This document shows, one piece after another, positions 1 to 64,000 of a stretch of 64,000 bases of DNA. Position numbers and translations under genes: made by a program. Source of the DNA: Dehalococcoidia bacterium (lineage in GTDB: Bacteria; Chloroflexota; Dehalococcoidia; JAUSIH01); NCBI GenBank assembly GCA_030648205.1, contig JAUSIH010000046.1, positions 1,370-65,369 on the forward strand. The letters run 5' to 3'. Below the pieces are notes generated by a model. That model was given only the letters and a program-made list of their open reading frames with translations, ran no database searches and had not been told where the DNA came from. The number at the start of each line of letters is the position of its first letter. The stretch's first letter is position 1.

Positions 1-844
1 ACGCCTCCGCGTCCAGCTTCACGGGGACGTCTGTCACGATGGTGGTGAGCTTCTTGCCGCGCAGCAGGGTCTCCTTGTTGGCGAGCAGCTTCTCACGCAG
101 CTTGGGCTTCAACTCGTCAATGCGCTGGTAGATGCCCTCAATGCTGCCGAACTGCTGGAGCAGCTCTGCCGCTCTCACTTCCCCTATATCGGGCACGCCG
201 GGTATGTTGTCCGAGTCGTCTCCTTTGAGCGCCTTGAAGTCCGCGATCTGAGCGGGGGAGACGCCGTAGCTCTCCCGCACGCGGGACTCGTCGTAGGTGA
301 CCATCTTGCCGGTGTAGGGCGACCACATGGAGACGCGCGCGTGCGGCCCGACGAGCTGCGTGATGTCCGAGTCGCCCGTCAGGATGATCACATCCAGATT
401 CTGCTCCACGGCCTGCCGGCTGAGCGCGCCCAGCACGTCGTCCGCCTCGAACCCCTCCGCTTCGAAGACGGGGACACCGAATGCCTCCACGATCTGCCGC
501 ACGCGCTGCATCTGCGCGCGTAGCTCGTCCGGCATGGGCGGCCTCTGGGCCTTGTACTCGGCGTAGAGGGCGTCGCGGAAGGTGGGCGTGGGAAGGTCGA
601 ACGCGATGGCCCAGTAGGCGGGGCGCACCTCCTCAAGGGCCTTGAGAAGGGTCTGCGTGAAGCCGTATGTGGCCCCCGTCGGCTCTCCGGTGCGTCGCAC
701 GGACAGCCCCTTGTCCTTCAGGGCGTGGTACGCGCGGTGCACCAGCGCGTGTCCGTCAATGAGCAGCACGACGGGCTGAGCCTTGGACGGGGCCGACTCT
801 CTGGCTGCGGCTTCGGCTTCGGCTTTGTCGCCGGTGGAAGACAT
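1..844 (-). CDS. polA: DNA polymerase I, N-terminal 5'-3' exonuclease domain (partial; the gene continues beyond the window start)
   Basis: Reverse-strand translation from the ATG at 842-844 gives MSSTGDKAEAEAAARE...PVVLLIDGHALVHRAYHAL...GEPTGATYGF...FDLPTPTFRDALYAEYKAQRPPMPDEL, a typical 5'-3' exonuclease N-terminus. The frame stays open to the window edge. Confidence 0.8.
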   Translation of the reverse strand, partial: MSSTGDKAEAEAAARESAPSKAQPVVLLIDGHALVHRAYHALKDKGLSVRRTGEPTGATYGFTQTLLKALEEVRPAYWAIAFDLPTPTFRDALYAEYKAQRPPMPDELRAQMQRVRQIVEAFGVPVFEAEGFEADDVLGALSRQAVEQNLDVIILTGDSDITQLVGPHARVSMWSPYTGKMVTYDESRVRESYGVSPAQIADFKALKGDDSDNIPGVPDIGEVRAAELLQQFGSIEGIYQRIDELKPKLREKLLANKETLLRGKKLTTIVTDVPVKLDAEA

Positions 845-967
845 ATCTGACCTCAATACGCTGTCGCCATTATAGCAGAGGGGCCCGTTGCCGCCGTCCC
901 TCTTGACATGCCGTCCGCGCGGACGTAGTATATCGCTTACCGATATACATCGCTCAGCGAGGTATCA

Positions 968-1390
968 ATGGGCATGAGTGAACGCGCCTACTGGGAGCTT
1001 TTGATCAAGCGGGGCCTGGGGCGGCTGCTGGTGCTGGCCCGCCTCCTGGAAAGCCCGGCGCACGGCTACGCCATCGCCCGTAGCCTGAAGGACATTTACC
1101 CCGGCTGCTGCGAACCGAGCGACGCCATGATTTACCCCACGCTGAAGCAGCTTTACGAGGGCGGCTACGTCGCCTGCGAGGCGCGCTCCACGGAGGGTGG
1201 CCGCCCTCAGAAGCTCTGAACGCTCACTCCGCGGGGCCGGGACGCCCTGCGCGAGGCCGTGGCAGCCTGGAAGGCTATCCTGCCAGACATACAGCGGACT
1301 CTCGAGACGGTCGAACGGACTCTCGATGCTGGCGAACCAACACGCAAACCGGTGGCCGCGTCCTTCCCGCAGGGGAAGGGCCGGGGATAG
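968..1390 (+). CDS. PadR family transcriptional regulator carrying an in-frame TGA at 1217-1219 (possible pseudogene, sequencing error or recoding)
   Basis: The ORF 968-1219 encodes the PadR wHTH region (...YPTLKQLYEGGYVACEARSTEGGRPQKL*). The same frame continues after the TGA as TLTPRGRDALREAVAAWKAILPDIQRTLETVERTL... to the TAG at 1388-1390. This reconstitutes the canonical PadR motif (GRxRKYYxLTxxG) with the stop where a Tyr/Trp is expected. Confidence 0.55.
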
Positions 1391-1398
1391 GAGGAGGC

Positions 1399-2208
1399 AT
1401 GTCTGAGACGACAAATCCGCGGAGAGACGTGAAGGAGGTCGTTCGCGAGCGGTACGGCGCCCTGGCCCGTTCGGCGGCGAGGACCGGCGCCACCATCACG
1501 CTCACGCCGAAGGAGTCGCAAAGTTGCTGCGGCCCAGCGGCGGCCAAGGGCGACATGGTGCGCGTGAAGGGGCTGTACAGCCATGCGGAGACGGAGGGCC
1601 TGCCCGCCGGAGCGCTGGCCGCCTCCGCGGGCTGCGGCAACCCGCTGGCGCTCGCCGAGGTGAGGCCGGGCGAGACGGTGCTGGACCTCGGCTCCGGCGG
1701 CGGGATTGACTGCCTGCTGGCGGCGCGACGCGTCGGCCCGACGGGCAGGGTCATCGGCATTGACATGACGCCGGACATGATCGCGCTGGCGCGGCGTAAC
1801 GCGGCGGAGGTGAAGGCCACCAACGTGGAGTTCAGGCTGGCGGAGATGGAGAAGATGCCCGTGGACAGCGCGTCCGTGGACCTCGTCATCTCCAACTGCG
1901 TTATCAACCTCTCGCCGGACAAGGACGCCGTCTTCGGGGAGGCGTATCGCGCGCTGAAGCCTGGCGGGCGAGTGCTCATTTCTGATATCGTAACCACCGG
2001 CGAGATTCCCGCCGAGGTCCGCGCCAGCCTCGACGAGTGGTCGCACTGCATCGCGGGCGCGCTGCCGAAGGACGATTATCTGGCGAAGATGCGCGCCGCC
2101 GGCTTCCGCGACGTGGTCGTTGTGGACGAAAAGTCGGTCTCCAACCTGACGGGCTGGCGGATGAATCTGGCGAGCATCAAGGTGCGGGCGGTCAAGGCCT
2201 GCGGCTAG
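1399..2208 (+). CDS. arsM: arsenite S-adenosylmethionine methyltransferase (ArsM-like class I SAM-MTase)
   Basis: SD aggagg lies 6 nt upstream. The protein has LDLGSGGGIDC (SAM-binding motif I), conserved Cys pairs (CCGP...; SNCVINLSPDK) and a length typical of ArsM. It sits immediately downstream of the PadR regulator. Confidence 0.8.
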   Translation: MSETTNPRRDVKEVVRERYGALARSAARTGATITLTPKESQSCCGPAAAKGDMVRVKGLYSHAETEGLPAGALAASAGCGNPLALAEVRPGETVLDLGSGGGIDCLLAARRVGPTGRVIGIDMTPDMIALARRNAAEVKATNVEFRLAEMEKMPVDSASVDLVISNCVINLSPDKDAVFGEAYRALKPGGRVLISDIVTTGEIPAEVRASLDEWSHCIAGALPKDDYLAKMRAAGFRDVVVVDEKSVSNLTGWRMNLASIKVRAVKACG

Positions 2209-2465
2209 TGTCTCGTCCCTGAAATCTGTGTACAAATTGTCATTGCGAGGACTCCGGCTTGCCGGAGGACGAAGCAATCTGGAGGGGGGTGTACTCCGCA
2301 ACCAGATTGCCACGCCCCGATTTCGTCGGTGCTCGCAATGACATTAGCAACGAACTTCGGGGACGCCACACAGCGGGCTTGCCCGGAAAGCCGGTTGCTG
2401 CTACCGTGTGGCTGCCGGAACTCCAAGCCCTCCGCGCAGTCGCAGAGGGCGCATAAGGGGGTGTC

Positions 2466-3482
2466 ATGCGTCCTCAGTTCGGCATCGTCTTTACGCCCGC
2501 ACCTCACGCGGACCTTGTGCGCTGGGCCACGCTCGCCGAGGAGGGCGGCTTCGAGCGGCTGGGCATAGCGGACAGCCCGTCGCTGTACCGGGACGCGTAC
2601 GCGCTGATGGCCGTCATCCTGGCCAAAACGACCCGCATCCACGTCGGGCCGCGCGTGACGAACCCCGTGCTCGTCCACCCCGGCGTCATGGCGAGCACGC
2701 TGGCCTCGCTGTCAGAGCTGTCTGGAGGCCGCGTGTACATGGGCATAGGCACGGGCCACAGCGCGCTCCTGAACGTGGGGTTGAAGCCCGCCAGCCTGGG
2801 CACGCTCCGGAGCTTTGTCCTGGCGGTGCGCTCGCTCCTGACCACGGGCGAGGCGGAATGGCAGGGCAAACATGCGCGGATGACCTGGCGGGCGGACCAG
2901 CCCGTGCCCATCTACGTGGCCGCGGGCGGGCCGAAGTCGCTGGAGATGGCGGGCGAGATCGGGGACGGGGTGATCATCGGCAACGGCATGACGCCTGAGG
3001 TCGTCGCGCACGACATGGCGTGCATCGAGCGCGGCGCGCGGACGTCGGGGCGCGCGCTGCGTGACCTGCACTTGCAGTGGCTGATGGCGGCGTGCGTCGC
3101 CGACGACCCGGAGCAGGCCGGCCGCGAGGCGCGGGCGCAGATGTGCTCCAACGCCCACAGCGTGTTCCAGCACGGGATCGAGGGACAGTTCGTGCCCGCG
3201 CCATTGAAAGAGCGCGTCCAGGCGCTCTCGGATGGGTACATGGTCACCGAGCACGCACGCCCGGGGGAGTCCGCGCACAACGCTCAGCTTGTGGACGAGC
3301 TGGGGCTGCGCGAGTACCTGATAGACCGGTTTGGAATCGTCGGCTCGCCGGAGCGGTGCGTGGAGCGCATCAAGGAGTTGCAGCACCGGGGAATCAACGC
3401 GTTCTGGATGAGCGTGCACACCACGGAGAAGGAGAGGGTTATCCGGCTTCTGTCGGAGAAGGTGCTGCCGCACTTCCTGTAG
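2466..3482 (+). CDS. LLM-class (luciferase-like) F420/flavin-dependent oxidoreductase, paralog 1
   Basis: 338-aa TIM-barrel LLM signature (GIADSPSLYRD, GIGTGHSA, GGPKSLEMAGEIGDGVIIG). This is the same family as the genes at 6603-7664 and 14329-15369. Confidence 0.8.
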   Translation: MRPQFGIVFTPAPHADLVRWATLAEEGGFERLGIADSPSLYRDAYALMAVILAKTTRIHVGPRVTNPVLVHPGVMASTLASLSELSGGRVYMGIGTGHSALLNVGLKPASLGTLRSFVLAVRSLLTTGEAEWQGKHARMTWRADQPVPIYVAAGGPKSLEMAGEIGDGVIIGNGMTPEVVAHDMACIERGARTSGRALRDLHLQWLMAACVADDPEQAGREARAQMCSNAHSVFQHGIEGQFVPAPLKERVQALSDGYMVTEHARPGESAHNAQLVDELGLREYLIDRFGIVGSPERCVERIKELQHRGINAFWMSVHTTEKERVIRLLSEKVLPHFL

Positions 3483-3610
3483 TCAGCAGTCCTGCCTGCA
3501 TTGCTTCCGCCGCCACGGCAGGGGTGAACGTTCCAGGACCCTCACCCAGCTTTGCACAGAAAGTGCCGTCTGCACAAAAAGGCAGCAGGCTGAACAAAAA
3601 GTCCAGTCTT

Positions 3611-5308
3611 TCAAATCTTGCTAGGCCAAGTCTCGACAGCAAGTTTTGCTAGGCGATTCTGTCGCTCTTTAATTTCCTTAGCGCCCCAAGATGCGCATTG
3701 GGCTGCCTCAATCGTCAGGGTAAACGTAGAATCTTGAAGTACGGGTCCCTTTTCCTTGTACGGGCTATTCCCGATCATAGAGTTTTTCTTCGCTTGCAAA
3801 ATGACCATATTCCCAAGCCGTTTGTAATAGGCGGCGGCGGTTTCACTATCAATATCCGGCCATTCGTTTCCAGGATGTTCAGGCAGAATATGTTCAAGGT
3901 TGATTGCCTGCTCCTCATCTTGCGGAACCCACTCTGGTTCGGGTTCCTTTTTCAGATATAGTTCCATCGCACGTAGGTAGTACCGCGCCAAGTAGACGTG
4001 GGACACTCTCGCTTCCGAAAAGGCAGTCTCAAAGAGCGCATCTGTAGGAACGACATCTGACATTTTAGCCGCCAGTTCCTTCGCCGTCTTGATTTTCCTG
4101 GTTCCAACATCTTGGGCGCGAAGCGCATAGTTCCGGTCAAGAAGTCCACCACGTCCACCAACAATCAAAAATCGTACTGACCAATAGACAAAGAGTCGGA
4201 ACGCATCCTGTGCCTCTTTAATTGAGAAGTAGCGAGCGACAGCGAACATGAGTGGGCGAATCTGCTCTACGCGAAGGTCACGATTGATGGTAGAAATATG
4301 TTTCCGCGTTCTGGTTCCGTATTGGTTCCATTTGGTATGGTCAGAGTTGTACAACGCGGCGTAGTCATTTGCCGCCTCTGCAACCTCACTGAGAAAAGTA
4401 AGCGCGCGGCTCTGGCTATCCACTGTCTGCCGAACCTTGTCAAAGACCTCTTGGCCTCTAGTTGGACCAGTCTTGGTAATCATGAAATGATGCAAGAATA
4501 TGACTGTAACATCATCTTGCCCTAGCGATTCAAGGACACCCACCATCTTTGCCCAATGCTGTTGAGCCTCATTTATGCGATCCCCTGCGTAACTCAACAG
4601 GTGGTTCTTCAGCAAGTCAGCTTGGGATGCTTTGAGACCACGGTCGTTGAGGGTTTCAAACATCATGAAAGCGTTCAAATGATCGGGTACACGGAGCACG
4701 ATGACTTGCGCTCCGGTGCGCACGAACTTAACCCATTCGAGCAACCGCGTTGTTTTCGCGGAGGGAGTATAAGGGTCCAAAATTTTTTGAATGTGCTTGG
4801 CAGCTATTTCACTCGCCAACTTGATACGCTTGTGGGATTCCTTCATGGGGGCAACCCCTCGTACAGGGTCATCAGGATTCGCCAGAATGAAATTCGAGAA
4901 GAACTCGTTATCGTCAACGTTCAAGCGAAGCTTAGGGACAATTGCCGTAGTGTTGATGTCCGTTGTCTTCAGGAAGTCATTCTCAATTGATTGGGCACGG
5001 GCAGCATCCTTATTCCAGTGGAAGTAGTCCCGAATGGCTGCCAAGAGGATCGTAGATGTCGCAAGTCGTTGTTGACCATCCGAAACCTCTGGAACCTCTC
5101 CCGCTCCCTTAGTTAGAACGATGGTTCCGAGAAAATAGCTGGCCTTGTTGTTAGCTATCGCATTCGCAAAGTCTTGGAGAAGGTCAGTGACATGATCTTC
5201 CTCCCATGAGTACTCTCGCTGGTTCAACGGAACGGCAAGGCGGTTGTGGGCCAAGACCTCTCCAATCCCCTTATACTCAAATCCAATTTCTTCCGTCGTA
5301 ATATGCAT
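3611..5308 (-). CDS. DUF262 (ParB-like nuclease, DGQQR motif) / DUF1524 (His-Me finger) fusion: GmrSD-family type IV (modification-dependent) restriction endonuclease-like defence protein
   Basis: The N-terminal region has NQREYSW and DGQQRL motifs. The C-terminal region has EHILP...GNMVIL, the DUF1524 His-Me finger. The gene sits in a ~2.3-kb segment of clearly lower GC than its flanks. Confidence 0.8.
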   Translation of the reverse strand: MHITTEEIGFEYKGIGEVLAHNRLAVPLNQREYSWEEDHVTDLLQDFANAIANNKASYFLGTIVLTKGAGEVPEVSDGQQRLATSTILLAAIRDYFHWNKDAARAQSIENDFLKTTDINTTAIVPKLRLNVDDNEFFSNFILANPDDPVRGVAPMKESHKRIKLASEIAAKHIQKILDPYTPSAKTTRLLEWVKFVRTGAQVIVLRVPDHLNAFMMFETLNDRGLKASQADLLKNHLLSYAGDRINEAQQHWAKMVGVLESLGQDDVTVIFLHHFMITKTGPTRGQEVFDKVRQTVDSQSRALTFLSEVAEAANDYAALYNSDHTKWNQYGTRTRKHISTINRDLRVEQIRPLMFAVARYFSIKEAQDAFRLFVYWSVRFLIVGGRGGLLDRNYALRAQDVGTRKIKTAKELAAKMSDVVPTDALFETAFSEARVSHVYLARYYLRAMELYLKKEPEPEWVPQDEEQAINLEHILPEHPGNEWPDIDSETAAAYYKRLGNMVILQAKKNSMIGNSPYKEKGPVLQDSTFTLTIEAAQCASWGAKEIKERQNRLAKLAVETWPSKI

Positions 5309-5856
5309 GGTGACCTACCTTCAGCGTTTTAGGAACGCGATGGGAAGGGGGGCTTCCTCTAATTCCCGCACAGCAGTGCGTCGCAGGCGTTCCCTAATCC
5401 ACGTTGCTAAGGGTATTCTGGCGAGAGCAGCAGCCTTCTTGAACGCTTGCCTTTCGGCCTCCTCGAGTCTTATCTAAAGCACTTTGTCGAGGGTTGTCGA
5501 TTTTGGCGGCCTGCCAACTCGTTTGTTCATTGTCCTGTTTGTACTACTAAAAACATTACATGTCAAGCGCAACTATTGAGATATGTGGTTTTTTGTCCGT
5601 ACAATAAGTCCATCAGAAGAAAGCGGCTCGATGGGGAGGAGCGACCATTCAACGAGATTAAAGGCTTGGTCAAGAGTCAGCTCCCTATTTTCCAGAATGG
5701 GGCTGTAGACGGGTATTAGGGCTAACCTCTCCTCAAATTAGGACACGACCTATTTTTGTGCAAAGCTGATACTCCCAGACCCCCGCCAGAGAGGGGCGAA
5801 GCCCTCTCTGGACTCCCTCGCGCCAAGGTACCCCGTGACGAAACACTACGAACGCC

Positions 5857-6558
5857 CTATCCGGTGAACAAGATGCGCTGGCAGTTGGGGCACTGGACGA
5901 TCTCGTCGCCGCGGGCGGCCCTGCGGTAGTCGCTCTCCGGCAGCGAGATGCGGCAGCCCATGCACATGCGGGAGGCGATGCGCGCCACGGCCAGGCCTTG
6001 CCGCAGGGGGCGCACACGCTCGTACAGGGCCAGGGCGGGCGCCGGCGGTTGGGCCGCGGCGGCCTTGCGGCGGGAGGTCAGCCCGGCTATCTCCGTCTGG
6101 AGCCGCGCCTGCTCTGTCCTGAGGCCGTCCTGTTCCACACGCCTCGCGTGCTCCGCGGCCTCCATCTCGGCGGCCCGCGACTTCACGGCTCCCTGGGCCT
6201 GCTCGACGGTGTCCATGAGGGCGAGCAGCTTCCCGTCGGTTCCGCTCCGCTTGGCCTTGAGACGCTCCAGTTCTTCCTCCATGTTCATCAACTCTTTGGG
6301 GCTTTTCACTGAGCCGCCGTAGAGCTTCTTATCAAGCGTCCTGACCTTCTCGTCGGCGTCCTGGATGTCGGCCTCCACGCTGCGCTGCTCGCGTTGAAGG
6401 CGAGTCTGCTCCTCTTTGGCTGTGGCCAAAGCCTGGCGGGCGGCGCGCAGCGCCTCCGTTTCGCCCATCCGGGCCTCGACGGCGACGAGCGCCGCCTTCT
6501 CTCTGTCCAGCGCCAGGTCTATTTCCTGGAGCTGATAAAGCTGCTCCGCAACGGTCAT
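5857..6558 (-). CDS. zinc-ribbon domain protein (COG1579-like coiled-coil protein with a C-terminal C4 zinc ribbon)
   Basis: Long coiled-coil N-terminus followed by CMGCRISLPESDYRRAARGDEIVQCPNCQRILF. Confidence 0.65.
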   Translation of the reverse strand: MTVAEQLYQLQEIDLALDREKAALVAVEARMGETEALRAARQALATAKEEQTRLQREQRSVEADIQDADEKVRTLDKKLYGGSVKSPKELMNMEEELERLKAKRSGTDGKLLALMDTVEQAQGAVKSRAAEMEAAEHARRVEQDGLRTEQARLQTEIAGLTSRRKAAAAQPPAPALALYERVRPLRQGLAVARIASRMCMGCRISLPESDYRRAARGDEIVQCPNCQRILFTG

Positions 6559-6602
6559 GAGTCCATTCCTTTGTGCAGACGTAATCCAGGCGGCCCGACG
6601 TC

Positions 6603-7664
6603 CTATGTGCGGGCGGCCCGGGCGGTGGCCCTGGGCGGCTCCTTGATGTAGGGCAGCACCTTCTCCCCGATGCCCTTGATGAAGCCCAGCGGGTCATGGG
6701 AGTAGATGCCAAAGTGGATCTTCTTGACGCCCATGTTGACCAGGCCCTGTATCTTCTCGATGAAGTACTCGGGCGGGCCGATGATGGTGAAGCGGTCGGC
6801 CAGATAGTCGCGCAGGCCCAACTCGTCCACCAGTTCCGCGTTGCGCCTGTTGGCGCCCAGGCTCTCGTGTTCATGGAAGACGTACTGCTGCTGGAGCTTG
6901 AGGATGCGCGGCTTCACCTCCTCCGGGATCATCTTGTTCTCCAGAGTGAAGCGGAAGGCGTGATTGGCGCTGGCGGCGAGGGTCATGCGGGACTCCAGCA
7001 GGCCGTCCTCGCGCCGATTGCACAGGTTCGCCTTGACGAACCACCAGATGTCCAGGTCCTCCAGCTTGCGCCCGGCCTCCTCCGCGCCCTCCCGGATATG
7101 CCGCAGGGAGTCGGCGACGACCTCCGGCAGAATGCCCGTGCCCACCGCCACGCCGTCGGCGATGCGTCCGGCCAGGCGGAGCGCCTTCGGCCCCTCGCCG
7201 GTGACGTGGATGGGCACCGGGCGCTTGGCCCACGTGAGGCGGCATGTCCGGCCCTGCCACGTGCCCTCGCCCTTGCGGTAGAGGTCCTGCATGCAGCGCA
7301 CGTACTCTTCCAGGACGGCCAGAGTGGAGCCTTTGTACCCCAGGTTATACACGGCGCTGTCGCCCGTGGAGATGGCGAAGTAGGCCCGCCCGCCGGACAG
7401 CTCGTCAATGCTCGCCATGCCGCTGGCGGACACGGCGGGGTGCCGGGTCAGCGGGTTGCTGACGAGCGGCCCGATGAGCACCTTCTTTGTGTTGACCGCC
7501 ATGAGGGTCAGGGCCACGTACAGTTCCCGCGCCAGGGACTGGCTGTCCGCCGCGCCCACGCGGGTGAAGCCGTTGGCCTCCGCCAACTGGGCGCGCTGGA
7601 TGATGATGTCGGGGCTTTGGACGCTGACGCCGTGGGCCATGCAACCGAGCTGGACTGCTGGCAT
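6603..7664 (-). CDS. LLM-class F420/flavin-dependent oxidoreductase, paralog 2
   Basis: 353-aa LLM TIM-barrel signature (GAADSQSLARELYV, AISTGDSAV, GEGPKALRLAGRIADGVAVG). Confidence 0.8.
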   Translation of the reverse strand: MPAVQLGCMAHGVSVQSPDIIIQRAQLAEANGFTRVGAADSQSLARELYVALTLMAVNTKKVLIGPLVSNPLTRHPAVSASGMASIDELSGGRAYFAISTGDSAVYNLGYKGSTLAVLEEYVRCMQDLYRKGEGTWQGRTCRLTWAKRPVPIHVTGEGPKALRLAGRIADGVAVGTGILPEVVADSLRHIREGAEEAGRKLEDLDIWWFVKANLCNRREDGLLESRMTLAASANHAFRFTLENKMIPEEVKPRILKLQQQYVFHEHESLGANRRNAELVDELGLRDYLADRFTIIGPPEYFIEKIQGLVNMGVKKIHFGIYSHDPLGFIKGIGEKVLPYIKEPPRATARAART

Positions 7665-7687
7665 GATGTTCCTCCTTCACACAGTCG

Positions 7688-8590
7688 TTAGGACCGCAGG
7701 CGGGGGTCGAGAATATCCCGCAGCCCGTCGCCCAGCATATTGAAGGCGAAAACCGTCAGGCTGATGGCTATGCCGGGGAAGATGGCGAGCCAGGGGGCCT
7801 GAGTCACGAACTGGCCTCCCTCGCCGGCCAGCATGCTGCCCCAACTGGGGGCCGGAGGCGGAATACCCAGGCCCAGGACGCTCAACGACGCCTCCACCAG
7901 GATGGCGTGGGGGAGCTCGACGCTGGCGATGACGATGAATGGGGCCAGGGTCTGCGGCAGCACGTGGCGGAAGACGATGCGCCAGTCGTCGGCGCCGATG
8001 GCCCGTGCAGCGTCCACAAAGGCCAGGCTGCGTACGGCGATGGTGGCGGCGCGGGCCACGCGCGCTGTGCGCGGTGTCTGCACAATGGCGATGGCGAGGA
8101 TGATGTTCTCAACGCTGGGGCCCAGGGCCGCCACCAGCATGAGGCCCAGGATGAGGGTGGGGAACGCCATCAGCGCGTCCATGATCCGTTGGATGGCCAC
8201 GTCTAGCTTTCCGCCGAAGTAGCCGCTGAGGATGCCGATGATCCCTCCCGCCGTCTGTCCCAGCGCCACCGCCAGAATGCCCACGTACAGAGATATGCGC
8301 GTGCCGTAAATGACGCGGCTCATGACATCGCGTCCCAGGTGGTCGGTGCCCCAGTAGTAGGTCAGGCCGGGAGGGACGAGGCGGGCATCGTAGTGGAGAG
8401 CCAGCGGGTTGTAGGGGGAGATGAGCGAGGCGAAGATGGCGGTCAGCCCCAGCACGACGACGATGGCCGCGCCCGCGGCGGCCAGAGGTTTCGTCCGGGC
8501 GAACCGCCGCGCGAAGGCCGCGGCCTGCCCGGCGCGGGACGGCCTGTAGGCGGGGCTGGCTTGTGTTGTGAATGCCTCTTGCGCTGGCAT
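7688..8590 (-). CDS. ABC transporter permease (peptide/nickel family, DppC/OppC-like)
   Basis: Six predicted TM segments and the EAA-like loop SLAFVDAARAIGADDWRIVFRHVLP. The C-terminus has the GDGLRDILDPRLR motif. Confidence 0.85.
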   Translation of the reverse strand: MPAQEAFTTQASPAYRPSRAGQAAAFARRFARTKPLAAAGAAIVVVLGLTAIFASLISPYNPLALHYDARLVPPGLTYYWGTDHLGRDVMSRVIYGTRISLYVGILAVALGQTAGGIIGILSGYFGGKLDVAIQRIMDALMAFPTLILGLMLVAALGPSVENIILAIAIVQTPRTARVARAATIAVRSLAFVDAARAIGADDWRIVFRHVLPQTLAPFIVIASVELPHAILVEASLSVLGLGIPPPAPSWGSMLAGEGGQFVTQAPWLAIFPGIAISLTVFAFNMLGDGLRDILDPRLRS

Positions 8591-8601
8591 ACGTCACTCC
8601 G

Positions 8602-9564
8602 CTAGCGCAGGTGGACGCGCGGGTCTATGTAGCCGTACAGGATGTCCACGGCCAGGTTTATCACGATGATGATGGCGGCGAACACGACGATGATGTTTTG
8701 GACCAGCGGAAAGTCCTTGGCGGAGATGGCCTGGACAAGCGCCCGGCCAATCCCCGGCACGGAGAATATCTGCTCCATGATGACCGTGCCCCCGAGCAGC
8801 ACGGCGTATTGGAGGCCTACGACGGTGACCACGGGCAGCAGCGCGTTGCGGATGGCGTGCCGCGCCACCACCAATGTCTCGGGCAGGCCCTTGGCCCAGG
8901 CGGTGCGCACGTAGTCCTGCCGGAGCACCTCCAGCATCTGGGAGCGGGTCATGCGGCTGACGGTGGCGGTGAAGTAGTAGGCCAGCGCCAGCACGGGCCA
9001 GATGACTTGCTGGGCGTTGGTCAGCGGGTCCTGGACCAGATCGGCGTAGGCCAGGGGAGGAAGCCAGTGGAACCCGATGGACAGGACCAGGATGACGAGC
9101 GTGCCAGACCAGAAGGTGGGCATGGCCAGTCCGCCGATGCTGATGATCCGCGCGAGATAGTCAATCCACGTGTCCTGCCGGATGGCCGATATCACGCCCA
9201 GGGGAACGGCGACCAGGATAGCTATCAGCATGGTGAAAGTGGCCAGCTCAATAGTCACGGGCAGGCGTTGGGTGATTTCCTCCAGCACAGGCGTGTTGAA
9301 ACGCAGTGACGTGCCCCAGTCCAGACGCACAAGCCCCCACACCCAGTCGAAGTATTGCTTGGGCAGAGGGTCGTTCAGGCCGAGCTGTTTCCGGAGGGCG
9401 TCAATCTGCTCCTGCGGAACGGAGGCCGGGTTGTCGCTCAGGCCGGCCAGGACGATGCGCGCCACGTCTCCGGGCAGGACGCGCATGACCGCGAAGATGA
9501 TGAGGGAGACCAGGACGAGGGTCAAAACTCCGCTCAGGAGGCGTGTAATAACGTATCTATGCAT
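8602..9564 (-). CDS. ABC transporter permease (peptide/nickel family, DppB/OppB-like)
   Basis: The N-terminus is MHRYVITRLLSGVLTLVLVSLIIFAVMRVLPGD. The EAA region is YVRTAWAKGLPE and the C-terminus is YGYIDPRV. Confidence 0.85.
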   Translation of the reverse strand: MHRYVITRLLSGVLTLVLVSLIIFAVMRVLPGDVARIVLAGLSDNPASVPQEQIDALRKQLGLNDPLPKQYFDWVWGLVRLDWGTSLRFNTPVLEEITQRLPVTIELATFTMLIAILVAVPLGVISAIRQDTWIDYLARIISIGGLAMPTFWSGTLVILVLSIGFHWLPPLAYADLVQDPLTNAQQVIWPVLALAYYFTATVSRMTRSQMLEVLRQDYVRTAWAKGLPETLVVARHAIRNALLPVVTVVGLQYAVLLGGTVIMEQIFSVPGIGRALVQAISAKDFPLVQNIIVVFAAIIIVINLAVDILYGYIDPRVHLR

Positions 9565-9716
9565 GGACTAATCACCATCGGACCGCACGTGGAGAGGGGA
9601 GGTCAGAACCTCTCGTCCCCGTGTGCTTTTGTCCAGCAGCCTGTAACGGGCCGGACGGCGTGAGGCTGGAGCTGGCCTGCGCGCGATGTCCTGCACAGGC
9701 CAGTTCCAGAAGCATC

Positions 9717-11456
9717 TTACTTGGCAATCCAGAGGGTATCGTGCTGGAGGTTGTTATAGATGCTGGTCAGCGGCTGGTAGCCCTGGACGCTTGTCCGCAG
9801 AGCGCCCTGGTACGAGCCCCAGGCCAGCACGTTGTTGTACCCGTTGTTGATGAGGAAGTCCTGGATCTCCTTGAGCTTCTTGGAACGGGCCGCGAAGTCC
9901 AGCGCCAGAGCGGCCTGTTCGTTGATCATCTGGTCCAGCTTGGGGTCGTTGGTGGCCGTCGTGTTCTCCGACGGGTCGCCCGTGGAGAAATAGCTACCCA
10001 GGATGACGGACGGGTCCTTCGGGAAGGGGACCTGCCGCATCACCTGGCCCTGGAACTTGCGGTTGAACGCGGCGTCCAGGAACGTGGCGTCGTCCATCGT
10101 CTTGAGTTCGATCTTGACGCCGATCTTAGCCAACTGGTCCTGGACGAAGAGGGCGCTGTCGCGGTAGCCAGGTCCCGGCCTGTAGATGATGCTGAACGAA
10201 AGGTTGGACTGGCCCTCCTGGGCCAGGAGCTTCTTGGCCTCGTCTATGTCCTGCGCCTTGTCCTTGCGGTAGCCCGCGAACTTGCTCAGCTCGTCCACCG
10301 TGTAGCCGCCCAGGTCGGGCGGAATCGCCCCGACAGCCTGACCGGACCCGGCCAGGACGAGCTGGTTGAAGACGTTGCGGTCAACGGCCATATACAGGGC
10401 CTTGCGCACGTTCACGTTATTGAACGGCGCAACCTGAGCGTTCACCGAGAAGAACTCATAGTTCTGGTTGAGGTAGCGGAACGCGCGGGTGCCGGACGTT
10501 TTGTTCAGTTCATCCTGGTCCGTCAGGTTCATATAGACCGGGGCTGCGATATCCGCCTGGCCGGTCTTCATTGCCGCTTTGCCGGACGCCCGGTCGGGAA
10601 CGATGTAGTAGGTGACGCCGTCCACGTAGGGCTTGCCCGGCATGTAGTAGTCCGGGTTGCGCACCCACTCCATGCTCACGTCAGTCCGGTAGGACTTGAA
10701 CTTGAACGGGCCGGTGCCCACCACGTTCGTCCGGAAGTCCTTTTTCGCCTCCATAATCTGGCGGGGCGAGATGAAGGCGCGGCCTCCCGCCAGAGCCGAC
10801 AGGATGGACGGGTCAATCTGCTTCAGCGTCATGACCACGGTGCTGTCGTCGGGCGCCTGAATGCTCTTGACCGAGCCCTTGAGTTGCGTGGACAGTGACG
10901 GGGACTTGTCCTGCAAGAGCGTGAGGCCGTAGGCGGCGTCCTGCGCCGTAAATGGCATGCCGTCATGCCATTTGACGCCCTTGCGTATCTTGAACGTATA
11001 GACCGTTCCGTTTTGGCTAATCGTCCAGCCTTCGGCCAGGTCGCCTATGAGTTCGCCGGCCTTGTCAGGGTTTTCCCGCACCATTGTGCCGTATCCCAGC
11101 GACATGGGCGCGATCGCGGTCATGGACCGGACCATGTAAGGCTCCCATCTTTCAGGGGTGGCCCAGATGAGGGCCTTCAGCGTCCCGCCGCGCTGTATGC
11201 CGGTCGTCGCCGTCGGTATTGGGGTTGGCACGGCGGTCGGCGTGGGCGCGCCGACGGCGGGCCGCGGGGTCGCGGTCGCGGCGGCAGGCGGTGGAGTGGC
11301 GGGCGCCGCGGTGGGCTGCGCTGCGGGAGGAGGCGGCGCGGGCTGCGCGGCGGGGGCGCAACTCGCGGCGAGGAGGGCCACCGCCATTGTGGCCGGGAGC
11401 GCCCATCCCATTCGATGTTTGAGACCGCTGCGGGTGGTCCTGTTTACGAGTTCCAT
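9717..11456 (-). CDS. ABC transporter substrate-binding lipoprotein (family 5, peptide/nickel) with a Pro/Ala/Thr-rich N-terminal linker
   Basis: It has a signal peptide plus lipobox (LLAASCAP) and a PAT-rich low-complexity linker, followed by a ~500-aa SBP_bac_5-like body. It lies upstream of the two permeases on the same strand. Confidence 0.85.
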   Translation of the reverse strand: MELVNRTTRSGLKHRMGWALPATMAVALLAASCAPAAQPAPPPPAAQPTAAPATPPPAAATATPRPAVGAPTPTAVPTPIPTATTGIQRGGTLKALIWATPERWEPYMVRSMTAIAPMSLGYGTMVRENPDKAGELIGDLAEGWTISQNGTVYTFKIRKGVKWHDGMPFTAQDAAYGLTLLQDKSPSLSTQLKGSVKSIQAPDDSTVVMTLKQIDPSILSALAGGRAFISPRQIMEAKKDFRTNVVGTGPFKFKSYRTDVSMEWVRNPDYYMPGKPYVDGVTYYIVPDRASGKAAMKTGQADIAAPVYMNLTDQDELNKTSGTRAFRYLNQNYEFFSVNAQVAPFNNVNVRKALYMAVDRNVFNQLVLAGSGQAVGAIPPDLGGYTVDELSKFAGYRKDKAQDIDEAKKLLAQEGQSNLSFSIIYRPGPGYRDSALFVQDQLAKIGVKIELKTMDDATFLDAAFNRKFQGQVMRQVPFPKDPSVILGSYFSTGDPSENTTATNDPKLDQMINEQAALALDFAARSKKLKEIQDFLINNGYNNVLAWGSYQGALRTSVQGYQPLTSIYNNLQHDTLWIAK

Positions 11457-11562
11457 TGCGTTCCTTTCATGCCCTCAACCAGGTGCGAGGCCAGGGGGCC
11501 TTCAACTAAATGAACAGAGAAGGGTCTGTAAGAAAGGCCCTGGGCCGCTCCTAACGTCTCGC

Positions 11563-12774
11563 TTACGTTATTTTCGTCGGCTTGTCCACGGTGTGCAGCT
11601 TGCGCTCCGGCTCGTTGCCGAAGATAAGGACGTTGGACACCTGCGGAGAGCCGCCCAGGGTGTGGGCGAGTCCACGGGTCACGTTCTTCAGTTGCCGGGG
11701 GCCGCACTTGCCTTGGAGCTGCTTGTAAATCTCGTAGGTCGTGCGCAGGCCCGTGGCGCCGATGGGGTGGCCGAAGGACTTGAGGCCGCCATCGGTGTTA
11801 ATCGGCAGCTCGCCCTCCAGGGTGAACGTGCCCGCCCTGACGTCCTCAGGCGCCTTGCCCCGCGGGGAAAAGCCCAGGTCCTCGTAGATGATCATTTCGG
11901 TGATAGTGAAGCAGTCGTGGACGCTGGCCAGGCTCAGCTCCTTGCGTGGGTTCTTGATGCCCGCCTGTTCGAAGGCCTGCTTGCCGGATTCCACGGTGGC
12001 GCGGACGCTCAGGTAGTCGAACCCGGGGCGCTGCATGGGCAGCATGGCGTCGGCGGAGGCCCCGATGCCCTTGATGTAGACAGGGTCGGCGCGGAAGTTC
12101 TTGGCCAGGTCCGCGCGACAGACGATGGCGGCGGCGGCGCCGTCGGTCACGCCGCAGCAGTCGAAGAGGCCCAGGGGCCAGGAGATGATGGGCGCGTTCA
12201 TGACCTGCTCCTCGGTCACCTCGCGCCGCAGGTGCGCCTTGGGGTGCATGGCGCCGTTGTGGTGGTTCTTGACGGATATCTTCGCCAGGATGCGCTTGCC
12301 CTCCTCGCCGCTCAGACCGTAGTGATGGAAGTAGCGGGTGGCGAGCATGGAGAAGTAGCCGGGCGCCGTCTGGCGGGCCTGATAGACGGGGTGGGTGCCC
12401 CGGCCGACGCCCAGGCCCCCGAAGCCGGTGTCCTTCAGCTTCTCGAAGCCCAGGGCGAGCACTACGTCATAGGCCCCCGCGGCCACGGCGTAGGCGGCGG
12501 CGCGCAGGGCTTCATGCCCCGTGGAGCACCAGTTCTCCACGCGGGTGATGGGGATGTTCGACAGCTTCAGCGGATCGGCGAGGAGCACGCCTGCCTCACC
12601 GCTGCGCAGCGTGCCGACCCAGGCGGCCTGGATATCGCCGGGGTCTATGCCCGCGTCCTCGTAGGCCTCGTAGGCCGCCTCCACTATCATGTCCTCGGGG
12701 CTCTTGTCCCAGAGCTCGCCGAAGGTCGTGCAGCCCATTCCTATGATGGCGACCTTGTCCTTGATGCTCTCCAT
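11563..12774 (-). CDS. thiolase-like protein (SCP-x / archaeal-type acetyl-CoA acetyltransferase family)
   Basis: KVAIIGMGCTTFGE (active-site Cys), HNGAMHPKAHL and GHPIGATG motifs. The start was chosen at MESIKDKVAIIG, which abuts the upstream gene. Confidence 0.8.
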   Translation of the reverse strand: MESIKDKVAIIGMGCTTFGELWDKSPEDMIVEAAYEAYEDAGIDPGDIQAAWVGTLRSGEAGVLLADPLKLSNIPITRVENWCSTGHEALRAAAYAVAAGAYDVVLALGFEKLKDTGFGGLGVGRGTHPVYQARQTAPGYFSMLATRYFHHYGLSGEEGKRILAKISVKNHHNGAMHPKAHLRREVTEEQVMNAPIISWPLGLFDCCGVTDGAAAAIVCRADLAKNFRADPVYIKGIGASADAMLPMQRPGFDYLSVRATVESGKQAFEQAGIKNPRKELSLASVHDCFTITEMIIYEDLGFSPRGKAPEDVRAGTFTLEGELPINTDGGLKSFGHPIGATGLRTTYEIYKQLQGKCGPRQLKNVTRGLAHTLGGSPQVSNVLIFGNEPERKLHTVDKPTKIT

Positions 12775-12776
12775 GG

Positions 12777-14216
12777 TTACTTTCCTCCCTCTCGCTGGGG
12801 GCGGCACTTCCAGAAGTAATTGTGGAATCCAGCGGCCTCATGCATCCGTCGGAAAGTGAACTCCACCGGCTGGCCGATCTTGACCTCCTTGGGGTCCCCG
12901 TCGGTCATCTGGCAGTAGATGCGGCAAGCGCCGACTTCGGACTCCAGGACGGTCTCGATAACAGGCGGGTCCATGCCTCCGGCCAGGTTGTCCAGAGTGT
13001 AGTTAAAGATGGTGGCGCTCTTGTCCGAGAGGCGGACGGTTTCGTAATCGTCCTTTGAGCGGCAGGTGTAGCAGACGCGTTGGATGGGGAAGTGGTGCGT
13101 GCCGCACTTGCGGCAGCGGCTGCCGCGCATGCTTATCCAGGAAAGGCGGTCGCGGTACTCGACGGTGGCGCCGGCGAAGGCGGCGATACGCAGAGGAGGC
13201 TCCGGCTGCAGCTCGGCGATGCCCCGGAACGCCAGGTAGCGTTCGTAGGTGGGCATGGTCCTCTTGACCGCCAGGCTGTCCTTGACGCCGCGCACCCTTT
13301 TTTGGACGCTTGCGATGCCGTCCGTCGCGGTCAGAAGGAACGCGTCCGAGCCGTCGCCGTAGCTGGCGGCCAGGATGCGTGCCCCCGGCTTGGTCTCCTG
13401 AAGGGCGTCCACCAGCACCAGGAGGGCATGGGCGGCGCCCGAGTTGCCGACCACGTCGATAAGCGTTGGGTGAAGCTGTGTCTTGGGGTCCAATCCCAGT
13501 TCGCGTGCAACGCCCTGGACGCTGCGGCTGTCCGGGCTGTACAGGGCCGCCCGCGTGATTGCCTTGGGGTCCTGTTTGCTCTGCTTCAAAAGGGTGCGCG
13601 CGGCGCCCACCATGCTCTGGGTGTACCCGTACGTGACGGCAAAGCGGTCTTCCCATGACTTCACGTACGTGTCGGTGTCCGTCCGCCAGACATCCAGAAT
13701 CTCGTCGGCCAGAGAGACCGCGCCGTCAATGCGGACCGCGCCGTCGTTCGCGGAGACCAGGACCGCGGCGGCGGCGTCGCCGAATAGCTGCTCAAGGTCG
13801 GTCTTCGGATAGCCCATGCGGCTGTCAGAGGCCACTACCAGCACGTTCGTGAGCGCTCCCGCCTTGACCGCGTCCATGGCCGCGAGCAGGGCGGATGTCC
13901 CGGCGCGGAGGCTGTGGCCGAAGTCCGCCGTGCGGACGGTCTTCGGCAAGTCCAGAGCCATGGCAATCAGGGCGGCGGACTGCTTCTCTTTGTACGAGGG
14001 TGTGGTGCTTGCGAAGAAGACGCCGTCCACCTCCTCGCGGGGGATGCCGCGCAGGCAGTCCGTGGCGGCTTCCACAGCCATGGTGAGAGTGTCTTCGTCG
14101 TAGTTAGCGACGCTGCGTTCCCCGCCGAGGGAGCCGCGGCCCCAGGCCTTGGCGATCATATCTCGGGGCATGCGAAGGGTGGGGATGTAGGCCCCGAAGG
14201 ACCGGAGACCAGCCAT
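12777..14216 (-). CDS. HMG-CoA synthase-like / KAS-III-like condensing enzyme fused to a C-terminal DUF35 OB-fold/zinc-ribbon domain
   Basis: N-terminal condensing-enzyme fold (MAGLRSFGAYIP...ASDSRMGYP...GNSGAAHALL). The C-terminal part has CRKCGTHHFPIQRVCYTC plus an OB-fold (DUF35). The start was chosen at MAGLRS with the SD aggagga. Confidence 0.7.
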   Translation of the reverse strand: MAGLRSFGAYIPTLRMPRDMIAKAWGRGSLGGERSVANYDEDTLTMAVEAATDCLRGIPREEVDGVFFASTTPSYKEKQSAALIAMALDLPKTVRTADFGHSLRAGTSALLAAMDAVKAGALTNVLVVASDSRMGYPKTDLEQLFGDAAAAVLVSANDGAVRIDGAVSLADEILDVWRTDTDTYVKSWEDRFAVTYGYTQSMVGAARTLLKQSKQDPKAITRAALYSPDSRSVQGVARELGLDPKTQLHPTLIDVVGNSGAAHALLVLVDALQETKPGARILAASYGDGSDAFLLTATDGIASVQKRVRGVKDSLAVKRTMPTYERYLAFRGIAELQPEPPLRIAAFAGATVEYRDRLSWISMRGSRCRKCGTHHFPIQRVCYTCRSKDDYETVRLSDKSATIFNYTLDNLAGGMDPPVIETVLESEVGACRIYCQMTDGDPKEVKIGQPVEFTFRRMHEAAGFHNYFWKCRPQREGGK

Positions 14217-14328
14217 CACAAGTCCTCCTGGATATAGAATCTGGTTGGCTATAGGCCATGATACACGCCGCAGGAGGGCGAGACAAGGGCCGCGCATGGT
14301 GGCCGCGAACCCCGCCTTGCGGGGCGGG

Positions 14329-15369
14329 CTACCTGGCGACCGCGGGGTTCTTGACGCGCTGGATGACCTTGCCCATGGCCTCCAGGAACTGGGGACGCCG
14401 CGCCACGGCCACCGGGCAGCGGAAGAACATCTGGGTGGCGCCCGCCTTGATGCCGCGCTGTATCTGCTCGACGCACTGGTCCGGCGCGCCGGCCACGGCG
14501 AAACGGTTTGCGAGCCACTCCTTCATGCCGGACTGCTCCACCAGCATGGCGTTGTTGTCCACGCCGGCGCTGATGATATTGTGCTCGTGGGCGGCGTACG
14601 CGCTCTGTATCTTCGTGATGGCCGCGTGGAATTCCTTCGGCACGAACTTGCCCTCCAGGGTGAAGCGGAACCCGTGGTTGACGCTTGAGCAGAGGGAGGC
14701 GCGGATTTCGTTGACGGCGGCCTCGCGGCTCTCATGCACGTTGCCTTTGACCAGCCACCAGATGTCCACGTCCTCTATCCGGCGACCCGCCTCTTTCGCG
14801 CCCGCCGCCACCTGCTCACGGAAGTGATGGACCACCTCCGGCGTGATGCCCGCGCCGATGACGACGCCGTCGGCAATCTTGCCGGCGAGCCGCGCCGTCT
14901 TGGGGCCGTCCGCCGCCAGGTAGATGGGCATTTGCTCCTTGGACCAGGCGACGCGGCCCGTGCTGCTCTGCCATTCGACCGCTTCGCCGCGGAAGAGGGC
15001 GCGCAGGGCGTGCACGTAGCGCTCCATGTCGGCCAGGCTCGCGGGGCGCATCTTGAGGTTCTGCAGGGCGCTGTCGCCGGAGCCGAAGCCGAGCGCGACG
15101 CGGTTCCCGAACATACGCCGCAGGGTGCCCACGGCGCTGACGGTCACCGCGGGGTGCCGCGTCCACGGGTTGGTGACCCAGGGCGCGACCATCTTGCCCT
15201 TGGTGTTCAAAAGGCAGTGGGTCATGAGGACGTACAGCTCGCCGTAGACGGACTGCGAGTCCGGCACGCCAACGAAGTCGAAGGGCTGCTGGTCAATGAT
15301 GCGGACGGTGTGGACGTAGTCCTCCGGTGTGTCCCCCCAGGAGATGATGCCGAACTTCGCGTTTGCCAC
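14329..15369 (-). CDS. LLM-class F420/flavin-dependent oxidoreductase, paralog 3
   Basis: 346-aa LLM signature (GVPDSQSVYGELYV, GFGSGDSAL, ADGPKTARLAGKIADGVVIG). Confidence 0.8.
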   Translation of the reverse strand: MANAKFGIISWGDTPEDYVHTVRIIDQQPFDFVGVPDSQSVYGELYVLMTHCLLNTKGKMVAPWVTNPWTRHPAVTVSAVGTLRRMFGNRVALGFGSGDSALQNLKMRPASLADMERYVHALRALFRGEAVEWQSSTGRVAWSKEQMPIYLAADGPKTARLAGKIADGVVIGAGITPEVVHHFREQVAAGAKEAGRRIEDVDIWWLVKGNVHESREAAVNEIRASLCSSVNHGFRFTLEGKFVPKEFHAAITKIQSAYAAHEHNIISAGVDNNAMLVEQSGMKEWLANRFAVAGAPDQCVEQIQRGIKAGATQMFFRCPVAVARRPQFLEAMGKVIQRVKNPAVAR

Positions 15370-15686
15370 GATGTCCTCCTTGGTGAATGCAGGTTTCGTG
15401 TCTCGGTGTGCGGGCCCGGCCCAGTGTCGCCGAACTGCCTGGCCGCGTCAAGGGCGGGACCGCGAAGACGGGGCCGCCGTAGTTGCGCGAGGGCAACCGT
15501 TCAGCCGCAATCTGCACTCTCCGGAGAAGTCGTGTGGGGAAGACGCTCGCGCCGGCATTAACGCCAAGCCAGTCTGAGGCCTGGGCTGTCTTGCGCGCAG
15601 CGGCCTCCACCACTCCGCGCATGGTGTCCTCCTATCCAAGACGATGCGGTGTTGCGTCCCAGGCTGCCGTGATGGACATCCTTTGT

Positions 15687-16907
15687 TTAATTCCCCCAGC
15701 TCGGATTGTTGTCTTCCTTGGGATTATTGGTGAGGCGTGTCTGGGCGGAACCGTCGGCGTTCATGACGTAAATCTCGTAGTTCCCGTCCCGAATGGAAGT
15801 GAAGACAATCTTGCTCCCGTCCGGGGACCAGGCACAGTAGTCGTCCCGGTTGAAGTTGGGCATGAGTGTGGTCTGGCCAGTGCCGTCTGCGTTCATGACG
15901 CTAACCCCCTCGTTGTTAATGAAGGCAATCTTCCTGCCATCGGGCGACCAGGAGGGCCACGAAGACCCGCTGCGAGTCTGGGTGAGGGCGGTCTGGCTGG
16001 AGCCGTCGGCGTTCATGACGTAAATCTGGGCGTTCCCGCCCCGATCGGAGGTGAAGGCGATTTTGCTCCCGTCCGGGGACCAGGCCGCTTTGTAGTCATT
16101 GGCGCTATTGAAGGTGAGCCTAGTTTGGTTGGAGCCGTCGGCGTTCATCACGTATATCTCGTTGTTGCCGTCACGGTTGGACTGGAAGGCGATCTTGCTG
16201 CCGTTGGGCGACCAGGCTGGGTTGTTGTCATTGGCGCTATTGAAGGTGAGCCTAGTTTGGTTGGAGCCATCGGCGTTCATCACGTACATCTCGTAGTTGC
16301 CTTCACGGTTGGACGCAAACAGAATGCGGCCAGCCAGAGGTGCGGGCGTTGGGGTGGGAGTAACCGTTGGCGTTGGTGTGGTGGTCGGTGTGGGCGTCAT
16401 GGTCGGCGTTGGCGTGACCGTGGGCGTAGCCGTAGGCGTCCACGTTGGCGTCACCGTCGGCGTATAGGTCGGCGTCGGCGTGGGTGTCGGGGTAGGGGTA
16501 AGTGTGGCCGTCGCCGTGGGCGTCAAAGTCGGCGTTGGGGTATAGGTTGGCGTGGGTGTAATGGTCGGGGTTGGCGTGGGCGTAATGGTAGGCGTTGGTG
16601 TTGGAGTATAAGTTGGCGTGGACGTGATGGTTGGAGTAGGCGTCCACGTGGGCGTAACCGTGGGCGTGGACGTTGGCGTCGCTGTCGCCGGCGTAGGGGG
16701 TATCGGCGTCGCTGTGGGTGCAGGCGTGTGTGTGGCTGTGGGCGCTTGTGTTGGCGTGGGCGGAGGCATTAGCGTAAAAGTGGAACTGGGTGTAACGGTG
16801 GGCACTGGCGTCACCGCAGGAGAGAACCGAGATGTCAATACTATCCCGATCAGAGCTACAATGATGCCTACTCCCGCCCAACCTTTCCAACCCAACCAAT
16901 TGGACAA
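15687..16907 (-). CDS. membrane-anchored TolB-like beta-propeller (PD40 repeat) protein with a long Pro-Thr repeat linker
   Basis: N-terminal TM anchor, a ~150-aa PT-rich linker (PTPTxT repeats), then repeated blades of the form [15 protein letters not shown]...[11 protein letters not shown]. Confidence 0.75.
16096..16322. repeat. intragenic duplication: two ~95-bp near-identical copies (3-4 mismatches) 132 bp apart within the beta-propeller coding region
   Basis: tcattggcgctattgaaggtgagcctagtttggttggagcc[g/a]tcggcgttcatcacgta[t/c]atctcg... begins at both 16096 and 16228. The protein shows two identical blade segments [21 protein letters not shown]. Confidence 0.7.
16322..16790. repeat. degenerate short tandem repeats (6-18 nt units, GGCGTxGGxGTx) encoding the Pro-Thr linker
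   Basis: Visible periodic ggcgtgggcgt / ggtgtgggcgt units on the + strand. They correspond to the PTPTxT repeats of the minus-strand protein. Confidence 0.7.
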
Positions 16908-17127
16908 CTGGGACCAGATGCTTTACCTCAAAAGACTGGAGACAGCGTTGTAATTAGACACCCGGTTAACCCACAACGAGCGCGAAGTTATTGTGACCTA
17001 CAAACCTGCGGGGCATTCCATCTTCCCGCCAATTTATCGCCAATGGCCGCTCCATGCTCCCGGTCGCATTACGCCGGCAATCGTTCAGCCGCAATACACA
17101 GCCACCTTGAAGGTTCCGCTCGTGCTG

Positions 17128-17457
17128 TCATTCAGCGCATCCCGTTATGGCGAGCCAACTACCTTCGGGGAGTATATCAGGAAGGCGAGGCTGGAGATAA
17201 GCTCTCCGCAGCTTTATCACCCCATCCCTCGTGGCCTGCACTGCAGCGCCTCCGCCAGGCCTGCCGTGATCCTTCCGGTACCGGAAGGACGAACGATGCG
17301 CGGCCTGGATTGCCTCCGCGCCGGACAGGTCGGCGATTGGGATGGTTGTACGAGTGTGGGTTGATAGATTGATCCAGATCTCGTGGTCGCCTTTCGCTTT
17401 GCGGTCAAGCTCGCACCCCAGCCCTCGCAACCTCCGCGTAAGCTCTCGGTAGTTCAC
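17128..17457 (-). CDS. HicA-family toxin (mRNA interferase) with an atypical C-terminus that reads into a duplicated comM 3' fragment
   Basis: The first 40 aa (MNYRELTRRLRGLGCELDRKAKGDHEIWINLSTHTRTTIP) match the HicA/YcfA-like fold. The following IADLSGAEAIQAAH... is encoded by DNA near-identical to the 3' end of comM (18305-18390). Confidence 0.55.
   Translation of the reverse strand: MNYRELTRRLRGLGCELDRKAKGDHEIWINLSTHTRTTIPIADLSGAEAIQAAHRSSFRYRKDHGRPGGGAAVQATRDGVIKLRRAYLQPRLPDILPEGSWLAITGCAE
17205..17345. repeat. degenerate duplicate of the last ~85 bp of comM (two matching blocks of 41 bp and 26 bp separated by a 54-bp substitution)
   Basis: tcaccccatccctc[gt]ggcctg[c]actgcagcgcctccgcca ... 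gcctccgcgccgga[c]aggtcggc[g]at matches 18308-18390. The alternative frame ends in ...AEALQCRPRGMG*, compared with comM ...AEALQYRPRGMG*. Confidence 0.65.
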
Positions 17458-17717
17458 GCCGCGACAAGCACCTCGCTCGGGATGCCTTTACCGCCCACGT
17501 CAACAGACGTGTCTTCAATCTCCCTGGGAAGGGGGTCCCCTTTGGACTTGTACGACTCGATGAAGGCCGTAGCCACGCTTTGCAAGTTGCCCAGAGCGTC
17601 GGCGGCGGTATCCCCCCACGCGCGGCAGCCGGGGAGTAGGGGGACTTCAGCCAGGTATTTGCCCTCGGTCTCCCTGGTAGGTTCGTGCATTATGATGGGC
17701 AATTTGTACAGCTTCAT
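17454..17717 (-). CDS. HicB-family antitoxin (UPF0150, RNase H-like fold)
   Basis: YLAEVPLLPGCRAWGDTAADALGNLQSVATAFIE matches the HicB N-domain signature. It overlaps hicA by 4 bp. Confidence 0.7.
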   Translation of the reverse strand: MKLYKLPIIMHEPTRETEGKYLAEVPLLPGCRAWGDTAADALGNLQSVATAFIESYKSKGDPLPREIEDTSVDVGGKGIPSEVLVAA

Positions 17718-17724
17718 ACTGGTC

Positions 17725-17943
17725 TCACGCCTCTACAGCAACATACTCAGCCCTGGTGCGTGGCTCGGGTACGGGTAGCTTGTCCTCGATAAGACTTTGC
17801 ACATGGAACTCAATGGCTTCACGCATGTTTCGTAGCACTTCTTTCGGCGTGTCCCCAACCGCCACGCATCCAGGGATATCCGGCGAGTAGGCAGAGTAGT
17901 TTCCGTCTGCCTTCTCAGCAACAATCAAATACCGACGTGTCAT
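17725..17943 (-). CDS. second HicB-like antitoxin paralog (UPF0150)
   Basis: YSAYSPDIPGCVAVGDTPKEVLRNMREAIEFHVQSL; 72 aa. Confidence 0.65.
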   Translation of the reverse strand: MTRRYLIVAEKADGNYSAYSPDIPGCVAVGDTPKEVLRNMREAIEFHVQSLIEDKLPVPEPRTRAEYVAVEA

Positions 17944-18304
17944 TTCTTGTACCCCCTTATCTGCGCCTGTTTGAATATGCTGTGGAGGGTCCCCGACGCC
18001 AAGTCCTTGCCCAGGCTCCCTGGAACGGTAACAAGGCCGGGTATAACAGGGTGTTTGTATTGCCGGTGGCTGCCTCTGGTCCGAGCTAGTACCTACTTGC
18101 GAAAAAGGGCGGTATCATCAACCGCTCGTGGTGAGCTTGTCGAACCATGAGCGGCTCGCCCTTCGACAAGCTCAGGGTGAGCGGGGCTGGGTTCGGCTGT
18201 GTGTACGCTGATTTCTGCAACTAAGTACTAGATACCAGCCATCGGCCTCCAGCATAGCTATGACCTCGCGCACTTTCATTATAGCTTACGAACCATCAGT
18301 CTAT

Positions 18305-19831
18305 TCACCCCATCCCTCTCGGCCTGTACTGCAGCGCCTCCGCCACGTGGACGACACCAATCGCCTCCGCGCCGGAGAGGTCGGCTATCGTCCGCGCCAG
18401 CTTAAGGATGCGGTGGAAGGCCCGCGCCGACAGGTGCAGTTGCTTCATGGCCGCCTGCAGCAGTCCCTTGGTCGGCGTGTCCATCTGGCAGTGCTGGCGC
18501 ACCTCCATCGCCGTCATATCCGCGTTCGCCAGGACGCTCCGCGAGGTGGAGTAGCGCCGCCTCTGGACCTCCCGCGCCGCCTCGACCCGCGCCCGCACCG
18601 TCGCCGAGCCTTCGCCGGAGCGGTCGTCCACCAGCTTCTCGTACTCGACGCGCGGCACCTCGACGAACATGTCTATGCGGTCGAGGAGCGGCCCGCTGAT
18701 GCGCTTCTGGTAGCGCGAGACCAGGCTGGCGGCGCAGGTGCAGGGCTTGAGGGGGTCGCCGTAGTAGCCGCAGGGGCAGGGGTTCATCGCCGCCACCAGC
18801 ATGAAGCTCGCGGGGAACGTGACCGTGCCCTGGGCGCGGCTGATGGTCACCACGCGGTCCTCCATCGGCTGGCGCAGCACCTCCAGCACGTTGTGCCCGA
18901 ACTCCGGCAGCTCGTCCAAGAACAGCACGCCGCGATGGGCCAGGCTGATCTCACCCGGATGGGGCTGCCGTCCGCCGCCGACGAGTCCCGCGTGCGAGAT
19001 GGTGTAGTGCGGCGAGCGGAAGGGGCGCTGCGTCACGAGGGGCGTGTCCGAGGGCAGAAGGCCGCTGACGCTGTAAATTTTGGTGACCTCCAGCGCCTCG
19101 TCCATCGTCATCTTGGGCAGGACGGCGGCAAGGGCGCGCGCAAGGAGGGTCTTGCCACTGCCCGGCGGGCCGCTCATCAGGAGGTTGTGCCCGCCCGCCG
19201 CCGCGATCTCCAGCGCCCGCTTGGCGTGCTCCTGCCCCTTGATGTGCGCCAGGTCCGCTCCGCTCGGCCCGTCGTCCACGGCTGGCGGCGGTCCTTCCGC
19301 GGAAGAATAGGGCGCGATGGACGCCTCTCCCCGAAGGTGCGCCACCAACTCGGTCAGCGCGCCCACGGGCAGAATTGTCAGGTGGTCCACCAGAGATGCC
19401 TCTCTGGCGTCGGATGCGGGGGCGTACACGGTTCGGATGCCCTGCTGGCGGGCCAGCGCCACCATAGGCAGAATGCCTTGTGTATGACGCACGCCGCCGT
19501 CCAGCGACAGCTCACCCAGGAACAGCGTCTCCGTCGCGTCGAACGCCACCTGCCCGGAGCTGAGCAGAATGCCGATGGCGATTGGCAGGTCATAGGCGGG
19601 GCCTTCCTTCTTGAGGTCGGCGGGGGCCAGGTTGACCGTGATGCGCTTGAGGGGGAACTCGCAGCCGGAGTTGCGGATGGCGGCGCGGACGCGCTCCTTG
19701 GCCTCCTGCACCGCCATATCCGGCAGGCCGACGATGGTGAAGCTGGGCAGCCCCGGCGAGATGTCCACCTCCACCTCGACGATGGCGCCGTCCATCCCCA
19801 CGATGGCGCAACTCCGGACCTTTGCAAGCAT
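18305..19831 (-). CDS. comM: YifB/ComM family Mg-chelatase-like AAA+ ATPase
   Basis: N-terminal Lon-like domain, Walker A LLMSGPPGSGKT, the CPCGYYGDPLKPCTC zinc motif and a C-terminal ...RILKLARTIADLSGAEAIGVVHVAEALQYRPRG. Confidence 0.9.
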   Translation of the reverse strand: MLAKVRSCAIVGMDGAIVEVEVDISPGLPSFTIVGLPDMAVQEAKERVRAAIRNSGCEFPLKRITVNLAPADLKKEGPAYDLPIAIGILLSSGQVAFDATETLFLGELSLDGGVRHTQGILPMVALARQQGIRTVYAPASDAREASLVDHLTILPVGALTELVAHLRGEASIAPYSSAEGPPPAVDDGPSGADLAHIKGQEHAKRALEIAAAGGHNLLMSGPPGSGKTLLARALAAVLPKMTMDEALEVTKIYSVSGLLPSDTPLVTQRPFRSPHYTISHAGLVGGGRQPHPGEISLAHRGVLFLDELPEFGHNVLEVLRQPMEDRVVTISRAQGTVTFPASFMLVAAMNPCPCGYYGDPLKPCTCAASLVSRYQKRISGPLLDRIDMFVEVPRVEYEKLVDDRSGEGSATVRARVEAAREVQRRRYSTSRSVLANADMTAMEVRQHCQMDTPTKGLLQAAMKQLHLSARAFHRILKLARTIADLSGAEAIGVVHVAEALQYRPRGMG

Positions 19832-19856
19832 AAGGACTCCAGACGGAAGGATAAGC

Positions 19857-20318
19857 TCAGGCTATCTGGACGACGGCTTCGACCTCGACGGGCGTGTTGT
19901 GGTACAGAGTGTACACGCCCACCGCCGAGCGCGTATGGCGGCCCGCCTCGCCGAACGCCTGGGTGATGAGATCGGAGAACCCGTGCAGGACCGCGGGCGT
20001 ATTGTGGAACCCGGGGGCGCAGTTGATGAAGCCCAGGACCTTGACCCAGCGATGGATTCTGTCCAGGTCGCCCAGGTAGCCCTTGAGCGTGCCCAGCATG
20101 GCGACTCCCGTCAGCCGCGCTGCCTCGTAGCCCTGCTCCAGGGTCAGCTCGCCGCCAACCTTGCCCGTGACCAGCGGCTTGATGTTCGCGTCGAAGGGGC
20201 CGTGGCCGCTGACGTACACCAGCTTGTCCACGGTGACGCACCGCACCCGGTTCGGCGCGTCCTGCCACGCTGAGGGAAGGACGATGCCCATCTCGCGCAA
20301 ACGCTCTTCGACAACCAT
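19857..20318 (-). CDS. ridA: RidA/YjgF/TdcF family reactive-intermediate (enamine/imine) deaminase
   Basis: YVSGHGPF...GELTLEQGYEAARLTGVAMLGTLK...SAVGVYTLYHNTPVEVEAVVQI. The start was chosen at MVVEER. Confidence 0.8.
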   Translation of the reverse strand: MVVEERLREMGIVLPSAWQDAPNRVRCVTVDKLVYVSGHGPFDANIKPLVTGKVGGELTLEQGYEAARLTGVAMLGTLKGYLGDLDRIHRWVKVLGFINCAPGFHNTPAVLHGFSDLITQAFGEAGRHTRSAVGVYTLYHNTPVEVEAVVQIA

Positions 20319-20331
20319 GCGACACACCTCC

Positions 20332-20371
20332 GCGGACTGCGACCCGCCCCATTATAGCCGCGACGCCGCCT
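20332..20371 (-). promoter_or_regulatory. 40-bp direct-repeat copy 1, carrying a perfect TATAAT -10 hexamer on the minus strand ~35 bp upstream of the ridA start
   Basis: cgcggactgcgacccgccccattatagccgcgacgccgcc. Its reverse complement contains ggcTATAATgg. Confidence 0.45.
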
Positions 20372-20446
20372 GATGCAGGACATTGCGGCTGTACCGAGTG
20401 CTAACGGAGCATACTCGTTTAGTTTCCTTTTCTTCCTAACACGCCA

Positions 20447-20677
20447 CTAAGACCTCGGACGTTTGAGGTACAGCTCACAGCGTATTGCTGTGCGAGTTAT
20501 CAAGCTTAGTGTGCCAGTTAGCTCCCATCCTTGCTCGCCCAGGGTATTCAATAAGGGGCCGGGGTTGTACCAGTCACCGCCGGGACCTCTTACTTTTTCG
20601 AACTTCCCCGAACGCCCGTTGCTATCAACCCAATTAGATTCGTAGACCACGATGACCAAGTACTCCCACTTTTGCAT
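20447..20677 (-). CDS. DUF4177-like small protein
   Basis: 76 aa beginning MQKWEYLVIVVYESNW..., typical of DUF4177 (MxKWEYKVV...). The coding region is markedly lower in GC than its flanks. Confidence 0.55.
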   Translation of the reverse strand: MQKWEYLVIVVYESNWVDSNGRSGKFEKVRGPGGDWYNPGPLLNTLGEQGWELTGTLSLITRTAIRCELYLKRPRS

Positions 20678-20713
20678 AGTACTCCTCTCTCGTCACCTAC
20701 CCTTTAGCCAAAG

Positions 20714-20753
20714 CGCGGACTGCGGCCCGCCCCATTATAGCCGCGACGCCGCC
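20714..20753 (-). promoter_or_regulatory. 40-bp direct-repeat copy 2 (1 mismatch to copy 1), carrying a TATAAT box ~58 bp upstream of the DUF4177 gene start
   Basis: cgcggactgcggcccgccccattatagccgcgacgccgcc. Confidence 0.45.
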
Positions 20754-20804
20754 ACTTCTCCATCGGGCGCAGGCGCTATACTCAAGGTGCGGGAAAGGAG
20801 CGCA

Positions 20805-21545
20805 ATGCCGTTCACCACGGATGTCCAGACGATGACCAGAACGGGCATGGAGCGCCTTCTGGACCAGATGGAGGGCCCCGGCCTTGGACGGGTGACACTC
20901 TACCTTCCGCCCGCGTCTCTCCTCGCTATCCGGACGCTGCTCGCCGGGGCGGACCCCGAACTGGCCGACGAGGTGGCGCGCAAGGCCGACGACACGTGGT
21001 CGGGCGCGGCGGTGTTCCTGTCCGCCGACCAGGCGTATATCGTCGCGCCTCCATTCCCCATCCGTGCCGAGAGTCGCAGCGACGGCTGGGACGGCGCGCC
21101 GCTGCGCGCGCTCTTCGCTCGGCGCTATCTCCTGGGCGTGGTGCTCCTGAGGCTGGGGGCGTACGCCGTCGGCGTGCTGGACGGCGACGAGATGGTCGTC
21201 TCCAAGGCGGACACGCGCTACGTGAAGGGCAAGCACCACGCGGGCGGGTGGTCGCAGCAGCGCTTCGCGCGTAGACGTGAGAAGCAGATGCGCGAGCTGT
21301 TTGACGAGGCGTGCGAGGTGGCGCGTGACTGTCTGGCGCCCTACGAGCGGCGGCTGGACTACATATTCCTCGGCGGTGAGAGGTTGACGCTGCTGGCTTT
21401 CCGCAAGCGGTGTCCCTATCTGGAGAGGCTCGCCGAGAAGATAGCGCCGCGCATTCTTGAGGTGGAGCGGCCCAACCGCGGGGCGCTGGAAGGCATCCCC
21501 CGCGAGGTCTGGAAGTGCCGCGTCACCCTGTTCCGGCGGGCGTGA
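20805..21545 (+). CDS. putative Vms1/ANKZF1-like (VLRF1 family) release-factor-fold peptidyl-tRNA hydrolase domain protein; hypothesis, otherwise a conserved hypothetical protein
   Basis: SD aaggag is 7 nt upstream of the ATG at 20805. Basic motif KGKHHAGGWSQQRFARRREKQMRELF (a GxxQ followed by RFxRRRE), which I recall as the VLRF1 catalytic loop. No other recognisable domain. Confidence 0.4.
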   Translation: MPFTTDVQTMTRTGMERLLDQMEGPGLGRVTLYLPPASLLAIRTLLAGADPELADEVARKADDTWSGAAVFLSADQAYIVAPPFPIRAESRSDGWDGAPLRALFARRYLLGVVLLRLGAYAVGVLDGDEMVVSKADTRYVKGKHHAGGWSQQRFARRREKQMRELFDEACEVARDCLAPYERRLDYIFLGGERLTLLAFRKRCPYLERLAEKIAPRILEVERPNRGALEGIPREVWKCRVTLFRRA

Positions 21546-21560
21546 CGGGCGAGGACGCCG

Positions 21561-24500
21561 CTACCTGCGGGAACCGCGCGACTCCACGGGCTCCGGGGCC
21601 TCTCCAAAGTGCCCGGGCGCTGCCCGACCTTGCCCGTGGCCGCGCAGTCGCTCCAGGAATTCATCCATGATGGAGTAGACCACAGGTACGACTATCAGGG
21701 TCAGGATGGTGGACGTGATAAGCCCGCCGATCACGGCCAGGCCCATGGGCTGACGCAACTCCGAGCCCGCGCCAAGGCCGAGCGCCAGAGGCAACATGCC
21801 CATGATCATGGCGGCCGTCGTCATGAGGATGGGCCGGAGCCGGATAGGGCCTGCGGTGAGCAGGGCTTCCCCGCGGGGCATTCCTCGACTTCGCAGCGTG
21901 TTCGTGTAGTCCACGAGCAGGATGGAGTTCTTCGCCACGAGGCCCATGAGCAGGATGATGCCGATCATCGCCATCATGCTGATGGGGAATCCCGCGGCGA
22001 ACAGAAGGCCCAGCGCGCCCACGCCCGCCAGCGGCAGGGCTGCCATGATGACCAGGGGCTGGGTGAAGGAGCCGAACTCGGACGCCAGGATCATGTACAC
22101 GAAGAGGACGGAGAGGCCCAGAGCCATGAGCAGGCTGCTGAACGTTTCGCCGAGCTGCTCTGACTGGCCGAATGGGACAATGCGCACGCCGGCGGGCAGA
22201 GGCATCTCCCGAAGCGCCTGCTGAAGGTCGCTGACGGCCTCGCTCAGCGACTGGCTGCCAAAGTTGGCGGATATGACGACCTGACGCTCGCGGTTTTCCC
22301 TGTCTATGCGGCCGGGGCCTGTGGCCGGCGCGATGGTGGCGACGCTCGCAAGGCGGACCGTGCCGCCCCCGGGAGTGGCGACGGGAATAGCCAGGATGGC
22401 GTCCTCTTGCTGCCTGTCCTGGGCGCGCAACTGGACGGTTATATCTATATCTTCGTCCGGACCGCGGAGCTTGGAGATGGCGTCTCCATTGACCAGCGTA
22501 CGCAGCGTTGTGGCTACGGCGGCCGGGGAGAGGCCCACTTCCGACGCGCGGTCCTGGTCCACCAGCACTCGCAGTTCCGGCTTCCCGAGCCGGAGGCTGG
22601 AGGCGACGTCAGTGAAGCCTCGCCCGTTCTCCTTCAGCCGAGCCATGACGGTGTCGGCAGCGCGGCTCAGGTCGTTCACGTCGCTGCCGCGCAGGGCCAC
22701 CTGGACGACCTTGCTGCCAAATGTGCTCAGACTGCTGGACCCGGCGCCCAGGGACTCCTCCCCCAGCGGAGAGATGTTGGTGCGCGCGTTCGCCAGATCG
22801 GGCCACGTCGCAAACTCCTTGCGGAGGCGGTTCAAAGGCGGGAAGGCGTGGCCGATGCCGGTCGTGACGAAGAAGTTTGCTTTCTCCCCCTCCGTGCTCG
22901 ACGAGCCGCTCGCGAACGCGCCGCCGCCGACAGTGGTGTAGACCACCTTGACCTCGGGTTGCGCCCTGATCACGGACTCCATCTTCCGGGCCACGGTGTC
23001 AGTCTGGGCAAGGGCTGTGCCCGAGGGCAACTCCACGGACACGTAGAAGAAGCCCCTGTCTATCTGCGGCTGGAGCTCGCTGCCCATGAGGGGTATCAGG
23101 ACGATCGCCATGACGAACGACGCGAGTCCGATGCCGAGCACGAGCGGCCGGTGGCCGAGCGCCCAGCGCAGGACGGGCTTGTAGAGGCCTTCGGCTCGGT
23201 CGTACACTCTGCCCCAGGCCGCCAGCAGCGGGGCCTCCCGGCGCTTGCCCTCGATCCGGCGGAAGAAGAACGTGGAGAGCATGGGCGCAAGGGTCAACGC
23301 CTCCAGCAAGGACAGGAGGACGGCCACGGCCACCACCAGCCCGAACTGGTTCAGGAACCGGCCCACCAGGCCCGTGGTCAGGGTGATGGGGAAGAAGACC
23401 GCCACGATGACCAGGGATACCGCTATCACGGCACGGGCTATCTCCGCCGTGCCGAGTTTTGCGGCGGTCCGCGGGTCCTCGCCCTGCTCCATGTGGCGGA
23501 AGATGTTCTCGCGGACGACGATGGCGTCGTCAATGAGGAGGCCGACCACCAGGGAGAGGGCCAGGAGGGTCACCATGTTCAGGGTGAAGCCCATCAGGTA
23601 GATCGCGCCGAAGGTGGCCACGATGACGATGGGGAGGCCGATCACTGTAATCAGTGTGTTGCGCAGGTCTCGGAAGAACAGGAAGACGACAAAGGCGGCG
23701 GCTAGCCCTCCGATAATCAGGCTGCGGTAGAGGTCGTCATTGAAGGTGCGGACGTTCGTGGACTGGTCGAAGACCGAGAAGACGTCCATGTCCGTTCGGT
23801 CTTGCTGAATGCGGGCCATTTCCTTGAGGGCGGCGTCTGCCACACGGACGGTGTTGGTCCCTGACTGTTTGTGGATGGCAAGGCTGACGGCTTCCTGCCC
23901 GTTGATGCGGGTTATACTCCGCGCTTCTTTGACGCCCTCGCGCACATCCGCTATGTCGCCAAGCCGGACGGGAGCGCCCTCGGCGCCGCCTGCCACGACC
24001 AGGGCGCGCAGGTCGTCCACGCTGTGGAACTCGCTGGCGGTCCGCAGCAACAACTCGCGCTGGCCCTGGGTGACGCGCCCGGCGGGCAGGCTCAGGTTGT
24101 TGGCCTGGATGGCGCGGACCACCTGCTCCACGGGGATGTTGTACGCGGCCAGCTTGGTCGCGTACAGGTCGACCAGCACCTGCTTCTCGCGCCCGCCGGA
24201 GATGGTCGCGGCGGCCACGCCGGGCACGCGCTCAAAGCGAGGCTTGATGTCGTCGTCCACCAGCTTTCGGAGGTCCGCCGGATTGCGGCCCTGCCTGTCC
24301 CGGATGCCGACGGTCATGATGGGCAGGGATGCCAGGTCGAACCGCTTGATGACCGGCTCCTGGACGCCATCCGGGAGGCTGCGCCGGACCGTGGCCAGCC
24401 GCTCGCGCACGTCCGCGGAGGCCTGACGCGCGGCGTAGTCCATGTTGAACTCAAGGGTGACCACGGATACGCCTTCCTGGGATGTCGACCGGATGGCCTC

Positions 24501-24725
24501 GATATAGTTCAGGGAGGCGAAGGCGTCCTCAAGCGGCTTGGACACGTCCCGCTCAACGTCCTCGGCGGAGGCGCCCGGGTAAACCGTCTGGACGACGACC
24601 ACGGGGACGGAGATGTCCGGCAGTAGGTCAAGGCCTGTTTGAAAGAAAAACACCGTACCCATGACGAGCACGGTGAGGACGCACATGGTGATGAAAACCG
24701 GCGCGCGTATTGCCAGGTTCCACAT
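21561..24725 (-). CDS. efflux RND transporter permease subunit (HAE1/AcrB family)
   Basis: 1054 aa with 12 TM segments and two large periplasmic loops. AcrB-like motifs include the PFFFRRIEG region and LLMGLVAKNSILLVDY. Confidence 0.9.
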   Translation of the reverse strand: MWNLAIRAPVFITMCVLTVLVMGTVFFFQTGLDLLPDISVPVVVVQTVYPGASAEDVERDVSKPLEDAFASLNYIEAIRSTSQEGVSVVTLEFNMDYAARQASADVRERLATVRRSLPDGVQEPVIKRFDLASLPIMTVGIRDRQGRNPADLRKLVDDDIKPRFERVPGVAAATISGGREKQVLVDLYATKLAAYNIPVEQVVRAIQANNLSLPAGRVTQGQRELLLRTASEFHSVDDLRALVVAGGAEGAPVRLGDIADVREGVKEARSITRINGQEAVSLAIHKQSGTNTVRVADAALKEMARIQQDRTDMDVFSVFDQSTNVRTFNDDLYRSLIIGGLAAAFVVFLFFRDLRNTLITVIGLPIVIVATFGAIYLMGFTLNMVTLLALSLVVGLLIDDAIVVRENIFRHMEQGEDPRTAAKLGTAEIARAVIAVSLVIVAVFFPITLTTGLVGRFLNQFGLVVAVAVLLSLLEALTLAPMLSTFFFRRIEGKRREAPLLAAWGRVYDRAEGLYKPVLRWALGHRPLVLGIGLASFVMAIVLIPLMGSELQPQIDRGFFYVSVELPSGTALAQTDTVARKMESVIRAQPEVKVVYTTVGGGAFASGSSSTEGEKANFFVTTGIGHAFPPLNRLRKEFATWPDLANARTNISPLGEESLGAGSSSLSTFGSKVVQVALRGSDVNDLSRAADTVMARLKENGRGFTDVASSLRLGKPELRVLVDQDRASEVGLSPAAVATTLRTLVNGDAISKLRGPDEDIDITVQLRAQDRQQEDAILAIPVATPGGGTVRLASVATIAPATGPGRIDRENRERQVVISANFGSQSLSEAVSDLQQALREMPLPAGVRIVPFGQSEQLGETFSSLLMALGLSVLFVYMILASEFGSFTQPLVIMAALPLAGVGALGLLFAAGFPISMMAMIGIILLMGLVAKNSILLVDYTNTLRSRGMPRGEALLTAGPIRLRPILMTTAAMIMGMLPLALGLGAGSELRQPMGLAVIGGLITSTILTLIVVPVVYSIMDEFLERLRGHGQGRAAPGHFGEAPEPVESRGSRR

Positions 24726-25161
24726 AGGTTACAGCACTCTTTCGGGGCTGCACCCCGCGTTGCGGCGGACGGTCGCGTGTTGGAGGTCGGTTGTCATAGC
24801 TGTTGCAACGTATCCTGTCCAGTATAGCACAGATAAGGCGCTATCAGCTTGTTAGGGAAATCACGAATGCGCGACGGAGGCGGGGCGCCAGCCTGCCCCA
24901 GGGCGGCGCAGGCCGTATCTGGCGCAGATGCGCCTTGCTTTTGCCCTCTTGACGTAGTAAAATGTCGTTCGAGGTCTCGGAGCAGGCCGATCCCTTGGAA
25001 GGTTCTCCGAATTGTCTAGGCTATATGCTCCTCCTCAGGCCTATTTCGTTGCATCGTCGTCCTAAGGGAAAGAGGCCACGGTTGACGTGCGCAGGCGGTG
25101 CTTCCCTAACAGCGTAGCCTCGTGATTCCTTGCTGGCGTAGGACCAAAGGAGAGTGGTCAT

Positions 25162-25344
25162 ATGTCTGTAGTAAGCCTTCGCGACGGAGAGACTCAAGAG
25201 AGTCTGCTCAAGCGTTTCACCAGCATGATCCAGCGCTCCGGCATCCTGCGCGAGGCGAAACGGAAGCGCTACTTTGTATCCAAGGGTGAGACGGCCCGCG
25301 AGAAGCACCGCCGCGCCGCCCGCCGTCGCCGCCTGCGCGTCTAG
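25162..25344 (+). CDS. rpsU: 30S ribosomal protein S21
   Basis: MSVVSLRDGETQESLLKRFTSMIQRSGILREAKRKRYFVSKGETAREKHRRAARRRRLR: the full-length S21 signature with its basic C-terminal tail. Confidence 0.9.
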   Translation: MSVVSLRDGETQESLLKRFTSMIQRSGILREAKRKRYFVSKGETAREKHRRAARRRRLRV

Positions 25345-25575
25345 CGTCGCCCCGCGCTTGTATCACACGCCTTCTCCCTGATACCCGCGCTCACCCCCGG
25401 AGACGCTTGCCCTGTCGGTGCCTCTCGCGACGGACCAGTAAGCTGGCTTGCTGGCAAAGGTCTGTAAGGTCTCGTTGGCAGGTGTTGCTGACCTCCTCAG
25501 TTGCACTTGTGTTGCCTCGGCCAATCCCGTAGAATCCGCAAGGAAACTCACGTAAACGTCGCATGCGGAGGAGCC

Positions 25576-26376
25576 ATGTCGTTTTCCACAATCCTTCTGG
25601 ACAAAGAGGGCGCGGTCGCCACGCTGACGCTCAACGTGCCGGACAAGCTGAACACCTACTCGCCGGAAATGGCGAAGGACCTGATGGCGGCGTGGACGGA
25701 TGTGAACAACGACCCGCAAGTACGCGTCATGATTCTGACGGGGGCGGGCCGGGCTTTCAGCGCGGGGGCAAACGTCAACCTGTTCCGGGAGGCCGCGGAG
25801 CACCGGCGTAAGACCGGGGAGCGCCGCGCGGTGCAGGACAACTGGTTCCCGGAGCACGGCCCGCAGTTCCTGACCCGCATGGACAAGGTGACGATCGCGG
25901 CTATCAACGGCCCGGCGGTGGGCATCGGCTTCACAATACCGCTCGCCTGCGACATCCGCATCATGGCGGACACGGCGACAACGGGCGCGGTGTTCGGCCG
26001 TGTTGGTCTGGTCCCCGAGTTTGGCAGCACCTACCTGCTGCCGCGCGTCGTCGGCCTGCCCAAGGCGCTGGAGCTTGTCCTCACCGCCAGGATAATCGGC
26101 GCGGCCGAGGCCAAGGAGATTGGCTTGGTGCACAAGGTCGTGCCCGCCGCGCAGTTGATGGACGAGGCCCGCTCCTGGGCGACGACCATCGCCGCGAACG
26201 CCCCCCTGACGCTCAAGCTGGGCAAGCATGGCCTCTACAGGGCGCTGGACGCCACCTTCCAGGAGCAGTGCGATTGGGAGAACATCGCCCAGGACTTCAT
26301 AATGGGCACCGCGGACCACCTGGAGGGCGTGACTGCCTTTCTGGAGAAGCGGGCGCCGCGCTGGACGGGGAAGTAG
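25576..26376 (+). CDS. enoyl-CoA hydratase/isomerase (crotonase superfamily)
   Basis: The start was chosen at MSFSTILLDKEGAVATLTLN. The protein carries ILTGAGRAFSAGANV, the oxyanion-hole motif, and AAINGPAVGIGFTIPLACDIRIMAD. Confidence 0.85.
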   Translation: MSFSTILLDKEGAVATLTLNVPDKLNTYSPEMAKDLMAAWTDVNNDPQVRVMILTGAGRAFSAGANVNLFREAAEHRRKTGERRAVQDNWFPEHGPQFLTRMDKVTIAAINGPAVGIGFTIPLACDIRIMADTATTGAVFGRVGLVPEFGSTYLLPRVVGLPKALELVLTARIIGAAEAKEIGLVHKVVPAAQLMDEARSWATTIAANAPLTLKLGKHGLYRALDATFQEQCDWENIAQDFIMGTADHLEGVTAFLEKRAPRWTGK

Positions 26377-26458
26377 CGGCGTCTTGCGGGCGCGGAGCCG
26401 TCCGGCGGCTTGTGCTATCATGGACGGGTGTAGCCGTCCGCGGCTTCGGGTGTAACGA

Positions 26459-26533
26459 GCGGGGGTAATTCAGTGGTAGAATGCCACCCCTCCAAGGTGG
26501 ACGTCGCGGGTTCGAATCCCGTCCCCCGCTCCA
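26459..26533 (+). tRNA. tRNA-Gly (anticodon UCC)
   Basis: Manual cloverleaf: acceptor stem GCGGGGG/CCCCCGC, D-arm attc-agtggta-gaat, anticodon arm ccacc-cctccaa-ggtgg (anticodon TCC), T-arm gcggg-ttcgaat-cccgt, discriminator U73 and an encoded CCA. G1-C72, C2-G71, G3-C70 and U73 are Gly identity elements. Confidence 0.8.
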
Positions 26534-26703
26534 GCATGCCTGTTGTCAGCTTCGGTCCCGGGTGCGACATGGTTTCAGGCCTCGTCTTCTTGCATCTCTT
26601 ATCGGACGCGAGTTTTGATTGGCAAGGCTTGGATCGTTTCTTGGGATAGCTGCTTGAGACACTCTCTGGTGGGTCGTACGGCGCTTGAGGAGGGTGCACG
26701 AAC

Positions 26704-26946
26704 ATGGTAAAAACCGCAACGACGAAGCCCCAAGCGAAGTTTACGGCGGTGTTCCTGCGTGACGGCAAGTGGTGGATTGGGTACGCGGAGGAGCTGCCGG
26801 GAGCGAACGCCCAGGGCAAGACGCTTGAGGAGGCCCGCGAGAGCCTGCGCGAGGCCGTCGTCCTGATTCTTGAAGCCAACCGCGAGCTGACGCGCCGCGA
26901 GACCCTTGGAAAGGATGTCCTGAGAGAAGAGCTTTCGGTCGCCTAA
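26704..26946 (+). CDS. HicB-family antitoxin (UPF0150)
   Basis: FTAVFLRDGKWWIGYAEELPGANAQGKTLEEARESLREAVVLILE. Confidence 0.7.
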   Translation: MVKTATTKPQAKFTAVFLRDGKWWIGYAEELPGANAQGKTLEEARESLREAVVLILEANRELTRRETLGKDVLREELSVA

Positions 26947-26947
26947 C

Positions 26948-27133
26948 ATGACGCGCCGCGCCTTGCTTCGCCACCTCCACGGGCATGGTTGCGCGCTACT
27001 CCGCGAGGGCAGGAGACACTCCGTCTATTGGAACCAAGGCGCCCGCAGGACATCCACGGTGCCGCGCCATGTGGAGATATCCGAGAAGATGGTGCAGAAG
27101 ATATGCCAGGACTTGGGGATTCCACGGCCATGA
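26948..27133 (+). CDS. HicA-family toxin (YcfA-like mRNA interferase)
   Basis: MTRRALLRHLHGHGCALLREGRRHSVYWNQGARRTSTVPRHVEISEKMVQKICQDLGI matches the PF07927 pattern (GSH..Y, TVP.H, I..DLG). It starts 1 bp after the hicB stop. Confidence 0.7.
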   Translation: MTRRALLRHLHGHGCALLREGRRHSVYWNQGARRTSTVPRHVEISEKMVQKICQDLGIPRP

Positions 27134-27340
27134 GCCGCGCGGGGCGCGGTAAGAGGCGCTGACGCTGGTCTAACCCTTTCGTAAGCCCCCCGCTTGCCCT
27201 TTCTCCCCTCAATCGTCCACAATGGATGCACCGGAGACATCGGAGCACTCACGCCATCCAGGTCTCGGACATCGCCTGCCGCCAGGTCGCGACGCCGCGC
27301 ATGAGCGGCCCGGATTGAGCACGAGCACCAAAGGAGCGCC

Positions 27341-29389
27341 ATGCCGAACCGTCTGGTGAACGAGACAAGCCCTTACCTGCGCCAGCACGCGCATAACCCG
27401 GTGGACTGGTACCCGTGGGGCGAGGAGGCGCTGCAAAAGGCGCGGGCGGAGGACAAGCCCATCCTGCTGAGCATCGGGTACTCCGCGTGCCACTGGTGCC
27501 ACGTGATGGAGCGGGAGTCCTTCGAGGACCCGGCCATCGCGCGCCAGATGAACGAAGGCTTCGTCTCCATCAAGGTGGACAGGGAGGAGCGTCCCGACCT
27601 GGACGCGGTCTATATGCAGGCAGTCCAGGCCATGACCGGCCGGGGCGGCTGGCCGCTCACGGCTTTCCTGACGCCGGACTGCAAGCCCTTCTATGGCGGC
27701 ACCTACTTCCCGCCGGAGGACCGCCACGGCGGCCCCGGCTTCCCGCGCGTGCTGGCGGCGGTGGTCGAGGCCTACCATACGAAGCGGGCCGACCTGACGC
27801 GCGCCGCCGATCAGCTCGTGTCCAAGCTCCGAGAGAGCACGGACGTGCGCACCGACGGCGCGGCGCTTACCGCGGACCTCTCGCAACGGGCCTACAGCAC
27901 CATTTACGCCGGTTTTAATCGGCAGTCGGGCGGCTTCGGCGCGGCACCCAAGTTCCCCCAACCGATGACGCACGAGTTCGTGCTGCGTTCCTGGGCCCGC
28001 ACCCGCGACCCGGAGGCCCTGGAGATGGTGGAGTTCACGCTGGCCGTGATGGCGATGGGCGGCATCTACGACCACCTCGGCGGCGGGTTCCATCGCTACT
28101 CCACGGACGACATTTGGCTGGTCCCGCACTTCGAGAAGATGCTCTACGACAACGCCCTCCTTGCGCGGCTGTACCTGCACGCCTACCAGGCGACGGGCAG
28201 GCCGTTCTATCGGCGCGTCGCTGAGGAGACGCTGGACTACGTGCTGCGCGAGATGACCAGCCCGGAGGGCGGGTTCTATTCCAGCCAGGATGCGGACAGC
28301 GAGGACGTGGAGGGCAAGTTTTACGTCTGGACACCCCGGCAGGTCAGGGACATCCTGGGCAAGGACGGCGACGTCTTTTGCCGCTACTTCGACGTCACGG
28401 AACAGGGCAACTTCGAGGGGCAGAACATCCTGCACGTGCTCACGCCGCCGGACGCGCTGGCGCGGGAGATGGGCGTGCCGGAGGACGAGATGGCCCGCGT
28501 CGTGGGCGAAGGACGTCGCAAGCTGCTGGAGGCCCGCCGGAAGCGCGTGCCCCCAGCCCGCGACGACAAGGTGCTGACCGCGTGGAACGCCATGACTCTT
28601 CGAAGCCTCGCGGAGGCGGCGGCCGTGCTGGGTCGCGACGACTATCGCCGGGCGGCGGTCGCTAACGCCTCTCTCCTCCTGACCGCGCTGCGTCCCCAGG
28701 GCCGCCTGCTGCGCTCGTACAAGGACGGCCAGGCGCGCGGCAAGGGCTACCTGGAGGACTACGCGTGCCTTGTGGACGGGCTGCTCGCCCTCTACGAGGC
28801 CACCTTCGAGCGGCGGTGGTTCGACGAGGCGCGCTCGCTGGCGGACCAGATGCTTGAGCTGTTCTGGGAGCCGGCGCAGGGCGTCTTCTACGACACGGGC
28901 CGCGACCATGAGGCGCTCGTGTTCCGTCCCCGCGACGTCTTCGACAACGCGACGCCTTGCGGCGGGTCGGTGGCCGCGGACGTCCTGCTCCGCCTGGCGA
29001 CGCTGACCGGCGAGGAGAGCTACGCCAGCCGCGCCGTGGCGGCCCTCGACTCCGTGCACGGCCATATGACTCAGTACCCGCTGGGCCTCGGACACTGGCT
29101 CTGCGCGCTCAGCTACCATCTGGCGACGCCCAAAGAGATCGCCATCATCGGCCCGCGCGACCATCCGGCCACCCGCGCCCTGGCGCACGCCGCGCACCGG
29201 CCCTTCGTTCCGCACAAGGTTATCGCCGGGTGCGCCCCGGACGACTCTTCCGCGGAAGGGGATGGCATCCCGCTGCTCAAGGGCAGGGGCATGGTCAACG
29301 GGCGTCCCACGGCCTATGTCTGCGAGCGGAACACCTGTAAGCTCCCCGTCACCGATCCGGATGCGCTGCTCAAGCAGATGGGGGAGTAG
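27341..29389 (+). CDS. thioredoxin-domain protein YyaL-like (DUF255 N-terminal Trx-like domain plus six-hairpin glycosidase-like C-terminal domain)
   Basis: [45 protein letters not shown] is the signature N-terminus of the family; 682 aa. Confidence 0.85.
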
Positions 29390-30124
29390 ATGGAGCGTCC
29401 CGTCCAGTTTGCAAGCGACGGCCTGCGCGTCAGGGGCGACATGCATATTGTCGGCCCCGCTGCTCCGTGGGTGGTCATGTCGCATGGGCTGGAGAGCAGC
29501 AAAGACGGGGACAAGTGGCCCGTGCTGGCGGGCGCGCTCGTCCAGGTGGGCATCAGCGCGCTGCGGTTTAACCATCGCGGCTGCGGCCAGGGCCCACAGG
29601 CCAGCGAGGGTGCGTTCCAGGACACGACGCTGACCGGACGCATCGCCGATTTCCGCGCCGCGCTGGACATGGCGGCCTCAACGGCAGGAGACGGCCCCGA
29701 TCGTATCGGGGCGGTAGGATCCAGCTTCGGCGGGATGGTCGTCGCGGCGGCGCGCGACCCGCGGGTGCGTGTACTGGCCCTGCTGGCGACGCCCGTGGCG
29801 ATACCCGCGCCCGCCGCGCAGGAGATCGTGGACGGCTACCACTACCTCCAGTCGGGCAGCCGCCTCTGCGCGGGGTTCTTCCGGGACGTGGCGCGGTACG
29901 ATATACTGGCGGCGGTGCGGGACTTCCGTGGGCCTGTCCTGGTGGTGCACGGCGACAGGGACGACGTGGTGCCGGTGGAGCATGCGGTGCGTCTGCACGA
30001 CGCCGCTCGCGGCCCGAAGCGGCTTGAGGTCATCCCAGGCGCCGACCACGTCTTCAGTGCGCCGGAGCACCGTGAGCGGGCCGTCGCGCTGTGCGTGGAG
30101 TGGTTCAAGACTCATCTTGCCTGA
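29390..30124 (+). CDS. alpha/beta-fold hydrolase
   Basis: VVMSHGLES...GSSFGGMVV (nucleophile elbow GxSxG)...VVHGDRDDVVP...GADHVF (catalytic His). It abuts the yyaL-like gene. Confidence 0.75.
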   Translation: MERPVQFASDGLRVRGDMHIVGPAAPWVVMSHGLESSKDGDKWPVLAGALVQVGISALRFNHRGCGQGPQASEGAFQDTTLTGRIADFRAALDMAASTAGDGPDRIGAVGSSFGGMVVAAARDPRVRVLALLATPVAIPAPAAQEIVDGYHYLQSGSRLCAGFFRDVARYDILAAVRDFRGPVLVVHGDRDDVVPVEHAVRLHDAARGPKRLEVIPGADHVFSAPEHRERAVALCVEWFKTHLA

Positions 30125-30138
30125 GCAAGGAGACGTCC

Positions 30139-30660
30139 GTGACTCTACAGTCGTTCCTGTCCACGTCCCTGAAGGAGCTGCATCAGTGTCTGGACGACGC
30201 CACCAGAGGGCTGACGTCGGAGCAGCTCCACTGGCGGCCCGGGGGTCGGGTGAACCACATCGGATTCACGCTCTGGCACTACGCACGCACGCAGGACAAC
30301 GTCATCCGATTCGTCGTTCAACGCCGGCCCACCATCTGGATGGAGGGCGGATGGGACAAGCGGTTCGGCCTGGACTCCAAGTCCCAAGGAACGGGCATGA
30401 GCCAGGAGGACGCCTTCAAGCTCCGCATCAACTCGCTCGACGACTTCCGTACGTATATGCGCCAGGTCTTCAAGGAGACCGAGGCCTACGTCGCGAACGT
30501 CCAGGAGGCGGAGCTGGAGCGCATGCTGCTGGTCAAGCCGCTCGGGGAGATGCCTGTGCGACAGGTGCTGGGCAGGCCCGTTGTGACCCACGGCTTCGGC
30601 CACCTGGGGGAGATATACACCATCCGCAGTGCGATGGGCATGCCGGGGAACCCCATCTAG
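30139..30660 (+). CDS. DinB/YfiT-like (DinB_2) four-helix-bundle metal-dependent protein
   Basis: A GTG start at 30139 with the SD aaggagacg avoids overlap with the upstream gene. The protein has HIGFTLWHYARTQD and a C-terminal HGFGHLGEIYTIR, both DinB_2-type His motifs. Confidence 0.65.
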   Translation: MTLQSFLSTSLKELHQCLDDATRGLTSEQLHWRPGGRVNHIGFTLWHYARTQDNVIRFVVQRRPTIWMEGGWDKRFGLDSKSQGTGMSQEDAFKLRINSLDDFRTYMRQVFKETEAYVANVQEAELERMLLVKPLGEMPVRQVLGRPVVTHGFGHLGEIYTIRSAMGMPGNPI

Positions 30661-30768
30661 CGGGGCGCGCCGGGCTGCTCAGACGCTTGACGGAAGTCTG
30701 TTGCCGCGCTAGAGTCTGAAACGTTGGAAGGGACAGCCGTCCGCTTCCACGGGTGAAAGGAGGCTCCT

Positions 30769-31380
30769 ATGGCCGTAGCCACAACCATCCGCATGAAGTC
30801 GCCCGTCGCCAGTGCGCCGGACACCAGGAACCGCCTCGCGCCGCTCGTGGACGACGTGCGCGGCAAGGCAGCCGGTTTCCGCGTCCAGTGGAGCAGCTTC
30901 GACGTGTTCATGAAACGCTTTGAGGAGCTGCTGATGGAGCGCAAGCAGCCGCGGTCCGTCCATATCATGGACCAGAACTGGGAGTCTCCCGCCGTCATCA
31001 AGAAGGGCCTCAAGATGAATTACGCGGACCCGGGCTGGGCCAAAGAGTGGGACGAGTTCGCCAAGAACGCGGACTGGGCGGTGGTTGGGTTGGCGGCCTG
31101 AGGCGGCTGCACCTCGTGGAGTATCCACGACACGGTCGAAGCCCAGAAGCGCGGCATCCCGACTGTGACCATCGTCACCGAGCAGTTCGTCAGCCTCGCC
31201 AAGAGCGTCGCGAAGTCCATGGGCTATCCCGACCTGCCGATGGTGGTCGTCCCGCACCCGTTCGAGACCCTTTCTCACGACACGATCCGCAAGATCGCGG
31301 AAGAGAAGTACGACGAGATTCTCTCCAAGGTGCAGAAGGCCAAGGAAGTGCGCGTGCCCGCCCAGGGCGCGGCCTCGTAG
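30769..31380 (+). CDS. putative selenoprotein with a UxxC redox motif (UGSC-family-like); in-frame TGA at 31099-31101 read as Sec
   Basis: ORFs 30769-31101 and 31165-31380 are in the same frame, joined only by the TGA. The joined product reads ...WAVVGLAA-U-GGCTSWSIHDTVEAQKRGIPTVTIVTEQ.... A hairpin tcgtgga-gta-tccacga begins 13 nt after the TGA. Confidence 0.6.
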
Positions 31381-31390
31381 CTCGAACGTC

Positions 31391-32452
31391 ATGACTACTG
31401 AGTACATCGAGGTCGAAAACGACATAGACAAGGCGTTTCAGGCCGCGTACGAGCAGGGCTGGACGGACGGTCTGCCCGTCATTCCGCCCACGGAGCAGCG
31501 CGTGGCGGCCATGCTGGCGACGGTGGACCGTAAGCCGAGCGACGTCATCGGCCTGCTACCGCCCCGGAACGGGCAGGCTATCGTCGAGAAGGTGGCGGTC
31601 AGCGCGGTCATGGCGGGATGTCTGCCGTCCTATTTCCCCGTGGTGGTGGCGGCCATCGAAGCCGCCGCCGACCCCGCGGTCTATCTGCGCGGCATCAACT
31701 CCACCACGAACCCGGTGGCGCCTTTGCTGATCATCAACGGGCCTATCCGCAAGGAGATTGAGGTCAACTGTAGCTGGAGCGTGATGGGGCCGGGGCCACG
31801 CGCCAACGCCACCATCGGGCGCGCGTTCAGCCTGTGCATGATCAACATCGCGGGGCGCATCCCCGGCGAGGTCACGAAGTCCACGCACGCATCGCCGGGG
31901 CGCTACACGTGGTGCATCGGCGAGTACGAGGAGAAAAGCCCGTGGGAGCCGCTGCACGTGGAGCGCGGCTTCAAGAAGGAGGACAGCACAGTCACGCTGC
32001 TCGCTCCGACGGGCCACATCAACGCGCTGGACATGCTGGGCCAGACCGGCGACGAAATCCTGACCATGATCACGTCGTGCCTCAGCCTGATGGCGAGCAA
32101 CAACTTCTTCAACCGCTACGGCGAGGGCGACATGGGCGTCATCCTCTGCCCGGCGCACGCGGACATCATCAAACGCGACATCGGCGGCAAGCAGAAGGCG
32201 AAGGAAGCGCTGCTGGAGAAGACGAGCCGATGGATTCGGATGGCGGACATTCCGCCGCATCTCAAGGCGGCCGTTGAAGGGCTGAACCCTGGCTCGAAGC
32301 AGATCGAGGGCGAGTTCGCCCGGCTGGCGGCCCGCGCCGACCAGTTCGTGCTGGTGGTCGCGGGCGGCCTCGGCGGGTATCACTCCGTGGCGCTGCCCAC
32401 GTTCGGCGGGCCGCAGACCATCACGTGGGCCATCAAGGCGAAGAAGCGGTAG
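31391..32452 (+). CDS. conserved hypothetical protein (353 aa), probably co-transcribed with the upstream UxxC selenoprotein; its 3' end is duplicated ~1.2 kb downstream
   Basis: The ATG lies 11 bp after the selenoprotein stop. No confident family assignment from sequence. The C-terminal ...ARLAARADQFVLVVAGGLGGYHSVALPTFGGPQTITWAIKAKKR is duplicated at 33492-33638. Confidence 0.55.
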   Translation: MTTEYIEVENDIDKAFQAAYEQGWTDGLPVIPPTEQRVAAMLATVDRKPSDVIGLLPPRNGQAIVEKVAVSAVMAGCLPSYFPVVVAAIEAAADPAVYLRGINSTTNPVAPLLIINGPIRKEIEVNCSWSVMGPGPRANATIGRAFSLCMINIAGRIPGEVTKSTHASPGRYTWCIGEYEEKSPWEPLHVERGFKKEDSTVTLLAPTGHINALDMLGQTGDEILTMITSCLSLMASNNFFNRYGEGDMGVILCPAHADIIKRDIGGKQKAKEALLEKTSRWIRMADIPPHLKAAVEGLNPGSKQIEGEFARLAARADQFVLVVAGGLGGYHSVALPTFGGPQTITWAIKAKKR

Positions 32453-32690
32453 GGCCGTCCGGTCAGAGCGGCCTGACTCCAGAGGCGCCAGCACCAAAAC
32501 GGGGTGGCCCGAACTAGAAGGGGCCACCCCGTTTCTCTTTGACATGGCGGAACGATTGCCTATTGGGAGTCGCCTTGCGGCTTGAGGCCCCTGTGGTGGG
32601 TTCTCTGGACAGCACTCGAACCTGCTACGGCCTGACCTTGTGCCGCAGGCTGAGGCGACTGCTAAACATGAAGTAAGAGCTCACGCACCG
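32302..32690. repeat. direct repeat copy A (~380 bp): the 3' end of gene 31391-32452 plus ~240 bp downstream
   Basis: ggctggcggcccgcgccgaccagttcgtgct...aaggcgaagaagcggtag...ggtcagagcggcctgactccaga[g]gcgccagcaccaaaacgggg... is repeated at 33492-33850 at ~85-90% identity. Confidence 0.7.
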
Positions 32691-32740
32691 TGGCGTTGAT
32701 GCAACGGCCTACCATGTGGTTGCCACGCGCCGACAGCCCT

Positions 32741-33208
32741 CTACGCCAGTTGCAGTCCGAGAAAATACGTTCGGTAGTACCCACGGTCTCTGGTCAGCAG
32801 TCGGTCAGCATGGAGGGTAGCATGGGCACCGATGAGGAAATCGGCCACGACGTGTTGGCGTGGGATGAGATGTGCTCCACACCTCGCGCAGTGAATGTCC
32901 TGTGAAGTTCCACAGGAAGGGCAAACCAGGGAATCTGGCCGCCGGCGCAGGTACTCGCGCCATGCCTTGCCTGCCAGGTAGAGGGCCTCGGTGCCCGAGG
33001 GCTGTAGTCGGATACCGGTATCTTCCAGGAACCGGTCCAGTTCCTCACGAGCGGGGAAATGGGGAGACAGCTCCGCGTAAACGGCTTCGGAGACGACCGT
33101 CGCGCCAGCTCTAAGGGACTCGGTCAGGGCCTGCTCTGAGGCGTCTCCGTGCGGAGCACCAGGGACAAGGACGTCCAGGAGGATGTTCGTGTCCACCGCA
33201 GTGATCAC
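32741..33208 (-). CDS. VapC-family PIN-domain toxin with an inserted CxxC...CxxC zinc-ribbon
   Basis: MITAVDTNILLDVL (PIN acidic residues) and a C-terminal ...DFLIGAHA. The inserted segment is CPSCGTSQDIHCARCG. It overlaps vapB by 4 bp. Confidence 0.7.
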   Translation of the reverse strand: MITAVDTNILLDVLVPGAPHGDASEQALTESLRAGATVVSEAVYAELSPHFPAREELDRFLEDTGIRLQPSGTEALYLAGKAWREYLRRRPDSLVCPSCGTSQDIHCARCGAHLIPRQHVVADFLIGAHATLHADRLLTRDRGYYRTYFLGLQLA

Positions 33209-33444
33209 TGCCCGCGCATCTCCTTGACAAGCTCGTCGGGATCCTGCTCCGTCAGGTTTTTCAGGTAGCCCCTATACTTTTTGAGCGGAGCGGGAGGGAG
33301 GCGCTTCCTGAGGCGGAACACGCCATCTTCCTCCATGAATTCCAGTTTGTCTCCTGGCCGGAGCCCCATGCGCTCGCGGACCTCTTTGGGGATGGTCACC
33401 TGTCCTTTGGTGGTAATCCTCGTCATAGCCATGTCTGCCCTCAC
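33205..33444 (-). CDS. AbrB/MazE/SpoVT-family antitoxin (VapB-like)
   Basis: RITTKGQVTIPKEVRERMGLRPGDKLEFMEEDGVFRLRK matches the swapped-hairpin beta-barrel signature. Confidence 0.7.
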   Translation of the reverse strand: MRADMAMTRITTKGQVTIPKEVRERMGLRPGDKLEFMEEDGVFRLRKRLPPAPLKKYRGYLKNLTEQDPDELVKEMRGQ

Positions 33445-33491
33445 GGTAAGGAATTAATTCCTTACTCTATTGTAAGGGAAGGCGCGCATTG

Positions 33492-33850
33492 ATGCAACTG
33501 GCATCGAGGCTGGCGGCCCGCGCCGACCAGTTCGTGCTCGTGGTCGCGGGCGGCCTCGGCGGGTATCACTCCGTGGCGCTGCCGACGTTCGGCGGGCCGC
33601 AGACCATCACGCGGGTGATCAAGGCGAAGAAGCGGTAGTGCCATCTGGTCAGAGCGGCCTGACTCCAGAGTCGCCAGCACCAAAACGGGGGGCCTATTTA
33701 GCTTAGGCCGCCCCGTTTCTCGTTGCCGTGTCGGAAAGATTGGCTATTGGGAATCGCCTCGCGGCTCGAGTCCCCTGTGGTGGGCGTCAGGGGACAGTGC
33801 TCGAACTTTCTGCAGTCTGAGTTGGCGGCTGGGGGCGGCTGCTGGCTACA
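33492..33850. repeat. direct repeat copy B (~360 bp), a diverged duplicate of 32302-32690 that includes a 3' fragment of gene 31391-32452
   Basis: It encodes ...QLASRLAARADQFVLVVAGGLGGYHSVALPTFGGPQTITRVIKAKKR* in the + frame. It carries a 13-bp deletion relative to copy A and ends 2 bp before the stop of the low-GC gene at 33853. Confidence 0.7.
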
Positions 33851-33852
33851 TC

Positions 33853-35130
33853 CTACGGCACAGGCTTCATTCGGAGTCGGCTGTCGATATTTCTCACACC
33901 GCAGGCAATCTGATCACATAGCCATTCTAGACTCAAGAACTCAGCGAACAATCTGCCAAAGAACCCGCGACTAACTCTGCAGTCCGTTTCCTTCGATCCA
34001 GACATTTGCCAACCAAGATTGCGTAGTCTCAGTACACAATTGTCTTCATCTAGCAGCTCCGCCGATAATCCTAGGGAGTTGAACCGCTCCTCAAGTACCT
34101 TGGTGTCAACGACGATCGCGATAAACAGTTTCCCAAGGTAGAACTCCCACAGTGCGTCCAGATTGTGGATGGACAACGTGAAAGGATAGTAGGCGGAATT
34201 CTGCCATTTGAAATCGTTAACAATTGCCAGCATTGGCTGCCCCTTACACCTCTGTCTGACCGAGGCCATCCAATCCAGTCTGGATTCGCACATCACCACA
34301 TAGAAAAGGCCCTTTTCCACTTCTTCCCAGTTAAGGCCACATTCCTTAGCCCGTCGAATGATACCGTCTAGCCTCTTTCTATGGTTCACCTCTTCGCTAC
34401 ACACGGCGAATCTATTGAACTCGCCGTGTATTCCATATAGGTCGTGTGTCACGTCGGTCTTCAAGTAGTCCACTACTCTCTTGATATTTGCAGACTGCCT
34501 CCTTGCTCTCTGGTTCCTATGCGTTCCTGACTTCACTTCAACAATGGCGAACAGCTTGTCTCCTTGCCCCGCAGTGATGTCGCCATAACGGAGGCAATGA
34601 GTGACGTCATTCAATATGCCAACGCCACCCAGCTTAAATATCTTTTGCAATACACGCCATTCTTTTCGCAAGCCGGCCTTCCCGGATACGAAACCAGATG
34701 CCTCCTTAAAACGCATAGGCTTGATGTCGTACTTGTCGCCATATGTGAACGCGAGGGCGTCTCCGATATCCTTCAGAATATGCAGCACTCGCTTGTACCC
34801 TTCTAGCTTGCTGCTTCGAGCTTTGATAGCGCTCTTGATCTGACGCTGGTGGATTCTGTCTGCGTCCGAACCTGCGTATCCACTCAAGACCGCCTTGGCA
34901 CTCTTGATCTGTAATCTGGTGACGCGTATCTGAGTTTCGACATGCTTGATTCTTTCCAAGAGCGTTCTCTGCAAACTCAGGCATGTTATTCTCGCCGATG
35001 ATGGGTCCGCATTTAGACGATGGACGAGAGCCATCATATCCATCACCGACCGTTTGTAACGACTCACAATTGGGGGCAGAGATGAGACTAAGTCGCGTTC
35101 GCGCCGTCTATCCCCTACTGCTTGGATCAT
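33853..35130 (-). CDS. hypothetical protein (425 aa) with an N-terminal coiled coil and a putative PD-(D/E)xK nuclease motif; encoded in a low-GC (~47%) insertion
   Basis: YGDITAGQGDKLFAIVEVKSG fits the D...(D/E)xK restriction-endonuclease-fold core. Composition (K/I/N-rich) and GC differ sharply from the ~68% GC flanks. The N-terminal start is uncertain (alternative M30). Confidence 0.5.
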   Translation of the reverse strand: MIQAVGDRRRERDLVSSLPPIVSRYKRSVMDMMALVHRLNADPSSARITCLSLQRTLLERIKHVETQIRVTRLQIKSAKAVLSGYAGSDADRIHQRQIKSAIKARSSKLEGYKRVLHILKDIGDALAFTYGDKYDIKPMRFKEASGFVSGKAGLRKEWRVLQKIFKLGGVGILNDVTHCLRYGDITAGQGDKLFAIVEVKSGTHRNQRARRQSANIKRVVDYLKTDVTHDLYGIHGEFNRFAVCSEEVNHRKRLDGIIRRAKECGLNWEEVEKGLFYVVMCESRLDWMASVRQRCKGQPMLAIVNDFKWQNSAYYPFTLSIHNLDALWEFYLGKLFIAIVVDTKVLEERFNSLGLSAELLDEDNCVLRLRNLGWQMSGSKETDCRVSRGFFGRLFAEFLSLEWLCDQIACGVRNIDSRLRMKPVP

Positions 35131-35338
35131 CGTCTCTCTGCCTAGGTGCGGTGTTGCAATAATCCTTCACATTATGGGCGTTGTGATTCTCAACTGCTAC
35201 GACTGCCCTCGGAAGCATCCGCCCCGCGCCAATTCTAGCCCTGCAGAGCCTGCCCCGTCCACCGCCAACGCATGTTAGAGCGCGGTGCCTCACTATCGGT
35301 GTTTCACGCCCGCCCGGACGTCGCGCTGCTCGTCCGCG

Positions 35339-35581
35339 CTAAGGGCCGGAGCGTGGATCGGGCCGTCGCCCGTGGCTTTGGTCAGTCCTTCGATGGCTGC
35401 TACTCAGAATGCCGAGAAGGGGAGAGCCGGTCCCGACCAGGAACCCGAAGTCATACCAGTTGCCGCTTCTGGCGACGCTGTACAGAGGAAACTCGCCCCA
35501 GCCGCCGAAGACGTGGACGATGAGGACGATCCAGGCCGTGAGGCCGTTCCAGAGTCCCCACAGGACGTCTTGCCACCACAT
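35339..35581 (-). CDS. possible small membrane protein (80 aa)
   Basis: MWWQDVLWGLWNGLTAWIVLIVHVFGGW: one hydrophobic helix. It lies downstream of the cytochrome c gene on the same strand. Weak support. Confidence 0.3.
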   Translation of the reverse strand: MWWQDVLWGLWNGLTAWIVLIVHVFGGWGEFPLYSVARSGNWYDFGFLVGTGSPLLGILSSSHRRTDQSHGRRPDPRSGP

Positions 35582-35674
35582 GATGCTCCTCTCCTTCCGA
35601 TGGAATCAGGACATCCACTTCGCCAACTTTGTAGAACCAAACAGCGGGTCTTCGCGTTTGGCGCGCCCGCGCCT

Positions 35675-36112
35675 CTACCGCATCCCGCCGAAGCCCGTGA
35701 CCGTCACGCGCGTCTGGAAGTCGCGCTGGTCGTCCGTCCACAGGGTCTTCAGATAGCCTATGACCTGGCGCACCTCGTTCGGCGAGAGGCCGTCCCGCCA
35801 CGAGGGCATCCCCGCCGCTGTCCCGCGCGTGATGGTGCGGAACAGGTTGTCGTCCGTGTGCTCGTAGGCGTGGCCGGTCGCGTTCAGCGGCGGGCCGATC
35901 AGACCGCGTCCCTCGACGCCGTGGCATATCTGGCAGCGCTCCACGAAAACCAACTGTCCCGCTGAGGGCGCTTCCGGAGCGGAGGGGGCCATCGCCTGGG
36001 CGGGCGCGGCGCAGCCCGACAGCAGGAGCAGGGCGAGGGCCGCGCCCCTTCCACGGAAGGGCCAGGTCGTGGCGCTAGGCCGCCGGGCCGGACTGCACGG
36101 ACGCGGGGACAT
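35675..36112 (-). CDS. c-type cytochrome (class I, single CxxCH) lipoprotein
   Basis: Lipobox LLLSGCAAP and haem-binding CQICHG...GMPSW (distal Met). The start overlaps the upstream rSAM gene by 37 bp, so the true start may be later. Confidence 0.75.
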   Translation of the reverse strand: MSPRPCSPARRPSATTWPFRGRGAALALLLLSGCAAPAQAMAPSAPEAPSAGQLVFVERCQICHGVEGRGLIGPPLNATGHAYEHTDDNLFRTITRGTAAGMPSWRDGLSPNEVRQVIGYLKTLWTDDQRDFQTRVTVTGFGGMR

Positions 36113-37211
36113 AGACGCAGGATGGGTCGGATTCCAGGTAGTCGCCGGTGAGGCCGTAGGCGCGGGCGCGGGAGCCGCCGCAGACGCCGCGGAACTCGCA
36201 GGCGCCGCACCTGCCCTTGAGCAGCACCGGGTTGCGCAGCGCGGTGAAGAGCGCGGAGTGGCGATAGACCTCGGCGACGGGCTGCTCGCGCACGTTGCCC
36301 GCGGAGAGCTGCAGGAACCCGCTGGGATAGATGTCCCCCGTGTGGGAGATGAAGCAGAAGCCCTTGCCGTCGTTGACGCCCTGGTCGCGGGGCGCCCGCC
36401 CCTCGCGGAAGGCGTAGCCCGCGCCGGTCAGCTCCCACTCCACGCCGCCGCTCGGCTGCGCCTGCCGCGTGCGCTGGATGACCACGCGCCGGTAGTGCGG
36501 CGCCGCCGTGGTGCGGACGGCGAAGGAGGCCGTGCGCGAGAGGTCGTAGAGCCAGTTGAAGGTCGCTTCGTGCTCCCGCGCCGTCACCATGTCCGACATC
36601 TGGCCGCGTCCCGTCGGCACCAGGAAGAAGACGCTCCAGACGCGCGCGCCCACGGACGCCACGTGCTCTGCGATGGCCGGCAGGTCGCCGATGTTGTAGC
36701 GGCTGACCGTCGTGCCGACTTGCAGGGGGATGCCCAGCTCCTTGATGCTGTTCAGGACATCCAGGGTGCGCTGAAAAGAGCCGCGCACCCCGCGAAAGGC
36801 GTCGTGCACCTCTGGACGGGAGCCGTCCAGGCTGATGTGCACCATGTCTACGCCCGACTCTCTGGCCCGCGCCAGGTTCTGGGACGTCGCCAGTGCGGTG
36901 GCGCTGGGCGACAGGCCGACGCGCAGGCCCTTGCCGGATGCGTAGCGGATGATATCGAAGACGTCGCGCCGCATCAGGGGGTCGCCGCCGGTGACGATAA
37001 GGATGGGCTTGCCCATCTCCACGATCTGGTCAACGACGCGGAGGGCCTCCTCCGACGACAGCTCGCGCGGGTCGCGCTTGGGCTGGGCCGTGGCGCGGCA
37101 GTGCACGCACGCCAGAGCGCAGGCGCGGGTCACCTCCCACGCCAGTGTGAACGGCGTGACGTTGAAGTCCACGTCGAAGTAGTGGGGGCGTGGCGGAACG
37201 CGGTCAGGCAT
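36075..37211 (-). CDS. radical SAM/SPASM-domain enzyme (AhbC/AhbD/NirJ-like haem-modifying family candidate)
   Basis: CALACVHCRA (CxxxCxxC), GGDPLMRRD and a C-terminal SPASM Cys cluster (CGACEFRGVCGGSRARAY...SCVY). Confidence 0.8.
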   Translation of the reverse strand: MPDRVPPRPHYFDVDFNVTPFTLAWEVTRACALACVHCRATAQPKRDPRELSSEEALRVVDQIVEMGKPILIVTGGDPLMRRDVFDIIRYASGKGLRVGLSPSATALATSQNLARARESGVDMVHISLDGSRPEVHDAFRGVRGSFQRTLDVLNSIKELGIPLQVGTTVSRYNIGDLPAIAEHVASVGARVWSVFFLVPTGRGQMSDMVTAREHEATFNWLYDLSRTASFAVRTTAAPHYRRVVIQRTRQAQPSGGVEWELTGAGYAFREGRAPRDQGVNDGKGFCFISHTGDIYPSGFLQLSAGNVREQPVAEVYRHSALFTALRNPVLLKGRCGACEFRGVCGGSRARAYGLTGDYLESDPSCVYVPASVQSGPAA

Positions 37212-38391
37212 TGGTCGAAGCCCCGGCTGCCTGGACGATACGGTCGGGCGCGATGCCCAACTCGGCGTCCGTCAGGTAGCAGGCGGGGTCCTCCGCCCAC
37301 ATGTCGCCGAAGGTGGACTCGGCGCGCACGCGCAGATTGCCGTTGCAGATGTCGAAGTAGGGGCACGCGCCGCACCGCCCGTGGATGCGCCCCTTGCGGT
37401 GGCGCAGGCCCTGAAGCAACGGGTTGGACGCATCCTCCCAGATCTGGCTGAAGGGCCGCTCTCGGACGTTGCCCAGGGTGAGGTGCCACGAGAACTGGTC
37501 CGGGTGGACGTTGCCCATGTAGTCAATGCAGCCGATGCCTGACCCGGCGCTGTTCCCGCCGTTGCGGCGGAGCAGGGCCAGCACCTCGGCGGCGCGCGTC
37601 GGCTGGTCGCGCAGAAGGCGCAGGTAGAGGTACACGGCGTCCGTGTGGTTGTCCACGGTCAGGAACTCCAGGCCGGGGCGCACGTTGGCCCGCGCGTGCG
37701 CGAAGATGGTGTCCACCGCGTCCCGCGTCTCCTGGTGCGTGAGGTCGTAGTTGACGATGCGCTGCCCGCGCCCGGCGTACGCCAGGTGATAGACACAGCA
37801 GCGGTCCGCCCCTTCGCTCTCGGCGAGGCGCAGGACGGCCTCAAGCTGGTCGTAGTTAAGGCGCGTGAGAGTGAAGCGGACGCCGACGCGGACGCCCGCG
37901 GCGCGCGCGTGGCGCAGCCCCGCCATGGACGCCTGGAACGCGCCCTTGGAGCCGCGGAACTTGTCGTGCGCGCCCTCCAGCCCGTCGAAGCTGATGCCAA
38001 TGTAGCTCAGTCCTGCTCCGGCCAGTTCCCGCGCGGCGTCGGGCGTGAGCAGCGTGCCGTTGGTGGAGAGGACGGGGACCATGCCTTTGCTCGCGGCATG
38101 TCGCACCAGGGACAGCAGGTCAGGGCGCAGGAGCGGCTCGCCGCCGGAGAGGAGGAGCACGGGAGCGCCGTACGCGGCCAGGTCGTTAATGACGCCGAGC
38201 GCCTCGTCCGTGGTCAGTTCGCCGGGGAAAGGACGGTCGGCGGCGCCCGCATAGCAGTGCGCGCAGTGCAGGTTGCAGCGCCGGGTGATGTTCCATACGA
38301 CCACGGGCCGGTGGTGGACACGCTCGCCCGTATAGCGCAGGTGGTCTCCCCGCGCCGGCATGCCGCCGAGGAGACGGGTAACGTTAAGCAT
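37204..38391 (-). CDS. radical SAM/SPASM-domain enzyme, second paralog (AhbC/AhbD/NirJ-like candidate)
   Basis: CNLHCAHCYA, SGGEPLLRPD and a SPASM region (GRCGACPYFDICNGNLRVRA...DPACY). It overlaps the neighbouring rSAM gene by 8 bp. Confidence 0.8.
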   Translation of the reverse strand: MLNVTRLLGGMPARGDHLRYTGERVHHRPVVVWNITRRCNLHCAHCYAGAADRPFPGELTTDEALGVINDLAAYGAPVLLLSGGEPLLRPDLLSLVRHAASKGMVPVLSTNGTLLTPDAARELAGAGLSYIGISFDGLEGAHDKFRGSKGAFQASMAGLRHARAAGVRVGVRFTLTRLNYDQLEAVLRLAESEGADRCCVYHLAYAGRGQRIVNYDLTHQETRDAVDTIFAHARANVRPGLEFLTVDNHTDAVYLYLRLLRDQPTRAAEVLALLRRNGGNSAGSGIGCIDYMGNVHPDQFSWHLTLGNVRERPFSQIWEDASNPLLQGLRHRKGRIHGRCGACPYFDICNGNLRVRAESTFGDMWAEDPACYLTDAELGIAPDRIVQAAGASTNA

Positions 38392-38442
38392 ATTGCCCTC
38401 GTCGACAGGGAGTCGCGGTGGAGTCGGGACGCGCCGAGGGGT

Positions 38443-38682
38443 CTAGAGAGACGCCGTCGGGACCATCCGGCCGGATATTATCTGGAATTCGGAGGTGCGG
38501 CGCGGGTCCAGCAGGACCTTGACCAGCTTCTCCACGTCGTCCCGAACGTAGCGGCGCCGCCCGCCGAGCGTAAGGACGAACGGAAGCCGTCCCTCTCGTG
38601 CCCAGCGTGTGACGGTGTTCGGGGAGACCTCCATCAGCCGGGCTACGTCCGCGCGGGAGAGGAAATGCCGTTTCATCTGCAA
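38443..38682 (-). CDS. helix-turn-helix DNA-binding protein (excisionase/MerR-type HTH_17-like)
   Basis: LSRADVARLMEVSPNTVTRWAREGRLPFVLTLGGRRRYVRDDVEKL. Confidence 0.6.
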   Translation of the reverse strand: MQMKRHFLSRADVARLMEVSPNTVTRWAREGRLPFVLTLGGRRRYVRDDVEKLVKVLLDPRRTSEFQIISGRMVPTASL

Positions 38683-38842
38683 GCCTCCTCAGGTGAATAG
38701 CGCGCGTTTCCGCTGCGCTGTGCAAAGGTACTTACAGAAAGCTTAGAAGGCTGTGAGCGCTCTTGCATGATGCAGGCGCACCATTCGCTGTGGTGTATTT
38801 GCGTCACGCCGGAATTCGGCGGGCGCGCCCAAGGCGCGATGG

Positions 38843-39577
38843 CTAGAGGGGTGGGCTGTCGAGGAGGCGGTTCTGATAGGCGTGAGCGATAGCTTGCGAG
38901 GTGGAGTGGACGCCCATCTTCGCAAGGATGCTTTGGACGTGGTTGCGGACGGTGAAGTGGCTGATCTGGAGCTCTTTGGCGATGTCCTTGGCGCCCAGTC
39001 CGGCCGCCAGGAGCTGCAGGACCTGGTGCTCTCGCGTTGAAAGGGTGGGGTGGGGAGGGGTGGGCGGCGAAGCGTCGGTGGGCTCCTGACTGGGCGTGAG
39101 GGTGATGTGGCCGTCCAGCCGCTTCAGGATGTCGTTCAGGACCTGCTCCGAACGGTGCTGCTCTGTGACGTCGCGGAGGATGTGCACCGTGTACCGTGGC
39201 ACGCCTTTCACGTCAGGGACACCGATGACGCTCACGTTGACCCAGACGTCGTGTCCATCCTTGTGAGCGGTCAGCAGGTCGTAATTCCGCACTTGCTGGC
39301 TCTTGAGGACGGACGCCTTCGCGGAGCAACCGGGGCCGCAGAAGTGGTGGCACGAGTTGTCTCTACCCCCCACAACTTCGTGGCAGTAGCGGCCCACGAC
39401 CTCCTTGGCGGGGTAGCCCAGCAGTTCCTCCGCCGCAGCGTTCCAGAGCACGATAAGCCCGTTTGCGTCCACCGCGAAGGTGGGGTCACCTGCTCCGGCG
39501 AAGGTGTTGAGCACTGACGGATGCGATGAAGGCATCGCTTTCTCCCCTTTGGCGTCAATGCGTTCTTTCGTTCTCAT
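38843..39577 (-). CDS. PAS-sensor LuxR-family transcriptional regulator
   Basis: The start was chosen at MRTKERID with the SD aggagt. It has a PAS core (FAVDANGLIVLWNAAAEELLGYPAKEVVGRYCHEVV) and a C-terminal LuxR HTH (LSTREHQVLQLLAAGLGAKDIAKELQISHFTVRNHVQSILAKMGV). Confidence 0.75.
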   Translation of the reverse strand: MRTKERIDAKGEKAMPSSHPSVLNTFAGAGDPTFAVDANGLIVLWNAAAEELLGYPAKEVVGRYCHEVVGGRDNSCHHFCGPGCSAKASVLKSQQVRNYDLLTAHKDGHDVWVNVSVIGVPDVKGVPRYTVHILRDVTEQHRSEQVLNDILKRLDGHITLTPSQEPTDASPPTPPHPTLSTREHQVLQLLAAGLGAKDIAKELQISHFTVRNHVQSILAKMGVHSTSQAIAHAYQNRLLDSPPL

Positions 39578-39826
39578 GTTACTCCTGTCGCGTGCGTCCT
39601 GCAAGGGGTGAGACGGTGACACCGTCATCAACGGAGGCTGGGTGTGCAAAAGATGGCCTCGGTGACTCCGGTGGAGACGCGCCCTCCTGCGCCGCCGCAG
39701 CGCTCGGCGCATGGCGCAGGACACGAAGGCGGTCGGGGCCGTCCGCGTGCATCAGACGCATCCGGGGCCGTCGAGGAGAAACGCTGGGGGAGCGACCGCT
39801 CGGCTTCGCACTGTATCCGTTCTCTA

Positions 39827-40057
39827 TTACCCGCGGTGCTCGCGGTCGCACCGACCGCACATGAATATCAGGCCGAGGGACAGGGTGTCCACCTGGACGC
39901 GCCCGCAGGTTGGAGTGTTTGTCTCTTTGGACGTGTCCCAGACCATGTGGAAGCCCTTGCCGCAGAAGCGGCATGTGGAGGAGTTCTCGTCCTCCAGAGG
40001 CTCGCCACAGACCGCGCAGTTCTCGCCTATCCTGTCAACTACGTTGCTATCGCTCAT
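39827..40057 (-). CDS. small Cys-rich zinc-ribbon protein (76 aa, 7 Cys)
   Basis: CAVCGEP...CRFCGKGFH...CGR...CGRCDREH: two CxxC...CxxC pairs. Confidence 0.45.
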   Translation of the reverse strand: MSDSNVVDRIGENCAVCGEPLEDENSSTCRFCGKGFHMVWDTSKETNTPTCGRVQVDTLSLGLIFMCGRCDREHRG

Positions 40058-40062
40058 CGGCG

Positions 40063-41349
40063 CTACTCCTCGGACGCCGGCTGCGTCAGCCAGCGGCGCA
40101 CCCGCGCTTCCTCGTCCTCGCGGCTGCGCACCTCTCCGTCCAGCCGCGCGTCCCGTAGGGCTTTGAGCATCTGCCCCATGCGCGGCCCCTGCTTGACGCC
40201 CAGACGCGCCAGGTCGTGCCCGTCCAGCGCGGACTTGACGTAACGCAACTCGGCGAGGTAGCGGCGCAGGCGCTCGCGCGCGGCCTTATTGTCGCACGCG
40301 AAGGCGCAGGTCTGCAGAGCGGCGGGCTGGAAGCGTTCGAGCATGTGGACCACGGCGCTCGCTTGCAGATCAGGCCGCGTCAGGTCGGCGAGCGTCGCCT
40401 TGAGCGGCCCCACGTCCCGCAGCGCCTGGTCCGTGGCGCGGGGAAAGTTCAGGCGCCGCAGGGCGGCGGATGCCTCCTCCGGCGACAGGGTGTACATCAG
40501 CAGGCCCAGGTATATTTCGGGCAGGAGCGCGCCGGGCGGAGCGGCCCGCCGGGCCTGCGCGAACTTCCGCGACAGCCACGGCGCGTCATGCCAGGGCAGG
40601 CCCACGCGTTCAAGCGCGCCTATCTCGGCGAGGCGGGCAAGCCCCCTCTCGGGCGCGTCCTCCCTCAGCAGGAGGTCAAGCTCGTTGCGCACACGGTCGC
40701 CGCTGATGGCGTCCAGATACGCGATGTCGCGGCGCGCCAGGGCCTCCGTTTGCGGCTCCATGCGAAAGCCCAGCCGTTGCTCGTAGCGCACGGAGCGGAA
40801 GATGCGCGTGGCGTCGTCAACAAAGCTCTTGTCGTGGAGCACCCGCACCAGGCCCGCCGCCATGTCCTTTTGCCCGGCGAAGGGGTCCAGCAGGACGCCC
40901 TCGTTCGGAGGCGTGAGGCCCAGCGCGATGGCGTTGATGGTGAAGTCGCGGCGGGCGAGGTCTTGCGCGAGCGTGCCGGGCTGGACGGTGGGCAGCGCGC
41001 CAGGGCGGACGTACTTCTCGGTGCGCGCCGTGGCCAGGTCCAGGGACTGGCCGTGTCCCGTGCCCACGGGGCCGTTATGCATGACCTTGGCCGTGCCGAA
41101 GCGATCGTGCGCCTCCACGCGCCCGCCTGTCTGCTGGGCCACGCGCCGCGCCAGAGATGCGGCGTCGCCTTCCACCACGATGTCCACGTCCACCAGCGGT
41201 CGGCCAAGGAGCAGGTCGCGGACGGCGCCGCCGACCACGTAGAGACGGACGTTCTCCGCCGCGGCGGCGTCGCGGGCGGCGTGCACAAGGGGGCGCAGGT
41301 CGGCGGACAGGGCGCCGTCCAGGCGCGGAAGCAGGTCTCTGACGGCCAT
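40063..41349 (-). CDS. cca: CCA tRNA nucleotidyltransferase / poly(A) polymerase family protein
   Basis: LYVVGGAVRDLLLGRPLVDVDIVV is the Pol-beta-type NTase GG...D.D motif. It is followed by the RDFTINA motif and a C-terminal HD-less head/neck/tail region. Confidence 0.85.
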   Translation of the reverse strand: MAVRDLLPRLDGALSADLRPLVHAARDAAAAENVRLYVVGGAVRDLLLGRPLVDVDIVVEGDAASLARRVAQQTGGRVEAHDRFGTAKVMHNGPVGTGHGQSLDLATARTEKYVRPGALPTVQPGTLAQDLARRDFTINAIALGLTPPNEGVLLDPFAGQKDMAAGLVRVLHDKSFVDDATRIFRSVRYEQRLGFRMEPQTEALARRDIAYLDAISGDRVRNELDLLLREDAPERGLARLAEIGALERVGLPWHDAPWLSRKFAQARRAAPPGALLPEIYLGLLMYTLSPEEASAALRRLNFPRATDQALRDVGPLKATLADLTRPDLQASAVVHMLERFQPAALQTCAFACDNKAARERLRRYLAELRYVKSALDGHDLARLGVKQGPRMGQMLKALRDARLDGEVRSREDEEARVRRWLTQPASEE

Positions 41350-41473
41350 GCAACCTCCGGGCGCAACGTGCGCATTATAGCACAGGCGTAGCTATCCGCA
41401 GCCACTTGAGCCTTATGCACAATTCAGACACGAGGAAGACTGGATGTTGAAAAAAGGGCGCTTTAATTTACAC

Positions 41474-41518
41474 ACACATATCTGCTAGCTAGAGCTTGCA
41501 AAGCTAGCAGATATGTGT
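41474..41518. repeat. perfect 17-bp inverted repeat (acacatatctgctagct / agctagcagatatgtgt) with an 11-bp spacer, in an AT-rich intergenic region
   Basis: The arms at 41474-41490 and 41502-41518 are exact reverse complements, and each arm contains the palindrome GCTAGC. Confidence 0.6.
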
Positions 41519-41651
41519 TATAGTGACAGCGGGAAAGTGGCTATGCCCCTTGCGGGGCATACCTCATATTAACGGCCCCTGGATTCTCAACCAGGGCGTC
41601 GCCTGACCACCGATAGACCAGGGGTGTGTCATTGGACATGCCTCCTTTCCA

Positions 41652-41697
41652 GGCCCTAGAGGACGTCCGCAAAACAGACTCTAGGGCCTCTTTTTTA
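41652..41697 (+). terminator. intrinsic terminator-like hairpin (ggccctagag...ctctagggcc followed by TCTTTTTT), functional in + orientation; it overlaps the stop codon of the minus-strand gene 41695-42243
   Basis: 10-bp GC-rich stem, 16-nt loop and a T6 tract on the + strand. No + strand CDS lies upstream. Confidence 0.4.
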
Positions 41698-42243
41698 TCC
41701 CAAACGGGCCGTCTGCCCCGGTGTTTGGCTAAGATAAGAACGTTGAGCCTCAGCTTTGGAAGTCTTCCTGTGATATTTGTTTCTGGGTAGACCTTCCCAA
41801 AGCTCGTTTCTCGCTCCGGCTCTGAGTGTTCCGACGAGAGAATGCTTAGCGCGAAGCCTGTCTCTGTCATTGTCAATCTCATAAATCCGTTCAACCAGCG
41901 CATTTGCATGCATGACCTCATCGGTCTCGCCCAAGATGGAAGACACGATTTGGGTTAGCGACATGCCTTCCCACTCTGCACGTCTTACCGGCATATCCTT
42001 CGACCTATTTCCAGGTTTTCCAACGCCCCCCTTGGGCGTCAGTTCGTGCAACTGGATCGGCGACAGATTATGAGCTACCAACAGACTATTCAATTGCTGA
42101 ACATACGCCTTGCACTTTTCAAGACGAAGCGTCACCCTTTTAGCTTCGTGAACAAGCTGCGAGTACTCGCGTTGCTTTTCTGCCGCCTGCTGCAGCAAAG
42201 CTTCTTCAAAGGTCGTTTGTCTCTCGCTGCTGTTCTGATTCAT
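41695..42243 (-). CDS. hypothetical protein (182 aa; N-terminal coiled coil) in a low-GC segment
   Basis: An uninterrupted ORF with AT-rich codon usage that contrasts with its flanks. No recognisable catalytic motifs. Confidence 0.45.
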   Translation of the reverse strand: MNQNSSERQTTFEEALLQQAAEKQREYSQLVHEAKRVTLRLEKCKAYVQQLNSLLVAHNLSPIQLHELTPKGGVGKPGNRSKDMPVRRAEWEGMSLTQIVSSILGETDEVMHANALVERIYEIDNDRDRLRAKHSLVGTLRAGARNELWEGLPRNKYHRKTSKAEAQRSYLSQTPGQTARLG

Positions 42244-42379
42244 GACGTTCTCCTATGAGCGGTACACTTGAGAGTATAACAGGTCGATGAAATTAACGCA
42301 AGAGGAAATGTGCGACAGCCATCGCCAGCGAAAAAAAACAGGTATTTCTGAACATGCATATTTGGCATAGTGTTGGTAG

Positions 42380-42600
42380 TGGTAGACGCGGTGGACGGCA
42401 CTAGACGGCACTAGGCAATACTAGACGATGCGAGACAGTGGTAGACAGTGATACACAGTGATGCATGGTGATATACGGTGATACATGGTGATACACGGTG
42501 ATGCATGGTGATGCACGGTAAGGCACCGAGACGCACAGCGGTAGACAGTGCAATAGTCGCGAATCTGGTGAACGGGGTCACGACAGCGGCAATGGCGGGG
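42380..42600. repeat. array of ~20 degenerate 10-bp tandem units (RGTGATRYAY / ctagacggca-like), i.e. helical-period repeats
   Basis: ...agtgatacac agtgatgcat ggtgatatac ggtgatacat ggtgatacac ggtgatgcat ggtgatgcac ggtaaggcac... Confidence 0.6.
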
Positions 42601-42816
42601 AAATCTGCTATGCAGCTTTCTGGGCCAGGCTGGTGAGTGTGTTGCCACTGTTTGCGCATGATGGTGATGGCGGACTAGGGACAGCGAATGTAGGTCTTCC
42701 AATTGCCACGTATGCGGCATGGAGTTCAATTTCCGGTGGCCCCTTCGGGCGAGAAAGTACACTACCCCCTTGCCACGTCTTCTCGCGTCTGCCACAATGC
42801 CTGCAGGAGGATACCT

Positions 42817-43443
42817 ATGTCTGAGACTATCGCGTTCGACGTGTACTGCGACTACACCTGACCCTACGTGCACACGGCGGCCGTCTGGCTCGCCGATGTC
42901 CGGAAGGCGCTGGGCGACCGTTTGGTGGTCACCTGGCGCTACTTCTCGCTGGAGCAGGTGAACAGCCAGGAGGGGCCTGAGTGGAAGCTGTGGGATCAGC
43001 CGGACTCGTACCATAGCAAGGGTCGCCTGGCGTTCCACGCCGCGGAGTCGGCCCGCCGTCAGGGGCCGGACGCCTTTGAGCGTCTGCACATGGGGCTTCT
43101 GAAGGCGAGGCACGAGGATGGCAAGAGCCTGGCGGAGCGCGCGGTGGTGCTGGACGTGGCGCAGCGCGCGGGGCTGGACACGGCCCGCCTGGAGAGAGAC
43201 CTGGGCGACCGCTTGCTGCTGCGACGCCTGGGGGAGGACCACACGCACGCGGTGGAGAAGTACGGCGTCTTTGGTACGCCCACGCTGGTCTTCGCCAACG
43301 GCGGCGCCGCGTACCTGAAACTGCGGCCCGCGCCGCCGGCCCAGGACGCGTTGCGCGTGTTTGAGAACCTTCACCAGTTCATCGCCGGATGGCCCTTCAT
43401 CGTCGAGGTGAAGCGGCCCACGCCGGGCGCACGGCCTCGGTAA
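42817..43443 (+). CDS. DsbA / kappa-GST / HCCA-isomerase-like thioredoxin-fold protein with an in-frame TGA (42859-42861) at the active-site nucleophile position: putative selenoprotein
   Basis: ATG at 42817 with a strong SD aggagg 6 nt upstream. The product reads MSETIAFDVYCDYT-U-PYVHTAAVWLADV..., continuous with ORF 42868-43443. U-P-Y aligns with the C-P-W-C / S-P-Y-S catalytic motif of the family. A hairpin acgg-cgg-ccgt begins 13 nt after the TGA. Confidence 0.6.
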
Positions 43444-43448
43444 GCGGA

Positions 43449-44147
43449 ATGGCAGCATCGCACGACCTGGAGAAACTGGAGCGCGCGTTAGGGGTGGCCT
43501 TCCACGACCGCAGGTTCCTGGACGAGGCGCTTGTGCACCGCTCCTATGTCCACGAGCGGACGGCGCCGCTCTCCTCCAATGAACGTCTTGAGTTTCTGGG
43601 CGACGCTTTTCTGGGCTTCGTGGTCGCGGACGAGTTGATGCGCGCCTTTCCCGGCGTCTCGGAAGGCGACCTGACCCAGCTACGCACGGCGCTGGTGCGC
43701 GGAGAGACGCTGGCGGAGCTGGCCGCGTCGCTCAATCTGGGTGACTTCCTGTACTTGGGACGTGGCGAGGCGCAGGCCGGAGGACGTAAACGGACAACGA
43801 ATCTGGCACGGGTGATGGAGGCGGTGATGGGCGCCGTTCTGGTGGACCAGGGCTACGAGGCGGCGCGAAGCTGGCTCCTCAGGCTTCTGGCGCCCGCCAT
43901 GCAGCGGCTGGCGCGGGAAGGCCCTCCGCGGGACGAGAAGTCCGTCCTCCAGGAGATGGTGCAGGCGCGGGGCATGCCATCGCCGGAGTACCGGGTGGTG
44001 GAGGCCAGCGGGCCTGCCCACAAGCGGACGTTCGATGTGGAGGTGGAGGCGGGCGATGTGCGGGGCAGAGGCGCGGGGCGCAGCAAGCGTGCCGCGGAGC
44101 AGGCGGCCGCCCGGTCGGCGCTGGCGGCGCTGCGGGGGCGTGTCTAG
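43449..44147 (+). CDS. rnc: ribonuclease III
   Basis: ERLEFLGDAFLGFVVADEL (RNase III signature), the catalytic region MEAVMGAVLVDQG and a C-terminal dsRBD (PEYRVVEASGPAHKRTFDVEVEAG...RSKRAAEQAAARSAL). Confidence 0.9.
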   Translation: MAASHDLEKLERALGVAFHDRRFLDEALVHRSYVHERTAPLSSNERLEFLGDAFLGFVVADELMRAFPGVSEGDLTQLRTALVRGETLAELAASLNLGDFLYLGRGEAQAGGRKRTTNLARVMEAVMGAVLVDQGYEAARSWLLRLLAPAMQRLAREGPPRDEKSVLQEMVQARGMPSPEYRVVEASGPAHKRTFDVEVEAGDVRGRGAGRSKRAAEQAAARSALAALRGRV

Positions 44148-44308
44148 GTTGCTCGGCGCTCTCCATGCGTTCCGTGGCGAGGACATTCGCGGGGGACGGA
44201 GAGAGCGCCTCCGAGGCTGGTTTCGAGGCGGGGGGCGCGGGTCAATCGGATCCCCTGCCGCTGGATGTCGCTCCCGCTACGTCGCGTCGGTATAGCTCGT
44301 GCGCAAAG

Positions 44309-45292
44309 TTACACGATCGCCCGGGGCGCTTCGGCAGCCGTGGGCTTCTTCCGGCCCTCTCGAATCGTGTAAACCTGGGCCGCCACCCCCAGCAGGAGGA
44401 CCGCTGCGAAGGTTACGTAGACCTGGGGCGTGAGCTCCAGCAGGTCCTTTTGCTTGTTCATCTGCGTGTGGATGAAGAGGAAGAGCGCCAGCGCAAAGGG
44501 AATCCCCCAGACAAGCAGGTTTCTTCGCATAATCTCCTGGCCGGTGCTCTTGGGCAATGGAAGGAGCTCGGCAAACACGCGCTGCACCGCCATTGCGAAG
44601 GCTACAAGGCACCAGTCCTGAATCCAGGAGGTTAAGCCCTGTGCCGTACGGAAGAATCCCTGCGCCCACTGCTGTTGGCTGACAATGGGCAAGACAAAGG
44701 CCACTCCCCACGCCGCCGTTCCCAGACCGGCGACTGACACCAGACTGACCACGTCGAGAGTCAGTTTCTGCTTCGACGTAGGTCCTTGTTCCGGCATCGC
44801 CAACCCGCCCAGCTTCCCGAGCATCAGTCCGGGAGTGAAAGAAAACAGTCGAGATATCGCGACGGAGACGAAAGCGACGGCTATCTGCCCCGGGTAGAGC
44901 GCGACTTTAGCGGCCATCTTCATTCGTCGCGCGGCGAATGAACGGATCCACGGCTCGTATAAAGCGAAAAAACCGGTGGTCAGGCTGAGAGTCAGGAAAA
45001 TCGTCAGCCCCCCGGGACCGAACAGGCCGGCGCCACTGGATAGGAACGAATAAAGAAGTCCGAAGAGAAACATCATCAGTACCGCGCGGGTGAAACGCGC
45101 ACCGGATATCCAGGATATTGCCCGGCCTTCCAGTCCTCTCCAGCCAGCTACTTGCACCACCGCCCGCGCGACGCGGTCCACGTGACCGACCAGGTGCGTT
45201 TCTCTCTTCTTGACGAAGGTATTGGCAAATCCTGAGAACACGCTGATCAGATATGTTATCAATGCCGCCAGGAACACATTGCTTCCCACCAC
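44309..45292 (-). CDS. polytopic integral membrane protein, function unknown
   Basis: 327 aa with ~8 hydrophobic segments and moderately lower GC. Confidence 0.5.
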   Translation of the reverse strand: MVGSNVFLAALITYLISVFSGFANTFVKKRETHLVGHVDRVARAVVQVAGWRGLEGRAISWISGARFTRAVLMMFLFGLLYSFLSSGAGLFGPGGLTIFLTLSLTTGFFALYEPWIRSFAARRMKMAAKVALYPGQIAVAFVSVAISRLFSFTPGLMLGKLGGLAMPEQGPTSKQKLTLDVVSLVSVAGLGTAAWGVAFVLPIVSQQQWAQGFFRTAQGLTSWIQDWCLVAFAMAVQRVFAELLPLPKSTGQEIMRRNLLVWGIPFALALFLFIHTQMNKQKDLLELTPQVYVTFAAVLLLGVAAQVYTIREGRKKPTAAEAPRAIV

Positions 45293-45424
45293 TTTCCAGT
45301 CCGTGGATACCTCTCGCGGCGTCGGGATAGTCTTGAAATACTCCGTGGTGTGGGGAAGGCTTGGCGGCGCCTCCGCAGGCTGGACGCCGCTGACACCCGT
45401 TTGTTGAGTGACAACGTCTGTTGC

Positions 45425-46642
45425 CTACGTGAAAGTCAGCCGCCCCGGCTCCGAGCTTACGGAAAGAAATGGCGGCGGCGTCTGACTACCGGCGCCCATG
45501 CGTTCAACAAGAGCCTGCGACACTTGGGCTGGGTTCACATCCAGCGGCATACCCCTGATGTCCAGGCGACCGTCCACCGCCGATACGGTTGCCACGACAG
45601 TCAGGTCCCCTGTCTCCACCTTCACGGCATTTCCCGCCAGGATGTGGATTTTCGTGCCGGGTGGGAACGGTGGCGGCAGATTGCTCCCGATATCGCGGTC
45701 CGTCAAGACGAACGTCTTGCTGCCGGGGACCGTTGTTTTGGCTTCGACGGCAGCGGCCGTCTGCGGCTGCGAAGGGCGGGAAGCGAAGGCGCGAAGCTGA
45801 GCAGTATCGCTGCGCTCGCCGACAAGATAGGGTATGTCGCCGGAGCGTACTTCGCGGAAGCCTATCACGCCCACACTGATTGGGCCCGACGCGCCGTCGA
45901 GACGCGGGAGGGTGGCCTCCAGGGAGGACAGGACGTTGAGGACCTCGGACGGCGTGGCCGCGCCAGACGCCAGGGCGGGTATGACCACGCCCTGGCGGGA
46001 AGCGAGTTGTGGGATGATCACGGGGGTCAGCGCGGGTCCGCTGGCGGAGACCATCGCAATACGGACGGTACCCTGGCTCACCTCGACACTCGTCTCTCCG
46101 TCATCGCGCACCGCCATGATGAAACTTGTGCTTCCACCGACGACGATCGTCGTCGGCGCCTTCAGCTCGAAGAGAGAATTCCTGGAAGAGGGTGGAGCGA
46201 CTTTGTTGATAACCTCTCCCCGCAGTACCCTGGCTTTCACAACAACGTTCACTTCGTCCGGAGGAGGGGGCGCCGACCCGCGGACCATCGCCAGCATGCG
46301 GGTGAGAACCGCGGGCTTGTTGAGGGTGCGCGTGGATTCCTCGAGGACCATGTCGACCGGGCCGGTAACGCGACTGACAGTTCCATCGGCGTAAAGGAGG
46401 AAAGCATCACCCCCGGCCGGAACGCGCAGCCTCGCGTCTGGGCTCAGCGATGCCAGACTCCCGACGATTTGCTCCTTCTGACCTCCAGGCGTCAGCACGG
46501 AGGCTTTCCCCTGGACGACTCGAAGTGTGGTGGGCACTTCCTCGCGGCTTTCTGTCGGCAGGAGTCCCCACAAGGCAATAATTCCGAGTACGACCGCGCT
46601 CAGGAGCAGGATGTCCGCCAGAGTTCCGACTACTCGTCGCAT
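45425..46642 (-). CDS. membrane-anchored hypothetical protein (single N-terminal TM; beta-rich, FecR-like extracytoplasmic region)
   Basis: N-terminal LADILLLSAVVLGIIALWGLL is followed by Val/Thr/Ser-rich repeats. The opposite-strand ORF is Arg-rich nonsense. Confidence 0.45.
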   Translation of the reverse strand: MRRVVGTLADILLLSAVVLGIIALWGLLPTESREEVPTTLRVVQGKASVLTPGGQKEQIVGSLASLSPDARLRVPAGGDAFLLYADGTVSRVTGPVDMVLEESTRTLNKPAVLTRMLAMVRGSAPPPPDEVNVVVKARVLRGEVINKVAPPSSRNSLFELKAPTTIVVGGSTSFIMAVRDDGETSVEVSQGTVRIAMVSASGPALTPVIIPQLASRQGVVIPALASGAATPSEVLNVLSSLEATLPRLDGASGPISVGVIGFREVRSGDIPYLVGERSDTAQLRAFASRPSQPQTAAAVEAKTTVPGSKTFVLTDRDIGSNLPPPFPPGTKIHILAGNAVKVETGDLTVVATVSAVDGRLDIRGMPLDVNPAQVSQALVERMGAGSQTPPPFLSVSSEPGRLTFT

Positions 46643-46824
46643 TGCCGCTTTCCTCCGACATAAACCACAAGAACGGGTAGGTCATACCACATCCCGCCGC
46701 GAACGTCAACTTTCGTGGGTTCTCTCGCAACTCATGGTACAGGTGCTCACGAGCGGACACGTCGCGGACCGAGTTGTCTCTCCCTCTTCTTCCGAGAGAG
46801 GGGTGGGGGAATGAGGCGTCCGCG

Positions 46825-47793
46825 CTAAATCCACCGCCTCCACCGGAAGTAGACCGTGATGCCGATGGCTACGACCGCCATGAAGCCCAGCACGCCGAAG
46901 TAGCCGAACGGCCACTCCAACTCCGGCATGTTTCGGAAGTTCATGCCGTAGATACTGGCGATCAGCGTGAGCGGCATGAAAATCGTAGCCACCGTGGACA
47001 GCACCTTCATAACTTCGTTGGAGGTGCTGGTCGCCGCCGACAGGTAAACGGCCAGAGCGCCCTCGGCCAGGCTGACCTGTGACTCGATGGTGCGCGCCGT
47101 GCGGGCCATGAGGTCGTGCACGTCCGCGAAGTACACCCGCGTCTCCGGACGGATGAAGAAGAGCGGTTCACGGGCGAAGCGGAGGAGGACGTCGCGCTGG
47201 GGCGAGGCGACGCGGCGCACGTGCAGGATGCTGCGCTTCACCTGCAGGATGCGCAGCAGGACGCGACGGTTTGGCCTGTCCAGGGCTTCACGTTCCAATA
47301 TGTCCAGTGTCTCCCCTAGCTTGTCCAGCACGGGCGTGTAGTTGCTGGCCATCTTGTCCAGAATGGCGTGAAGCAGGAAATCCAGCCCTTTGCCAAGGCG
47401 TTCCGGCTGTTCCTGGCAGCGCTCCCATGTCTCGGCGATGGAGGGGAGGGGGTCAAGGTGGAAGGTCAGCAGGTAGTTGGCGCCCACGTAGAAGTCCAGC
47501 TCCACGGTCTGGACCTGGTCCGCGGCGCCGTCCATGCGGATGCCATGCACTGCCGCGAAGATGTAACTGTCGTAGTCGTCAATCTTCGGGTACTGCACGA
47601 CGTTGTAGCAGTCCTCGATGGTCAGAGGATGGAACTGGAAGACCTCCTTGAGGATGCTTCCCTCCTCCGTGCTGGGACTGTCCAGGTCAACCCACAGAAG
47701 CCCTCGGCGGCTGGCGACGGCCTCCGCAATCTGCTGGGGCGTCAGGTCCCTGGTCAGCGCTCCTTGCTCGTCTCGGTACATGGAACGGATCAT
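46825..47793 (-). CDS. corA: magnesium/cobalt transporter CorA
   Basis: C-terminal YGMNFRNMPELEWPFGYF (GMN motif) plus two TM helices. The N-terminal cytoplasmic domain is typical of CorA. Confidence 0.9.
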   Translation of the reverse strand: MIRSMYRDEQGALTRDLTPQQIAEAVASRRGLLWVDLDSPSTEEGSILKEVFQFHPLTIEDCYNVVQYPKIDDYDSYIFAAVHGIRMDGAADQVQTVELDFYVGANYLLTFHLDPLPSIAETWERCQEQPERLGKGLDFLLHAILDKMASNYTPVLDKLGETLDILEREALDRPNRRVLLRILQVKRSILHVRRVASPQRDVLLRFAREPLFFIRPETRVYFADVHDLMARTARTIESQVSLAEGALAVYLSAATSTSNEVMKVLSTVATIFMPLTLIASIYGMNFRNMPELEWPFGYFGVLGFMAVVAIGITVYFRWRRWI

Positions 47794-47828
47794 CGTCGCG
47801 CGAACCTCCTGCGTGGCCGTTTCCCCTA

Positions 47829-48860
47829 TTGTACGCGCCTTTCCAAGCGGTGTTTACGCCCTACCTGGGGCCATGCTATGATGACCGTGAACACCTTCCC
47901 AAGGAGTCCGCTCTGTTCAAGCTGTTCCGCCGCTCCGAGAAGACCGAGCAGGGGATCAAAAAGACCCGCGACACGCTCTTTGGGCGTGTGCTGGGCCTGT
48001 TGAAGGGCTCCAGCATTGACGAGACGCTCTGGGACGAGTTGGAGGAGGCCCTGATAGCGGCTGACGTAGGGGCCGCCACGGCGGCGCGGCTCGTCCAGAA
48101 CGTGCGGGAGCGGGTGCGCCGCGAGGGCATCACCACCCCGGAGGGGGTGCGCGGCGCCCTCCAGTCCGAGGTGGTGGCGGCGCTGACCGTGCCGTACAAA
48201 GGCGCGCTGCGGCCCGCCGAGAACGGCGGTCAGGCGGTGCTGCCCAGGCCCCTGGTGGTCCTGGTGGTCGGCGTGAACGGCACAGGCAAAACGACCAGCA
48301 TCGCCAAGCTGGCGCGCTACTTCCATGACCAGGGCAAGTCGTTGGTGCTGGCCGCGGCGGATACGTTCCGCGCCGCCGCCATTGACCAGCTCAAAGTGTG
48401 GGGCGAGCGCGTCGAAGCGCCCGTCATCGCGCACCAGCCGGGCGCCGACCCCGGCGCCGTTGCTTTCGACGCGCTCCAGGCGGCCCGCAATCGCAACGCG
48501 GATGTGCTGCTCATTGATACGGCGGGCCGGTTGCACACCAAGACAAACCTCATGGAGGAGCTGAAGAAGATTCGCCGCGTGCTCGCGCGGCTGGACCCCG
48601 CCGCTCCCCACGAGGTGCTGCTGGTTTTGGATGCCACCACCGGCCAGAACGCGGTGGCGCAGGGGCGCGTGTTCGCCGAGGCGGTAGGTATCACGGGCCT
48701 TGTGCTGACCAAGCTGGACGGCACGGCGAAGGGAGGCGTGGTGATCCCACTTTGCCAGGAGTTGAAGGTGCCCATCCTGTTCATCGGCACGGGGGAGCAG
48801 GCGGACGACTTCGCGCCGTTTCAGCCGGCGGAGTTCGCCGCGGCCCTCTTTGCTCCGTAA
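47829..48860 (+). CDS. ftsY: signal recognition particle receptor FtsY
   Basis: NG domain with LVVGVNGTGKTTSIAKLA (G1), DTFRAAA, DTAGRLH and TKLDGTAKGG. The true start may be the non-canonical codon at 47877-47879 (..aaggagTCCGCT CTG TTC AAG..), which would give the typical M-LFKLFRRSEKTEQGIKKTR N-terminus. Confidence 0.85.
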   Translation: MYAPFQAVFTPYLGPCYDDREHLPKESALFKLFRRSEKTEQGIKKTRDTLFGRVLGLLKGSSIDETLWDELEEALIAADVGAATAARLVQNVRERVRREGITTPEGVRGALQSEVVAALTVPYKGALRPAENGGQAVLPRPLVVLVVGVNGTGKTTSIAKLARYFHDQGKSLVLAAADTFRAAAIDQLKVWGERVEAPVIAHQPGADPGAVAFDALQAARNRNADVLLIDTAGRLHTKTNLMEELKKIRRVLARLDPAAPHEVLLVLDATTGQNAVAQGRVFAEAVGITGLVLTKLDGTAKGGVVIPLCQELKVPILFIGTGEQADDFAPFQPAEFAAALFAP

Positions 48861-48905
48861 CTTGCACACAGGCAGAAGACGCGGCCCGCCAGTGAGCTTT
48901 CCGTC

Positions 48906-51272
48906 GTGACCTCCCTCGCAGTCTGGTGGCTTACCGCCCTGCTCCTGGGGCTTGCCGCCTTTCCGCTCGCCTTCGCCCTGTTCGCCCGCCTGCACGACCG
49001 AGGGTACGGGTTGTCCAAGGCGCTGTCCCTCCTCCTCGTCGGGTACGCGGTGTGGCTGATGGGCTACTCCGGCGTGCCCATGCTCCGTCTCACCATCGTC
49101 CTGATGGTGGGCGTCCTCGTCATGGCGGGCGGCTACGCGGCGTACCGGCAGAGGCGGGAGCTGCGCGCCTTTCTGACCGCCGAGTGGCCGTCGCTCCTGG
49201 CGATGGAGGGAGTCTTCCTCCTGACCTTCGCTCTGTGGGGCGCGGTGCGGTTCTACGATCCGCACATCAGCGGCACCGAGAAGCCCATGGACTTCGGCTT
49301 CATGAACGCGGCGCTCCGCAGCGAGCGCTTCCCGCCCCAGGACATGTGGCTGTCCGGCTTCTCCATCAGCTACTACTACTTCGGCTACGTCATCATGGCG
49401 ATGGTGACGCGGCTGACGGATGTGCCTTCCGCGGAGGGCTACAACCTCGCGCTGGCGCTCATACCGGCGCTGGTGGCCAGTGGGACGTGCGGCATCGTGT
49501 TCAGCCTGGTGCGCGGGAGCGGCGGCAGCCGGCGTCGCGCGATAGCCTTCGGCGCGCTGGGCGTCGTCCTTTTCATATTCATCAGCAACCTGGCCGGGGC
49601 GCTGGAGTTTGTGCGCGCTCGCGGTCTGGGCGCCGTGGAGTTCTGGCGCTGGATCGGCATCAAGGGGCTTGAGGTCCCCGCTGCAACCCCTTTGTGGGCG
49701 CCGCGCGACTTCTGGTGGTGGTGGCGCTCCACGCGGCTGATAGACACCGTGGCGAACGGCCAGAGCCTGGACTACACCATCACCGAGTTCCCGTCCTTCA
49801 GCTTCCTGCTCGGCGACATGCACCCGCACGTGATGGCGTTGCCCTTCGGGCTGCTCGTGGTGGGCCTTGCGCTGAATCTGCTGCGAGGTGGCATTGGACC
49901 CCGATGCATCGGGGCGGGCGAGGCGACGCTCAGTGTGGACGGGCTGGCGCGGCGGCCCTTCGTGCTGCTGGCGATGTGCCTGGCGATCGGCGCGATGGGC
50001 TTTCTGAATAGCTGGGACATGCCGGCTTACGGCGCCGTCTTCGCGATAGCCGCCCTGCTGCACGGCCACCTGCTCCGCGATACGCCGGGTGTGGCGCTGC
50101 CACGCATCATCGGGGGCGTGGCGCTGGTCTTTCTGGGGGCCATCGTCCTGTACCTGCCGTTCTATCTGCACTTCAGCAGCCAGGCGTCCGGCATTCTTCC
50201 TGTGCGCGGCCCGGGCACCCGGCTCCTGCATTACATGCTGTTCTGGGGCGTCCTTCTGTTCTTGGGCGCGAGCCTGCTTGCCCGACGCGCGTGGGAGGCG
50301 TGGCGCGAGAGGCCGGCCCCGTGGCGCGAGCTGCGGCTTTACCTGCTGGCCGCCTTCGGTCTCTTTCTCGTGTGGATTCCCGTGGAGTTCGTGCTGTCCG
50401 TGCTGGACAGCCGCACCAACTCGGGGATATGGGGCGCCATCCTCTCGCGTTTTATCAACGTCCTGCCCATGTCGCTGCTCGTGGCGGCGGGCATCTTCGC
50501 CCTCGTGCCCCGCACGGCGGGGCGGCGGGAGCGGCGCGACGACCTCTTTGCGCTGACGCTGGTCACTCTGGGTTTCGGCCTGACGCTTGTCCCGGAGCTG
50601 TTCTTCCTGAAGGACTTCTTCGGGTCGCGCATGAACACCATGTTCAAGGTGTACTATCAGGCCTGGGCGCTGCTGGCCGTCGGGTCGGCGTACGCGCTCC
50701 ACACGCTGACCGGGCCGCATGGCTTCCGCGGGCCCGCAACGAAATACGTGTGGACGGGCGCCGGCATCCTGCTGCTGGCGGCCAGTCTCTACTACCCGGC
50801 CACGGCCATTCCGGACAAAACGCGCAGCTTCAGCGGCGCGCCTACGCTGGACGGCATCGCCTTCGTCCGCGACCGGCAGCCCGCGGAGTACGAGGCCATC
50901 GCCTGGCTGCAGCGCAACGTCCAGGGCACGCCCGTCATCCTGGAGGCGGTGGGGGATGACTACACCGAGTTCGGACGCATCTCGGGGCGCACCGGCCTGC
51001 CGACTCTTCTGGCCTGGCCCGGCCATGAGCTTCAGTGGCGCGGGTCGGCGGCCCCGCAGACGGGTCGGCGTGAGGCCGTGGATGAGATTTACAAGACGCA
51101 GGACCCGGCGCGGGCGCGGGAGTTGCTGGCGCAATATAACGTGCAGTACGTTTACGTCGGCGCGCCGGAGCGCCGCGTGTACGGAGAAACAGGCCTCGCC
51201 AAGTTCGATACCTTCATGGACCGCGCATGGGAAAAAGACGAGGTGGTCATCTACCGTGCGCGAGGTAGATAG
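48906..51272 (+). CDS. Chlor_Arch_YYY / DUF2298 family large polytopic membrane protein (GT-C-like glycosyltransferase candidate)
   Basis: 788 aa with 20+ TM segments and a literal SISYYYFGY motif, the TIGR03662-type signature restricted to Chloroflexi and Archaea. A large C-terminal extracytoplasmic domain follows. Confidence 0.8.
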   Translation: MTSLAVWWLTALLLGLAAFPLAFALFARLHDRGYGLSKALSLLLVGYAVWLMGYSGVPMLRLTIVLMVGVLVMAGGYAAYRQRRELRAFLTAEWPSLLAMEGVFLLTFALWGAVRFYDPHISGTEKPMDFGFMNAALRSERFPPQDMWLSGFSISYYYFGYVIMAMVTRLTDVPSAEGYNLALALIPALVASGTCGIVFSLVRGSGGSRRRAIAFGALGVVLFIFISNLAGALEFVRARGLGAVEFWRWIGIKGLEVPAATPLWAPRDFWWWWRSTRLIDTVANGQSLDYTITEFPSFSFLLGDMHPHVMALPFGLLVVGLALNLLRGGIGPRCIGAGEATLSVDGLARRPFVLLAMCLAIGAMGFLNSWDMPAYGAVFAIAALLHGHLLRDTPGVALPRIIGGVALVFLGAIVLYLPFYLHFSSQASGILPVRGPGTRLLHYMLFWGVLLFLGASLLARRAWEAWRERPAPWRELRLYLLAAFGLFLVWIPVEFVLSVLDSRTNSGIWGAILSRFINVLPMSLLVAAGIFALVPRTAGRRERRDDLFALTLVTLGFGLTLVPELFFLKDFFGSRMNTMFKVYYQAWALLAVGSAYALHTLTGPHGFRGPATKYVWTGAGILLLAASLYYPATAIPDKTRSFSGAPTLDGIAFVRDRQPAEYEAIAWLQRNVQGTPVILEAVGDDYTEFGRISGRTGLPTLLAWPGHELQWRGSAAPQTGRREAVDEIYKTQDPARARELLAQYNVQYVYVGAPERRVYGETGLAKFDTFMDRAWEKDEVVIYRARGR

Positions 51273-51352
51273 CGCGGTTTGCCCCGATTCTCGGGGCTTT
51301 TCTGATATGATATGCTCGCCATCCTAACGAACCGCATGGTGGTGCGTCCCTC

Positions 51353-53542
51353 ATGGCCAAAATAGTCAGTCGGCCCTTGGAGATAGCCGAACGGGCGCGG
51401 CAGCGTCAGCAAGCGCCGCCTGCGCCCCTGCCCGCCGCGATGCCCCTGCTCCGATGGGAATTGGTCCTGTACGTCGCGTTGCTGGCGGTGGCCGCGGGCA
51501 TGCGCTTTTGGGACCTGGGCAGCCGCGCCTACCACCACGACGAGAGCCTTCACGCCGTCTATAGCTGGTATCTCTACGTGGGCCGGGGCTACGAGCACAA
51601 CCCCATGATGCACGGCCCCTTCCAGTTCATCGCCAACACGCTGGTCTTCACGCTCTTCGGCGCGAGCGACTACACCGGACGTATCTTCTACGCCCTTTTC
51701 GGCACCGCGCTCGTCGGCATGGCCTTCTTCCTGCGGTCCTACCTGGGCCGCGCCGGCGCGTTGTGCGCCGCGGGACTGCTGGCTCTCTCGCCGACGCTGC
51801 TGTACTTCAGCCGGTTCGCGCGCAACGACATTCTGATAGCTGTGTGGACGCTCGGACTGGTCATCTGCATGTGGCGGTACATGGATGAGCGGCGCACGGG
51901 CTACCTGTACGGATTTGCCGCCATCCTTGCCCTGAGCTTCAGCACGCAAGAGAACACGTACCTCCACGCAGTCATGCTGGGGCTGTTCCTGGGGATTGTG
52001 TCGCTGGCGCAGCTTCTGGCGACGGTCCGGCGCGTGGGCGTCGGCGGGCTGGTCCGTATCCACAAGCGCTTCGGCCTCCGGCGGCTGTCGCCCCCCGCGA
52101 CGTTGCTGGTGTTGCTCGTGACGCTGACCCTGCCGTTGTGGGCCGCGGGCGTGAGCGTTCTCCAGAAGCCGTTAGGGCTCGTCCTGGCGAGCGACGCGTT
52201 CAACGTCGGCCCCATCGGTCTTCCCGATGGTCGTGGAGTGGCCGTGGCCCTGGTCGCCACCGGCTTGGCGCTGGTCCTGGGGGCCTACGCGGGCACCCTC
52301 TGGCACAGGCGCCGGTGGTTCATCTGCGCCGGCATCTACTGGGCCATCTTTGTCACACTCTTCAGCACCGTGTTCACCTACCCGACCGGCGTCGCGACGG
52401 GCGTCTGGCAGTCGCTGGGGTACTGGCTGGTGCAGCAGGATGTGGCCCGCGGCGGACAGCCCTGGTACTACTACTTCGTCCTCCTGCCCATCTACGAGTT
52501 CCTGCCTTTCCTCTTCGCGCTGGCGGGGATGGTGTACTACTGGTTCAAGGGAGACGCCTTTAGCTGGTTCCTGACATTCTGGATTATCGTTGCTTTTGCG
52601 CTCTACGCGTGGGCCGCGGAGAAGATGCCCTGGATTTCGGTGCACCTGGCGTTGCCTCTGGCCCTGATGGCGGGCAAGCTCCTGGGCGACGTGGCGGAGC
52701 GCATCCCCTGGCGGCGCGCGGCCTCCACTGGCGCGGCGTGGCTCCTCGTGCTGCTGCCCCTCGCGCTTGTCGCCCTCGGCTCTATCGTCGCAATCCGCCA
52801 GTGGTCCCCCGACCTCAACGTAGTGCTGCGGAACACTCTGCCGTACGTGGCGCTGACTGTCCTGGCGTACCTGGGCTACAGAATCGTCGAGCGGGCGGGC
52901 CGCAAGCTGGCCGGGCAGGTGGTGGTCATAGGGCTGGCGGGCGTGCTCGCGGTCTTTTCTGTGCGGGCGGCGGTCCAGGTCAGCTACAAGAACGGCGACG
53001 TGCCGGTGGAGATGCTGGTGTACACGCAGACGTCGCCGGACGTGCCCAAGCTCATGCGCGACATTGAGCGTGTGGCATGGGCTACGGGCGAGGGCAAGGA
53101 CATGCGCATCACGGTTGACGGCTCGGACGGCTACGTGTGGCCGTGGGCCTGGTACCTGCGCGACTACAAGAATGTGGCCTACCAGGACCTGGCGCCGGGC
53201 GTGGAGCCTCAGGGCAGGGTGGTGCTGGCGAACGCATCCAACGAGTCCCGCATGCAGCCTTACCTGGACAAATTCCGGCGCGGGCAGCGCTACAGCCTCC
53301 GGTGGTGGTTCCCGGAGGACTACCGTGGCCTCACTCCGGAGCGACTGTGGACGGAGTTCGCCGACAAGGACAAGTTCATGGACATGTGGCGCTACTGGAT
53401 GTTCCGCGATTTGAAGAGCAAGCTCGGCTCGGCGGACGCCGTCGCCTACTTCGCCAAAGATGTGCCCGGCCTTGCGCTGGCGCCTTCGGACGCGCCCTCC
53501 GAGCGTGCCTTCGCCCACCTGAACGCGGGCGTCAGTCCGTAG
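51353..53542 (+). CDS. TIGR03663-type membrane protein, the usual partner of Chlor_Arch_YYY (ArnT/PMT-like GT-C glycosyltransferase candidate)
   Basis: 729 aa with the N-terminal RFWDLGSRAYHHDESLHA (the DE motif region of GT-C enzymes) and many TM segments. It lies immediately downstream of the YYY gene. Confidence 0.7.
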   Translation: MAKIVSRPLEIAERARQRQQAPPAPLPAAMPLLRWELVLYVALLAVAAGMRFWDLGSRAYHHDESLHAVYSWYLYVGRGYEHNPMMHGPFQFIANTLVFTLFGASDYTGRIFYALFGTALVGMAFFLRSYLGRAGALCAAGLLALSPTLLYFSRFARNDILIAVWTLGLVICMWRYMDERRTGYLYGFAAILALSFSTQENTYLHAVMLGLFLGIVSLAQLLATVRRVGVGGLVRIHKRFGLRRLSPPATLLVLLVTLTLPLWAAGVSVLQKPLGLVLASDAFNVGPIGLPDGRGVAVALVATGLALVLGAYAGTLWHRRRWFICAGIYWAIFVTLFSTVFTYPTGVATGVWQSLGYWLVQQDVARGGQPWYYYFVLLPIYEFLPFLFALAGMVYYWFKGDAFSWFLTFWIIVAFALYAWAAEKMPWISVHLALPLALMAGKLLGDVAERIPWRRAASTGAAWLLVLLPLALVALGSIVAIRQWSPDLNVVLRNTLPYVALTVLAYLGYRIVERAGRKLAGQVVVIGLAGVLAVFSVRAAVQVSYKNGDVPVEMLVYTQTSPDVPKLMRDIERVAWATGEGKDMRITVDGSDGYVWPWAWYLRDYKNVAYQDLAPGVEPQGRVVLANASNESRMQPYLDKFRRGQRYSLRWWFPEDYRGLTPERLWTEFADKDKFMDMWRYWMFRDLKSKLGSADAVAYFAKDVPGLALAPSDAPSERAFAHLNAGVSP

Positions 53543-53638
53543 GCGCGGCCTGGTGTTGCGCCGCCTTCTCCCGCTCAACTATACTGGGCTGCTGGCCCTG
53601 CCCCGATGGATCGGGGCGGTCTCTAGGGAGTTGGCCTT

Positions 53639-54730
53639 TTGCTGAAGCAGCGTCGTTTCTGGCTCGGCCTGGTGGTCAGCCTCGCCTTCCTCTACCTTTT
53701 CCTCCAACGCGTGGACTTCGCGGCCACAGGCCGGGCGCTGGCCCAGGCCAGCTACATCTATCTCATCCCCGCGGTGGCTGTGTACTTTGGCGCGGTATGG
53801 TTCCGCGCGCTGCGCTGGCGCTTCCTGCTGCAACCGCTGAAAGAAACCTCGACGCGCCGCCTGTACCCCGTAGTGGTCATCGGCTACATGGCGAACAACC
53901 TGCTGCCCGTCCGGCTGGGCGAGCTTGTGCGGGCGTACTTTTTGGGTACGAAGGAGAACATCAGCAAGACGGCGGCCCTAGCGACCATCGCGGTGGAGCG
54001 CGTCTTTGACGGCATCGTGTTGCTGTTCTTCCTGGCGGCCGTAACGCCGTTCATCTCCCTGGGGAGCTTTCTGAACGCCTTCGCCGGTGGAAGTGGGATT
54101 CCGGCGGGATGGTTCGTGGCGCTCCTGGTCGCCCCCTTCGCGGTCGTGCTGACGGCGCTTCTGGTGGTGGCCGCGTCGCCGAAGGTGCGCCAGAAACTGG
54201 TCGGCCTGGCGCGACGGTTGCCCGCGCGCGTGGCGGACCGGGCGGCGGGGCTGGTGGACCTGTTCATCGCGGGGCTGGCGGTCCTCCGCAGCCCGTGGCG
54301 GCTTTTGGGCATCTTTGTCCTGTCGCTGCCGGTCTGGCTGGCGGAGGCGGCCATGTACCTGTTGATTGGGTACTCCTTCGGGCTGGAGGCGTCGCTGGGC
54401 TATCCGCTGGCCCTGGTCGTCTTCCTGCTGGTGACAGCGGCGGCGAACTTGGCGCTCATCGTGCCGTCGTCACAGGGGGGCGTCGGGCCGTTCGAGTGGG
54501 CGACGAAGACCGCTCTGGTCTTCTTCGGCGTGGCGGACGCCTCCGCGACGGCGTACGCCATCGTGCTGCACGCGGCGCTGCTTATCCCGGTCATCGCGAT
54601 GGGCCTTCTGTTCCTGTGGACGGAGAATCTCTCCCTGGCGGATTTAACCCGCGAGCGCCTGACACTCAAAGGCGCGCAGTCTCAGGCGGCCCTTCCACGG
54701 AAAGACGCGCCGGATGAGGTGCAGCCGTGA
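53639..54730 (+). CDS. flippase-like / lysylphosphatidylglycerol-synthase-TM-region (UPF0104) family membrane protein
   Basis: 8 TM segments with RALRWRFLL and a GYMANNLLPVRLGELVRAYFL signature. Confidence 0.75.
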   Translation: MLKQRRFWLGLVVSLAFLYLFLQRVDFAATGRALAQASYIYLIPAVAVYFGAVWFRALRWRFLLQPLKETSTRRLYPVVVIGYMANNLLPVRLGELVRAYFLGTKENISKTAALATIAVERVFDGIVLLFFLAAVTPFISLGSFLNAFAGGSGIPAGWFVALLVAPFAVVLTALLVVAASPKVRQKLVGLARRLPARVADRAAGLVDLFIAGLAVLRSPWRLLGIFVLSLPVWLAEAAMYLLIGYSFGLEASLGYPLALVVFLLVTAAANLALIVPSSQGGVGPFEWATKTALVFFGVADASATAYAIVLHAALLIPVIAMGLLFLWTENLSLADLTRERLTLKGAQSQAALPRKDAPDEVQP

Positions 54731-56112
54731 AGATAGCGGTGATTGGCGGCGGTGTCCTGGGGATGGCTGCCGCGTACGAGCTCCTGAAGCGGGGCCAGCA
54801 GGTGGCCCTGTACGAGCGCGCGCCCGTCCTAGGCGGGCAGGTCCGGACGTTCAACGTGGGCGGCGGGCGTCTGGAGTGCTTCTACCACCACCTCTTCACC
54901 TCCGACGTGGACATGATTGACCTCATCCACGACCTGGGCCTTGGTGATAACCTGACGTGGATTCCCTCCCGTATGGGTTTCTTTCATGGGGGGCGGATAC
55001 ACAACTTCGTAACGCCCATGGACCTGCTGCGGTTCAGCCCCATCAGTATTGTGGACCGCGTGCGGCTGGGGTTGCTCGCTCTCTACCTGGGGCGGTTCTC
55101 CAACTGGGAGAAGCTGGAGGGCATCCCAGCGCAGGAATGGATTAATCGGTACGCGGGCAAGCGCATCTCCGACGTGGTGTGGGGGCCGCTGCTGCGCGGC
55201 AAGTTCGGCGACGCCGCCCGCGAGGTTGGCATGGTGTGGTTCTGGGGCAAGGTGTACCTGCGTTTTTCCTCCCGCAAGGGAGGCCGCGAGACGCTGGGCT
55301 ACCCGCTGGGGAGCTTCGGGACAATTATCGAGGCGCTGGAGCAGCGCATCCGCGCAATGGGCGGAGAGGTCCACGCGCCCGCACAAATCAACCGGATTGT
55401 GGTGGAGGACGGGCGAGCCGTCGGACTTGAGCTGGGCGGCGACGGCGGGCCGACGGTGCGCCGCTTTGACCGGGTGCTCGCCACCGTGCCGTCGTACGTC
55501 TTCCCCCGGCTTGCGCCGGACCTACCCCCGGCCTACCTGGACAAGCTCCAGCGCGTGCGCTACCACACGGCGTTCTGCCTCATCCTTGTCATGAAACGGC
55601 CCCTGAGTCACATCTACTGGCTGAACGTGGCCGACAGGACGATTCCCTTCGTGGCGGCCATTGAGCAGACAAACTTCATCCCGCCGGAGCAGTACGGGGG
55701 CAAGCACATCGTGTACCTGTCCAACTACCTGCCCAAGACGCACCCTCTGTACGCCAAGAACGCGGACGAGATGTTCCAGGAGTTCCTCCCGCACTTGCGG
55801 CGCATCAACCCCCAGTTCGACCCGTCGTGGGTGGAGGAGAAGCACTTGTTCAAGGACGAGGCCGGGCAGCCCATCATCACCACCAATTACCTGAAGCAGA
55901 TTCCGGAGCACAAGACGCCGTTCCGCGACCTGTGGCTCGCCAACACGACGCAGGTGTACCCGGAGGACAGGGGGACCAACTACAGCGTCCGGCTGGCGCG
56001 CAAGGTGGTCATCCTGATGCTGCGCGACGCGGGCCTGGACGTGCCCGCCAAGATGCTCCCCGGCCGGGTGCCGCGCTCCCTCGTGGGCCTGGAGCGGGAG
56101 GGCCTCTCCTGA
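54727..56112 (+). CDS. NAD(P)/FAD-dependent oxidoreductase (amine-oxidase / phytoene-desaturase-like fold)
   Basis: MKIAVIGGGVLGMAAAYEL (GxGxxG Rossmann) ...LYERAPVLGG. It overlaps the upstream gene by 4 bp. Confidence 0.8.
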   Translation: MKIAVIGGGVLGMAAAYELLKRGQQVALYERAPVLGGQVRTFNVGGGRLECFYHHLFTSDVDMIDLIHDLGLGDNLTWIPSRMGFFHGGRIHNFVTPMDLLRFSPISIVDRVRLGLLALYLGRFSNWEKLEGIPAQEWINRYAGKRISDVVWGPLLRGKFGDAAREVGMVWFWGKVYLRFSSRKGGRETLGYPLGSFGTIIEALEQRIRAMGGEVHAPAQINRIVVEDGRAVGLELGGDGGPTVRRFDRVLATVPSYVFPRLAPDLPPAYLDKLQRVRYHTAFCLILVMKRPLSHIYWLNVADRTIPFVAAIEQTNFIPPEQYGGKHIVYLSNYLPKTHPLYAKNADEMFQEFLPHLRRINPQFDPSWVEEKHLFKDEAGQPIITTNYLKQIPEHKTPFRDLWLANTTQVYPEDRGTNYSVRLARKVVILMLRDAGLDVPAKMLPGRVPRSLVGLEREGLS

Positions 56113-57770
<1,658 letters not shown>

Positions 57771-58244
57771 ATGGCGACTGCCCTGGCGGATGTCATCGCC
57801 GCTTTGAAGAAAGAGTCTGAAGTCACCGTCCTCTCCGCCCTCATCGAAGTCCAGGAGCAGCTTCACTACCTGCCGCCCGAGTCCATCCCCGCCGTCGCTG
57901 AGCTGACCGGCCTTTCCGTCAACGACGTGTACACGGTCGCCACGTTCTATACCCACTTCCGCTTCAGTCCACCCGGAGAGCACGTCGTCGAGGCGTGCTG
58001 GGGCCCGTCCTGCCACCTGCGCGGCGCTTCGGAGGTGATGGCCGCCATCGAGAAGGCGGTGGGCGCGACGTTCGACAGCGATACGCCCGACGGCAAGTTC
58101 ACGCTGCGCAGGCTCTCGTGCGCGGGCGCCTGCGGCCACGGGCCGGTGGTCGTGCTGGACCACAAGATGCGCGGCAACATAGGCCCGGCGGACGTGACCG
58201 CCTTTGTTGAGCAGGCACGGAAGTCCGGCGGCGAGCATCATTAG
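57771..58244 (+). CDS. NuoE-like [2Fe-2S] thioredoxin-fold subunit (formate dehydrogenase gamma / HoxE-like)
   Basis: CWGPSCHLRG...CAGACGHGPVVV: the four-Cys 2Fe-2S motif of NuoE/FdsG. Confidence 0.85.
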   Translation: MATALADVIAALKKESEVTVLSALIEVQEQLHYLPPESIPAVAELTGLSVNDVYTVATFYTHFRFSPPGEHVVEACWGPSCHLRGASEVMAAIEKAVGATFDSDTPDGKFTLRRLSCAGACGHGPVVVLDHKMRGNIGPADVTAFVEQARKSGGEHH

Positions 58245-58261
58245 GCGAGGGTGAGGAAGCG

Positions 58262-59992
58262 ATGCCGAGCACATACGATGAGTTGAAGCGACGCGCCCTC
58301 GCCGAAGCGCAGGTAGCGGGCCTGGGCGGCAGGCCCGTCATCACGGTGGGCATGGGCATCTGCGGCGTCTCCGCGGGCGCCCGCGAGGTGTACGCCGCCC
58401 TCCAGGATGAGCTGAAGAAGCAGGGCGTTGACGCCGTGCTGCATCCGGTGGGCTGCGTCGGGTTCTGCTACGCGGAAACGCTGGTGGACATCGCCCGGCC
58501 CGGACAGCCGCGCATATCGTACAAGAACATCACGCCGGAGCGCGTGCCGGAGCTGGTCCGCGACGCCGTCACGGGCGCCAACCTCCGCTCCGACCTGGCC
58601 CTGGGCGCATGGGGCGCATCGCCGTCGCCGGCCATTCCGAACATCCATGAGTTCCCGGAGTGGAAGCACCAGGTCCGCATCGCCACGCGCAACTGCGGCG
58701 TCGTGGACCCGGAGAACACACTGGACTACATCGCACGGGGCGGGTATGCCGCGCTGAACAAGGCGCTGTTCGACATGAAGCCCGACCAGGTCATTGACGA
58801 GGTCATCAAGTCGAACCTGCGTGGTCGCGGCGGCGCGGCCTTCCCGACGGGCCAGAAGTGGAAGTTCCTGGCGGGCTCGCCCGGCCCGGTCAAGTACATC
58901 CTCTGCAACGGGGAAGAGGGCGACGCCGGCGCGTTCAACGACAAGGCGCTGCTGGAGAGCGACCCGAACACCGTGCTTGAGGGAATAATCCTGGCCGGTT
59001 ACGCCACACGGGCCACCAAGGGGTACATCTTCATCCGCTGCGAACACTGGCTCCCCATCCAGCGGGCGCGTCGCGCCATCAAGCAGGCGTATGATCTGGG
59101 TATCCTGGGCAAGAACATCATGGGCTCTGAGTTCAGCTTTGACGCCGCGGTAGCCCAGACGGGGGAGTCCTACGTCTCTGGTGAGGAGACAGCCCTGATG
59201 GAGGCCATCGAGGGCAGGCGCGCCATGCCGCGCCCGCGACCGCCGTTCCCCGCGGCGGTCGGACTTTGGGGCAAGCCCAGCAACATCAACAACGTGAAGA
59301 CATACTCGTATGTGCCAGAGATAGTGGCCAGGGGCGGCGCGTGGTACGCCTCCGTTGGCAGTGAGCGCAGCAAAGGCACGGGCCTGGTCTGCCTCTCCGG
59401 CGATATTCGCAAGCCCGGCCTATATGAGCTGCCCTTCGGTCTGCCGCTGACCGCCGTCATCCGGGACGTCGGCGGAGGCTGTCCGGACGGCAAGAAGGTC
59501 AAGTTTCTCCAGACCGGCGGCCCGCTGGGCGGCTTCCTGCCCGCCTCGCTGATGGAAAAGACGCCCATGGACTTCGATGCCATGAACGCCACGGGCGCCA
59601 TGTTCGGCTCCGGCGGCATCATCGTCGGCAGCGAGGACGCGTGCGTGGTGGATGTGACCAGGGTGCTGACCGAGTTCAACGCGGACGAGTCCTGCGGCAA
59701 GTGTTTCCCGTGCCGCCTGGGCACGCACCACATCAACCAGATCATGAGCCGCATCGCCGAGGGCAAGGGCAGGCCCCAGGATATGCAGACGGCGCTGGGC
59801 CTGGCGCCGAGCCTGGCGGCGTCGCTGTGCGCCCACGGCCAACTGGCCACGAATCCCATACGCACCGCCTATCAATACTTCAAGGATGAGATCGAAGCGC
59901 ACATCAAGGAAAGACGCTGTCCCGCGGGCCGGTGCGCCGCCATGCGGTCCCACGGGTCGGGAGCGCTCGCGGGCGCCGGCAACAAGCGGTAG
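58262..59992 (+). CDS. NuoF-like NAD(H)- and FMN-binding subunit (formate dehydrogenase beta / HoxF-like) with an N-terminal Trx-like extension
   Basis: GRGGAAFPTGQKWKF (FMN site), ILCNGEEGDAGAF (NADH site) and a C-terminal 4Fe-4S motif ESCGKCFPCRLG. Confidence 0.85.
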   Translation: MPSTYDELKRRALAEAQVAGLGGRPVITVGMGICGVSAGAREVYAALQDELKKQGVDAVLHPVGCVGFCYAETLVDIARPGQPRISYKNITPERVPELVRDAVTGANLRSDLALGAWGASPSPAIPNIHEFPEWKHQVRIATRNCGVVDPENTLDYIARGGYAALNKALFDMKPDQVIDEVIKSNLRGRGGAAFPTGQKWKFLAGSPGPVKYILCNGEEGDAGAFNDKALLESDPNTVLEGIILAGYATRATKGYIFIRCEHWLPIQRARRAIKQAYDLGILGKNIMGSEFSFDAAVAQTGESYVSGEETALMEAIEGRRAMPRPRPPFPAAVGLWGKPSNINNVKTYSYVPEIVARGGAWYASVGSERSKGTGLVCLSGDIRKPGLYELPFGLPLTAVIRDVGGGCPDGKKVKFLQTGGPLGGFLPASLMEKTPMDFDAMNATGAMFGSGGIIVGSEDACVVDVTRVLTEFNADESCGKCFPCRLGTHHINQIMSRIAEGKGRPQDMQTALGLAPSLAASLCAHGQLATNPIRTAYQYFKDEIEAHIKERRCPAGRCAAMRSHGSGALAGAGNKR

Positions 59993-60010
59993 AGATAGGA
60001 GACGGCGACC

Positions 60011-62761
60011 ATGACCCAGCAGCAGAGCAAGCTGGTTACCCTCACCGTTGACGGTGTCGAGGTCAAGGTGCCGCCGGGGACCACTATCCTGGAAGCGGCC
60101 AAGCAGGTGGGCATCAACATACCGTACCTGTGCTACCACCCCATGCTCAAGCCCTACGGCGCTTGTCGCATGTGCGTGGTGGAGGTGGAGAAGCAGCGCG
60201 GTCAGCCTGCCTCCTGCACCTCGCCTGTCTCCGAGGGCATGATGGTCAAGACCAACACTCCGGACGTGCAAAAGACGCGCAATGACATCATGGACCTTGT
60301 CCTGTCCGAGCACCCCCACGGCTGTCTCACATGCTGGCGCGTGATTCACTGCGGGCCGGAGGACATCTGCCTGCGCAACGTCAGCGTCATTGATCGGTGC
60401 GTCATCTGCCCCAAGAACTATCGCTGCGAGCTTCAGTTCATGGCCTGGGACTTCAAGGCGAAGGACACGCCCCTGGGCTATCACTACCGCAACATCCCGC
60501 TGTGGAACAAGAATCCCCTCATCGACCACGACATGAACCTGTGCATCGTCTGCGGGCGCTGCGTCCGCGCCTGCAACGAGATAGAGGGCGTGGACGCCAT
60601 CGTCTTCATCCAGCGGGGCGGCAGGACCATCGTGGGCACGTCGCAGGCCGGCAGTCTGGCGGAGTCCGGCTGCACCTTCTGCGGCGCGTGCGTGGACGTC
60701 TGTCCCGTGGGCGCTATCGTGGAGAAGGACAGCAAGTGGGCCGGCCCGGCGCGGCGCACCGCCACGACGATATGTCCGCATTGCCCTGTGGGCTGCCAGC
60801 TCGGCGTGGGCCTGGACAAGGACGGCAAGATCATCCGTGTCATGCCTGACCTGGACGGCCCCGTGAACCGGGGCCACGCCTGCGCTTGGGGGAAGTTCGG
60901 CATCGTGGACTACGTGCACAGCAAAGATCGGCTGACGACTCCGCTTGTCCGCAAGGACGGTCAGCTTGTGCCCGCCACATGGGACGAGGCGCTGGAGGCC
61001 GCGGCCAGGGCCTTCGCCTCCCACACGGGAAGCGAGGTCGGAGTCGTCGCTTCGCCGCGCTCCACCAACGAGGACCTGTTCGTCCTGCAGAAGTGGGCGC
61101 GGGTCGTCGCGCTGACTAACAACATTGACCATACTGACCACATGTTCCTGCCCAGCTCGCCGCAGGGCATCTCCAGGGCCCTCGGCGGCGCGCAGATGAC
61201 GGGGAACTGGCAGGACATTGAGAAAGCAACCTGCCTCCTGGCCGTGGGCGCGGACCTGATGGCGGACCAGCCGGTCATCGGGGCGCGTGTGCGCAAGGCG
61301 GTCCAGCGTGGCCAGAAGCTCATCGTCGTGGACCCGCGCCGCACCGAGTCGGCGCTGCTCTCCACTGTGTGGCTCCGGAACAGGCCCGGCACAGAGGTGG
61401 CCGTCCTGGGCGGCATCATGCGCGTCCTCCTGGACGAGCGCCTGTGGAACGCGGCGTACGTGGAGCAGAGGTGCGAGGACTTCGCTGTCGTGCAGAAGGC
61501 GGTCGCCGCTTTCGACCTGGACACCGTCGAGAAGACAACGGGCGTGCCGAAGGCCCACATTGAGCTGGCGGCGCGCCTGCTGGCGAAAGCCAGCCCTCCG
61601 TGCATCGTCTATTCCGCGCGCACGAATTTGCCCGGTCACGACACGGACATAGCGGCGGCGCTGGCGGACATGGCCCTGCTCACCGGCGCCATCGGCCGGC
61701 CGGGCGGAGGGCTGAACATCATGCGCCGCGAGGCGAACGGACAGGGCGCCACGGACATGGGATGCGTGCCTATCGCCCTGCCCGGCTCCGGGCATCTGGA
61801 CGACGTGGCTGCGCGCACTCCGTTCGAGCGGGTGTGGGGCAAGGCCCTGCCCAGTCAGCCGGGGTTTTTCGTTCGGGATATGCTGGCCGCCGCGCGCCAG
61901 GGTAGCCTGAAGGCCATGCTCGTCGTGGGGAACGGCGACCTGGCGGCCCGCTACGCCGCCTACGGAGCGGAGGAAGCGCTGCGGTCGCTGAAGGCGCTGG
62001 TGGTGGTGGACATGGCGATGACGGATATGGCCCGGCGGGCGGACGTCGTTCTGCCCGCGGCCTCGTTCGCCGAAGCGGACGGCAGCTATACCAACGTGGA
62101 ACGGCGTATCCAGCGGCTGCGCAAGGTCCTGGACGCGCCCGGGCAGGCCAAGCCTGCCTGGTGGATTATCGCCAAGCTGGCGGAGAAGGCCGGCGCTCAG
62201 GGGTTCGACTATCACGCGCCCGTTGATGTGCTGAAGGAGATCACCGGCCTGGTCCCCACCTACGAGGGCGTCACCTACGCGGGCATCGAGCGGGGCGGCC
62301 TCCAGTGGCCGGTCGCCGGAGCGCGACACGCAGGCACACCCATCCTCCATACCGAGACGTTCTCGCGCGGCAAGGGCCGCTTCCAGCCGTTCCAGCACAA
62401 GGCGCCGCAAGCGCCGCTCGCGGACGGACGCCTGACCGTGATGACGGCGCTCATGCGTGAGATTGCGGGCGTGCGGGAGCTGAAGCACAGGAACCTGGCG
62501 GAGGTGCACCCGGAGGACGCCGCGGCCCTTAAGCTTGTGGAAGGGGACCTGGTGGCTGTTCAGACCCCCGCGGGCGTCGTTGAGGCCCATATCAGGGTGA
62601 CGGCCGAGGCGGCCAGAGGCTATGTGATGCTGAGCCTCTCCATGGGCGATGTGGAGCCGCCAGCCATCCTCTCCCAGCCCGTCGGCAACCCTGCCGCGGC
62701 TCTTGCGGATATCGTCGTTGCGCACGTGGCGCTGGAAAAAGCGGCGGCGCCCGTGGTATAA
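60011..62761 (+). CDS. NAD-dependent formate dehydrogenase alpha subunit-like molybdopterin oxidoreductase (NuoG-type N-terminal Fe-S domains plus Mo-bisPGD catalytic domain; Cys-type, not Sec-type)
   Basis: N-terminal 2Fe-2S (CYHPMLKPYGACRMC), 4Fe-4S clusters (CIVCGRCVRAC; CTFCGACVDVCP) and CPHCPVGCQ. The catalytic region RGHACAWGKFG has Cys at the Sec/Cys position, and the MopB and C-terminal molybdopterin-binding domains complete the protein. Confidence 0.85.
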   Translation: MTQQQSKLVTLTVDGVEVKVPPGTTILEAAKQVGINIPYLCYHPMLKPYGACRMCVVEVEKQRGQPASCTSPVSEGMMVKTNTPDVQKTRNDIMDLVLSEHPHGCLTCWRVIHCGPEDICLRNVSVIDRCVICPKNYRCELQFMAWDFKAKDTPLGYHYRNIPLWNKNPLIDHDMNLCIVCGRCVRACNEIEGVDAIVFIQRGGRTIVGTSQAGSLAESGCTFCGACVDVCPVGAIVEKDSKWAGPARRTATTICPHCPVGCQLGVGLDKDGKIIRVMPDLDGPVNRGHACAWGKFGIVDYVHSKDRLTTPLVRKDGQLVPATWDEALEAAARAFASHTGSEVGVVASPRSTNEDLFVLQKWARVVALTNNIDHTDHMFLPSSPQGISRALGGAQMTGNWQDIEKATCLLAVGADLMADQPVIGARVRKAVQRGQKLIVVDPRRTESALLSTVWLRNRPGTEVAVLGGIMRVLLDERLWNAAYVEQRCEDFAVVQKAVAAFDLDTVEKTTGVPKAHIELAARLLAKASPPCIVYSARTNLPGHDTDIAAALADMALLTGAIGRPGGGLNIMRREANGQGATDMGCVPIALPGSGHLDDVAARTPFERVWGKALPSQPGFFVRDMLAAARQGSLKAMLVVGNGDLAARYAAYGAEEALRSLKALVVVDMAMTDMARRADVVLPAASFAEADGSYTNVERRIQRLRKVLDAPGQAKPAWWIIAKLAEKAGAQGFDYHAPVDVLKEITGLVPTYEGVTYAGIERGGLQWPVAGARHAGTPILHTETFSRGKGRFQPFQHKAPQAPLADGRLTVMTALMREIAGVRELKHRNLAEVHPEDAAALKLVEGDLVAVQTPAGVVEAHIRVTAEAARGYVMLSLSMGDVEPPAILSQPVGNPAAALADIVVAHVALEKAAAPVV

Positions 62762-62841
62762 TGAGCCATGATATGAGTGGAGTGAACCACATCTCCGCGC
62801 CTGACAAAGTATCCAGCAGGCCCATTACGACTGCCGGAGGA

Positions 62842-62876
62842 AGGGTAGTTTGACCGCAACCGCGAGGGTGCGGTCG
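62842..62876 (+). terminator. rho-independent terminator downstream of the formate dehydrogenase alpha gene
   Basis: gaccgcaaccgcgagggtgcggtc is a 7-bp stem with a 10-nt loop, followed by gtttcttttgt. Confidence 0.6.
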
Positions 62877-62886
62877 TTTCTTTTGT

Positions 62887-64000
62887 ATGACCACTATAGC
62901 GACTGAGGCGCCCAAGAAGAAAGCACAAATTCGCCTTGTAGCTCCGTGCACACGCGACTGCCCCGCGGGCATTGACATCCCGCGGTACATAGGCTACGTG
63001 CTGCAGGGCCGTTACTCGGAGGCGATGGCTGTCGTACGTGAGCGGATGCCGTTTCCCTCGGTGTGCGCGCACGTCTGCTACCGCCCCTGCGAGACCGGAT
63101 GCCGTCGCAGCAAGCTGGACGAGCCGGTGGCCATTAACGCGCTCAAACGCGTGGCCGCGGACAACGACGTGAAGAAGGTCTGGCGGCGTGACTGGAAGCT
63201 CGCCCCGCCCACGGGCCGGCGCGTTGCCATTGTCGGCTCGGGGCCCGCGGGGCTCACCGCCGCGTACTACCTGTCGAAGGTGAAGGGACACGGCGTCACC
63301 ATCTTCGAGGCGCTGCCGGAGCTGGGCGGGCAACTGCGCATCGGCATACCGGCGTACCGCCTGCCACGCACGCTGTTGGACGAAGAGATCGACATCATCG
63401 TGGAGGCGGGCGTCAAGGTCGTCCGCAACACGCGGCTGGAGCGCCCGACCGACCTGCTGGACATGGGGTTCAACGCCGTGCTCATTGCCTGCGGCACGAT
63501 GAAGCCGAACACGATGGGCATCCCCGGCGAGGACCTGTCGGAGGTCATTGACGGCGTGCGCTTCCTGGCTGACGCCAACTTGGGCCGCCGCACATCCGTC
63601 GGCGCGCGTGTCGCGATCATCGGCGGCGGCAACGTCGCCCTCGACTGCGCGCGGGTGGCGCTGCGCCTGGGTGCCCAACACGCCGTCATCATCTACCGGC
63701 GCACCCGGCAGGAGATGCCCGCGTATGACTTCGAGGTTGAGGAGGCGGTGCGCGAGGGCGTGGACCTGATGTACCTGGCGTCGCCGCAGAAGATTGAGCA
63801 GGTGGGCGGCGCGCTGCGGCTCCATCTCCAGCGGATGCAACTCGGTGAGCCGGACGCGTCGGGCCGTCGCCGCCCCGTGGCCGTCCCGGGTGAGACGTTT
63901 ACCATGGATGTGGACAACGTTCTTGCGGCCATCGGGCAGTCGGCGGACACCGCGCCGTTCGGCCTGGATGTGAACAAGGACGGCACGATCAAGGCGGAAA
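62887..64000 (+). CDS. GltD-like NAD(P)H-dependent FAD/Fe-S oxidoreductase (glutamate synthase small-subunit family), partial at the window end
   Basis: N-terminal Fe-S region (CTRDCPAGIDIPRYI...CAHVCYRPCETGC), then VAIVGSGPAGLTAAYYL (FAD) and VAIIGGGNVALDCA (NAD(P)H). The ORF runs off the window end. Confidence 0.8.
   Translation, partial: MTTIATEAPKKKAQIRLVAPCTRDCPAGIDIPRYIGYVLQGRYSEAMAVVRERMPFPSVCAHVCYRPCETGCRRSKLDEPVAINALKRVAADNDVKKVWRRDWKLAPPTGRRVAIVGSGPAGLTAAYYLSKVKGHGVTIFEALPELGGQLRIGIPAYRLPRTLLDEEIDIIVEAGVKVVRNTRLERPTDLLDMGFNAVLIACGTMKPNTMGIPGEDLSEVIDGVRFLADANLGRRTSVGARVAIIGGGNVALDCARVALRLGAQHAVIIYRRTRQEMPAYDFEVEEAVREGVDLMYLASPQKIEQVGGALRLHLQRMQLGEPDASGRRRPVAVPGETFTMDVDNVLAAIGQSADTAPFGLDVNKDGTIKAE

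Follow-up and report, generated by a model that had tools for sequence, protein, structure and literature searches.

The window, a 64,000-nucleotide stretch of a contig from a Dehalococcoidia bacterium, encodes a protein that is an ordinary member of acVLRF1, a family of the Vms1-like clade of the archaeo-eukaryotic release factor (aeRF1) superfamily. Vms1/ANKZF1 is the eukaryotic factor that frees nascent chains in ribosome-associated quality control (RQC). In most related Chloroflexota, acVLRF1 appears to form an operon with MutS2, a sensor of ribosome collisions that splits the collided ribosomes, and we consider it probable that acVLRF1, as a stand-alone protein, cuts the nascent chain loose from the tRNA in the P site, most likely in the 50S-peptidyl-tRNA complex left after ribosome splitting. 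The features of the gene and of its surroundings are listed in Table 1.

Table 1. Features of the acVLRF1 gene and its flanks in the window (window positions).
Feature	Position	Strand	Basis or remark
40-nt direct-repeat cassette, upstream of the acVLRF1 gene	20331-20370 / 20714-20753		
-10-like TATACT	20777-20782	+	Read from the sequence; conserved in orthologous loci L081, L082
Shine-Dalgarno-like GGAAAGGAG	20792-20800	+	Read from the sequence; conserved in orthologous loci L081, L082
acVLRF1 coding sequence	20805..21545	+	246 aa plus stop; ORF, PF18859, NF041024, dN/dS
N-terminal part, ~residues 1-97	20805..21095	+	Apparent reduced aeRF1 N-domain remnant without NIKS segment
Predicted catalytic RNase H-fold (eRF1 M-domain-like) core, ~residues 98-246	21096..21542	+	PF18859, eRF1_2, AF2, Foldseek
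Predicted catalytic loop and start of Arg-rich helix, KGKHHAGGWSQQRFARRRE	21225-21281 (residues 141-159)	+	
AcrB-family RND pump gene, convergent	21561..24725	-	Ends 15 bp past the acVLRF1 stop codon

The reading frame opens with an ATG at 20805 and closes with a stop codon at 21543-21545, and its 246-aa product carries, exactly at residues 141-159, the loop quoted by the earlier note, which had also correctly placed the gene between the repeat cassette and the convergent pump. A longer frame in the mechanical list of open reading frames, with a start at 20652, was rejected because the 91%-identical homologues begin at the equivalent of 20805 and because the sequence 5' of this position derives from an insertion or duplication specific to the window. 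No full sigma-70 promoter came out of a consensus scan of the + strand, so the TATACT hexamer is a putative promoter element. The gene is real, given its GC3 (0.83, similar to that of other window genes), its dN/dS, and its thousands of homologues. It is under purifying selection, with a dN/dS of 0.19 (dS of 0.28) relative to the 91%-identical orthologue in L081, and the catalytic loop is identical between the two proteins.

The family assignment relies first on profiles. The match to PF18859 (acVLRF1) reaches 122.5 bits (GA 27.1, E=1.7e-35) and covers profile positions 3-130 of 130 over residues 110-241, and that to NF041024 ("acVLRF1 family peptidyl-tRNA hydrolase") scores 142.4 bits for a cutoff of 125. 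The Pfam domains found within the 246 residues are of the aeRF1 type only: eRF1_2 spans residues 111-193 and baeRF_family10 also matches, with 59 bits, below the acVLRF1 score, whereas neither eRF1_1 nor eRF1_3 has a match. The model expected from the earlier note, PF18826 (bVLRF1), gave no match even at E<=10; it is the sister family PF18859 that matches. The protein also fails the aRF1/eRF1 equivalog TIGR03676 (51.4 bits for a cutoff of 234.7). When PDB sequences were searched with the family profile, the nearest entries were aRF1 (3agk, E=2.8e-18; 4af1, E=7.6e-18), and Vms1 chains were detected neither with the single protein nor with the family profile, while aRF1/eRF1 were. At this level the window protein is nearer to archaeal aRF1 than to Vms1.

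The acVLRF-1 family of Actinobacteria and Chloroflexi was defined computationally in 2019 by Burroughs & Aravind (PMC6514570). It is already named by NCBI, homologues carrying the source names "acVLRF1 family / Vms1/Ankzf1 family peptidyl-tRNA hydrolase", so that the window protein is a new member and the family is not new. The activity predicted on ribosomes, hydrolysis of peptidyl-tRNA or cleavage of its tRNA, is implied by the family name only, and our full-text literature search found no paper naming acVLRF1.

The AlphaFold (AF2) model of the protein (pLDDT 92.5, pTM 0.87) supports a release-factor fold of the aeRF1 superfamily. Its N-terminal part comprises elements E3-10, H12-22, E30-34, H36-45, H51-61, E68-72, E76-81, and E90-93, and the core has strands 109-116, 119-126, and 129-137, followed by the loop and a long helix (149-180) at the start of which R153, R156, and R158 are found. 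In the family profile alignment, residue 6 onward pairs with aRF1 residue 7 onward, with a gap of 18-22 residues exactly at the aRF1 segment ...TDNIKLKRTR / ...ASNIKSKQTR, which points to a reduced N domain having lost the NIKS segment that reads stop codons. The chain stops at residue 246, where the final strand of the core closes, and has neither a Pelota/eRF1 domain 3 nor a GTPase-binding domain at its C-terminus.

Foldseek searches of the PDB retrieved aRF1/eRF1 at E-values of 7e-11 to 1e-8, with core matches to 8hku_ARF1 (rmsd 2.8 A over 125 columns) and 4crm_X (3.6 A over 136 columns). The Vms1-60S structure 6r84_R was matched with E=1.1e-4, a probability of 1.00, and the highest TM-score relative to the query (TMq 0.47), and other Vms1 matches were 5whg (E=4e-4) and 6r87_R (5.1 A over 190 columns). 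By E-value, aRF1/eRF1 outscore the Vms1 structures. Balon (8rdv_B, 1.6e-7; 8v9k_z) and Pelota/Dom34 were matched as well. The comparison with the eRF1/VLRF1 fold thus agrees with the Vms1/VLRF1-like fold put forward in the earlier note, as do PF18859 and NF041024, but the emphasis on Vms1 does not extend to the sequence, where aRF1 is closer and Vms1 goes undetected.

The catalytic loop contains GGWSQ (G147-G148-W149-S150-Q151, nt 21243-21257), with Q152 adjoining Q151. As previously described, a GxxQ (G148-W-S-Q151) is followed by RFxRRRE, here RFARRRE, and the family signature H-x-x-G-G-x-S-Q-x-R-F-x-R-x-R is intact. Across 76 homologues, no variation is seen at H144, G147, G148, S150, R153, F154, R156, or R158, and conservation of Q151 is >=90%. 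Position by position, the loop aligns with the GGQ loops GGQSQRRYER and GGQSAQRFAR of aRF1, and we read it as a loop of the aRF1 type (GGQSQ/GGQSA) whose first Gln has been replaced. The resemblance to Vms1 that had been proposed for the GxxQ is correct in that the loop fits G-x-u-Q (u being a tiny residue), but it is best seen as a GGQ loop of the aRF1 type. It also fits the published acVLRF-1 motif, GGxSQ (PMC6514570), with a Trp at the variable position that is a minority type (18 of ~250 family representatives). The model has its lowest pLDDT here (63 in block 141-150), in line with the flexibility expected of a loop of the GGQ type. About 12% of the representatives have Gln at neither loop position (GGSSA in 23 and GGSSS in 7 of ~250), and GGWSEQ is found in a relative of 91% identity, so that Q151 is not proven to be catalytic.

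Bacterial homologues had been presumed rare. They are not rare in Chloroflexota, where they fall into at least 1283 (90% identity) and 219 (50% identity) clusters at E<=1e-30, and all 80 genome loci with relatives are from Dehalococcoidia, SAR202, or Chloroflexota MAGs. In 71 of these loci, i.e. 71 of the 78 Dehalococcoidia/Chloroflexota loci having enough room downstream to be informative, a gene encoding MutS2 (MutS_V + MSSS + Smr) lies directly downstream of acVLRF1 on the same strand. The two genes are separated by 22-52 nt in the loci where the MutS2 alignment begins at residue 1. The pair persists amid varying flanks (its neighbours are of 29 kinds upstream and 33 kinds downstream, and 61 loci show 49 architectures) and down to 37% pairwise identity between acVLRF1 proteins, and it is also present in two metagenomic contigs, L085 and L087. 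The linkage could nevertheless largely reflect shared ancestry within one class, Dehalococcoidia. It may be new, as we found no report of it in the library searched: a publication mentioning both MutS2 and Vms1 states no link between them, and a study of MutS2 with Burroughs and Aravind among its authors has no gene-neighbourhood or VLRF text.

Two groups are unlinked to MutS2, the window subclade (the window and locus L002) and a sister clade with GGQSA loops. We searched them for an alternative conserved partner and found nothing common to the window; the genes upstream of acVLRF1 in the GGQSA clade are only metabolic (Gfo/Idh/MocA-like and enolase-superfamily). The family was also reported in Actinobacteria (PMC6514570), where mutS2 and rqcH are each present in 0 of 3,213 genomes (PMC11633108), so that it cannot depend strictly on MutS2. 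Overall, the single-copy, vertically conserved gene is found in stable housekeeping contexts (MutS2, RsmI, MetRS, ComM, RidA). No RqcH, toxin, or defence context was found around it; among the neighbourhoods envisaged by the earlier note, a rescue-related one is provided by MutS2 in the related loci, but not in the window.

In the window, the gene is monocistronic. A tblastn search of the 64 kb revealed neither MutS2 nor RsmI, and an Rfam scan revealed a single tRNA (26459-26530) and no tmRNA. Small inserted cassettes lie near the gene, including HicAB and a 76-aa ORF; these two are separate insertions, and the 76-aa cassette is missing from the orthologous loci L081/L082, which keep acVLRF1. 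None of the 80 genome loci has the window neighbours ComM, RidA, RND pump, S21, or 76-aa ORF near acVLRF1. The sole window neighbour to recur there is an enoyl-CoA hydratase paralogue, whose ~35% identity is too weak for orthologous synteny, which we rejected.

How could such a protein work? Needing neither a codon nor a GTPase, acVLRF1 would bind a stalled ribosomal particle on its A-site side, and its Gln-bearing loop would enter the peptidyl-transferase centre. The nascent chain would then be cut off the P-site tRNA either by hydrolysis of the ester bond, as by eRF1, or by removal of the tRNA 3' CCA end, as reported for Vms1/ANKZF1; whether Vms1-type proteins are hydrolases or tRNA nucleases is disputed in the literature. 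The likeliest substrate would be the 50S-peptidyl-tRNA complex remaining once a collided or stalled ribosome is split, because acVLRF1 shares an operon with MutS2 in most related Chloroflexota. This link supports codon-independent release of the nascent chain after splitting. Since the window gene is itself unlinked to MutS2, the substrate would be assigned to the window copy by homology only.

The absence of linkage in the window and in two subclades, and the presence of the family in Actinobacteria, which lack mutS2 and rqcH, would also fit a single-component rescue factor resembling ArfB, which would act on intact 70S ribosomes stalled while their A site is empty (non-stop or no-go complexes) rather than on the split 50S. 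The retained reduced N domain, homologous to the decoding-site domain of aRF1, could even fill the empty decoding centre. We regard this as unlikely: the tight MutS2 operon in 71/78 related loci is better explained by an action after splitting, acVLRF1 ends with its catalytic domain and lacks the basic C-terminal tail with which ArfB probes the mRNA channel, and Vms1, its closest characterised relative by clade, acts on 60S subunits (6r84_R).

Less likely again, and in our opinion improbable, is a non-catalytic A-site binder that would not cleave peptidyl-tRNA, acting in hibernation like Balon or in the manner of Dom34/Pelota. The Foldseek matches to Balon and Pelota/Dom34, the 59-bit match to baeRF_family10, and the representatives with no Gln at either loop position are consistent with it. 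However, GG-x-S-Q-x-RF-x-R-x-R is (nearly) invariant and the window protein has both Q151 and Q152, whereas inactive baeRF-1 families are poorly conserved in this loop (PMC6514570). Furthermore, a hibernation-factor (HPF) gene is linked to acVLRF1 in none of the ~90 loci examined, and the protein has no C-terminal EF-Tu-binding domain such as that of Balon. Finally, a role in a conflict system (toxin or antiphage) aimed at tRNA or ribosomes, which had also been suggested for this gene, is very improbable: although some aeRF1 and bRF families are so linked (PMC6514570) and HicAB and other small cassettes lie nearby in the window, these are insertions independent of acVLRF1, PADLOC defence models had no match, the family alignment retrieved no relative when 2.9 million viral contigs were scanned with it, and the gene has the conservation, selection, and housekeeping contexts described above.

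Release of the nascent chain after splitting hence remains our preferred reading, and it can be extended. To our knowledge, the release step is the least understood part of bacterial RQC, and in B. subtilis only a general enzyme, Pth, has been implicated in it. It is conceivable, if on balance a little short of probable, that the dedicated termination factor missing so far from bacterial RQC is acVLRF1, which would form with MutS2 a two-gene "split and release" module. In Chloroflexota, MutS2 would split the collided ribosomes, and the co-transcribed acVLRF1 would enter the vacant A site of the 50S-peptidyl-tRNA complex and release the chain. If true, the module would be the prokaryotic counterpart, and possibly the evolutionary forerunner, of the eukaryotic Vms1 step, and it might work without Ala-tailing by RqcH. 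The window copy and the Actinobacterial ones without MutS2 would then carry out the same release after the action of other splitters or after spontaneous dissociation.

The window gene is itself routine and the NCBI annotation pipeline would name it. The interest lies in the acVLRF1-MutS2 operon found across diverse Dehalococcoidia, which provides a concrete candidate, open to testing, for a release factor dedicated to bacterial RQC and a simple two-protein system with which to address the dispute between hydrolase and tRNA nuclease. In addition, the natural series of loops in the family (GGQSA, GGQSQ, GGxSQ, GGSSA) bears on the positioning of the catalytic glutamine.

Relative to known systems, the window protein resembles the described acVLRF-1 (PMC6514570) in its profile scores, GGxSQ loop, Arg-rich helix, and Chloroflexi host range, in the loss of stop-codon reading, and in the lack of a C-terminal domain. 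The N-terminal "distinctive short extension" of acVLRF-1 (PMC6514570) aligns here to the aRF1 N domain minus the NIKS segment, and thus has the look of an N domain that was reduced, not of an extension unrelated to it. While prokaryotic VLRF-1 proteins were considered stand-alone and RQC-independent (PMC6514570), most of the Dehalococcoidia relatives analysed here are in a predicted operon with MutS2.

The closest solved relatives by sequence are aRF1/eRF1, whose loop (H-x-x-GG-Q/x-S-Q/A-x-RF-x-R) is nearly superimposable on that of the window protein in sequence. In contrast to them, the window protein fails the TIGR03676 cutoff, has a deleted NIKS region and no C domain, and has a Trp in place of the canonical GGQ glutamine, the conserved Gln being two residues downstream. 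The proposed release from stalled complexes without a stop codon is shared with ArfB, and with Pth acting after MutS2, RqcH, and RqcP in B. subtilis, MutS2 being the upstream component common to the B. subtilis RQC and to our proposal. Yet, the folds of ArfB (GGQ domain of bacterial release factors) and Pth (peptidyl-hydrolase fold) are unrelated to that of acVLRF1. Pth, a general enzyme, depends on Ala-tailing for exposure of the ester bond (PMC11633108), whereas acVLRF1 would insert into the A site as a dedicated factor. Balon and baeRF-1 are bacterial and, like acVLRF1, belong to the aeRF1 superfamily, the fold being matched at 1e-7. Balon-type proteins have flanking domains, EF-Tu binding, and an association with HPF/RaiA, whereas acVLRF1 is a single-domain protein that has none of these and keeps a conserved loop of the catalytic type.

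Vms1/ANKZF1 (eVLRF-1) and acVLRF1 are members of one superfamily. There is no match at the sequence level (PF18826, family profile against PDB). The Rei1 zinc finger, ankyrin repeats, VIM, and treble-clef domains of Vms1/ANKZF1 are not present in acVLRF1, and the loop of acVLRF1 keeps the di-glycine that is missing from Vms1. The two nevertheless share the fold (6r84_R, 5whg, 6r87_R), the G-x-tiny-Q pattern, here GWSQ, and an architecture independent of codons and GTPases, and relatives of the window protein show a genetic link to a maker of split large subunits.

The product of the gene under study is, almost beyond doubt, a member of the acVLRF1 family defined by Burroughs and Aravind in 2019 (PMC6514570). 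The question is settled by two curated profiles whose cutoffs it exceeds: the Pfam model PF18859 'acVLRF1' (E=1.7e-35; 122.5 bits, gathering score 27.1; alignment over profile positions 3-130 of 130) and the NCBIfam model NF041024 'acVLRF1 family peptidyl-tRNA hydrolase' (142.4 bits, cutoff 125). Overlapping Pfam matches to baeRF_family10 and eRF1 domain 2 were weaker, as was that to the NCBIfam aRF1/eRF1 equivalog, which fell far under its cutoff. The source labels of the homologues already read 'acVLRF1 family' or 'Vms1/Ankzf1 family peptidyl-tRNA hydrolase'. An earlier note, which had proposed a Vms1/VLRF1-like protein, was right in substance, and it quoted the loop exactly (residues 141-159, KGKHHAGGWSQQRFARRRE, nt 21225-21281); the model it named, PF18826, had no match to the protein at E<=10 in the Pfam search. 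It had also called the homologs rare. In a HMMER scan run exhaustively over 1.84 billion representatives, we found, at 50% identity, 219 clusters at E<=1e-30, 856 at E<=1e-10, and 1420 at E<=1e-3; the best 150 are all about 150-290 aa long. This makes for a family that is of modest size without being rare. It is already curated and named, and the window gene is one of its ordinary, well-conserved members.

The 246-aa protein is read from a plus-strand ORF whose ATG is preceded by GGAAAGGAG at 20792-20800. We preferred this start over a longer one at 20652, taken from a mechanical ORF list and rejected, because proteins 91% identical to the product begin at the equivalent of 20805 and because the sequence upstream is a window-specific insertion relative to the loci of these homologues. 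The GC3 of the gene (0.83) is typical for the window. Compared with its orthologue in the groundwater metagenome contig L081, dS is 0.28, dN 0.053, and dN/dS 0.19, and the catalytic loop is identical. Judged from these sequences, the gene looks real and functional. It is monocistronic, divergent from a RidA/YjgF-family gene and, as had been noticed before, convergent with an RND pump, here of AcrB type, with 15 bp between the two gene ends. The same arrangement is found in L081 and in a second orthologous groundwater contig, L082.

Relative to these two contigs, the window has a 383-bp insertion (about 20371-20713), whose 76-aa ORF had no match in Pfam or PADLOC. The 40-nt repeat around it carries a perfect minus-strand TATAAT (TGGAGA-17-TATAAT, 20762->20734), so that the RidA-side promoter appears to have been duplicated, one copy per minus-strand gene. 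At most 3 kb away, the HicAB region (17128-18388) holds another small inserted cassette, accompanied by target duplication. A duplicated comM tail borders the cassette (17217-17257 equals 18305-18345 at 93%, and 17309-17337 equals 18360-18388 at 90%); the HicA ORF continues into the duplicated comM sequence, and its match stops short of the full profile (positions 1-38 of 58). A degenerate GTNGGNGT-rich periodic repeat (16510-16767; 66-nt units, 18/24-nt overlap spacing) lies inside a long ORF region, and its probable product is a repetitive protein segment of low complexity. The arrangement of the S21 and enoyl-CoA hydratase genes is common to the window and L081.

Features of the window and of acVLRF1 loci in other genomes and contigs
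Feature	Position	Strand	Remarks
acVLRF1 gene	ATG 20805, stop 21543-21545	+
RidA/YjgF-family gene	19857..20327	-
AcrB-type RND pump gene	21561..24725	-
Direct repeat, 40 nt	20331-20370 and 20714-20753		flanks the 383-bp insertion; 1 mismatch
76-aa ORF inside insertion	20447..20677	-	GC3 0.61, lower
HicA/HicB/HicB toxin-antitoxin cassette	17128..17943	-	adjoins comM/yifB 3' end
comM/yifB	18305..19831	-
Ribosomal protein S21 gene	25162-25344	+	3.6 kb downstream of acVLRF1, past RND pump
tRNA gene	26459-26530	+	sole Rfam match in window
acVLRF1-MutS2, example locus	L051 7968-11019	same strand
acVLRF1-MutS2, metagenomic contig	L085 6001-9290		MutS2 adjacent
rsmI then acVLRF1	L084 4926-6564; L086 5161-6750; L089 2546-4208; L090 4107-5750	same strand
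acVLRF1 adjoining AAA/ABC-type ATPase genes	L034 6191-7884; L072 8793-10109		unlinked to MutS2

The main interest lies outside the window, in an operon of acVLRF1 with MutS2, a ribosome-collision sensor and splitter. We called and then clustered the neighbouring ORFs in 80 loci (36-54% identity) from species-representative genomes, all of them Dehalococcoidia, SAR202 or Chloroflexota MAGs. In most loci, a cluster of ~830-aa proteins encoded 3' of acVLRF1 on the same strand is MutS2, with MutS_V, MSSS SH3, and Smr domains. A tblastn search places MutS2 3' of acVLRF1, in the same orientation, in 71 of the 80 loci (71/78 without two contig-end loci). The match is at most 260 nt from acVLRF1 in 60 of these 71, and the gap is 22-52 nt where the MutS2 alignment begins at residue 1. 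The clusters surrounding the pair vary (29 upstream and 33 downstream, 49 distinct architectures in 61 loci), and the acVLRF1 proteins of these loci have pairwise identities of 37-98% (median 50%). Two more metagenomic contigs show the linkage; in one of them (L087), MutS2 is found in the same orientation 3 kb 3' of acVLRF1. The family-defining paper leaves MutS2 and Smr unmentioned and describes prokaryotic VLRF-1 as independent of the components of ribosome-associated quality control, RQC (PMC6514570), and our full-text searches of the searchable literature found no publication joining acVLRF1 and MutS2. The operon appears to be unreported, and it turns the question of bacterial RQC termination into a testable two-protein hypothesis.

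The window copy is unlinked, as MutS2 was not found in the 64 kb. By neighbour joining, the window protein and that of locus L002 form a small clade unlinked to MutS2. Its sister clade (L050, L053, L056, and L072; genes at about 8000-8700) is unlinked as well and has the canonical GGQSA loop. Four contigs from another Chloroflexota lineage, relatively close relatives of which two share the GGWSQQRFARRRE motif with the window, place acVLRF1 after rsmI, the gene of the 16S rRNA C1402 2'-O-methyltransferase, with a gap of 3 bp in L086 and L090. Two of the four (L084 and L086) have a MetRS gene nearby and all have a molybdopterin oxidoreductase gene upstream; since they probably share one inherited synteny block, they count as roughly one observation. 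No ribosome-related partner was found near acVLRF1 in the MutS2-unlinked clades. The ATPases adjoining acVLRF1 in L034 and L072 resemble OLD/abortive-infection ATPases by eye, with a small partner gene also present in L034; this pairing is not conserved across loci. The family also occurs in Actinobacteria (PMC6514570), where mutS2 and rqcH were each found in 0 of 3,213 genomes; the corresponding counts in Chloroflexota are 35/41 and 26/41 (PMC11633108). Given the unlinked clades and the presence of the family in Actinobacteria without mutS2, acVLRF1 has no strict requirement for MutS2.

In an alignment of 76 homologues (40-91% identity), H144, G147, G148, S150, R153, F154, R156, and R158 are invariant, Q151 is conserved in at least 90%, and PPFP (residues 82-85) and GGE (190-192) are also conserved. 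The AlphaFold2 model computed from this alignment is confident (mean pLDDT 92.5, pTM 0.87). Its N-terminal part is small and of alpha/beta type; after it come three consecutive strands (109-137), a loop, which is the block of lowest confidence (63), and a long helix (149-180). As modelled, this order of strands, loop, and helix is that of the eRF1 M domain. In the PDB, Foldseek matched aRF1/eRF1 (E=7e-11 to 1e-8), Balon, a hibernation factor of bacteria (~1e-7), and Pelota/Dom34, and the core domain superposes at 2.8-3.6 A (8hku_ARF1, 4crm_X). The yeast Vms1-60S complex was also matched (6r84_R, E=1.1e-4, probability 1.00, query TM-score 0.47, the maximum of the list).

Among 266 retrieved proteins, the loop is GGSSQ in 132, GGQSQ in 41, GGSSA in 23, GGTSQ in 20, GGWSQ, the window type, in 18, GGSSS in 7, GGQSA in 4, and GGRSQ in 3. 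The family thereby includes GGQSA, the state of eRF1, GGQSQ, a double-Gln state also seen in aRF1 3agk, and GGxSQ, the shifted state. About 12% of members (GGSSA or GGSSS) have Gln at neither position, and the loop of P0002, which shares 91% identity with the window protein, is GGWSEQ. P0128, P0161, and P0253 are among the proteins in which this loop variation is seen. These sequences call for caution in regarding Q151 as an essential catalytic residue.

The window protein has the M-domain fold of the aeRF1 superfamily, together with a conserved GG-x-S-Q loop and an Arg-rich helix, and its gene is under purifying selection. We predict, with some confidence, a catalytic role in nascent-chain release during ribosome rescue. 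The protein would bind a stalled particle on its A-site side, needing neither codon nor GTPase, and insert its loop into the peptidyl-transferase centre; the nascent chain would then be detached by ester hydrolysis, as by eRF1, or by cleavage of the CCA end of the tRNA, the route reported for Vms1/ANKZF1. The most likely substrate would be the 50S-peptidyl-tRNA complex made by a splitter, and action specifically after ribosome splitting is a tentative prediction, to which we give slightly less than an even chance. It is unlikely that acVLRF1 is an ArfB-like factor working on 70S non-stop complexes, and more doubtful still that it binds the A site without catalysis, in the manner of Balon or Dom34. 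The earlier note's alternative of a conflict-system component is very improbable, as there were no PADLOC matches, no acVLRF1 relatives on viral contigs, and the genomic contexts are housekeeping.

At the sequence level, this predicted release factor is nearer aRF1 than Vms1, since a PDB search with the family profile retrieves archaeal aRF1 (2.8e-18 and 7.6e-18) and no Vms1 chain. The aRF1 alignment begins at residue 6, continues through the N-terminal part, and has a gap of 18-22 residues exactly at the NIKS-type segment of aRF1, so that the 'distinctive N-terminal extension' looks like a reduced N domain minus its codon-reading element. In the loop, GGW-SQ-QRFARRR aligns with GGQ-SQ-RRYER (3agk) and GGQ-SA-QRFARLR (4af1). 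Compared with aRF1/eRF1, acVLRF1 is without the NIKS segment and the C domain. Where the canonical GGQ has its glutamine, the window protein has Trp and most members have Ser, and the conserved Gln of the family lies two residues downstream of that position.

Follow-up and report, generated by a model that had tools for sequence, protein, structure and literature searches.

A UGSC-family gene with an in-frame UGA very probably read as selenocysteine, and its partner gene, in a Dehalococcoidia bacterium

Does the TGA codon at positions 31099-31101 end a small gene, or does it encode selenocysteine (Sec) within a larger one? The question arises in a 64-kb stretch of Dehalococcoidia DNA, which was analysed at its full length and is referred to here as the window. 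An open reading frame of 110 aa (30769-31101, plus strand) ends at this TGA, and the same frame is open on to a TAG at 31378-31380. An earlier note, made from the letters of the sequence, described two same-frame ORFs parted by the TGA alone and proposed that their joined reading, with a UxxC motif, is a candidate UGSC-family-like selenoprotein. The gene structure was found to be as described, since the frame is otherwise open to the TAG. The joined product has 203 aa with U as residue 111 (...DWAVVGLAA-U-GGCTSWSIHDTV...), and the motif at Sec111 is U-G-G-C, the Sec being followed by GGCTSWSIHD. The same note had expected standard gene callers to split the locus, and they do so in every public record examined. 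These split annotations agree with an alternative, that the TGA is a true stop parting two small genes (110 aa and ~71 aa) or marking a gene inactivated by a nonsense mutation.

The composition and setting of the frame give a first indication. GC3 is 0.90 on either side of the TGA, and in a six-frame scan of the window for stops, in which ordinary adjacent-gene junctions and antisense shadow frames were set aside, TGA 31099 was the sole in-frame stop flanked on both sides by long coding-like sequence. On the same strand, a Shine-Dalgarno sequence, GGAGG, can be read at 30759-30763, 5 nt before the ATG at 30769. Further upstream, in the intergenic region, a sigma-70-like promoter candidate lies at 30687-30715 (TTGACG, 17 nt, TAGAGT); this is a match to the consensus, found once in 30400-32800 where shuffles give 0.2 matches. 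Downstream, a gene for a 353-aa protein (31391-32452, plus strand; MDO8531635.1, hypothetical protein) begins 10 nt after the TAG and is referred to below as the partner gene.

The fate of the TGA among homologs bears directly on the question. Homologous loci were drawn from Logan and ENA assemblies, JGI metagenomes and GTDB genomes; a scan of contigs with an N-terminal pattern gave none, and a scan with a broader alignment gave 11. When the 110-aa N-terminal ORF was used unaltered as the query of an exhaustive HMMER search, 37 cluster representatives were returned, 30 of which stop at ...GL[AGC][AG], the residue preceding the TGA of the window. At the aligned site, 41 homologous copies of the gene, 31-97% identical, all have TGA and none has TAA or TAG; G-[SAGTN]-C comes next. 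The TGA-bearing copies come from Chloroflexota, Burkholderiaceae, Actinomycetota, Deltaproteobacteria MAGs and metagenomes, thus spanning at least four phyla; named carriers of the Sec form include Burkholderiaceae, Actinophytocola, and Chloroflexi and Deltaproteobacteria MAGs. Homologs with Cys at the aligned position, for which the earlier note had advised looking, also exist. The site carries TGC or TGT in seven loci (Thermoflexus, several Dehalococcoidia and loci L046/L047), and the full-length relatives P0026 (...GLAA-CGSC-TAW) and P0017 (...GLGT-CWGT-APW) have Cys there as well. These Cys-form homologs are single unbroken genes. The in-frame UGA thus stands opposite the Cys of homologs with conserved coding sequence on both sides, as in a Sec/Cys pair.

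The segment beyond the TGA, on whose conservation in frame the earlier note had made its proposal depend, is indeed kept in frame. Against a 97%-identical metagenomic locus (L005), the window has 14 synonymous and 4 non-synonymous differences over the 80 codons 3' of the TGA, and among distant homologs frame 0 downstream of the TGA is 64-72% conserved, as opposed to 38-55% in frames 1 and 2. Judged from these substitutions, the downstream frame is under purifying selection, and this selection begins directly after the TGA, well ahead of any possible restart codon. A true stop is difficult to reconcile with these observations: the same TGA recurs in 41 diverged copies and is never replaced by TAA or TAG, a single Pfam domain and a single predicted alpha/beta domain extend over it, the Cys-form homologs run through the site, and selection acts before translation could restart. 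Conservation across phyla would likewise not be expected of a pseudogene. Even with the split annotations, and with the Sec machinery not found in the 64-kb window (see below), termination at this codon is therefore considered highly improbable.

The TGA might also be a mistake of assembly or sequencing, with TGC or TGT as the true codon. MAG sequence can contain errors, and a single base separates TGA from either Cys codon. An independent Logan assembly (L002), however, encodes an identical 110-aa ORF with the same end, followed by the same UGSC fragment and the partner gene, and this identical end rules out a sequencing error. In addition, L005 and L006, which are 97% identical and come from other metagenomes, carry TGA at the site, as do all other Sec-form loci. 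An error at this position is scarcely credible.

The joined product can be placed in a known family. With U replaced by C, it scores 112.4 bits with PF24696 (UGSC family), whose cutoff is 25, and residues 82-188 fall on profile positions 64-170 of 172, so that the match extends across residue 111. The corresponding NCBIfam equivalog, NF041046 (UGSC_fam), gives 95 bits, under its 125-bit cutoff; it matches all 21 members of the subfamily, with a best E-value of 3e-30, likewise below the cutoff. The Sec forms all keep UxxC and do not all keep Ser, their motifs being UGSC, UGAC, UGGC, UGTC and UGNC, and the Cys forms have CGSC or CWGT. By these profile matches, the predicted protein is a divergent UGxC subfamily member of the Pfam UGSC family and not a member of the NCBIfam equivalog. 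The first mention of a UGSC-containing protein dates from 2007 (Zhang & Gladyshev, PMC1976440). UGSC was among the most abundant selenoprotein families of the Global Ocean Sampling data, with 255 Sec and 21 Cys forms (Zhang & Gladyshev 2008, PMC2398784), and the same 2008 paper describes UGSC fused to a conserved unknown domain, 'Unknown_1' (PMC2398784). The family is also listed in a 2026 review (PMC13188914). The feature thus belongs to a known kind, and the novelty of the window gene is limited accordingly. A PDB sequence search with the UGSC profile gave no match, and a word-indexed search of proteins, for which the joined product and the Cys form P0026 served as queries, gave one match besides the query itself.

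If UGA 31099 is decoded as Sec, a SECIS element is expected shortly downstream. An inverted repeat, UCGUGGA-GUA-UCCACGA, lies at 31114-31130 on the plus strand and begins 13 nt past the TGA, exactly where the earlier note had placed a hairpin. It can form a 7-bp stem with an apical GUA closed by an A-U pair, and the loop contains G23 and U24, numbered from the U of UGA. According to published criteria, bacterial SECIS (bSECIS) elements have a loop of 3-9 nt, a stem of 4-16 bp and a G in the first two loop positions (PMC13188914), with a spacing of 16-37 nt and an MFE of -7.5 kcal/mol or lower (PMC13188914); the loop is usually N1-G-[G/U]-N-N2 with N1 and N2 paired (PMC13188914). The hairpin of the window agrees in all four respects, having the loop GUA, a stem of 7 bp, a spacing of 19 nt and an energy of -8.4 kcal/mol, the last calculated for the bulge-free upper stem alone. 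Stability by itself is unremarkable: the 42-nt fold has -16.2 kcal/mol with z = -1.84, and 11 of 200 shuffles are equally stable. The z-score was consequently dropped as uninformative, and the evidence for the hairpin is comparative rather than thermodynamic. In Rfam, searched to E-values as high as 10, neither 31099 nor a second in-frame TGA at 42859 gave a credible match, whether to SECIS or to any other model.

The comparative evidence comes from a gapless alignment of 21 distinct 48-nt segments beginning at the UGA. Five core pairs join columns 17-21 to columns 27-31 and hold in 104 of 105 cells; three of them have changed on both sides. One of the pairs, 18-30, in which both columns are third-codon positions, occurs as G-C, U-A, U-G, C-G and G-U. 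For the 8-bp helix the covariation score is 0.229, as opposed to 0.077 in shuffles (none of 500 reaching the observed value) and at most 0.088 in slid registers. The apical loop reads [A/U]-G-U-[A/G]-U in 24 of 26 distinct Sec-form segments, and the other two have GU two positions later. Among five distinct Cys-form segments, none has GU at columns 23-24, their loops being ACCGU, ACGGU or GCGGU. U24 is invariant in the 21-sequence alignment, where it closes either AGU (Ser) or UGU (Cys). The genes that carry it have a GC3 of 0.82 and elsewhere prefer the alternative codons (AGC to AGT 107:24, TGC to TGT 46:13), and its retention at a third-codon position against this bias indicates that it is held at the RNA level. 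The stem is less telling. As a control, Cys-form genes were found still able to form 4-5 of the 5 core pairs, so that stem complementarity derives in part from the conserved Trp and Val/Ile-His/Tyr-Asp codons or is a relic; stem conservation alone was downgraded as proof of a SECIS element for this reason. As read from these alignments, it is the GU loop and the covariation at wobble positions that are specific to Sec forms. Together with the agreement with the bSECIS criteria, they bear out the proposal of a hairpin at the bacterial SECIS position.

By analogy with the known bacterial mechanism, UGA 31099 would be read as selenocysteine and not as a stop, with SelB-GTP carrying Sec-tRNA(Sec) binding the apical GU of the hairpin and delivering Sec at the codon. 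Genes for tRNA-Sec, selA, selB and selD were not found within the 64-kb window, where a single tRNA (Gly) is encoded. This result may also suit the possibility that a standard amino acid is inserted at the UGA, whether under a reassigned code or by SECIS-independent near-cognate suppression with Trp, Cys or Gly. Code reassignment was considered and ruled out, because TGA is the ordinary stop of many well-supported genes of the window and only two in-frame TGAs were found in the 64 kb. Moreover, the codon aligns with the redox Cys of a documented selenoprotein family, and a SECIS-type hairpin with an apical GU is seen in the TGA forms and not in the Cys forms. Insertion of a standard amino acid is thus judged very unlikely. 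Taken together, the PF24696 match, the conserved TGA, the Sec/Cys pairs and the SECIS-type hairpin support the earlier proposal of a UGSC-family selenoprotein, and TGA 31099 is very probably the selenocysteine codon within one gene of 203 residues (30769-31380, plus strand).

The second in-frame TGA lies at 42859-42861 in a DSBA-domain gene (42817-43443, plus strand), which is a candidate selenoprotein gene with the motif D-Y-T-U-P. The gene matches PF01323 at 45 bits and an Rv2466c-like profile at 30.7 bits, and AGGAGG precedes its ATG. DxxUP is the motif listed for DsbA-like selenoprotein form 2 (PMC13188914). A hairpin at 42872-42899 has its loop, GUCU, 21 nt after the UGA. The earlier note had reported a hairpin here at an offset identical to that of the first site; the hairpin is present, and its offset is similar rather than identical, starting at +14 with the loop at +25 to +28, as compared with +16 and +23 to +25 at the 31099 site. 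In the intergenic region upstream of this DsbA-like gene, positions 42448-42519 hold a tandem repeat of 7.2 copies of the 10-nt unit GTGATACACG, which was also scored as a 20-nt unit. Two further genes of the window belong to families that have selenoprotein variants and are themselves uninterrupted and free of in-frame TGA codons: a formate-dehydrogenase-alpha-like molybdopterin oxidoreductase (60011-62758, plus strand) and an arsenite methyltransferase (1399-2205, plus strand).

What the restored protein may do can be approached from its predicted fold. The UxxC motif had been likened to those of thioredoxin-fold selenoproteins. This likeness did not hold up in the structure prediction, which gives a single flavodoxin/Rossmann-like alpha/beta domain of five strands; it was modelled on the Cys-form relative P0026 (38% identical) with fragment rows and a thin alignment of the C-terminal half. 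A thioredoxin fold with the redox motif at the N-terminus of helix 1 was not obtained; in the model, U-G-G-C is located where the third beta-strand passes into a helix, so that a product terminated at the UGA would be two strands short of the five. The UxxC motif, its placement and a weak homology to the Sec region of GrdB/PrdB suggest that Sec111 and Cys114 most likely alternate between a selenol/thiol and a selenenylsulfide form. This homology was seen with the GrdB-family profile (TIGR01917/TIGR01918), which gives 19.8 bits against a cutoff of 602 and does not align over its full length; residues 92-199 align to positions 326-427 of 431 in the selenoprotein B profile. Weak matches to the GrdB family recur in 9 of the 21 subfamily members, with a best E-value of 4.5e-6. 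GrdA, the GrdE/PrdA pyruvoyl proprotein and GrdC/D were not found among 67 flanking genes of 23 loci, nor in L048/L049.

The neighborhood of the gene provides a second line of evidence. The family of the partner gene counts at least 7,767 proteins, which are annotated as 'hypothetical' and have no Pfam domain; a PDB sequence search gave no solved homolog, and the protein has an invariant Cys in an NAVMAGC motif. UGSC and partner genes are adjacent across phyla at 31-97% identity, in Sec and Cys forms alike, and their stop and start codons often overlap or nearly abut. When partner homologs were chosen without regard to UGSC, UGSC was still directly upstream. In-frame fusions of the two genes occur in both the Cys and the Sec lineages. 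A Sec-form fusion of 548 aa (L049:13451-15094, Chloroflexi GCA_016190665.1) has its in-frame TGA at L049:13751, and Cys-form fusions of 514 aa occur in Dehalococcoidia (L043:3004-4548 and L045). The L049 locus holds three UGSC-partner modules within 17 kb. In another metagenome, a 74-aa ORF (P0004) joins UGSC residues ~30-83 to the last ~20 residues of the partner, and this chimera looks like a deletion remnant of the module. The only exceptions to synteny are two Sec-form loci (L022/L025, on contigs Ga0082335 and JGI1356J14229) that are without a partner homolog downstream of UGSC; they have a 314-aa ORF 181 nt downstream, and it does not match the partner.

Beyond the pair, the flanking genes vary widely among loci. 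They include LLM/F420 oxidoreductases, family-III CoA-transferases, MmgE/PrpD, solute-binding transport proteins, and xanthine-dehydrogenase-type and aldehyde:ferredoxin oxidoreductases, and from these neighbors the module appears to form part of varied operons for catabolic oxidoreductases and transport. Such variability, along with the two loci that have no partner match downstream, would suit a free-standing thiol/selenol oxidoreductase whose adjacency to the 353-aa gene is without functional meaning. That view accounts poorly for an adjacency that persists across phyla in Sec and Cys forms alike, in many cases with codons that overlap or nearly abut, for the UGSC found directly upstream of independently picked partners, and for fusions that arose in both lineages; it is regarded as unlikely. 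Synteny and fusion suggest instead that UGSC and its partner are co-transcribed and act together, in some genomes as one polypeptide, and the invariant Cys of the partner plausibly mediates this joint action. As a whole, the locus is best explained, with good confidence, as a UGSC selenoprotein with Sec at UGA 31099 that works with the product of 31391-32452. The pairing with a large unannotated family is near-obligate and is less known than UGSC itself. A more speculative possibility, offered tentatively, is that the two proteins are subunits of an undescribed selenium-dependent enzyme that is related to Grd/Prd through its Sec subunit only, with the partner contributing the substrate site and a resolving Cys.

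Several other features of the window lie near the pair or recall its surroundings. A vapBC-type pair on the minus strand (PIN toxin 32741-33208, MazE/AbrB antitoxin 33205-33444) sits between direct copies at 32322-32600 and 33508-33784 (95% and 80% identical), each made up of the final ~130 bp of the partner gene and ~150 bp of the spacer downstream. A remnant ORF at 33504-33635 corresponds to partner residues 310-353. These copies could stem from an insertion that brought a long duplication with it, or be what is left of a second module. The window also encodes three paralogous F420-dependent LLM-class oxidoreductases (2466-3479, 6603-7661 and 14329-15366) and a 'chlor_Arch_YYY' domain protein (48906-51269), which are consistent with a Chloroflexota origin; LLM genes recur beside UGSC modules at other loci. 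Several proteins of the window have identical GenBank entries in a Dehalococcoidia MAG with the locus-tag prefix Q7T26_. In a crude gene call, no ORF of high GC3 was seen at ~3600-5300. A GmrSD-type (type IV restriction-like) gene on a short contig from the same sample (L050:1273-2916) adjoins the LLM oxidoreductase gene 2466-3479, which suggests that ~3600-5300 holds a compositionally atypical, possibly acquired gene.

The correct reading of this locus restores a complete redox domain, and dozens of homologs are likewise split or truncated by standard gene callers. UGSC has been counted among the most abundant aquatic selenoprotein families since 2007-2008 and is still without a function. To this the present analysis adds a corrected fold, a loop signature specific to Sec forms, and a near-obligate pairing with a family that is large and unannotated. 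The functional hypotheses are narrowed by this pairing, by the occasional fusion, by a fold other than that of thioredoxin and by the faint resemblance to GrdB/PrdB; of these, the pairing is the most promising lead to UGSC function. The two-subunit enzyme, if it is real, would be the first functional handle on a selenoprotein family abundant in aquatic metagenomes. BSepDB records Dehalococcoidia MAGs with 46-49 selenoproteins; this record and the second Sec-type TGA of the window lend indirect support to a Sec-decoding genome. The finding is a further sign that Dehalococcoidia make use of selenocysteine.

The locus can finally be set beside the systems that it resembles. It is like the UGSC family in its UxxC site, its size of ~200 aa and the excess of Sec over Cys forms; it differs in its motif, U-G-G-C where the family has U-G-S-C, and in its modelled flavodoxin/Rossmann-like fold, the literature having guessed a thioredoxin-like one. 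The DSBA-domain gene, which is separate from UGSC, resembles DsbA-like selenoprotein form 2 (PF01323) in having TGA 42859 within D-Y-T-U-P. The hairpin at 31114-31130 is like bSECIS elements, including that of E. coli fdhF, in lying in coding sequence right after the UGA and in its 7-bp upper stem, and it shares with the bSECIS consensus the small N1-G-U-N-N2 loop, the 19 nt from UGA to loop and an energy below -7.5 kcal/mol. The fdhF element has a bulged U in its stem that the window hairpin is without, and the two sequences are otherwise unrelated. G23 and U24 of the window hairpin are as far from the U of UGA as the SelB-contacting G23 and U24 are in fdhF. With GrdB, GrdF, GrdH and PrdB the similarity is weak and recurrent, between the Sec half of UGSC and roughly the C-terminal 100 residues of GrdB, in which the Sec of the GrdB family itself lies. 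Scores remain far under the cutoffs, only this C-terminal part aligns, and the 353-aa partner has no detectable similarity to Grd/Prd subunits. The GrdB family offers a parallel of organization, a UxxC-type selenoprotein that works with a second, larger subunit, as UGSC and its partner may do.

Follow-up and report, generated by a model that had tools for sequence, protein, structure and literature searches.

How can a toxin–antitoxin (TA) pair come to lie between two copies of its neighbour's 3' end when it carries no mobility gene of its own? The movement of TA pairs between genomes without such a gene is poorly understood. The locus described here lies in a 64,000-nucleotide stretch of a Dehalococcoidia contig, called the window. 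It represents a clean case: the window has the occupied site, and close relatives have empty sites or other cargo at the corresponding place. A matching footprint surrounds two more TA cassettes, independent of this one, in related contigs. In the initial annotation, the repeats around the vapBC pair were read as the att-like trace of an element that carried its own copy of a gene's 3' end and integrated site-specifically into that gene.

The gene that supplies the repeat

The repeat begins with the last 131 nt of a 353-aa gene (Table 1). A homologue search returned 7,767 members of its family, none of which has a Pfam or NCBIfam assignment, and syntenic orthologues with about 88% nucleotide identity were found in the related loci L002–L005. 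At residue 346 the gene end now carries W, where nearly all the homologues listed have R or K. The gene and the UGSC-family gene upstream form a conserved pair, which recurs in L007 and L008 with a partner of about 350 aa. The only internal stop of the UGSC gene is an in-frame TGA at 31099–31101, a candidate selenocysteine codon.

Table 1. Positions of the features of the vapBC locus in the window.
Feature	Position	Strand	Basis or remark
UGSC-family gene, upstream	30769–31380	+	C-terminal part matches PF24696 UGSC, E=9.8e-12
353-aa gene, multi-paralog uncharacterised Chloroflexi/Dehalococcoidia family	31391–32452	+	homologue search
Repeat copy A, attached to the intact 353-aa gene	32322–32635	.	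repeat search and blastn
Hairpin T_A, between the convergent 353-aa gene and vapC	32500–32537	.	fold energy
Element E_A, cassette-end element	32543–32684	-	nhmmer E=6.8e-32
vapC, 155-aa PIN-domain toxin with zinc-ribbon insert	32741–33208	-	PF01850
vapB, AbrB/MazE-type antitoxin	33205–33444	-	PF04014 E=2e-12; TIGR01439 AbrB E=2e-15
Perfect 20-bp palindrome GTAAGGAATTAATTCCTTAC	33446–33465	.	read from sequence; self reverse-complement match
Conserved left end (LE) of vapBC cassette, ...CATTGATGCAACTGGCATCGAGGCTGG on + strand	33487–33514	.	cross-locus comparison
Repeat copy B, displaced partial copy	33508–33820	.	repeat search and blastn
Hairpin T_B, downstream of the 425-aa gene	33686–33721	.	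fold energy
Element E_B, of the 425-aa cargo gene	33726–33860	-	nhmmer E=1.9e-26; core about 33779–33844
425-aa low-GC cargo gene	33853–35130	-	GC 49% versus 65–70% in surroundings
Right boundary of the variable region	35225–35320	.	homology back at about 35225 (L003), 35320 (L005)

Structure of the direct repeat

When the two flanks of vapBC were compared by blastn, copies A and B gave a single alignment with 86.7% identity over 315 columns (E=1e-106), and the same repeat was recovered by the repeat search as a first block of 183 nt at 95% (32322–32504 versus 33508–33690) and a second block of 98 nt at 80% (32503–32600 versus 33687–33784). The two copies start 1,186 bp apart. Beyond 32635/33820 the similarity was weak and faded out at about 32663/33845, the left edge (32322/33508) being sharp and the right one gradual. 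A direct repeat is therefore present where it had been annotated, with a supported length of about 315 bp, or about 343 bp if the weak tail is included, instead of about 380 bp. The identity, annotated as 85–90%, is uneven along the repeat: it is 96% over the 131 coding nucleotides, 91% over the 47 nt that follow, 74% for the hairpin, 78% for the spacer and again 74% for the distal element.

The repeat is thus composite, with about 178 nt at 91–96% identity (the gene 3' end and the following 47 nt) and about 165 nt at about 75%, which include element E. Judged by sequence, the former part is a recent duplicate and the latter an older homology. Two probes of 24–26 nt detected copies A and B only in the 64 kb (shuffle expectation 0.00). 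The annotation had allowed that a multi-copy dispersed repeat unrelated to the locus would overturn its reading; the distal third of the repeat does belong to a dispersed element, E, but the proximal two-thirds are specific to this locus.

Copy A runs from the 131 coding nucleotides and the stop codon through the 47-nt segment and hairpin T_A into a spacer and then into element E, of which it includes the 3' side, and continues for about 125 nt past the hairpin. Copy B has the same layout without the first 931 nt of the gene, and retains the peptide TITRVIKAKKR, which matches the family consensus and a 91%-identical orthologue. The hairpins are terminator-like on both strands in the case of T_A (-30 kcal/mol, z=-4.7, on the plus strand and -29.8 kcal/mol on the minus strand), which had been missed by a simple terminator scan; the stem of T_B has an unlike sequence and still folds, at -24.6 kcal/mol (+) and -25.2 kcal/mol (-).

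The vapBC cassette and its left end

As annotated, only vapC and vapB lie between the copies; they form a TA operon of 0.85 kb that is intact and has defined ends. VapC matched the PIN family PF01850 with E=7.5e-9 and 36.7 bits, against a curated cut-off of 23.6, and had 5,375 homologues, mostly from Chloroflexi, the best of them 91% identical; these homologues bear the NCBI name VapC family toxin. The GC3 of vapC is 0.66 compared with about 0.88 in neighbouring genes. The vapB gene is located immediately upstream in the same operon, with its stop codon overlapping the vapC start by 4 nt, and its own start is likely the ATG at 33432, which would give a protein of 75 aa as in the homologues. 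From these matches, the PIN/AbrB pair is a predicted VapBC-type type II TA system. The palindrome GTAAGGAATTAATTCCTTAC in the vapBC promoter is followed by a second, imperfect copy, is conserved in five other loci (L007, L009, L010, L013 and L014), and is a probable VapB operator.

Homology among the cassettes ended at an identical position in L009, L013, L014 and L007 despite their unrelated flanks, which defined the conserved left end. In the window, the novel joint between this left end and gene-derived sequence falls at 33507/33508, 131 nt before the gene stop codon, with a 7-nt microhomology, GGCTGGC, at 33508–33514 on the cassette end and at 32322–32328 in the gene. Both copy A and the relatives contain the gene sequence CCCGGCTGGCGGCC. 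Copy B had been annotated from 33492 with a 13-bp deletion, but the roughly 16 nt at 33492–33507 belong to the conserved cassette end, which is also present in unrelated loci and resembles the gene by chance (ATCGAGG...GGCTGGC).

Element E marks cassette ends

The distal element of the repeat is conserved over about 75 nt, resembles a tRNA 3' end and is found where cassettes end in seven further, independent contexts in Chloroflexi. Copies were detected by nhmmer in L003, L004, L006, L009, L010, L013, L014 and L019, always in the orientation of the cassette, next to vapBC, RHH-PIN, 425/446-aa and TIR-like genes. The conserved core of E_A, at about 32595–32661, reads CAGTCGCC...GTTCGAGTGCTGTCC...CCCACC on the minus strand; homologues of E_A lie 3' of vapC in L006, L009, L013 and L019, and E_A with an 80-nt spacer is contiguous with vapC in other genomes. 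Stacked arrays of the E-cassette-E type were found in L014, L010 and L009, the one in L014 having the order E-vapBC-E-RHH/PIN-E. L013 has an exact fusion between the 5' part of E and the final 17–18 nt of tRNA-Ile, and the tRNA 3' end is repeated three times along the tRNA-proximal array. Ten E cores gave a consensus fold of only -0.33 kcal/mol, with 0 compensatory pairs and no conserved hairpin.

The core and 5' arm of E_B were 81–88% identical to the E of L004 and 48–65% identical to E_A. Similarity between the window and L004 was 81–93% from the cargo gene through the 5' arm and core of E, and the gene-proximal part of copy B was 80–84% identical to copy A and 24–68% identical to L004 (68%, then 24%). 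By this comparison, the cassette boundary is placed at E.

A strain-variable site with an empty counterpart

The syntenic metagenome relatives L003, L004 and L005, about 88% identical at the nucleotide level, all lacked vapBC; they are three genomes of one tight cluster. In L004, the gene 3' end is followed by one repeat copy and then by a 446-aa homologue of the 425-aa gene. As judged by synteny, this arrangement is the empty site for the vapBC insertion, for which the initial annotation had proposed to look in related genomes. L003 also has one repeat copy, with a 326-aa TIR-like effector as cargo (PADLOC, E=5.6e-14), and the cargo of L005 is a DUF2254-like 459-aa gene with a match just below the Pfam cut-off. 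No match to Pfam, PADLOC or NCBIfam was obtained for the 425-aa gene, whose cassette is common to the window and L004 (83% over window positions 33508–35728).

From the end of the 353-aa gene to about 35320, the region is, on this comparison, a strain-variable cassette hotspot. In the window, it holds two cassettes, vapBC and the 425-aa gene, each with its own copy of E, a hairpin terminator and gene-proximal sequence after it.

Copies A and B appear to stem from two lineages

When the differences between the copies were polarised with the relatives as reference, 12 out of 13 were derived in A and one in B, a test of low power, given its 13 sites and non-coding outgroup sequences that are themselves linked to other cassettes. 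At the coding differences, B had the state of the relatives in 5/5 cases, and four states common to A and B were absent from all relatives. Over the 1,062 nt of the 353-aa gene, 107 sites are private; within its last 131 nt copy A has 8–9, only 4 of which are shared by B. The rate of change of copy A is thus similar to that of the rest of the resident gene. Since A changed at the resident rate and bears 12 of the 13 derived changes, this pattern suggests that A and B come from two lineages and did not arise by duplication in situ.

The same polarity makes copy B, rather than A, the better candidate for the imported copy, at the low power of the test, and reverses the earlier assignment of A as the import. 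The divergence of the copies had been taken as a sign of an old event or of a repeat kept as a substrate for recombination; with 12 of 13 polarised changes on one copy, it does not simply measure age.

Similar footprints elsewhere and the search for a recombinase

A homologous vapBC in L007 and L008, two independent assemblies, is bracketed by a 112-nt repeat at 87.5% identity, taken from a convergent CoA-transferase gene at its 3' end. The topology is that of the window and the joint lies at the matching cassette end; E is absent at the vapC end. L003 and L004 have a parDE cassette (PF05016, E=4.6e-10) between repeats of about 68 nt (87–90%) that are the 3' end of a cytochrome c gene; E is absent here too, and the window has the empty site for parDE. 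Homologous vapBC cassettes also lie beside tRNA-Ile in L013, downstream of tRNA-Ala in L014 and at other loci. As this cassette family thus duplicates different targets, the 3' end of the 353-aa gene does not serve it as a fixed att site.

The annotation had seen no integrase between the repeats, and this held: no integrase, recombinase or transposase was recognised among 47 ORFs chosen from all along the 64 kb (6 of the 47 had no family match) or in the called genes around nine vapBC contexts. Likewise, neither IntI nor attI was found in the window or in the 4–8 kb around the arrays of L010 and L014.

Origin of the insertion

The reading we favour, with a probability of about 0.55, is that a 1,186-bp unit was inserted through one crossover, an event of the class described as 'insertion with long target duplication'. 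The unit would comprise one repeat copy and vapC-vapB, would carry no recombinase, and would have entered by a single crossover between homologous segments of about 315 bp from two diverged lineages of one locus. A small circle, or a linear fragment with a homology anchor at one end, may have served as intermediate, as we infer from the structure. The crossover could have been homologous recombination anywhere in the shared segment, an event at the core of E by a recombinase encoded elsewhere, or an event at the GGCTGGC microhomology itself; the three would leave an identical final structure, and its nature is thus presumed. After the crossover, the gene would still have its full 3' end and a terminator, both within copy A, and the partial copy B would be left beside the vapB promoter. 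Neither a donor allele (the gene, D_A and E_A, and vapBC, without copy B) nor a circular form of the unit was found. Against this reading stand the two independent joints at one cassette end, in the window and in L007/L008, which could reflect a site-specific enzyme rather than microhomology-driven joining.

Such an enzyme is central to an alternative that we consider possible but doubtful, in which vapBC and E would form a mobile cassette, with E as attP, for which the E already present with the 425-aa cassette was the target of site-specific recombination by an enzyme acting in trans and encoded elsewhere in the genome. Copy B's 240 nt of gene-proximal sequence would then be an arm acquired in an earlier aberrant excision at the same locus of a sister strain. 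The recurrence of E at cassette ends, its arrays and the tRNA-Ile series of L013 all argue for this alternative, as do the similarity of B to L004, which persists through the E core and drops on the gene side, and the foreign look of B beside an A that changed at the rate of the resident gene. However, no recombinase was identified in the window ORFs or the nine vapBC contexts, the duplication in L007/L008 has no E at the vapC end and the parDE case has none, and E, whose part as a recombination site is conjectural, shows neither a conserved hairpin nor compensatory changes; moreover, one illegitimate event would still be needed for the 33507/33508 joint.

More broadly, and quite tentatively, the loci may belong to an undescribed integrase-less cassette system of Chloroflexi, in which TA and defence cassettes with a tRNA-3'-like E of about 75 nt would be directed by a recombinase in trans to tRNA 3' ends, protein-gene 3' flanks and arrays. 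Long duplications would result from off-register events, the vapBC repeat being one footprint.

The initial annotation's own model, by which an integrase-bearing element with a replacement 3' end (A) integrates at 32322 and displaces B, and later deletions remove the integrase with all else of the element except vapBC, appears unlikely. It accounts for the topology of the direct repeats and for the empty site, and also for the consensus R and the relatives' coding states in B where A has W and derived ones; in addition, the contiguity of E_A and its 80-nt spacer with vapC elsewhere means that part of A travels with the cassette. Nevertheless, no integrase was seen in the window or beside the nine related cassette loci, and what lies between the repeats is only the intact operon. 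The repeat runs about 210 nt past the stop codon, beyond what repair of the gene needs, related cassettes duplicate other genes, and B has 4 window-specific changes, against about 9–13 expected of a resident end. Thus, an insertion by a unit that brought its own gene 3' end, hairpin and downstream sequence is retained from that model, and a classical integrase is not. The att-like signature is not retained either, as the 315–343-bp repeat with its stepwise identity contains no short identical core between unrelated arms.

Tandem duplication in situ, or repair between the two GGCTGGC motifs templated within one genome by the sequence downstream of E_A, followed by drift or by replacement of the cargo of the second unit, is improbable. 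It would explain the microhomology at the joint and the 47-nt post-stop segment and four coding states found in A and B and absent from the relatives. However, a non-functional B should have drifted at least as much as A, whereas 12 of 13 changes, coding ones included, are on A; divergence is stepwise (5%, then about 25%) and not uniform, and a second event would be required to exchange the cargo. Finally, an assembly artefact that concatenated a vapBC and a 425-aa haplotype is very improbable, for although A and B look like alleles of two lineages and the relatives come from metagenomes, as the window may, the 33507/33508 joint shares only 7 bases, far below an assembler k-mer and outside the repeat, and the two independent assemblies L007 and L008 have a similar structure.

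The comparison of the copies suggests that duplicated arms can derive from the allele of another strain, which would point to recombination of a cassette-plus-arm unit rather than to staggered cutting of the target. The 315-bp repeats are in turn a substrate for deletion or amplification of vapBC, and element E could help to locate hotspots of variable defence and TA genes in the poorly studied Chloroflexi.

Comparison with known systems

Genomic islands with tyrosine or serine recombinases integrate at the 3' ends of tRNA, tmRNA or protein genes, generating attL/attR repeats and tandem arrays, and Dehalococcoides has ssrA-specific islands. The window resembles them in its gene 3'-end repeats, which bracket the insert and leave the gene intact; the related loci do so in their arrays at one site and in the true tRNA-Ile 3'-end repeat series of L013. 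In contrast to such islands, an integrase was found neither within the insert or the rest of the window nor close to the related cassettes, the insert measures only 0.85 kb, the repeat is over-long with no sharp identical core, and the copies of the vapBC cassette have differing targets.

Integron cassettes end in attC sites, with an imperfect hairpin and R''/R' boxes (RYYYAAC...GTTRRRY); they also occur in CALIN arrays, and chromosomal integrons include TA cassettes. The E cassettes are similarly small, carry a single function, many of them TA, have an end element of about 75–100 nt and no internal recombinase, and form arrays. In contrast to attC, E has no conserved hairpin, its ends do not read RYYYAAC...GTTRRRY, and it is tRNA-3'-like and, in L013, joined to the end of a genuine tRNA. 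Unlike in integrons, intI and attI were not seen in the regions searched, and insertion into an integron leaves no duplication of an adjacent gene over hundreds of bases, such as the window has.

Homology-facilitated illegitimate recombination, reportedly found in natural transformation, combines one homologous side with one joint at a microhomology of 3–12 bp. The homologous side and the GC-rich GGCTGGC joint of the window are compatible with this process and do not prove it. It usually deletes DNA of the recipient, whereas the window has a 315-bp duplication, and random use of microhomology does not predict the same cassette end in two independent joints, as observed.

The parallel to our favoured reading is insertion with long target duplication (Nobusato et al. 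2000, Gene 259:99; Furuta, Abe & Kobayashi 2010, PMC2853133). Restriction-modification systems have been inserted in this way with target duplications of 46–423 bp, often across the stop codons of neighbouring genes and without mobility genes, by an unknown mechanism (PMC2853133). The class is delimited by direct repeats of >30 bp that align with a single empty-site copy and by an insert of <20 kb (PMC2853133). In the window, the repeat is of 315 bp, with one copy in L004 and L003, and the insert holds vapB and vapC only, with no mobility gene recognised in the window ORFs. The likeness extends to the small addiction-type unit, the single-copy empty site and a repeat that reaches across the neighbour's stop codon. 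The published repeats are usually nearly identical, for instance 417/423 (PMC2853133), whereas those of the window are 87% identical, in steps, and apparently come from two lineages; part of them is the dispersed element E, and the host belongs to the Chloroflexi. Since its cargo is a type II TA pair of the PIN/AbrB kind and not a restriction-modification system, the vapBC insertion is an analogue of this class rather than a listed member, and extends 'insertion with long target duplication' beyond restriction-modification systems.

The direct repeat and the genes it brackets

The direct repeat proposed in the initial annotation was present, and was recovered both by a repeat search and by blastn of one flank against the other. 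The repeat search gave two successive segments, one of 183 nt at 95% identity (32322-32504 vs 33508-33690) and one of 98 nt at 80% (32503-32600 vs 33687-33784). By blastn, copy A, attached to the intact 353-aa gene, and the displaced, partial copy B formed a single alignment of 315 columns (86.7%, E=1e-106), beyond which similarity was weak and reached about 32663/33845. Repeat-derived probes matched only these two copies in the 64 kb searched (shuffle expectation zero). As had also been claimed, vapC and vapB were the only genes found between them.

Coordinates of the features at the vapBC locus and of side observations in the window
Feature	Coordinates	Strand	Remarks
GmrSD-type (type IV) restriction endonuclease gene	3611-5308	-	GC3 0.53, much below neighbours
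tRNA-Gly(TCC) gene, then 116-aa ORF	26459-26949		ORF of low GC3, without family match
UGSC-family gene	30769-31380	+	PF24696; precedes 353-aa gene; single in-frame TGA at 31099-31101, motif AA-U-GGCT
353-aa gene	31391-32452		Uncharacterised family
Copy A (aligned part)	32322-32635		Last 131 nt of 353-aa gene, stop codon, 47 nt, strong hairpin, ~125 nt more
Hairpin T_A	32500-32537		In copy A
PIN toxin gene (vapC), 155 aa	32741-33208	-	PF01850, E=7.5e-9
AbrB/MazE antitoxin gene (vapB)	33205-33432/33444	-	PF04014, E=2e-12
Perfect 20-bp palindrome	33446-33465		Upstream of antitoxin gene
Copy B (aligned part)	33508-33820		Displaced, partial
Hairpin T_B	33686-33721		In copy B
425-aa ORF	33853-35130	-	Immediately right of copy B; GC 49% vs 65-70% background
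ORF	44309-46642	-	Reduced GC3 (0.65-0.72 for this and the next), family match absent or weak (FecR-like)
ORF	56302-57624	+	See preceding row

Identity between the copies fell in steps, from 96% in the 131 coding nucleotides to 91% in the next 47 nt, 74% in the hairpin, 78% in the spacer and 74% in the distal ~100 nt, with none beyond. The repeat is composite, its distal part belonging to a separate sequence family, here called E. A simple terminator scan returned no sites, yet both hairpins, T_A and T_B, fold strongly.

The 353-aa protein belongs to a very large family (7,767 matches, several paralogues per genome) without Pfam or NCBIfam assignment, and exact-protein look-ups gave no identical proteins on record for it, for VapC or for the 425-aa protein. 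The UGSC-family gene and the 353-aa gene form a conserved pair, which is also found in L007 and L008, two loci described below. The former was split in two by ORF callers at a TGA that is likely to be a selenocysteine codon.

By its content, the window looks like an ordinary Chloroflexi chromosome (acVLRF1, NuoE/F/G-like subunits, an SRP54-type GTPase of the FtsY/Ffh kind, RNase III, AcrB, an Opp-type ABC transporter and others). The GmrSD-type gene is another acquired defence gene of the window. A repeat of the tRNA-Gly 3' end was looked for near 26459-26533 and not found.

The empty site in related contigs

When the 353-aa protein was searched against genome contigs, the sole return was a 46%-identical paralogue (L001), unusable as an empty site. 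Three syntenic metagenome contigs (L003, L004 and L005) of ~88% nucleotide identity were retrieved with an exact 26-mer from the repeat; the contig of the closest orthologue, L002, ends 9 nt past the stop codon and informs only the coding part.

In L004, the gene 3' end is followed by a single B-type downstream segment and then by a 446-aa homologue of the low-GC 425-aa ORF, without vapBC, and the contig aligned to window 33508-35728 at 83%. The initial annotation had suggested a search for an empty site in related genomes, and L004 is such an empty site for vapBC.

The same slot holds other genes in the remaining relatives: a 326-aa protein in L003 (89-kb contig), whose C-terminal domain matches a PADLOC TIR effector model (E=5.6e-14), and a 459-aa DUF2254-like protein in L005, with a match just under the Pfam cut-off. 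The flank common to the relatives starts again at window ~35225-35320. Given these different contents and the resumed flank, the stretch downstream of the 353-aa gene is a strain-variable hotspot, in which the window genome holds two cargoes. The 425-aa ORF gave no Pfam, NCBIfam or PADLOC match and is shared with L004 at 83% nucleotide identity. Since L003 has a TIR-like effector in this slot and L005 a DUF2254-like protein, the ORF may be a defence gene not yet characterised.

Two lineages for copies A and B

Differences between the copies were polarised with the relatives as outgroups. All five coding differences were derived in A; between the hairpin and E, seven were derived in A, one in B and four were ambiguous. 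Copy B keeps TITRVIKAKKR, like the 91%-identical orthologue and nearly all family members listed (R or K there), whereas copy A encodes W346 and A347 of the 353-aa protein (window 32426-32431), so that the gene end now in use has W where nearly all family members listed have R/K, and R-V is found in copy B and the closest orthologues. Both copies share four coding states and the 47-nt post-stop segment, absent from all relatives. In the window gene, 107 of 1,062 nt are private sites; of the 8-9 in the last 131 nt of A, B shares only 4.

Therefore, copies A and B come from two lineages. Tentatively, in this small sample, A would continue the resident gene and B would be a copy from a 'cousin' lineage. 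Uniform duplication in situ followed by drift is disfavoured by the stepwise identity and the 12:1 polarity. Conserved hairpin stems had been considered as a sign of evolution in separate genomes, and the argument was dropped because the terminator function of both is still required, T_A serving the 353-aa gene and vapC and T_B the 425-aa gene.

The cassette ends and element E

Upstream of the vapB operator, homology among vapBC cassettes ended at one shared point in the window and in L009, L013, L014 and L007, which are unrelated loci. The conserved left end reads ...CATTGATGCAACTGGCATCGAGGCTGG(CC) on the window + strand, and at 33507/8 it meets the gene sequence ...GGCTGGCGGCCCGC; the heptamer GGCTGGC at this joint is common to cassette end and gene, a 7-nt microhomology. 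What had been annotated as a 13-bp deletion, together with an extra 16 nt, is actually this conserved left end.

Close VapC homologues are abundant in Chloroflexi, and eight other independent vapBC contexts were examined. Downstream of vapC, both L006 and L009 carried sequence homologous to window 32560-32740. With an nhmmer profile, E was detected in cassette orientation beside vapBC in L006, L009 (on both sides), L013 and L019, between an RHH-PIN pair and vapBC in L010, and in three copies downstream of tRNA-Ala in L014 (E-vapBC-E-RHH/PIN-E). It was also found, in the same orientation, in L004 and L003, which lack vapBC, adjoining their own cargo. Copy B matched L004 at 93% in the cargo-proximal stretch, 81% in the E 5' arm and 88% in the E core. 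Beyond E, towards the gene, copy B was A-like (80-84%), unlike L004 (68%, then 24%). E thus marks a cassette boundary.

The conserved core of E is ~75 nt long (CAGTTGCCTCAGCCTGGGCACCAGGTCAGGCCGCAGAAAGTTCGAGTGCTGTCCACGGAGCCCACC), with a tail similar to the 3' end of a tRNA. L013 shows a precise fusion of the 5' part of E to the final 17-18 nt of tRNA-Ile, and this tRNA end recurs three times in a small array of tRNA-Ile, an aspartic-protease-like gene and vapBC. Rfam on 32200-34000 at E<=10 gave two chance-level matches only and assigned E to no RNA family, tRNA and tmRNA included; ARAGORN predicted no tRNA at any E copy. A functional tRNA was ruled out, as T-arm pairing is not kept, and so was a structured RNA or attC-like hairpin, in view of the lack of a consensus structure and of compensatory pairs; outside the copies of this locus, the long hairpin of E in copy A does not close. 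Accordingly, E looks like a sequence-level DNA site rather than an RNA or an attC-type hairpin.

Small-cassette arrays of vapBC, RHH-PIN and the aspartic-protease-like gene were observed in L014 (2210-4128), L010 (2673-3706) and L013 (3105-4656), with the ~75-nt E or repeats of the tRNA-Ile 3' end between the cassettes. Of the arrays, one lies directly after tRNA-Ile and another ~2 kb downstream of tRNA-Ala; no recombinase was found within 4-8 kb of them.

The same footprint at other loci

In L007 and L008, two independent assemblies, a vapBC pair of 85% nucleotide identity lies between the copies of a 112-nt repeat (87.5%; 77-nt core 97%), at 5071-5180 and 5989-6100 in L007 and with the same structure in L008. 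The repeat derives from the 3'-terminal ~108 nt of a convergent CoA-transferase gene. Exactly as in the window, the intact gene lies by vapC and the displaced copy at the cassette left end, and the cassette-end joint is the same; an allele-like patch of 18 nt at the C-terminus distinguishes the two copies.

In L003 (7505-8335) and L004 (~2450-3280), the 3' end of a cytochrome c gene has received a parDE-type pair (ParE_toxin PF05016, E=4.6e-10, with an RHH antitoxin), flanked by ~68-nt imperfect direct repeats (87-90%) of that gene end; the corresponding empty site is window 35663-35728. Neither the vapBC inserts of L007/L008 nor the parDE-type inserts contain a recombinase gene. The vapBC cassette had no match among INPHARED phages and no meaningful match among PLSDB plasmids (one 87-nt antitoxin match).

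Possible mechanism of insertion

A unit of 1,186 bp, made of the repeat, the E 5' arm and vapC-vapB, yields the observed structure by any single crossover with the chromosome. Homologous recombination in the shared 315 bp, exchange at the E core and exchange at the 7-nt site would all have this outcome, and these models differ only in which copy counts as foreign. The comparisons demonstrate the insertion with its empty site, the composite repeat, the conserved cassette end with its microhomology, the origin of the copies in two lineages, the lack of a recognisable recombinase gene in cis and the recurrence at other loci, whereas a circular or one-end-anchored intermediate and the enzyme or pathway behind the crossover are inferred. 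Recombination of such a cassette-plus-arm unit without a dedicated cis integrase is the reading we favour, with a probability of about 0.55.

A recombinase provided in trans and working at E would be compatible with the recurrence of E at cassette boundaries; we regard it as unlikely, if worth considering. An E-based cassette system without an integrase of its own is likewise possible, but doubtful. The initial annotation had proposed an integrase island, since decayed. That interpretation is partly supported, in that the insertion footprint is real; a classical island is disfavoured, as recombinase, short core and fixed target are all lacking, and no recognisable integrase, recombinase or transposase was found among 47 ORFs selected across the window (6 of them without family match). 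We consider a decayed island improbable. An event in situ, by fresh local duplication and decay, would explain why both copies share private states, but a non-functional copy made locally is expected to drift no more slowly than the functional one. B did not do so, which makes this reading very improbable. An assembly artefact is hardly credible for a structure that recurs at other loci.

Comparison with known systems

Compared with a classical integrase island, the window case differs in the three respects just named, and compared with integron cassettes it has neither an attC-type hairpin nor IntI. Among described classes, 'insertion with long target duplication', known from restriction-modification units (Nobusato et al. 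2000; Furuta et al. 2010, PMC2853133), comes closest. There, the units are flanked by 46-423-bp repeats of which the empty site has one copy only; these repeats frequently extend over the stop codons of neighbouring genes, mobility genes are absent and the mechanism is unexplained (PMC2853133). Our literature search found no paper applying this concept to type II TA cassettes.

The window case has the structure of this class and differs from it in its type II TA cargo, its diverged, asymmetric repeats and its E element. The insertion footprint is real and of a type already described, though unexplained; new here, with good comparative material, are arms that derive from a different allele and a cassette-end element of dispersed occurrence.

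Follow-up and report, generated by a model that had tools for sequence, protein, structure and literature searches.

A low-GC gene beside a vapBC repeat

The window, a 64,000-nucleotide stretch of contig JAUSIH010000046.1 from a Dehalococcoidia bacterium, carries on its minus strand an ORF which in its longest form encodes 425 aa (Table 1). GenBank annotates it from a shorter, 368-aa start as hypothetical protein Q7T26_05665, and an NCBI protein, P0001, is 100% identical. The first residues are the least certain part: model confidence is low at residues 1-20 (pLDDT 39-59), and most homologues first align at residue 21-24.

In composition the gene is foreign to its surroundings. Its GC content is 0.499 against 0.646 in the remainder of the window, and its GC3 is 0.58 against 0.90-0.93 in the adjoining host genes. 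The low-GC island proposed in the original prediction is thus real, while the figures given for it (~47% in a ~68% genome) were slightly off. The neighbouring defence genes named there were also found, namely a vapBC toxin-antitoxin (TA) module and, 28 kb away, a type IV restriction enzyme. The latter, a GmrSD gene at 3611-5308, matches the ORF in composition (GC 0.49, GC3 0.53). Among other loci of the family, the gene has a lower GC content than its locus in 21 of 24.

Comparison by blastn with a non-syntenic Dehalococcoidia copy (L017) delimits the island. The two share only the unit listed in Table 1, at 77% identity, and the GC dip spans the same stretch; the flanks of L017, and of a further copy (L016), are unrelated to the window. 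Composition and shared unit together support a horizontally acquired island of one gene, as had been proposed. An orthologue 87% identical to the ORF lies at the same site in a related genome (L001), and comparison with it yields a dN/dS of 0.19 over a dS of 0.38. This is a real gene under purifying selection and, given its fixed chromosomal site, one kept by selection on the protein rather than by ongoing mobility.

Table 1. Coordinates, in the window, of the 425-aa gene and of the features assigned to it
Feature	Position	Strand	Basis
Protein-coding gene, 425 aa	33853..35130	-	ORF; identical to P0001; dN/dS 0.19; 718 homologous clusters
Transferred unit: ORF with ~66 nt upstream and ~87 nt downstream	33766..35196	-	blastn against L017; GC dip
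Uncertain N-terminal extension, residues 1-22	35065..35130	-	Low model confidence; kept in closest subclade only
Alternative start GTG (codon 22)	35065-35067	-	Codon position
N-terminal antiparallel helical hairpin (coiled coil), residues 26-130	34741..35055	-	Predicted
PD-(D/E)xK (Hjc-like) nuclease core, residues 143-230	34441..34704	-	Predicted
Putative catalytic codon E157	34660-34662	-	
Putative catalytic codon D184	34579-34581	-	
Putative catalytic codon E198	34537-34539	-	
Putative catalytic codon K200	34531-34533	-	
Invariant D175 codon	34606-34608	-	
Invariant Q212 codon	34495-34497	-	
C-terminal alpha/beta domain without recognisable relative, residues 250-425	33856..34383	-	
Sigma-70-like promoter match TGGACG-18-TAGAAT, ~100 nt upstream of ATG	35232..35261	-	Weak

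The vapBC pair, a PIN protein with a MazE/AbrB-type antitoxin, is enclosed by a direct repeat (32322-32600 and 33508-33784). Whether the ORF ends 2 bp after the second copy, as first described, is a matter of where the repeat is taken to end: the copy defined by the tool stops 69 nt short of the stop codon, and the rest, to ~33850, is weaker similarity judged by eye. The repeat itself is real. The orthologous locus L001 has no vapBC and instead carries an RHH-ParE pair on the opposite side of the gene, and vapBC was on this ground rejected as a functional partner. Both pairs are self-contained and differ between the orthologous loci, and vapBC is a later, unrelated insertion. The ORF was likewise rejected as the toxin of a TA pair, there being no conserved, adjoining and co-oriented small partner gene among 116 flanking ORFs.

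A mini mobile element bounded by a 17-nt inverted repeat (33827-33843 and 35214-35230) was discarded, as its right arm falls beyond what the window and L017 have in common. We found no sign of tRNA or integrase-type integration at the site: the only tRNA lies at 26459, and the window has no recombinase close to the gene. No Rfam family was detected between 30000 and 36500. A scan for the sigma-70 consensus gave three sites against 1.3 expected; the promoter match of Table 1 falls just outside the L017-shared unit.

A predicted nuclease core most similar to Hjc

The N-terminal coiled coil described in the original prediction is here predicted as a helical hairpin, in which Q54 and E65 are invariant and an IGDALAF segment is conserved at the base. 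The C-terminal domain has conserved residues of its own (E272, G274, Y277, P316, R393, F398 and W403). Between the two lies the segment GDITAGQGDKLFAIVEVKSG (residues 183-202 of the 425-aa product), for which a D-(D/E)xK core had been proposed. D175, D184, E198, K200 and Q212 are invariant in 112 divergent family members, among which mean column identity is 28%. D184, E198 and K200 are also invariant in a set of 65 homologues, so the D...ExK pattern is not a chance occurrence; E157 is invariant in this smaller set and occurs in at least 90% of the larger one.

In the AlphaFold model (pLDDT ~90), the core is composed of a helix (154-166), three strands (170-173, 185-189 and 192-197), a second helix (207-225) and a final strand (227-229). 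This predicted alpha-beta-beta-beta-alpha-beta topology is that of the PD-(D/E)xK superfamily. D184 opens the second strand and E198-x-K200 closes the third which, with E157 on the first helix, reproduces the conserved-residue pattern of that superfamily.

Searches of PDB sequences with phmmer and a full-length profile returned only coiled-coil noise, and a profile of the core alone was made for this reason. Against 177,635 PDB sequences, its four best matches were entries for Hjc, the archaeal Holliday-junction resolvase, at borderline E-values of 0.045-0.4. HMM alignment to 1hh1_A and 4tkk_A places E157, D184, E198 and K200 on E12, D42, E55 and K57 of Hjc, which we take to be its catalytic tetrad (S. 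solfataricus numbering). The spacing is similar, with 27 versus 30 residues from the first E to D and 14 versus 13 from D to the second E. Sub-threshold Pfam matches, all within the same clan, occurred in 7 of the 112 members: Hjc in three (E 0.015 or weaker), HSDR_N in two (E 0.025), Card1_endonuc in one (E 0.0013) and PDDEXK_9 in one. Per-member scans of the 65 and 112 relatives placed no clan member above threshold. Fold searches, of the kind suggested at the outset, returned no significant neighbour.

Taken together, residue invariance, predicted topology and alignment to the Hjc tetrad support D184...E198-x-K200 as a predicted active site of PD-(D/E)xK type, in agreement with the original reading of this segment. 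The nuclease assignment, considered by itself, appears likely; nuclease activity and a DNA substrate are inferred.

Hjc (PF01870; PDB 1hh1, 4tkk, 2eo0, 1gef and 1ob8) is the best and the sole consistent sequence-profile match, sharing with the candidate the predicted order of secondary structure, the spacing and the aligned E-D-ExK tetrad. It cleaves four-way junctions specifically, as a homodimer. The differences are substantial: Hjc is a single domain of ~120-145 aa from archaea or their viruses, whereas the candidate is bacterial, has ~400 aa and three modules, and adds a hairpin of ~100 residues before the core and a novel domain of ~175 residues after it. Its invariant D175, T177, Q212 and R240 have no matching residues in aligned Hjc. 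With no Pfam Hjc match at E≤10, the candidate stands outside PF01870.

A sparse, solitary family in variable neighbourhoods

Judged from its homologues, the 425-aa protein is a member of a real but unnamed family, comprising 718 clusters at 50% identity. The product has no match in Pfam (at E≤10) or NCBIfam and none at E≤10 among 5,027 PADLOC-DB v2.0.0 models of defence proteins. This agrees with the initial view that no family could be named, and it is at odds with the anticipation of PDDEXK_*, Shedu/DUF4263 or Mrr matches in Pfam or PADLOC. A literature search (PHROG identifier, an accession, and Hjc with anti-phage) found no published description of the family.

Homologues derive from bacterial genomes and metagenome-assembled genomes, sparsely distributed, with 22 loci, spread over at least seven phyla, in ~185,000 species genomes. 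Two viral contigs also carry the family. A direct match to phrog_14906 (PHROGs v4; E 4.9e-32 over residues 91-373) indicates that relatives are carried by phages or prophages; this PHROG has no functional annotation, and thus adds to the distribution of the family, not to its function. A tblastn search of 50,697 GenBank phage genomes gave no match, and that of plasmids gave four weak ones, labelled 'hypothetical' or unannotated. The gene is sometimes a pseudogene, as in L016 and L017.

The family gene is always solitary. Across 116 flanking ORFs from 23 of 24 loci, no family occurs more than twice, and an all-versus-all BLAST found no recurrent unannotated neighbour. The association with vapBC, for which co-occurrence in other genomes had been proposed as a check, is therefore accidental: L001 lacks vapBC and no partner gene recurs elsewhere. 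What does surround the gene varies from site to site. Neighbours include a large serine recombinase with a DUF2726 helicase and Fic at one site, and an integrase with HNH at another; elsewhere we noted MNT/HEPN with GIY-YIG, HicAB with a resolvase and nSTAND, an MmeI-type methyltransferase with a PLD-SNF2 helicase and GIY-YIG, a resolvase with AbiEii and the Lit peptidase (U49), and type I restriction-modification with bAvd. Thoeris, AbiE, PDC-S02 and MzaA occur at single loci each among the 116 ORFs. Of 12 annotated independent loci, roughly nine have a defence, TA or recombinase gene no further than ~6 kb away. Several loci have plain housekeeping surroundings (L004, L015 and L040, for example), and amidase, NadA and cobalamin genes also occur as neighbours. 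By association with the defence and mobile-element neighbours, a defence role is plausible.

Candidate function and its alternatives

Shedu (SduA, DUF4263) is a single anti-phage protein of ~400 aa in which a PD-(D/E)xK nuclease is coupled to a regulatory or sensor part without catalytic function; its gene lies in defence islands, and it works without a methyltransferase. It is the functional model which the candidate most likely resembles. The Pfam and PADLOC models of Shedu/DUF4263 do not match the candidate even at E≤10, DUF4263/SduA is not recurrent in the top 25 Pfam families among the 65 and 112 relatives, and the nuclease domain is central in the candidate but C-terminal in Shedu. Type IV enzymes such as GmrSD and Mrr likewise share with the candidate a solitary nuclease gene, the lack of a methyltransferase and an AT-rich one-gene island. 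The candidate differs from them in having no detected GmrSD, Mrr_cat or other type IV domain and no recognisable reader of modified bases, and in its coiled-coil hairpin, which is not usual in these enzymes. Nuclease domains of the Card1/Can2 and HSDR_N types belong to the same clan and match single relatives weakly. The candidate itself matches neither Card1_endonuc nor HSDR_N and, unlike those systems, has no CARF domain and no helicase or type I restriction-modification context. A type II restriction-modification endonuclease was rejected, since in the window the gene has no methyltransferase beside it and the 116 flanking ORFs (23 of 24 loci) include no recurrent methyltransferase family; restriction-modification genes lie near only L041 and L044.

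The explanation we favour, at a little short of an even chance for the whole statement with its defence role, is a stand-alone, metal-dependent anti-phage endonuclease of an unnamed family. Its core would be most like that of Hjc, with E157, D184 and E198 binding metal, K200 serving as the catalytic lysine, and D175 and Q212 as additional invariant residues of the active site. The gene would pass from genome to genome as a one-gene cassette, carrying short flanks of its own and landing in variable regions, at the edges of prophages and in defence islands. There the single protein may act against phage or mobile DNA, the hairpin and C-terminal domain perhaps oligomerising and holding the active site off host DNA, and cleavage could be licensed by some feature of the invader, such as free ends, branched replication intermediates or base modification. 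The earlier proposal of a single-gene anti-phage system stands as far as the solitary island with its predicted nuclease is concerned, with defence plausible by association.

The family could alternatively serve the mobile elements which carry it, as a DNA-processing nuclease and not an immune effector, for example a structure-specific resolvase or a recombination nuclease needed to replicate, excise or package prophages and integrative islands. Serine or tyrosine recombinases often adjoin the gene, and PHROG membership and the viral contigs point in the same direction. Yet in the window, L001, L004, L015 and L040 the gene lies by itself between host genes, where there is no element for it to serve, and the copy in the window is under purifying selection at such a site. 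The recombinases beside the gene belong to no recurring family, any one family accounting for at most 2 of 116 flanking ORFs; the gene is absent from the 50,697 sequenced phage genomes; and its product is three times as large as Hjc and carries two additional conserved modules. We consider this explanation unlikely. A selfish or addictive nuclease gene, toxin-like or homing-type, which spreads itself at no benefit to the host, could account for the minimal cassette with its ~70-90 nt flanks, the patchy phyletic spread, the frequent pseudogenes, the hot spots shared with TA modules and the HNH or GIY-YIG genes beside some copies. It fits poorly in that neither an antitoxin-like neighbour nor an overlapping small ORF was found to be conserved. 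Insertions are intergenic, with no intein, intron or disrupted target gene seen; there are no terminal repeats, the sole inverted repeat lying partly outside the shared unit; and the selection measured against L001 at a fixed chromosomal site is not what such a gene would lead one to expect. This reading seems distinctly improbable.

It may also be asked whether the acidic and lysine residues form a nuclease site at all. Patterns as short as D...ExK occur commonly, no clan match in Pfam exceeds its threshold and the Hjc E-values are themselves borderline; the protein might then be a non-catalytic or otherwise catalytic factor, for instance a scaffold binding nucleic acids or nucleotides through a coiled-coil arm, its resemblance to Hjc convergent or spurious. 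Against this, the four aligned catalytic positions are invariant or nearly so in a family of such low mean identity, and both the order of secondary structure and the spacing agree with Hjc, which leaves this explanation quite unlikely. A bolder form of the anti-phage endonuclease would be a new one-protein immune system, in which a structure-specific nuclease of Hjc type, carried on a coiled-coil arm and on a sensor domain of a novel kind, would recognise the branched or recombination-intermediate DNA that arises as phages replicate. We hold this to be improbable; if true, it would amount to recognition of non-self by DNA architecture, with no reliance on sequence or modification, and would make the C-terminal domain a new fold.

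The locus itself presents as a chromosomal hot spot, at which sister genomes have received different TA cassettes beside the same candidate nuclease gene, a duplication flanking each cassette. A small family (~700 clusters), a confident model and obvious catalytic point mutants make the proposal directly testable. Should it hold, the anti-phage repertoire would gain a compact one-gene nuclease system whose architecture of helical hairpin, Hjc-like core and unassigned domain would be absent from current catalogues, and phrog_14906, with hundreds of 'hypothetical proteins', would gain a name and a probable activity.

Identity and acquisition of the gene

The candidate is a real, selected and horizontally acquired gene. 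Its ORF is present precisely as originally described, and its product is matched by a 100% identical NCBI protein (Q7T26_05665), which places the window in a Dehalococcoidia MAG. A sharp dip in GC content (approximately 0.49-0.51, between flanks of 0.60-0.73) lies over the ORF, with GC of 0.499 versus 0.646 in the remaining window and GC3 of 0.58 versus 0.90-0.93 in the neighbouring radical-SAM genes and gene X, an ORF near its 3' end. The compositional contrast of the original prediction thus stands, while its values of 47% and 68% were slightly off.

In related metagenomic contigs (locus L001), an 87%-identical orthologue is found at the corresponding chromosomal site, adjoining the same cytochrome c gene and two radical-SAM genes. 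Between the two genes dS is 0.38, dN 0.07 and dN/dS 0.19, and the protein is therefore under purifying selection. Non-syntenic Dehalococcoidia copies (L016 and L017; 71% amino-acid identity over the best tblastn segments) share nothing with the window beyond the gene itself. The limits of DNA homology with L017 (77%), at window positions 33766 and 35196, point to a transferred unit of the ORF with approximately 66 nt upstream and 87 nt downstream. L016 and L017 both appear inactivated (Table).

GenBank annotates a 368-aa product with a TTG start at residue 58 (window 34957-35130 affected), which would remove conserved helix 1 and with it the invariant Q54. This start is probably wrong. The majority of homologues begin at query residue 21-24, and the true start should be M1 (ATG 35130) or GTG-22 (GTG 35067).

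The original claim that no family could be named was borne out by Pfam, NCBIfam and PADLOC, the last a check proposed at the time, with zero matches even at E<=10; the anticipated PDDEXK, Shedu/DUF4263 or Mrr-like matches were consequently not obtained from Pfam or PADLOC with the window protein. PHROGs offered phrog_14906, a family of unannotated function (E 4.9e-32). A word-indexed search returned 72 clusters, with all source-named ones labelled 'hypothetical protein', and HMMER, run exhaustively over 1.84 billion representatives, gave 718 matches at E<=1e-3 (253 at E<=1e-30); among the best 150 of the 718, full-length members span about 400 aa and the remainder are shorter fragments. We found no paper that mentions this family.

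Features of the candidate, the window and homologous loci
Feature	Sequence	Position	Strand	Remarks
Helical hairpin	candidate protein	helices 44-83 and 89-130		long, antiparallel; AlphaFold
Alpha-beta-beta-beta-alpha-beta unit	candidate protein	154-229		AlphaFold
Additional alpha/beta domain	candidate protein	to 421		AlphaFold
GmrSD type IV restriction gene	window	3611-5308	-	second one-gene low-GC island; GC 0.49, GC3 0.53
CT398-like coiled-coil hairpin and zinc ribbon protein	window	5857-6558	-	beside GmrSD
Probable UGSC-family selenoprotein	window	30769-31380	+	ORFs 30769-31101 and 31165-31380; in-frame TGA 31099-31101
Gene X	window	31391-32452	+	353 aa; 3' end duplicated; no Pfam match
Direct repeat copies	window	32322-32600, 33508-33784		95% then 80% identity
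vapBC	window	32741-33208, 33205-33444		PIN toxin, MazE/AbrB-type antitoxin
Candidate nuclease gene	window	33853-35130	-	425 aa
ORFs in third GC dip	window	41541-41921, 41695-42243, 42421-43458	-	no Pfam match
RHH-ParE pair	L001	4663-5494		between cytochrome c and nuclease genes
Homologue	L016	7740-9113		longest ORF 358 aa (234 aa as called)
Homologue	L017	8001-9290		similarity divided among several frames
260-aa ORF	L010/L027	6208-6990	+	ends 10 nt before homologue
421-aa and 549-aa ORFs	L044	3008-5973	+	just upstream of homologue
ORF with weak SLATT_5 match	L015	6422-6817	+	upstream of 58%-identical homologue

Predicted fold and putative active site

An AlphaFold model built on a 65-sequence alignment (pLDDT 89.8, pTM 0.89) has three parts (Table). 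The base of the hairpin bears the invariant Q54 and E65, and the central unit runs through helix 154-166, strands 170-173, 185-189 and 192-197, helix 207-225 and strand 227-229. Foldseek, another of the proposed checks, returned no PDB match to the model below E 0.5, and as modelled the globular part as a whole has no recognisable solved relative.

Residues invariant in the 65 homologues include D124, E157, D175, T177, D184, E198, K200, Q212 and R240. Across 112 more divergent representatives (mean column identity 28%), Q54, E65, G146, G153, D175, D184, E198, K200, Q212 and P316 are invariant and E157 is retained in at least 90%. D184, in the segment GDITAGQGDKLFAIVEVKSG (residues 183-202), lies just before strand 2 and E198-x-K200 ends strand 3 of the beta-hairpin, a placement which in the model is that of canonical PD-(D/E)xK geometry; the D-(D/E)xK core of the original prediction is upheld on both counts.

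A profile of the core only (residues 143-250, 50 sequences), searched against 177,635 PDB sequences, had as its top four matches the archaeal Holliday-junction resolvase Hjc (4tkk, E 0.045; 1hh1, 0.047; 2eo0, 0.21; 4tkd, 0.4), with E157, D184, E198 and K200 opposite Hjc E12, D42, E55 and K57, the four catalytic residues of that enzyme. Independently, individual members gave sub-threshold Pfam matches to Hjc (three members), HSDR_N (two), Card1_endonuc (one, E 0.0013) and PDDEXK_9 (one), all of them PD-(D/E)xK families. Each single result is non-significant, but we consider it quite likely that the candidate is a nuclease because three methods agree on one superfamily, the tetrad is invariant and the topology is as expected for it.

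Genomic surroundings

In L001, gene X directly abuts the nuclease gene, with a single repeat copy and without vapBC, and an RHH-ParE pair lies on the opposite side. On this comparison vapBC is a later, independent insertion rather than a partner, and the proposed link between the two is rejected. The repeat bracketing vapBC is a duplication of about 280-340 nt comprising the gene X 3' end and the intergenic region; weaker similarity, by eye, extends the copies to about 32665 and 33850. The cassette looks like a Campbell-type or duplicative toxin-antitoxin (TA) insertion. Window positions 35663-35728 match L001 on both sides of its RHH-ParE insert, and a duplication of approximately 66 nt therefore flanks that cassette too. 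One hot spot thus took different TA modules in the same insertion style.

Elsewhere in the window, the sole other equally AT-rich 1-kb bin contains the GmrSD gene, confirming the type IV restriction enzyme placed 28 kb away. A third dip (about 41500-43500, GC 0.54-0.59) may be a further foreign insert. Upstream of gene X, one frame is broken by a TGA (..VVGLAA-TGA-GGCTSW..); its C-terminal part matches Pfam UGSC (PF24696) and beyond the TGA lies a stable hairpin (dG -21.2 kcal/mol, z -2.05). The frame probably encodes, judging from sequence, a selenoprotein of the UGSC family and carries a SECIS-like element. Gene X lies directly downstream and may therefore be a partner of this family that has yet to be characterised.

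A search of one-genome-per-species GTDB contigs (185,579 species) located only 22 loci, distributed among Chloroflexota, Planctomycetota, Proteobacteria, Acidobacteriota, Verrucomicrobiota, Chlorobiaceae and Firmicutes. In IMG/VR the gene occurs on two contigs, on one of them next to an HNH gene and near host-like genes; plasmids gave four weak matches and GenBank phages none. Across 24 loci, the gene is poorer in GC than its locus in 21 (as in the pairs 0.37 versus 0.58 and 0.38 versus 0.57). Among 116 flanking ORFs, every Pfam family appears at most twice, and all-versus-all BLAST of neighbours revealed no unannotated recurrence except the synteny of two related Chloroflexota; the candidate appears to have no partner gene. 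Lineage-specific partners are possible, as the tight upstream ORFs of L010 and L044 lack Pfam matches and are not common to other loci. In L015, an upstream ORF weakly matches SLATT_5 (E 1.3e-4, sub-threshold), a domain with two TM segments that serves as an effector in conflict systems.

Mobile-element or defence genes are common among the neighbours: a large serine recombinase, DUF2726 helicase and Fic at one locus; in Bordetella genomosp. 12, a phage integrase directly upstream and HNH on the downstream side; and, elsewhere, MNT/HEPN, GIY-YIG and YhcG; HicAB, a resolvase, nSTAND NTPases and a prophage-like block; an MmeI-type methyltransferase, PLD-SNF2 helicase and GIY-YIG; a resolvase, AbiEii and Lit-type peptidase U49; a type I restriction-modification S subunit and bAvd; and, at single loci each, Thoeris ThsA/ThsB, AbiEi/Eii, PDC-S02 and MzaA. 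Other loci have plain housekeeping surroundings, and the link to defence is suggestive.

Proposed function and alternatives

On the best-supported reading, the product is a metal-dependent DNA endonuclease that works alone, is encoded by a one-gene cassette and would act against invading DNA. It would probably be oligomeric, via the Hjc-like core and/or the hairpin. A lone nuclease with no methyltransferase needs restraint, and we therefore infer that the hairpin and novel C-terminal domain would keep the active site closed until foreign DNA presents a particular feature. This feature might be free ends, in line with the Shedu model, base modification, following type IV logic, or branched replication intermediates, suggested solely by kinship with Hjc.

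Less likely alternatives are a resolvase serving its element, a nuclease of selfish or toxin type, and a role other than that of a nuclease. Hjc is the closest kin of the candidate, which nevertheless fails Hjc membership because of its size, its architecture, its taxonomy and its model score. Among known systems, Shedu, Mrr, GmrSD and every PADLOC family are ruled out by sequence, and type II restriction systems differ in having a methyltransferase and TA toxins in having a partner.

Of the original prediction, then, the observation is confirmed and the interpretation upheld in part: the nuclease is likely, the vapBC association has fallen, and the role in defence is plausible though unproven. 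Predicted to work most like PD-(D/E)xK nucleases, the candidate is classed among those of defence islands as a new family with a new architecture: clean and directly testable, yet one among many unnamed island nucleases.
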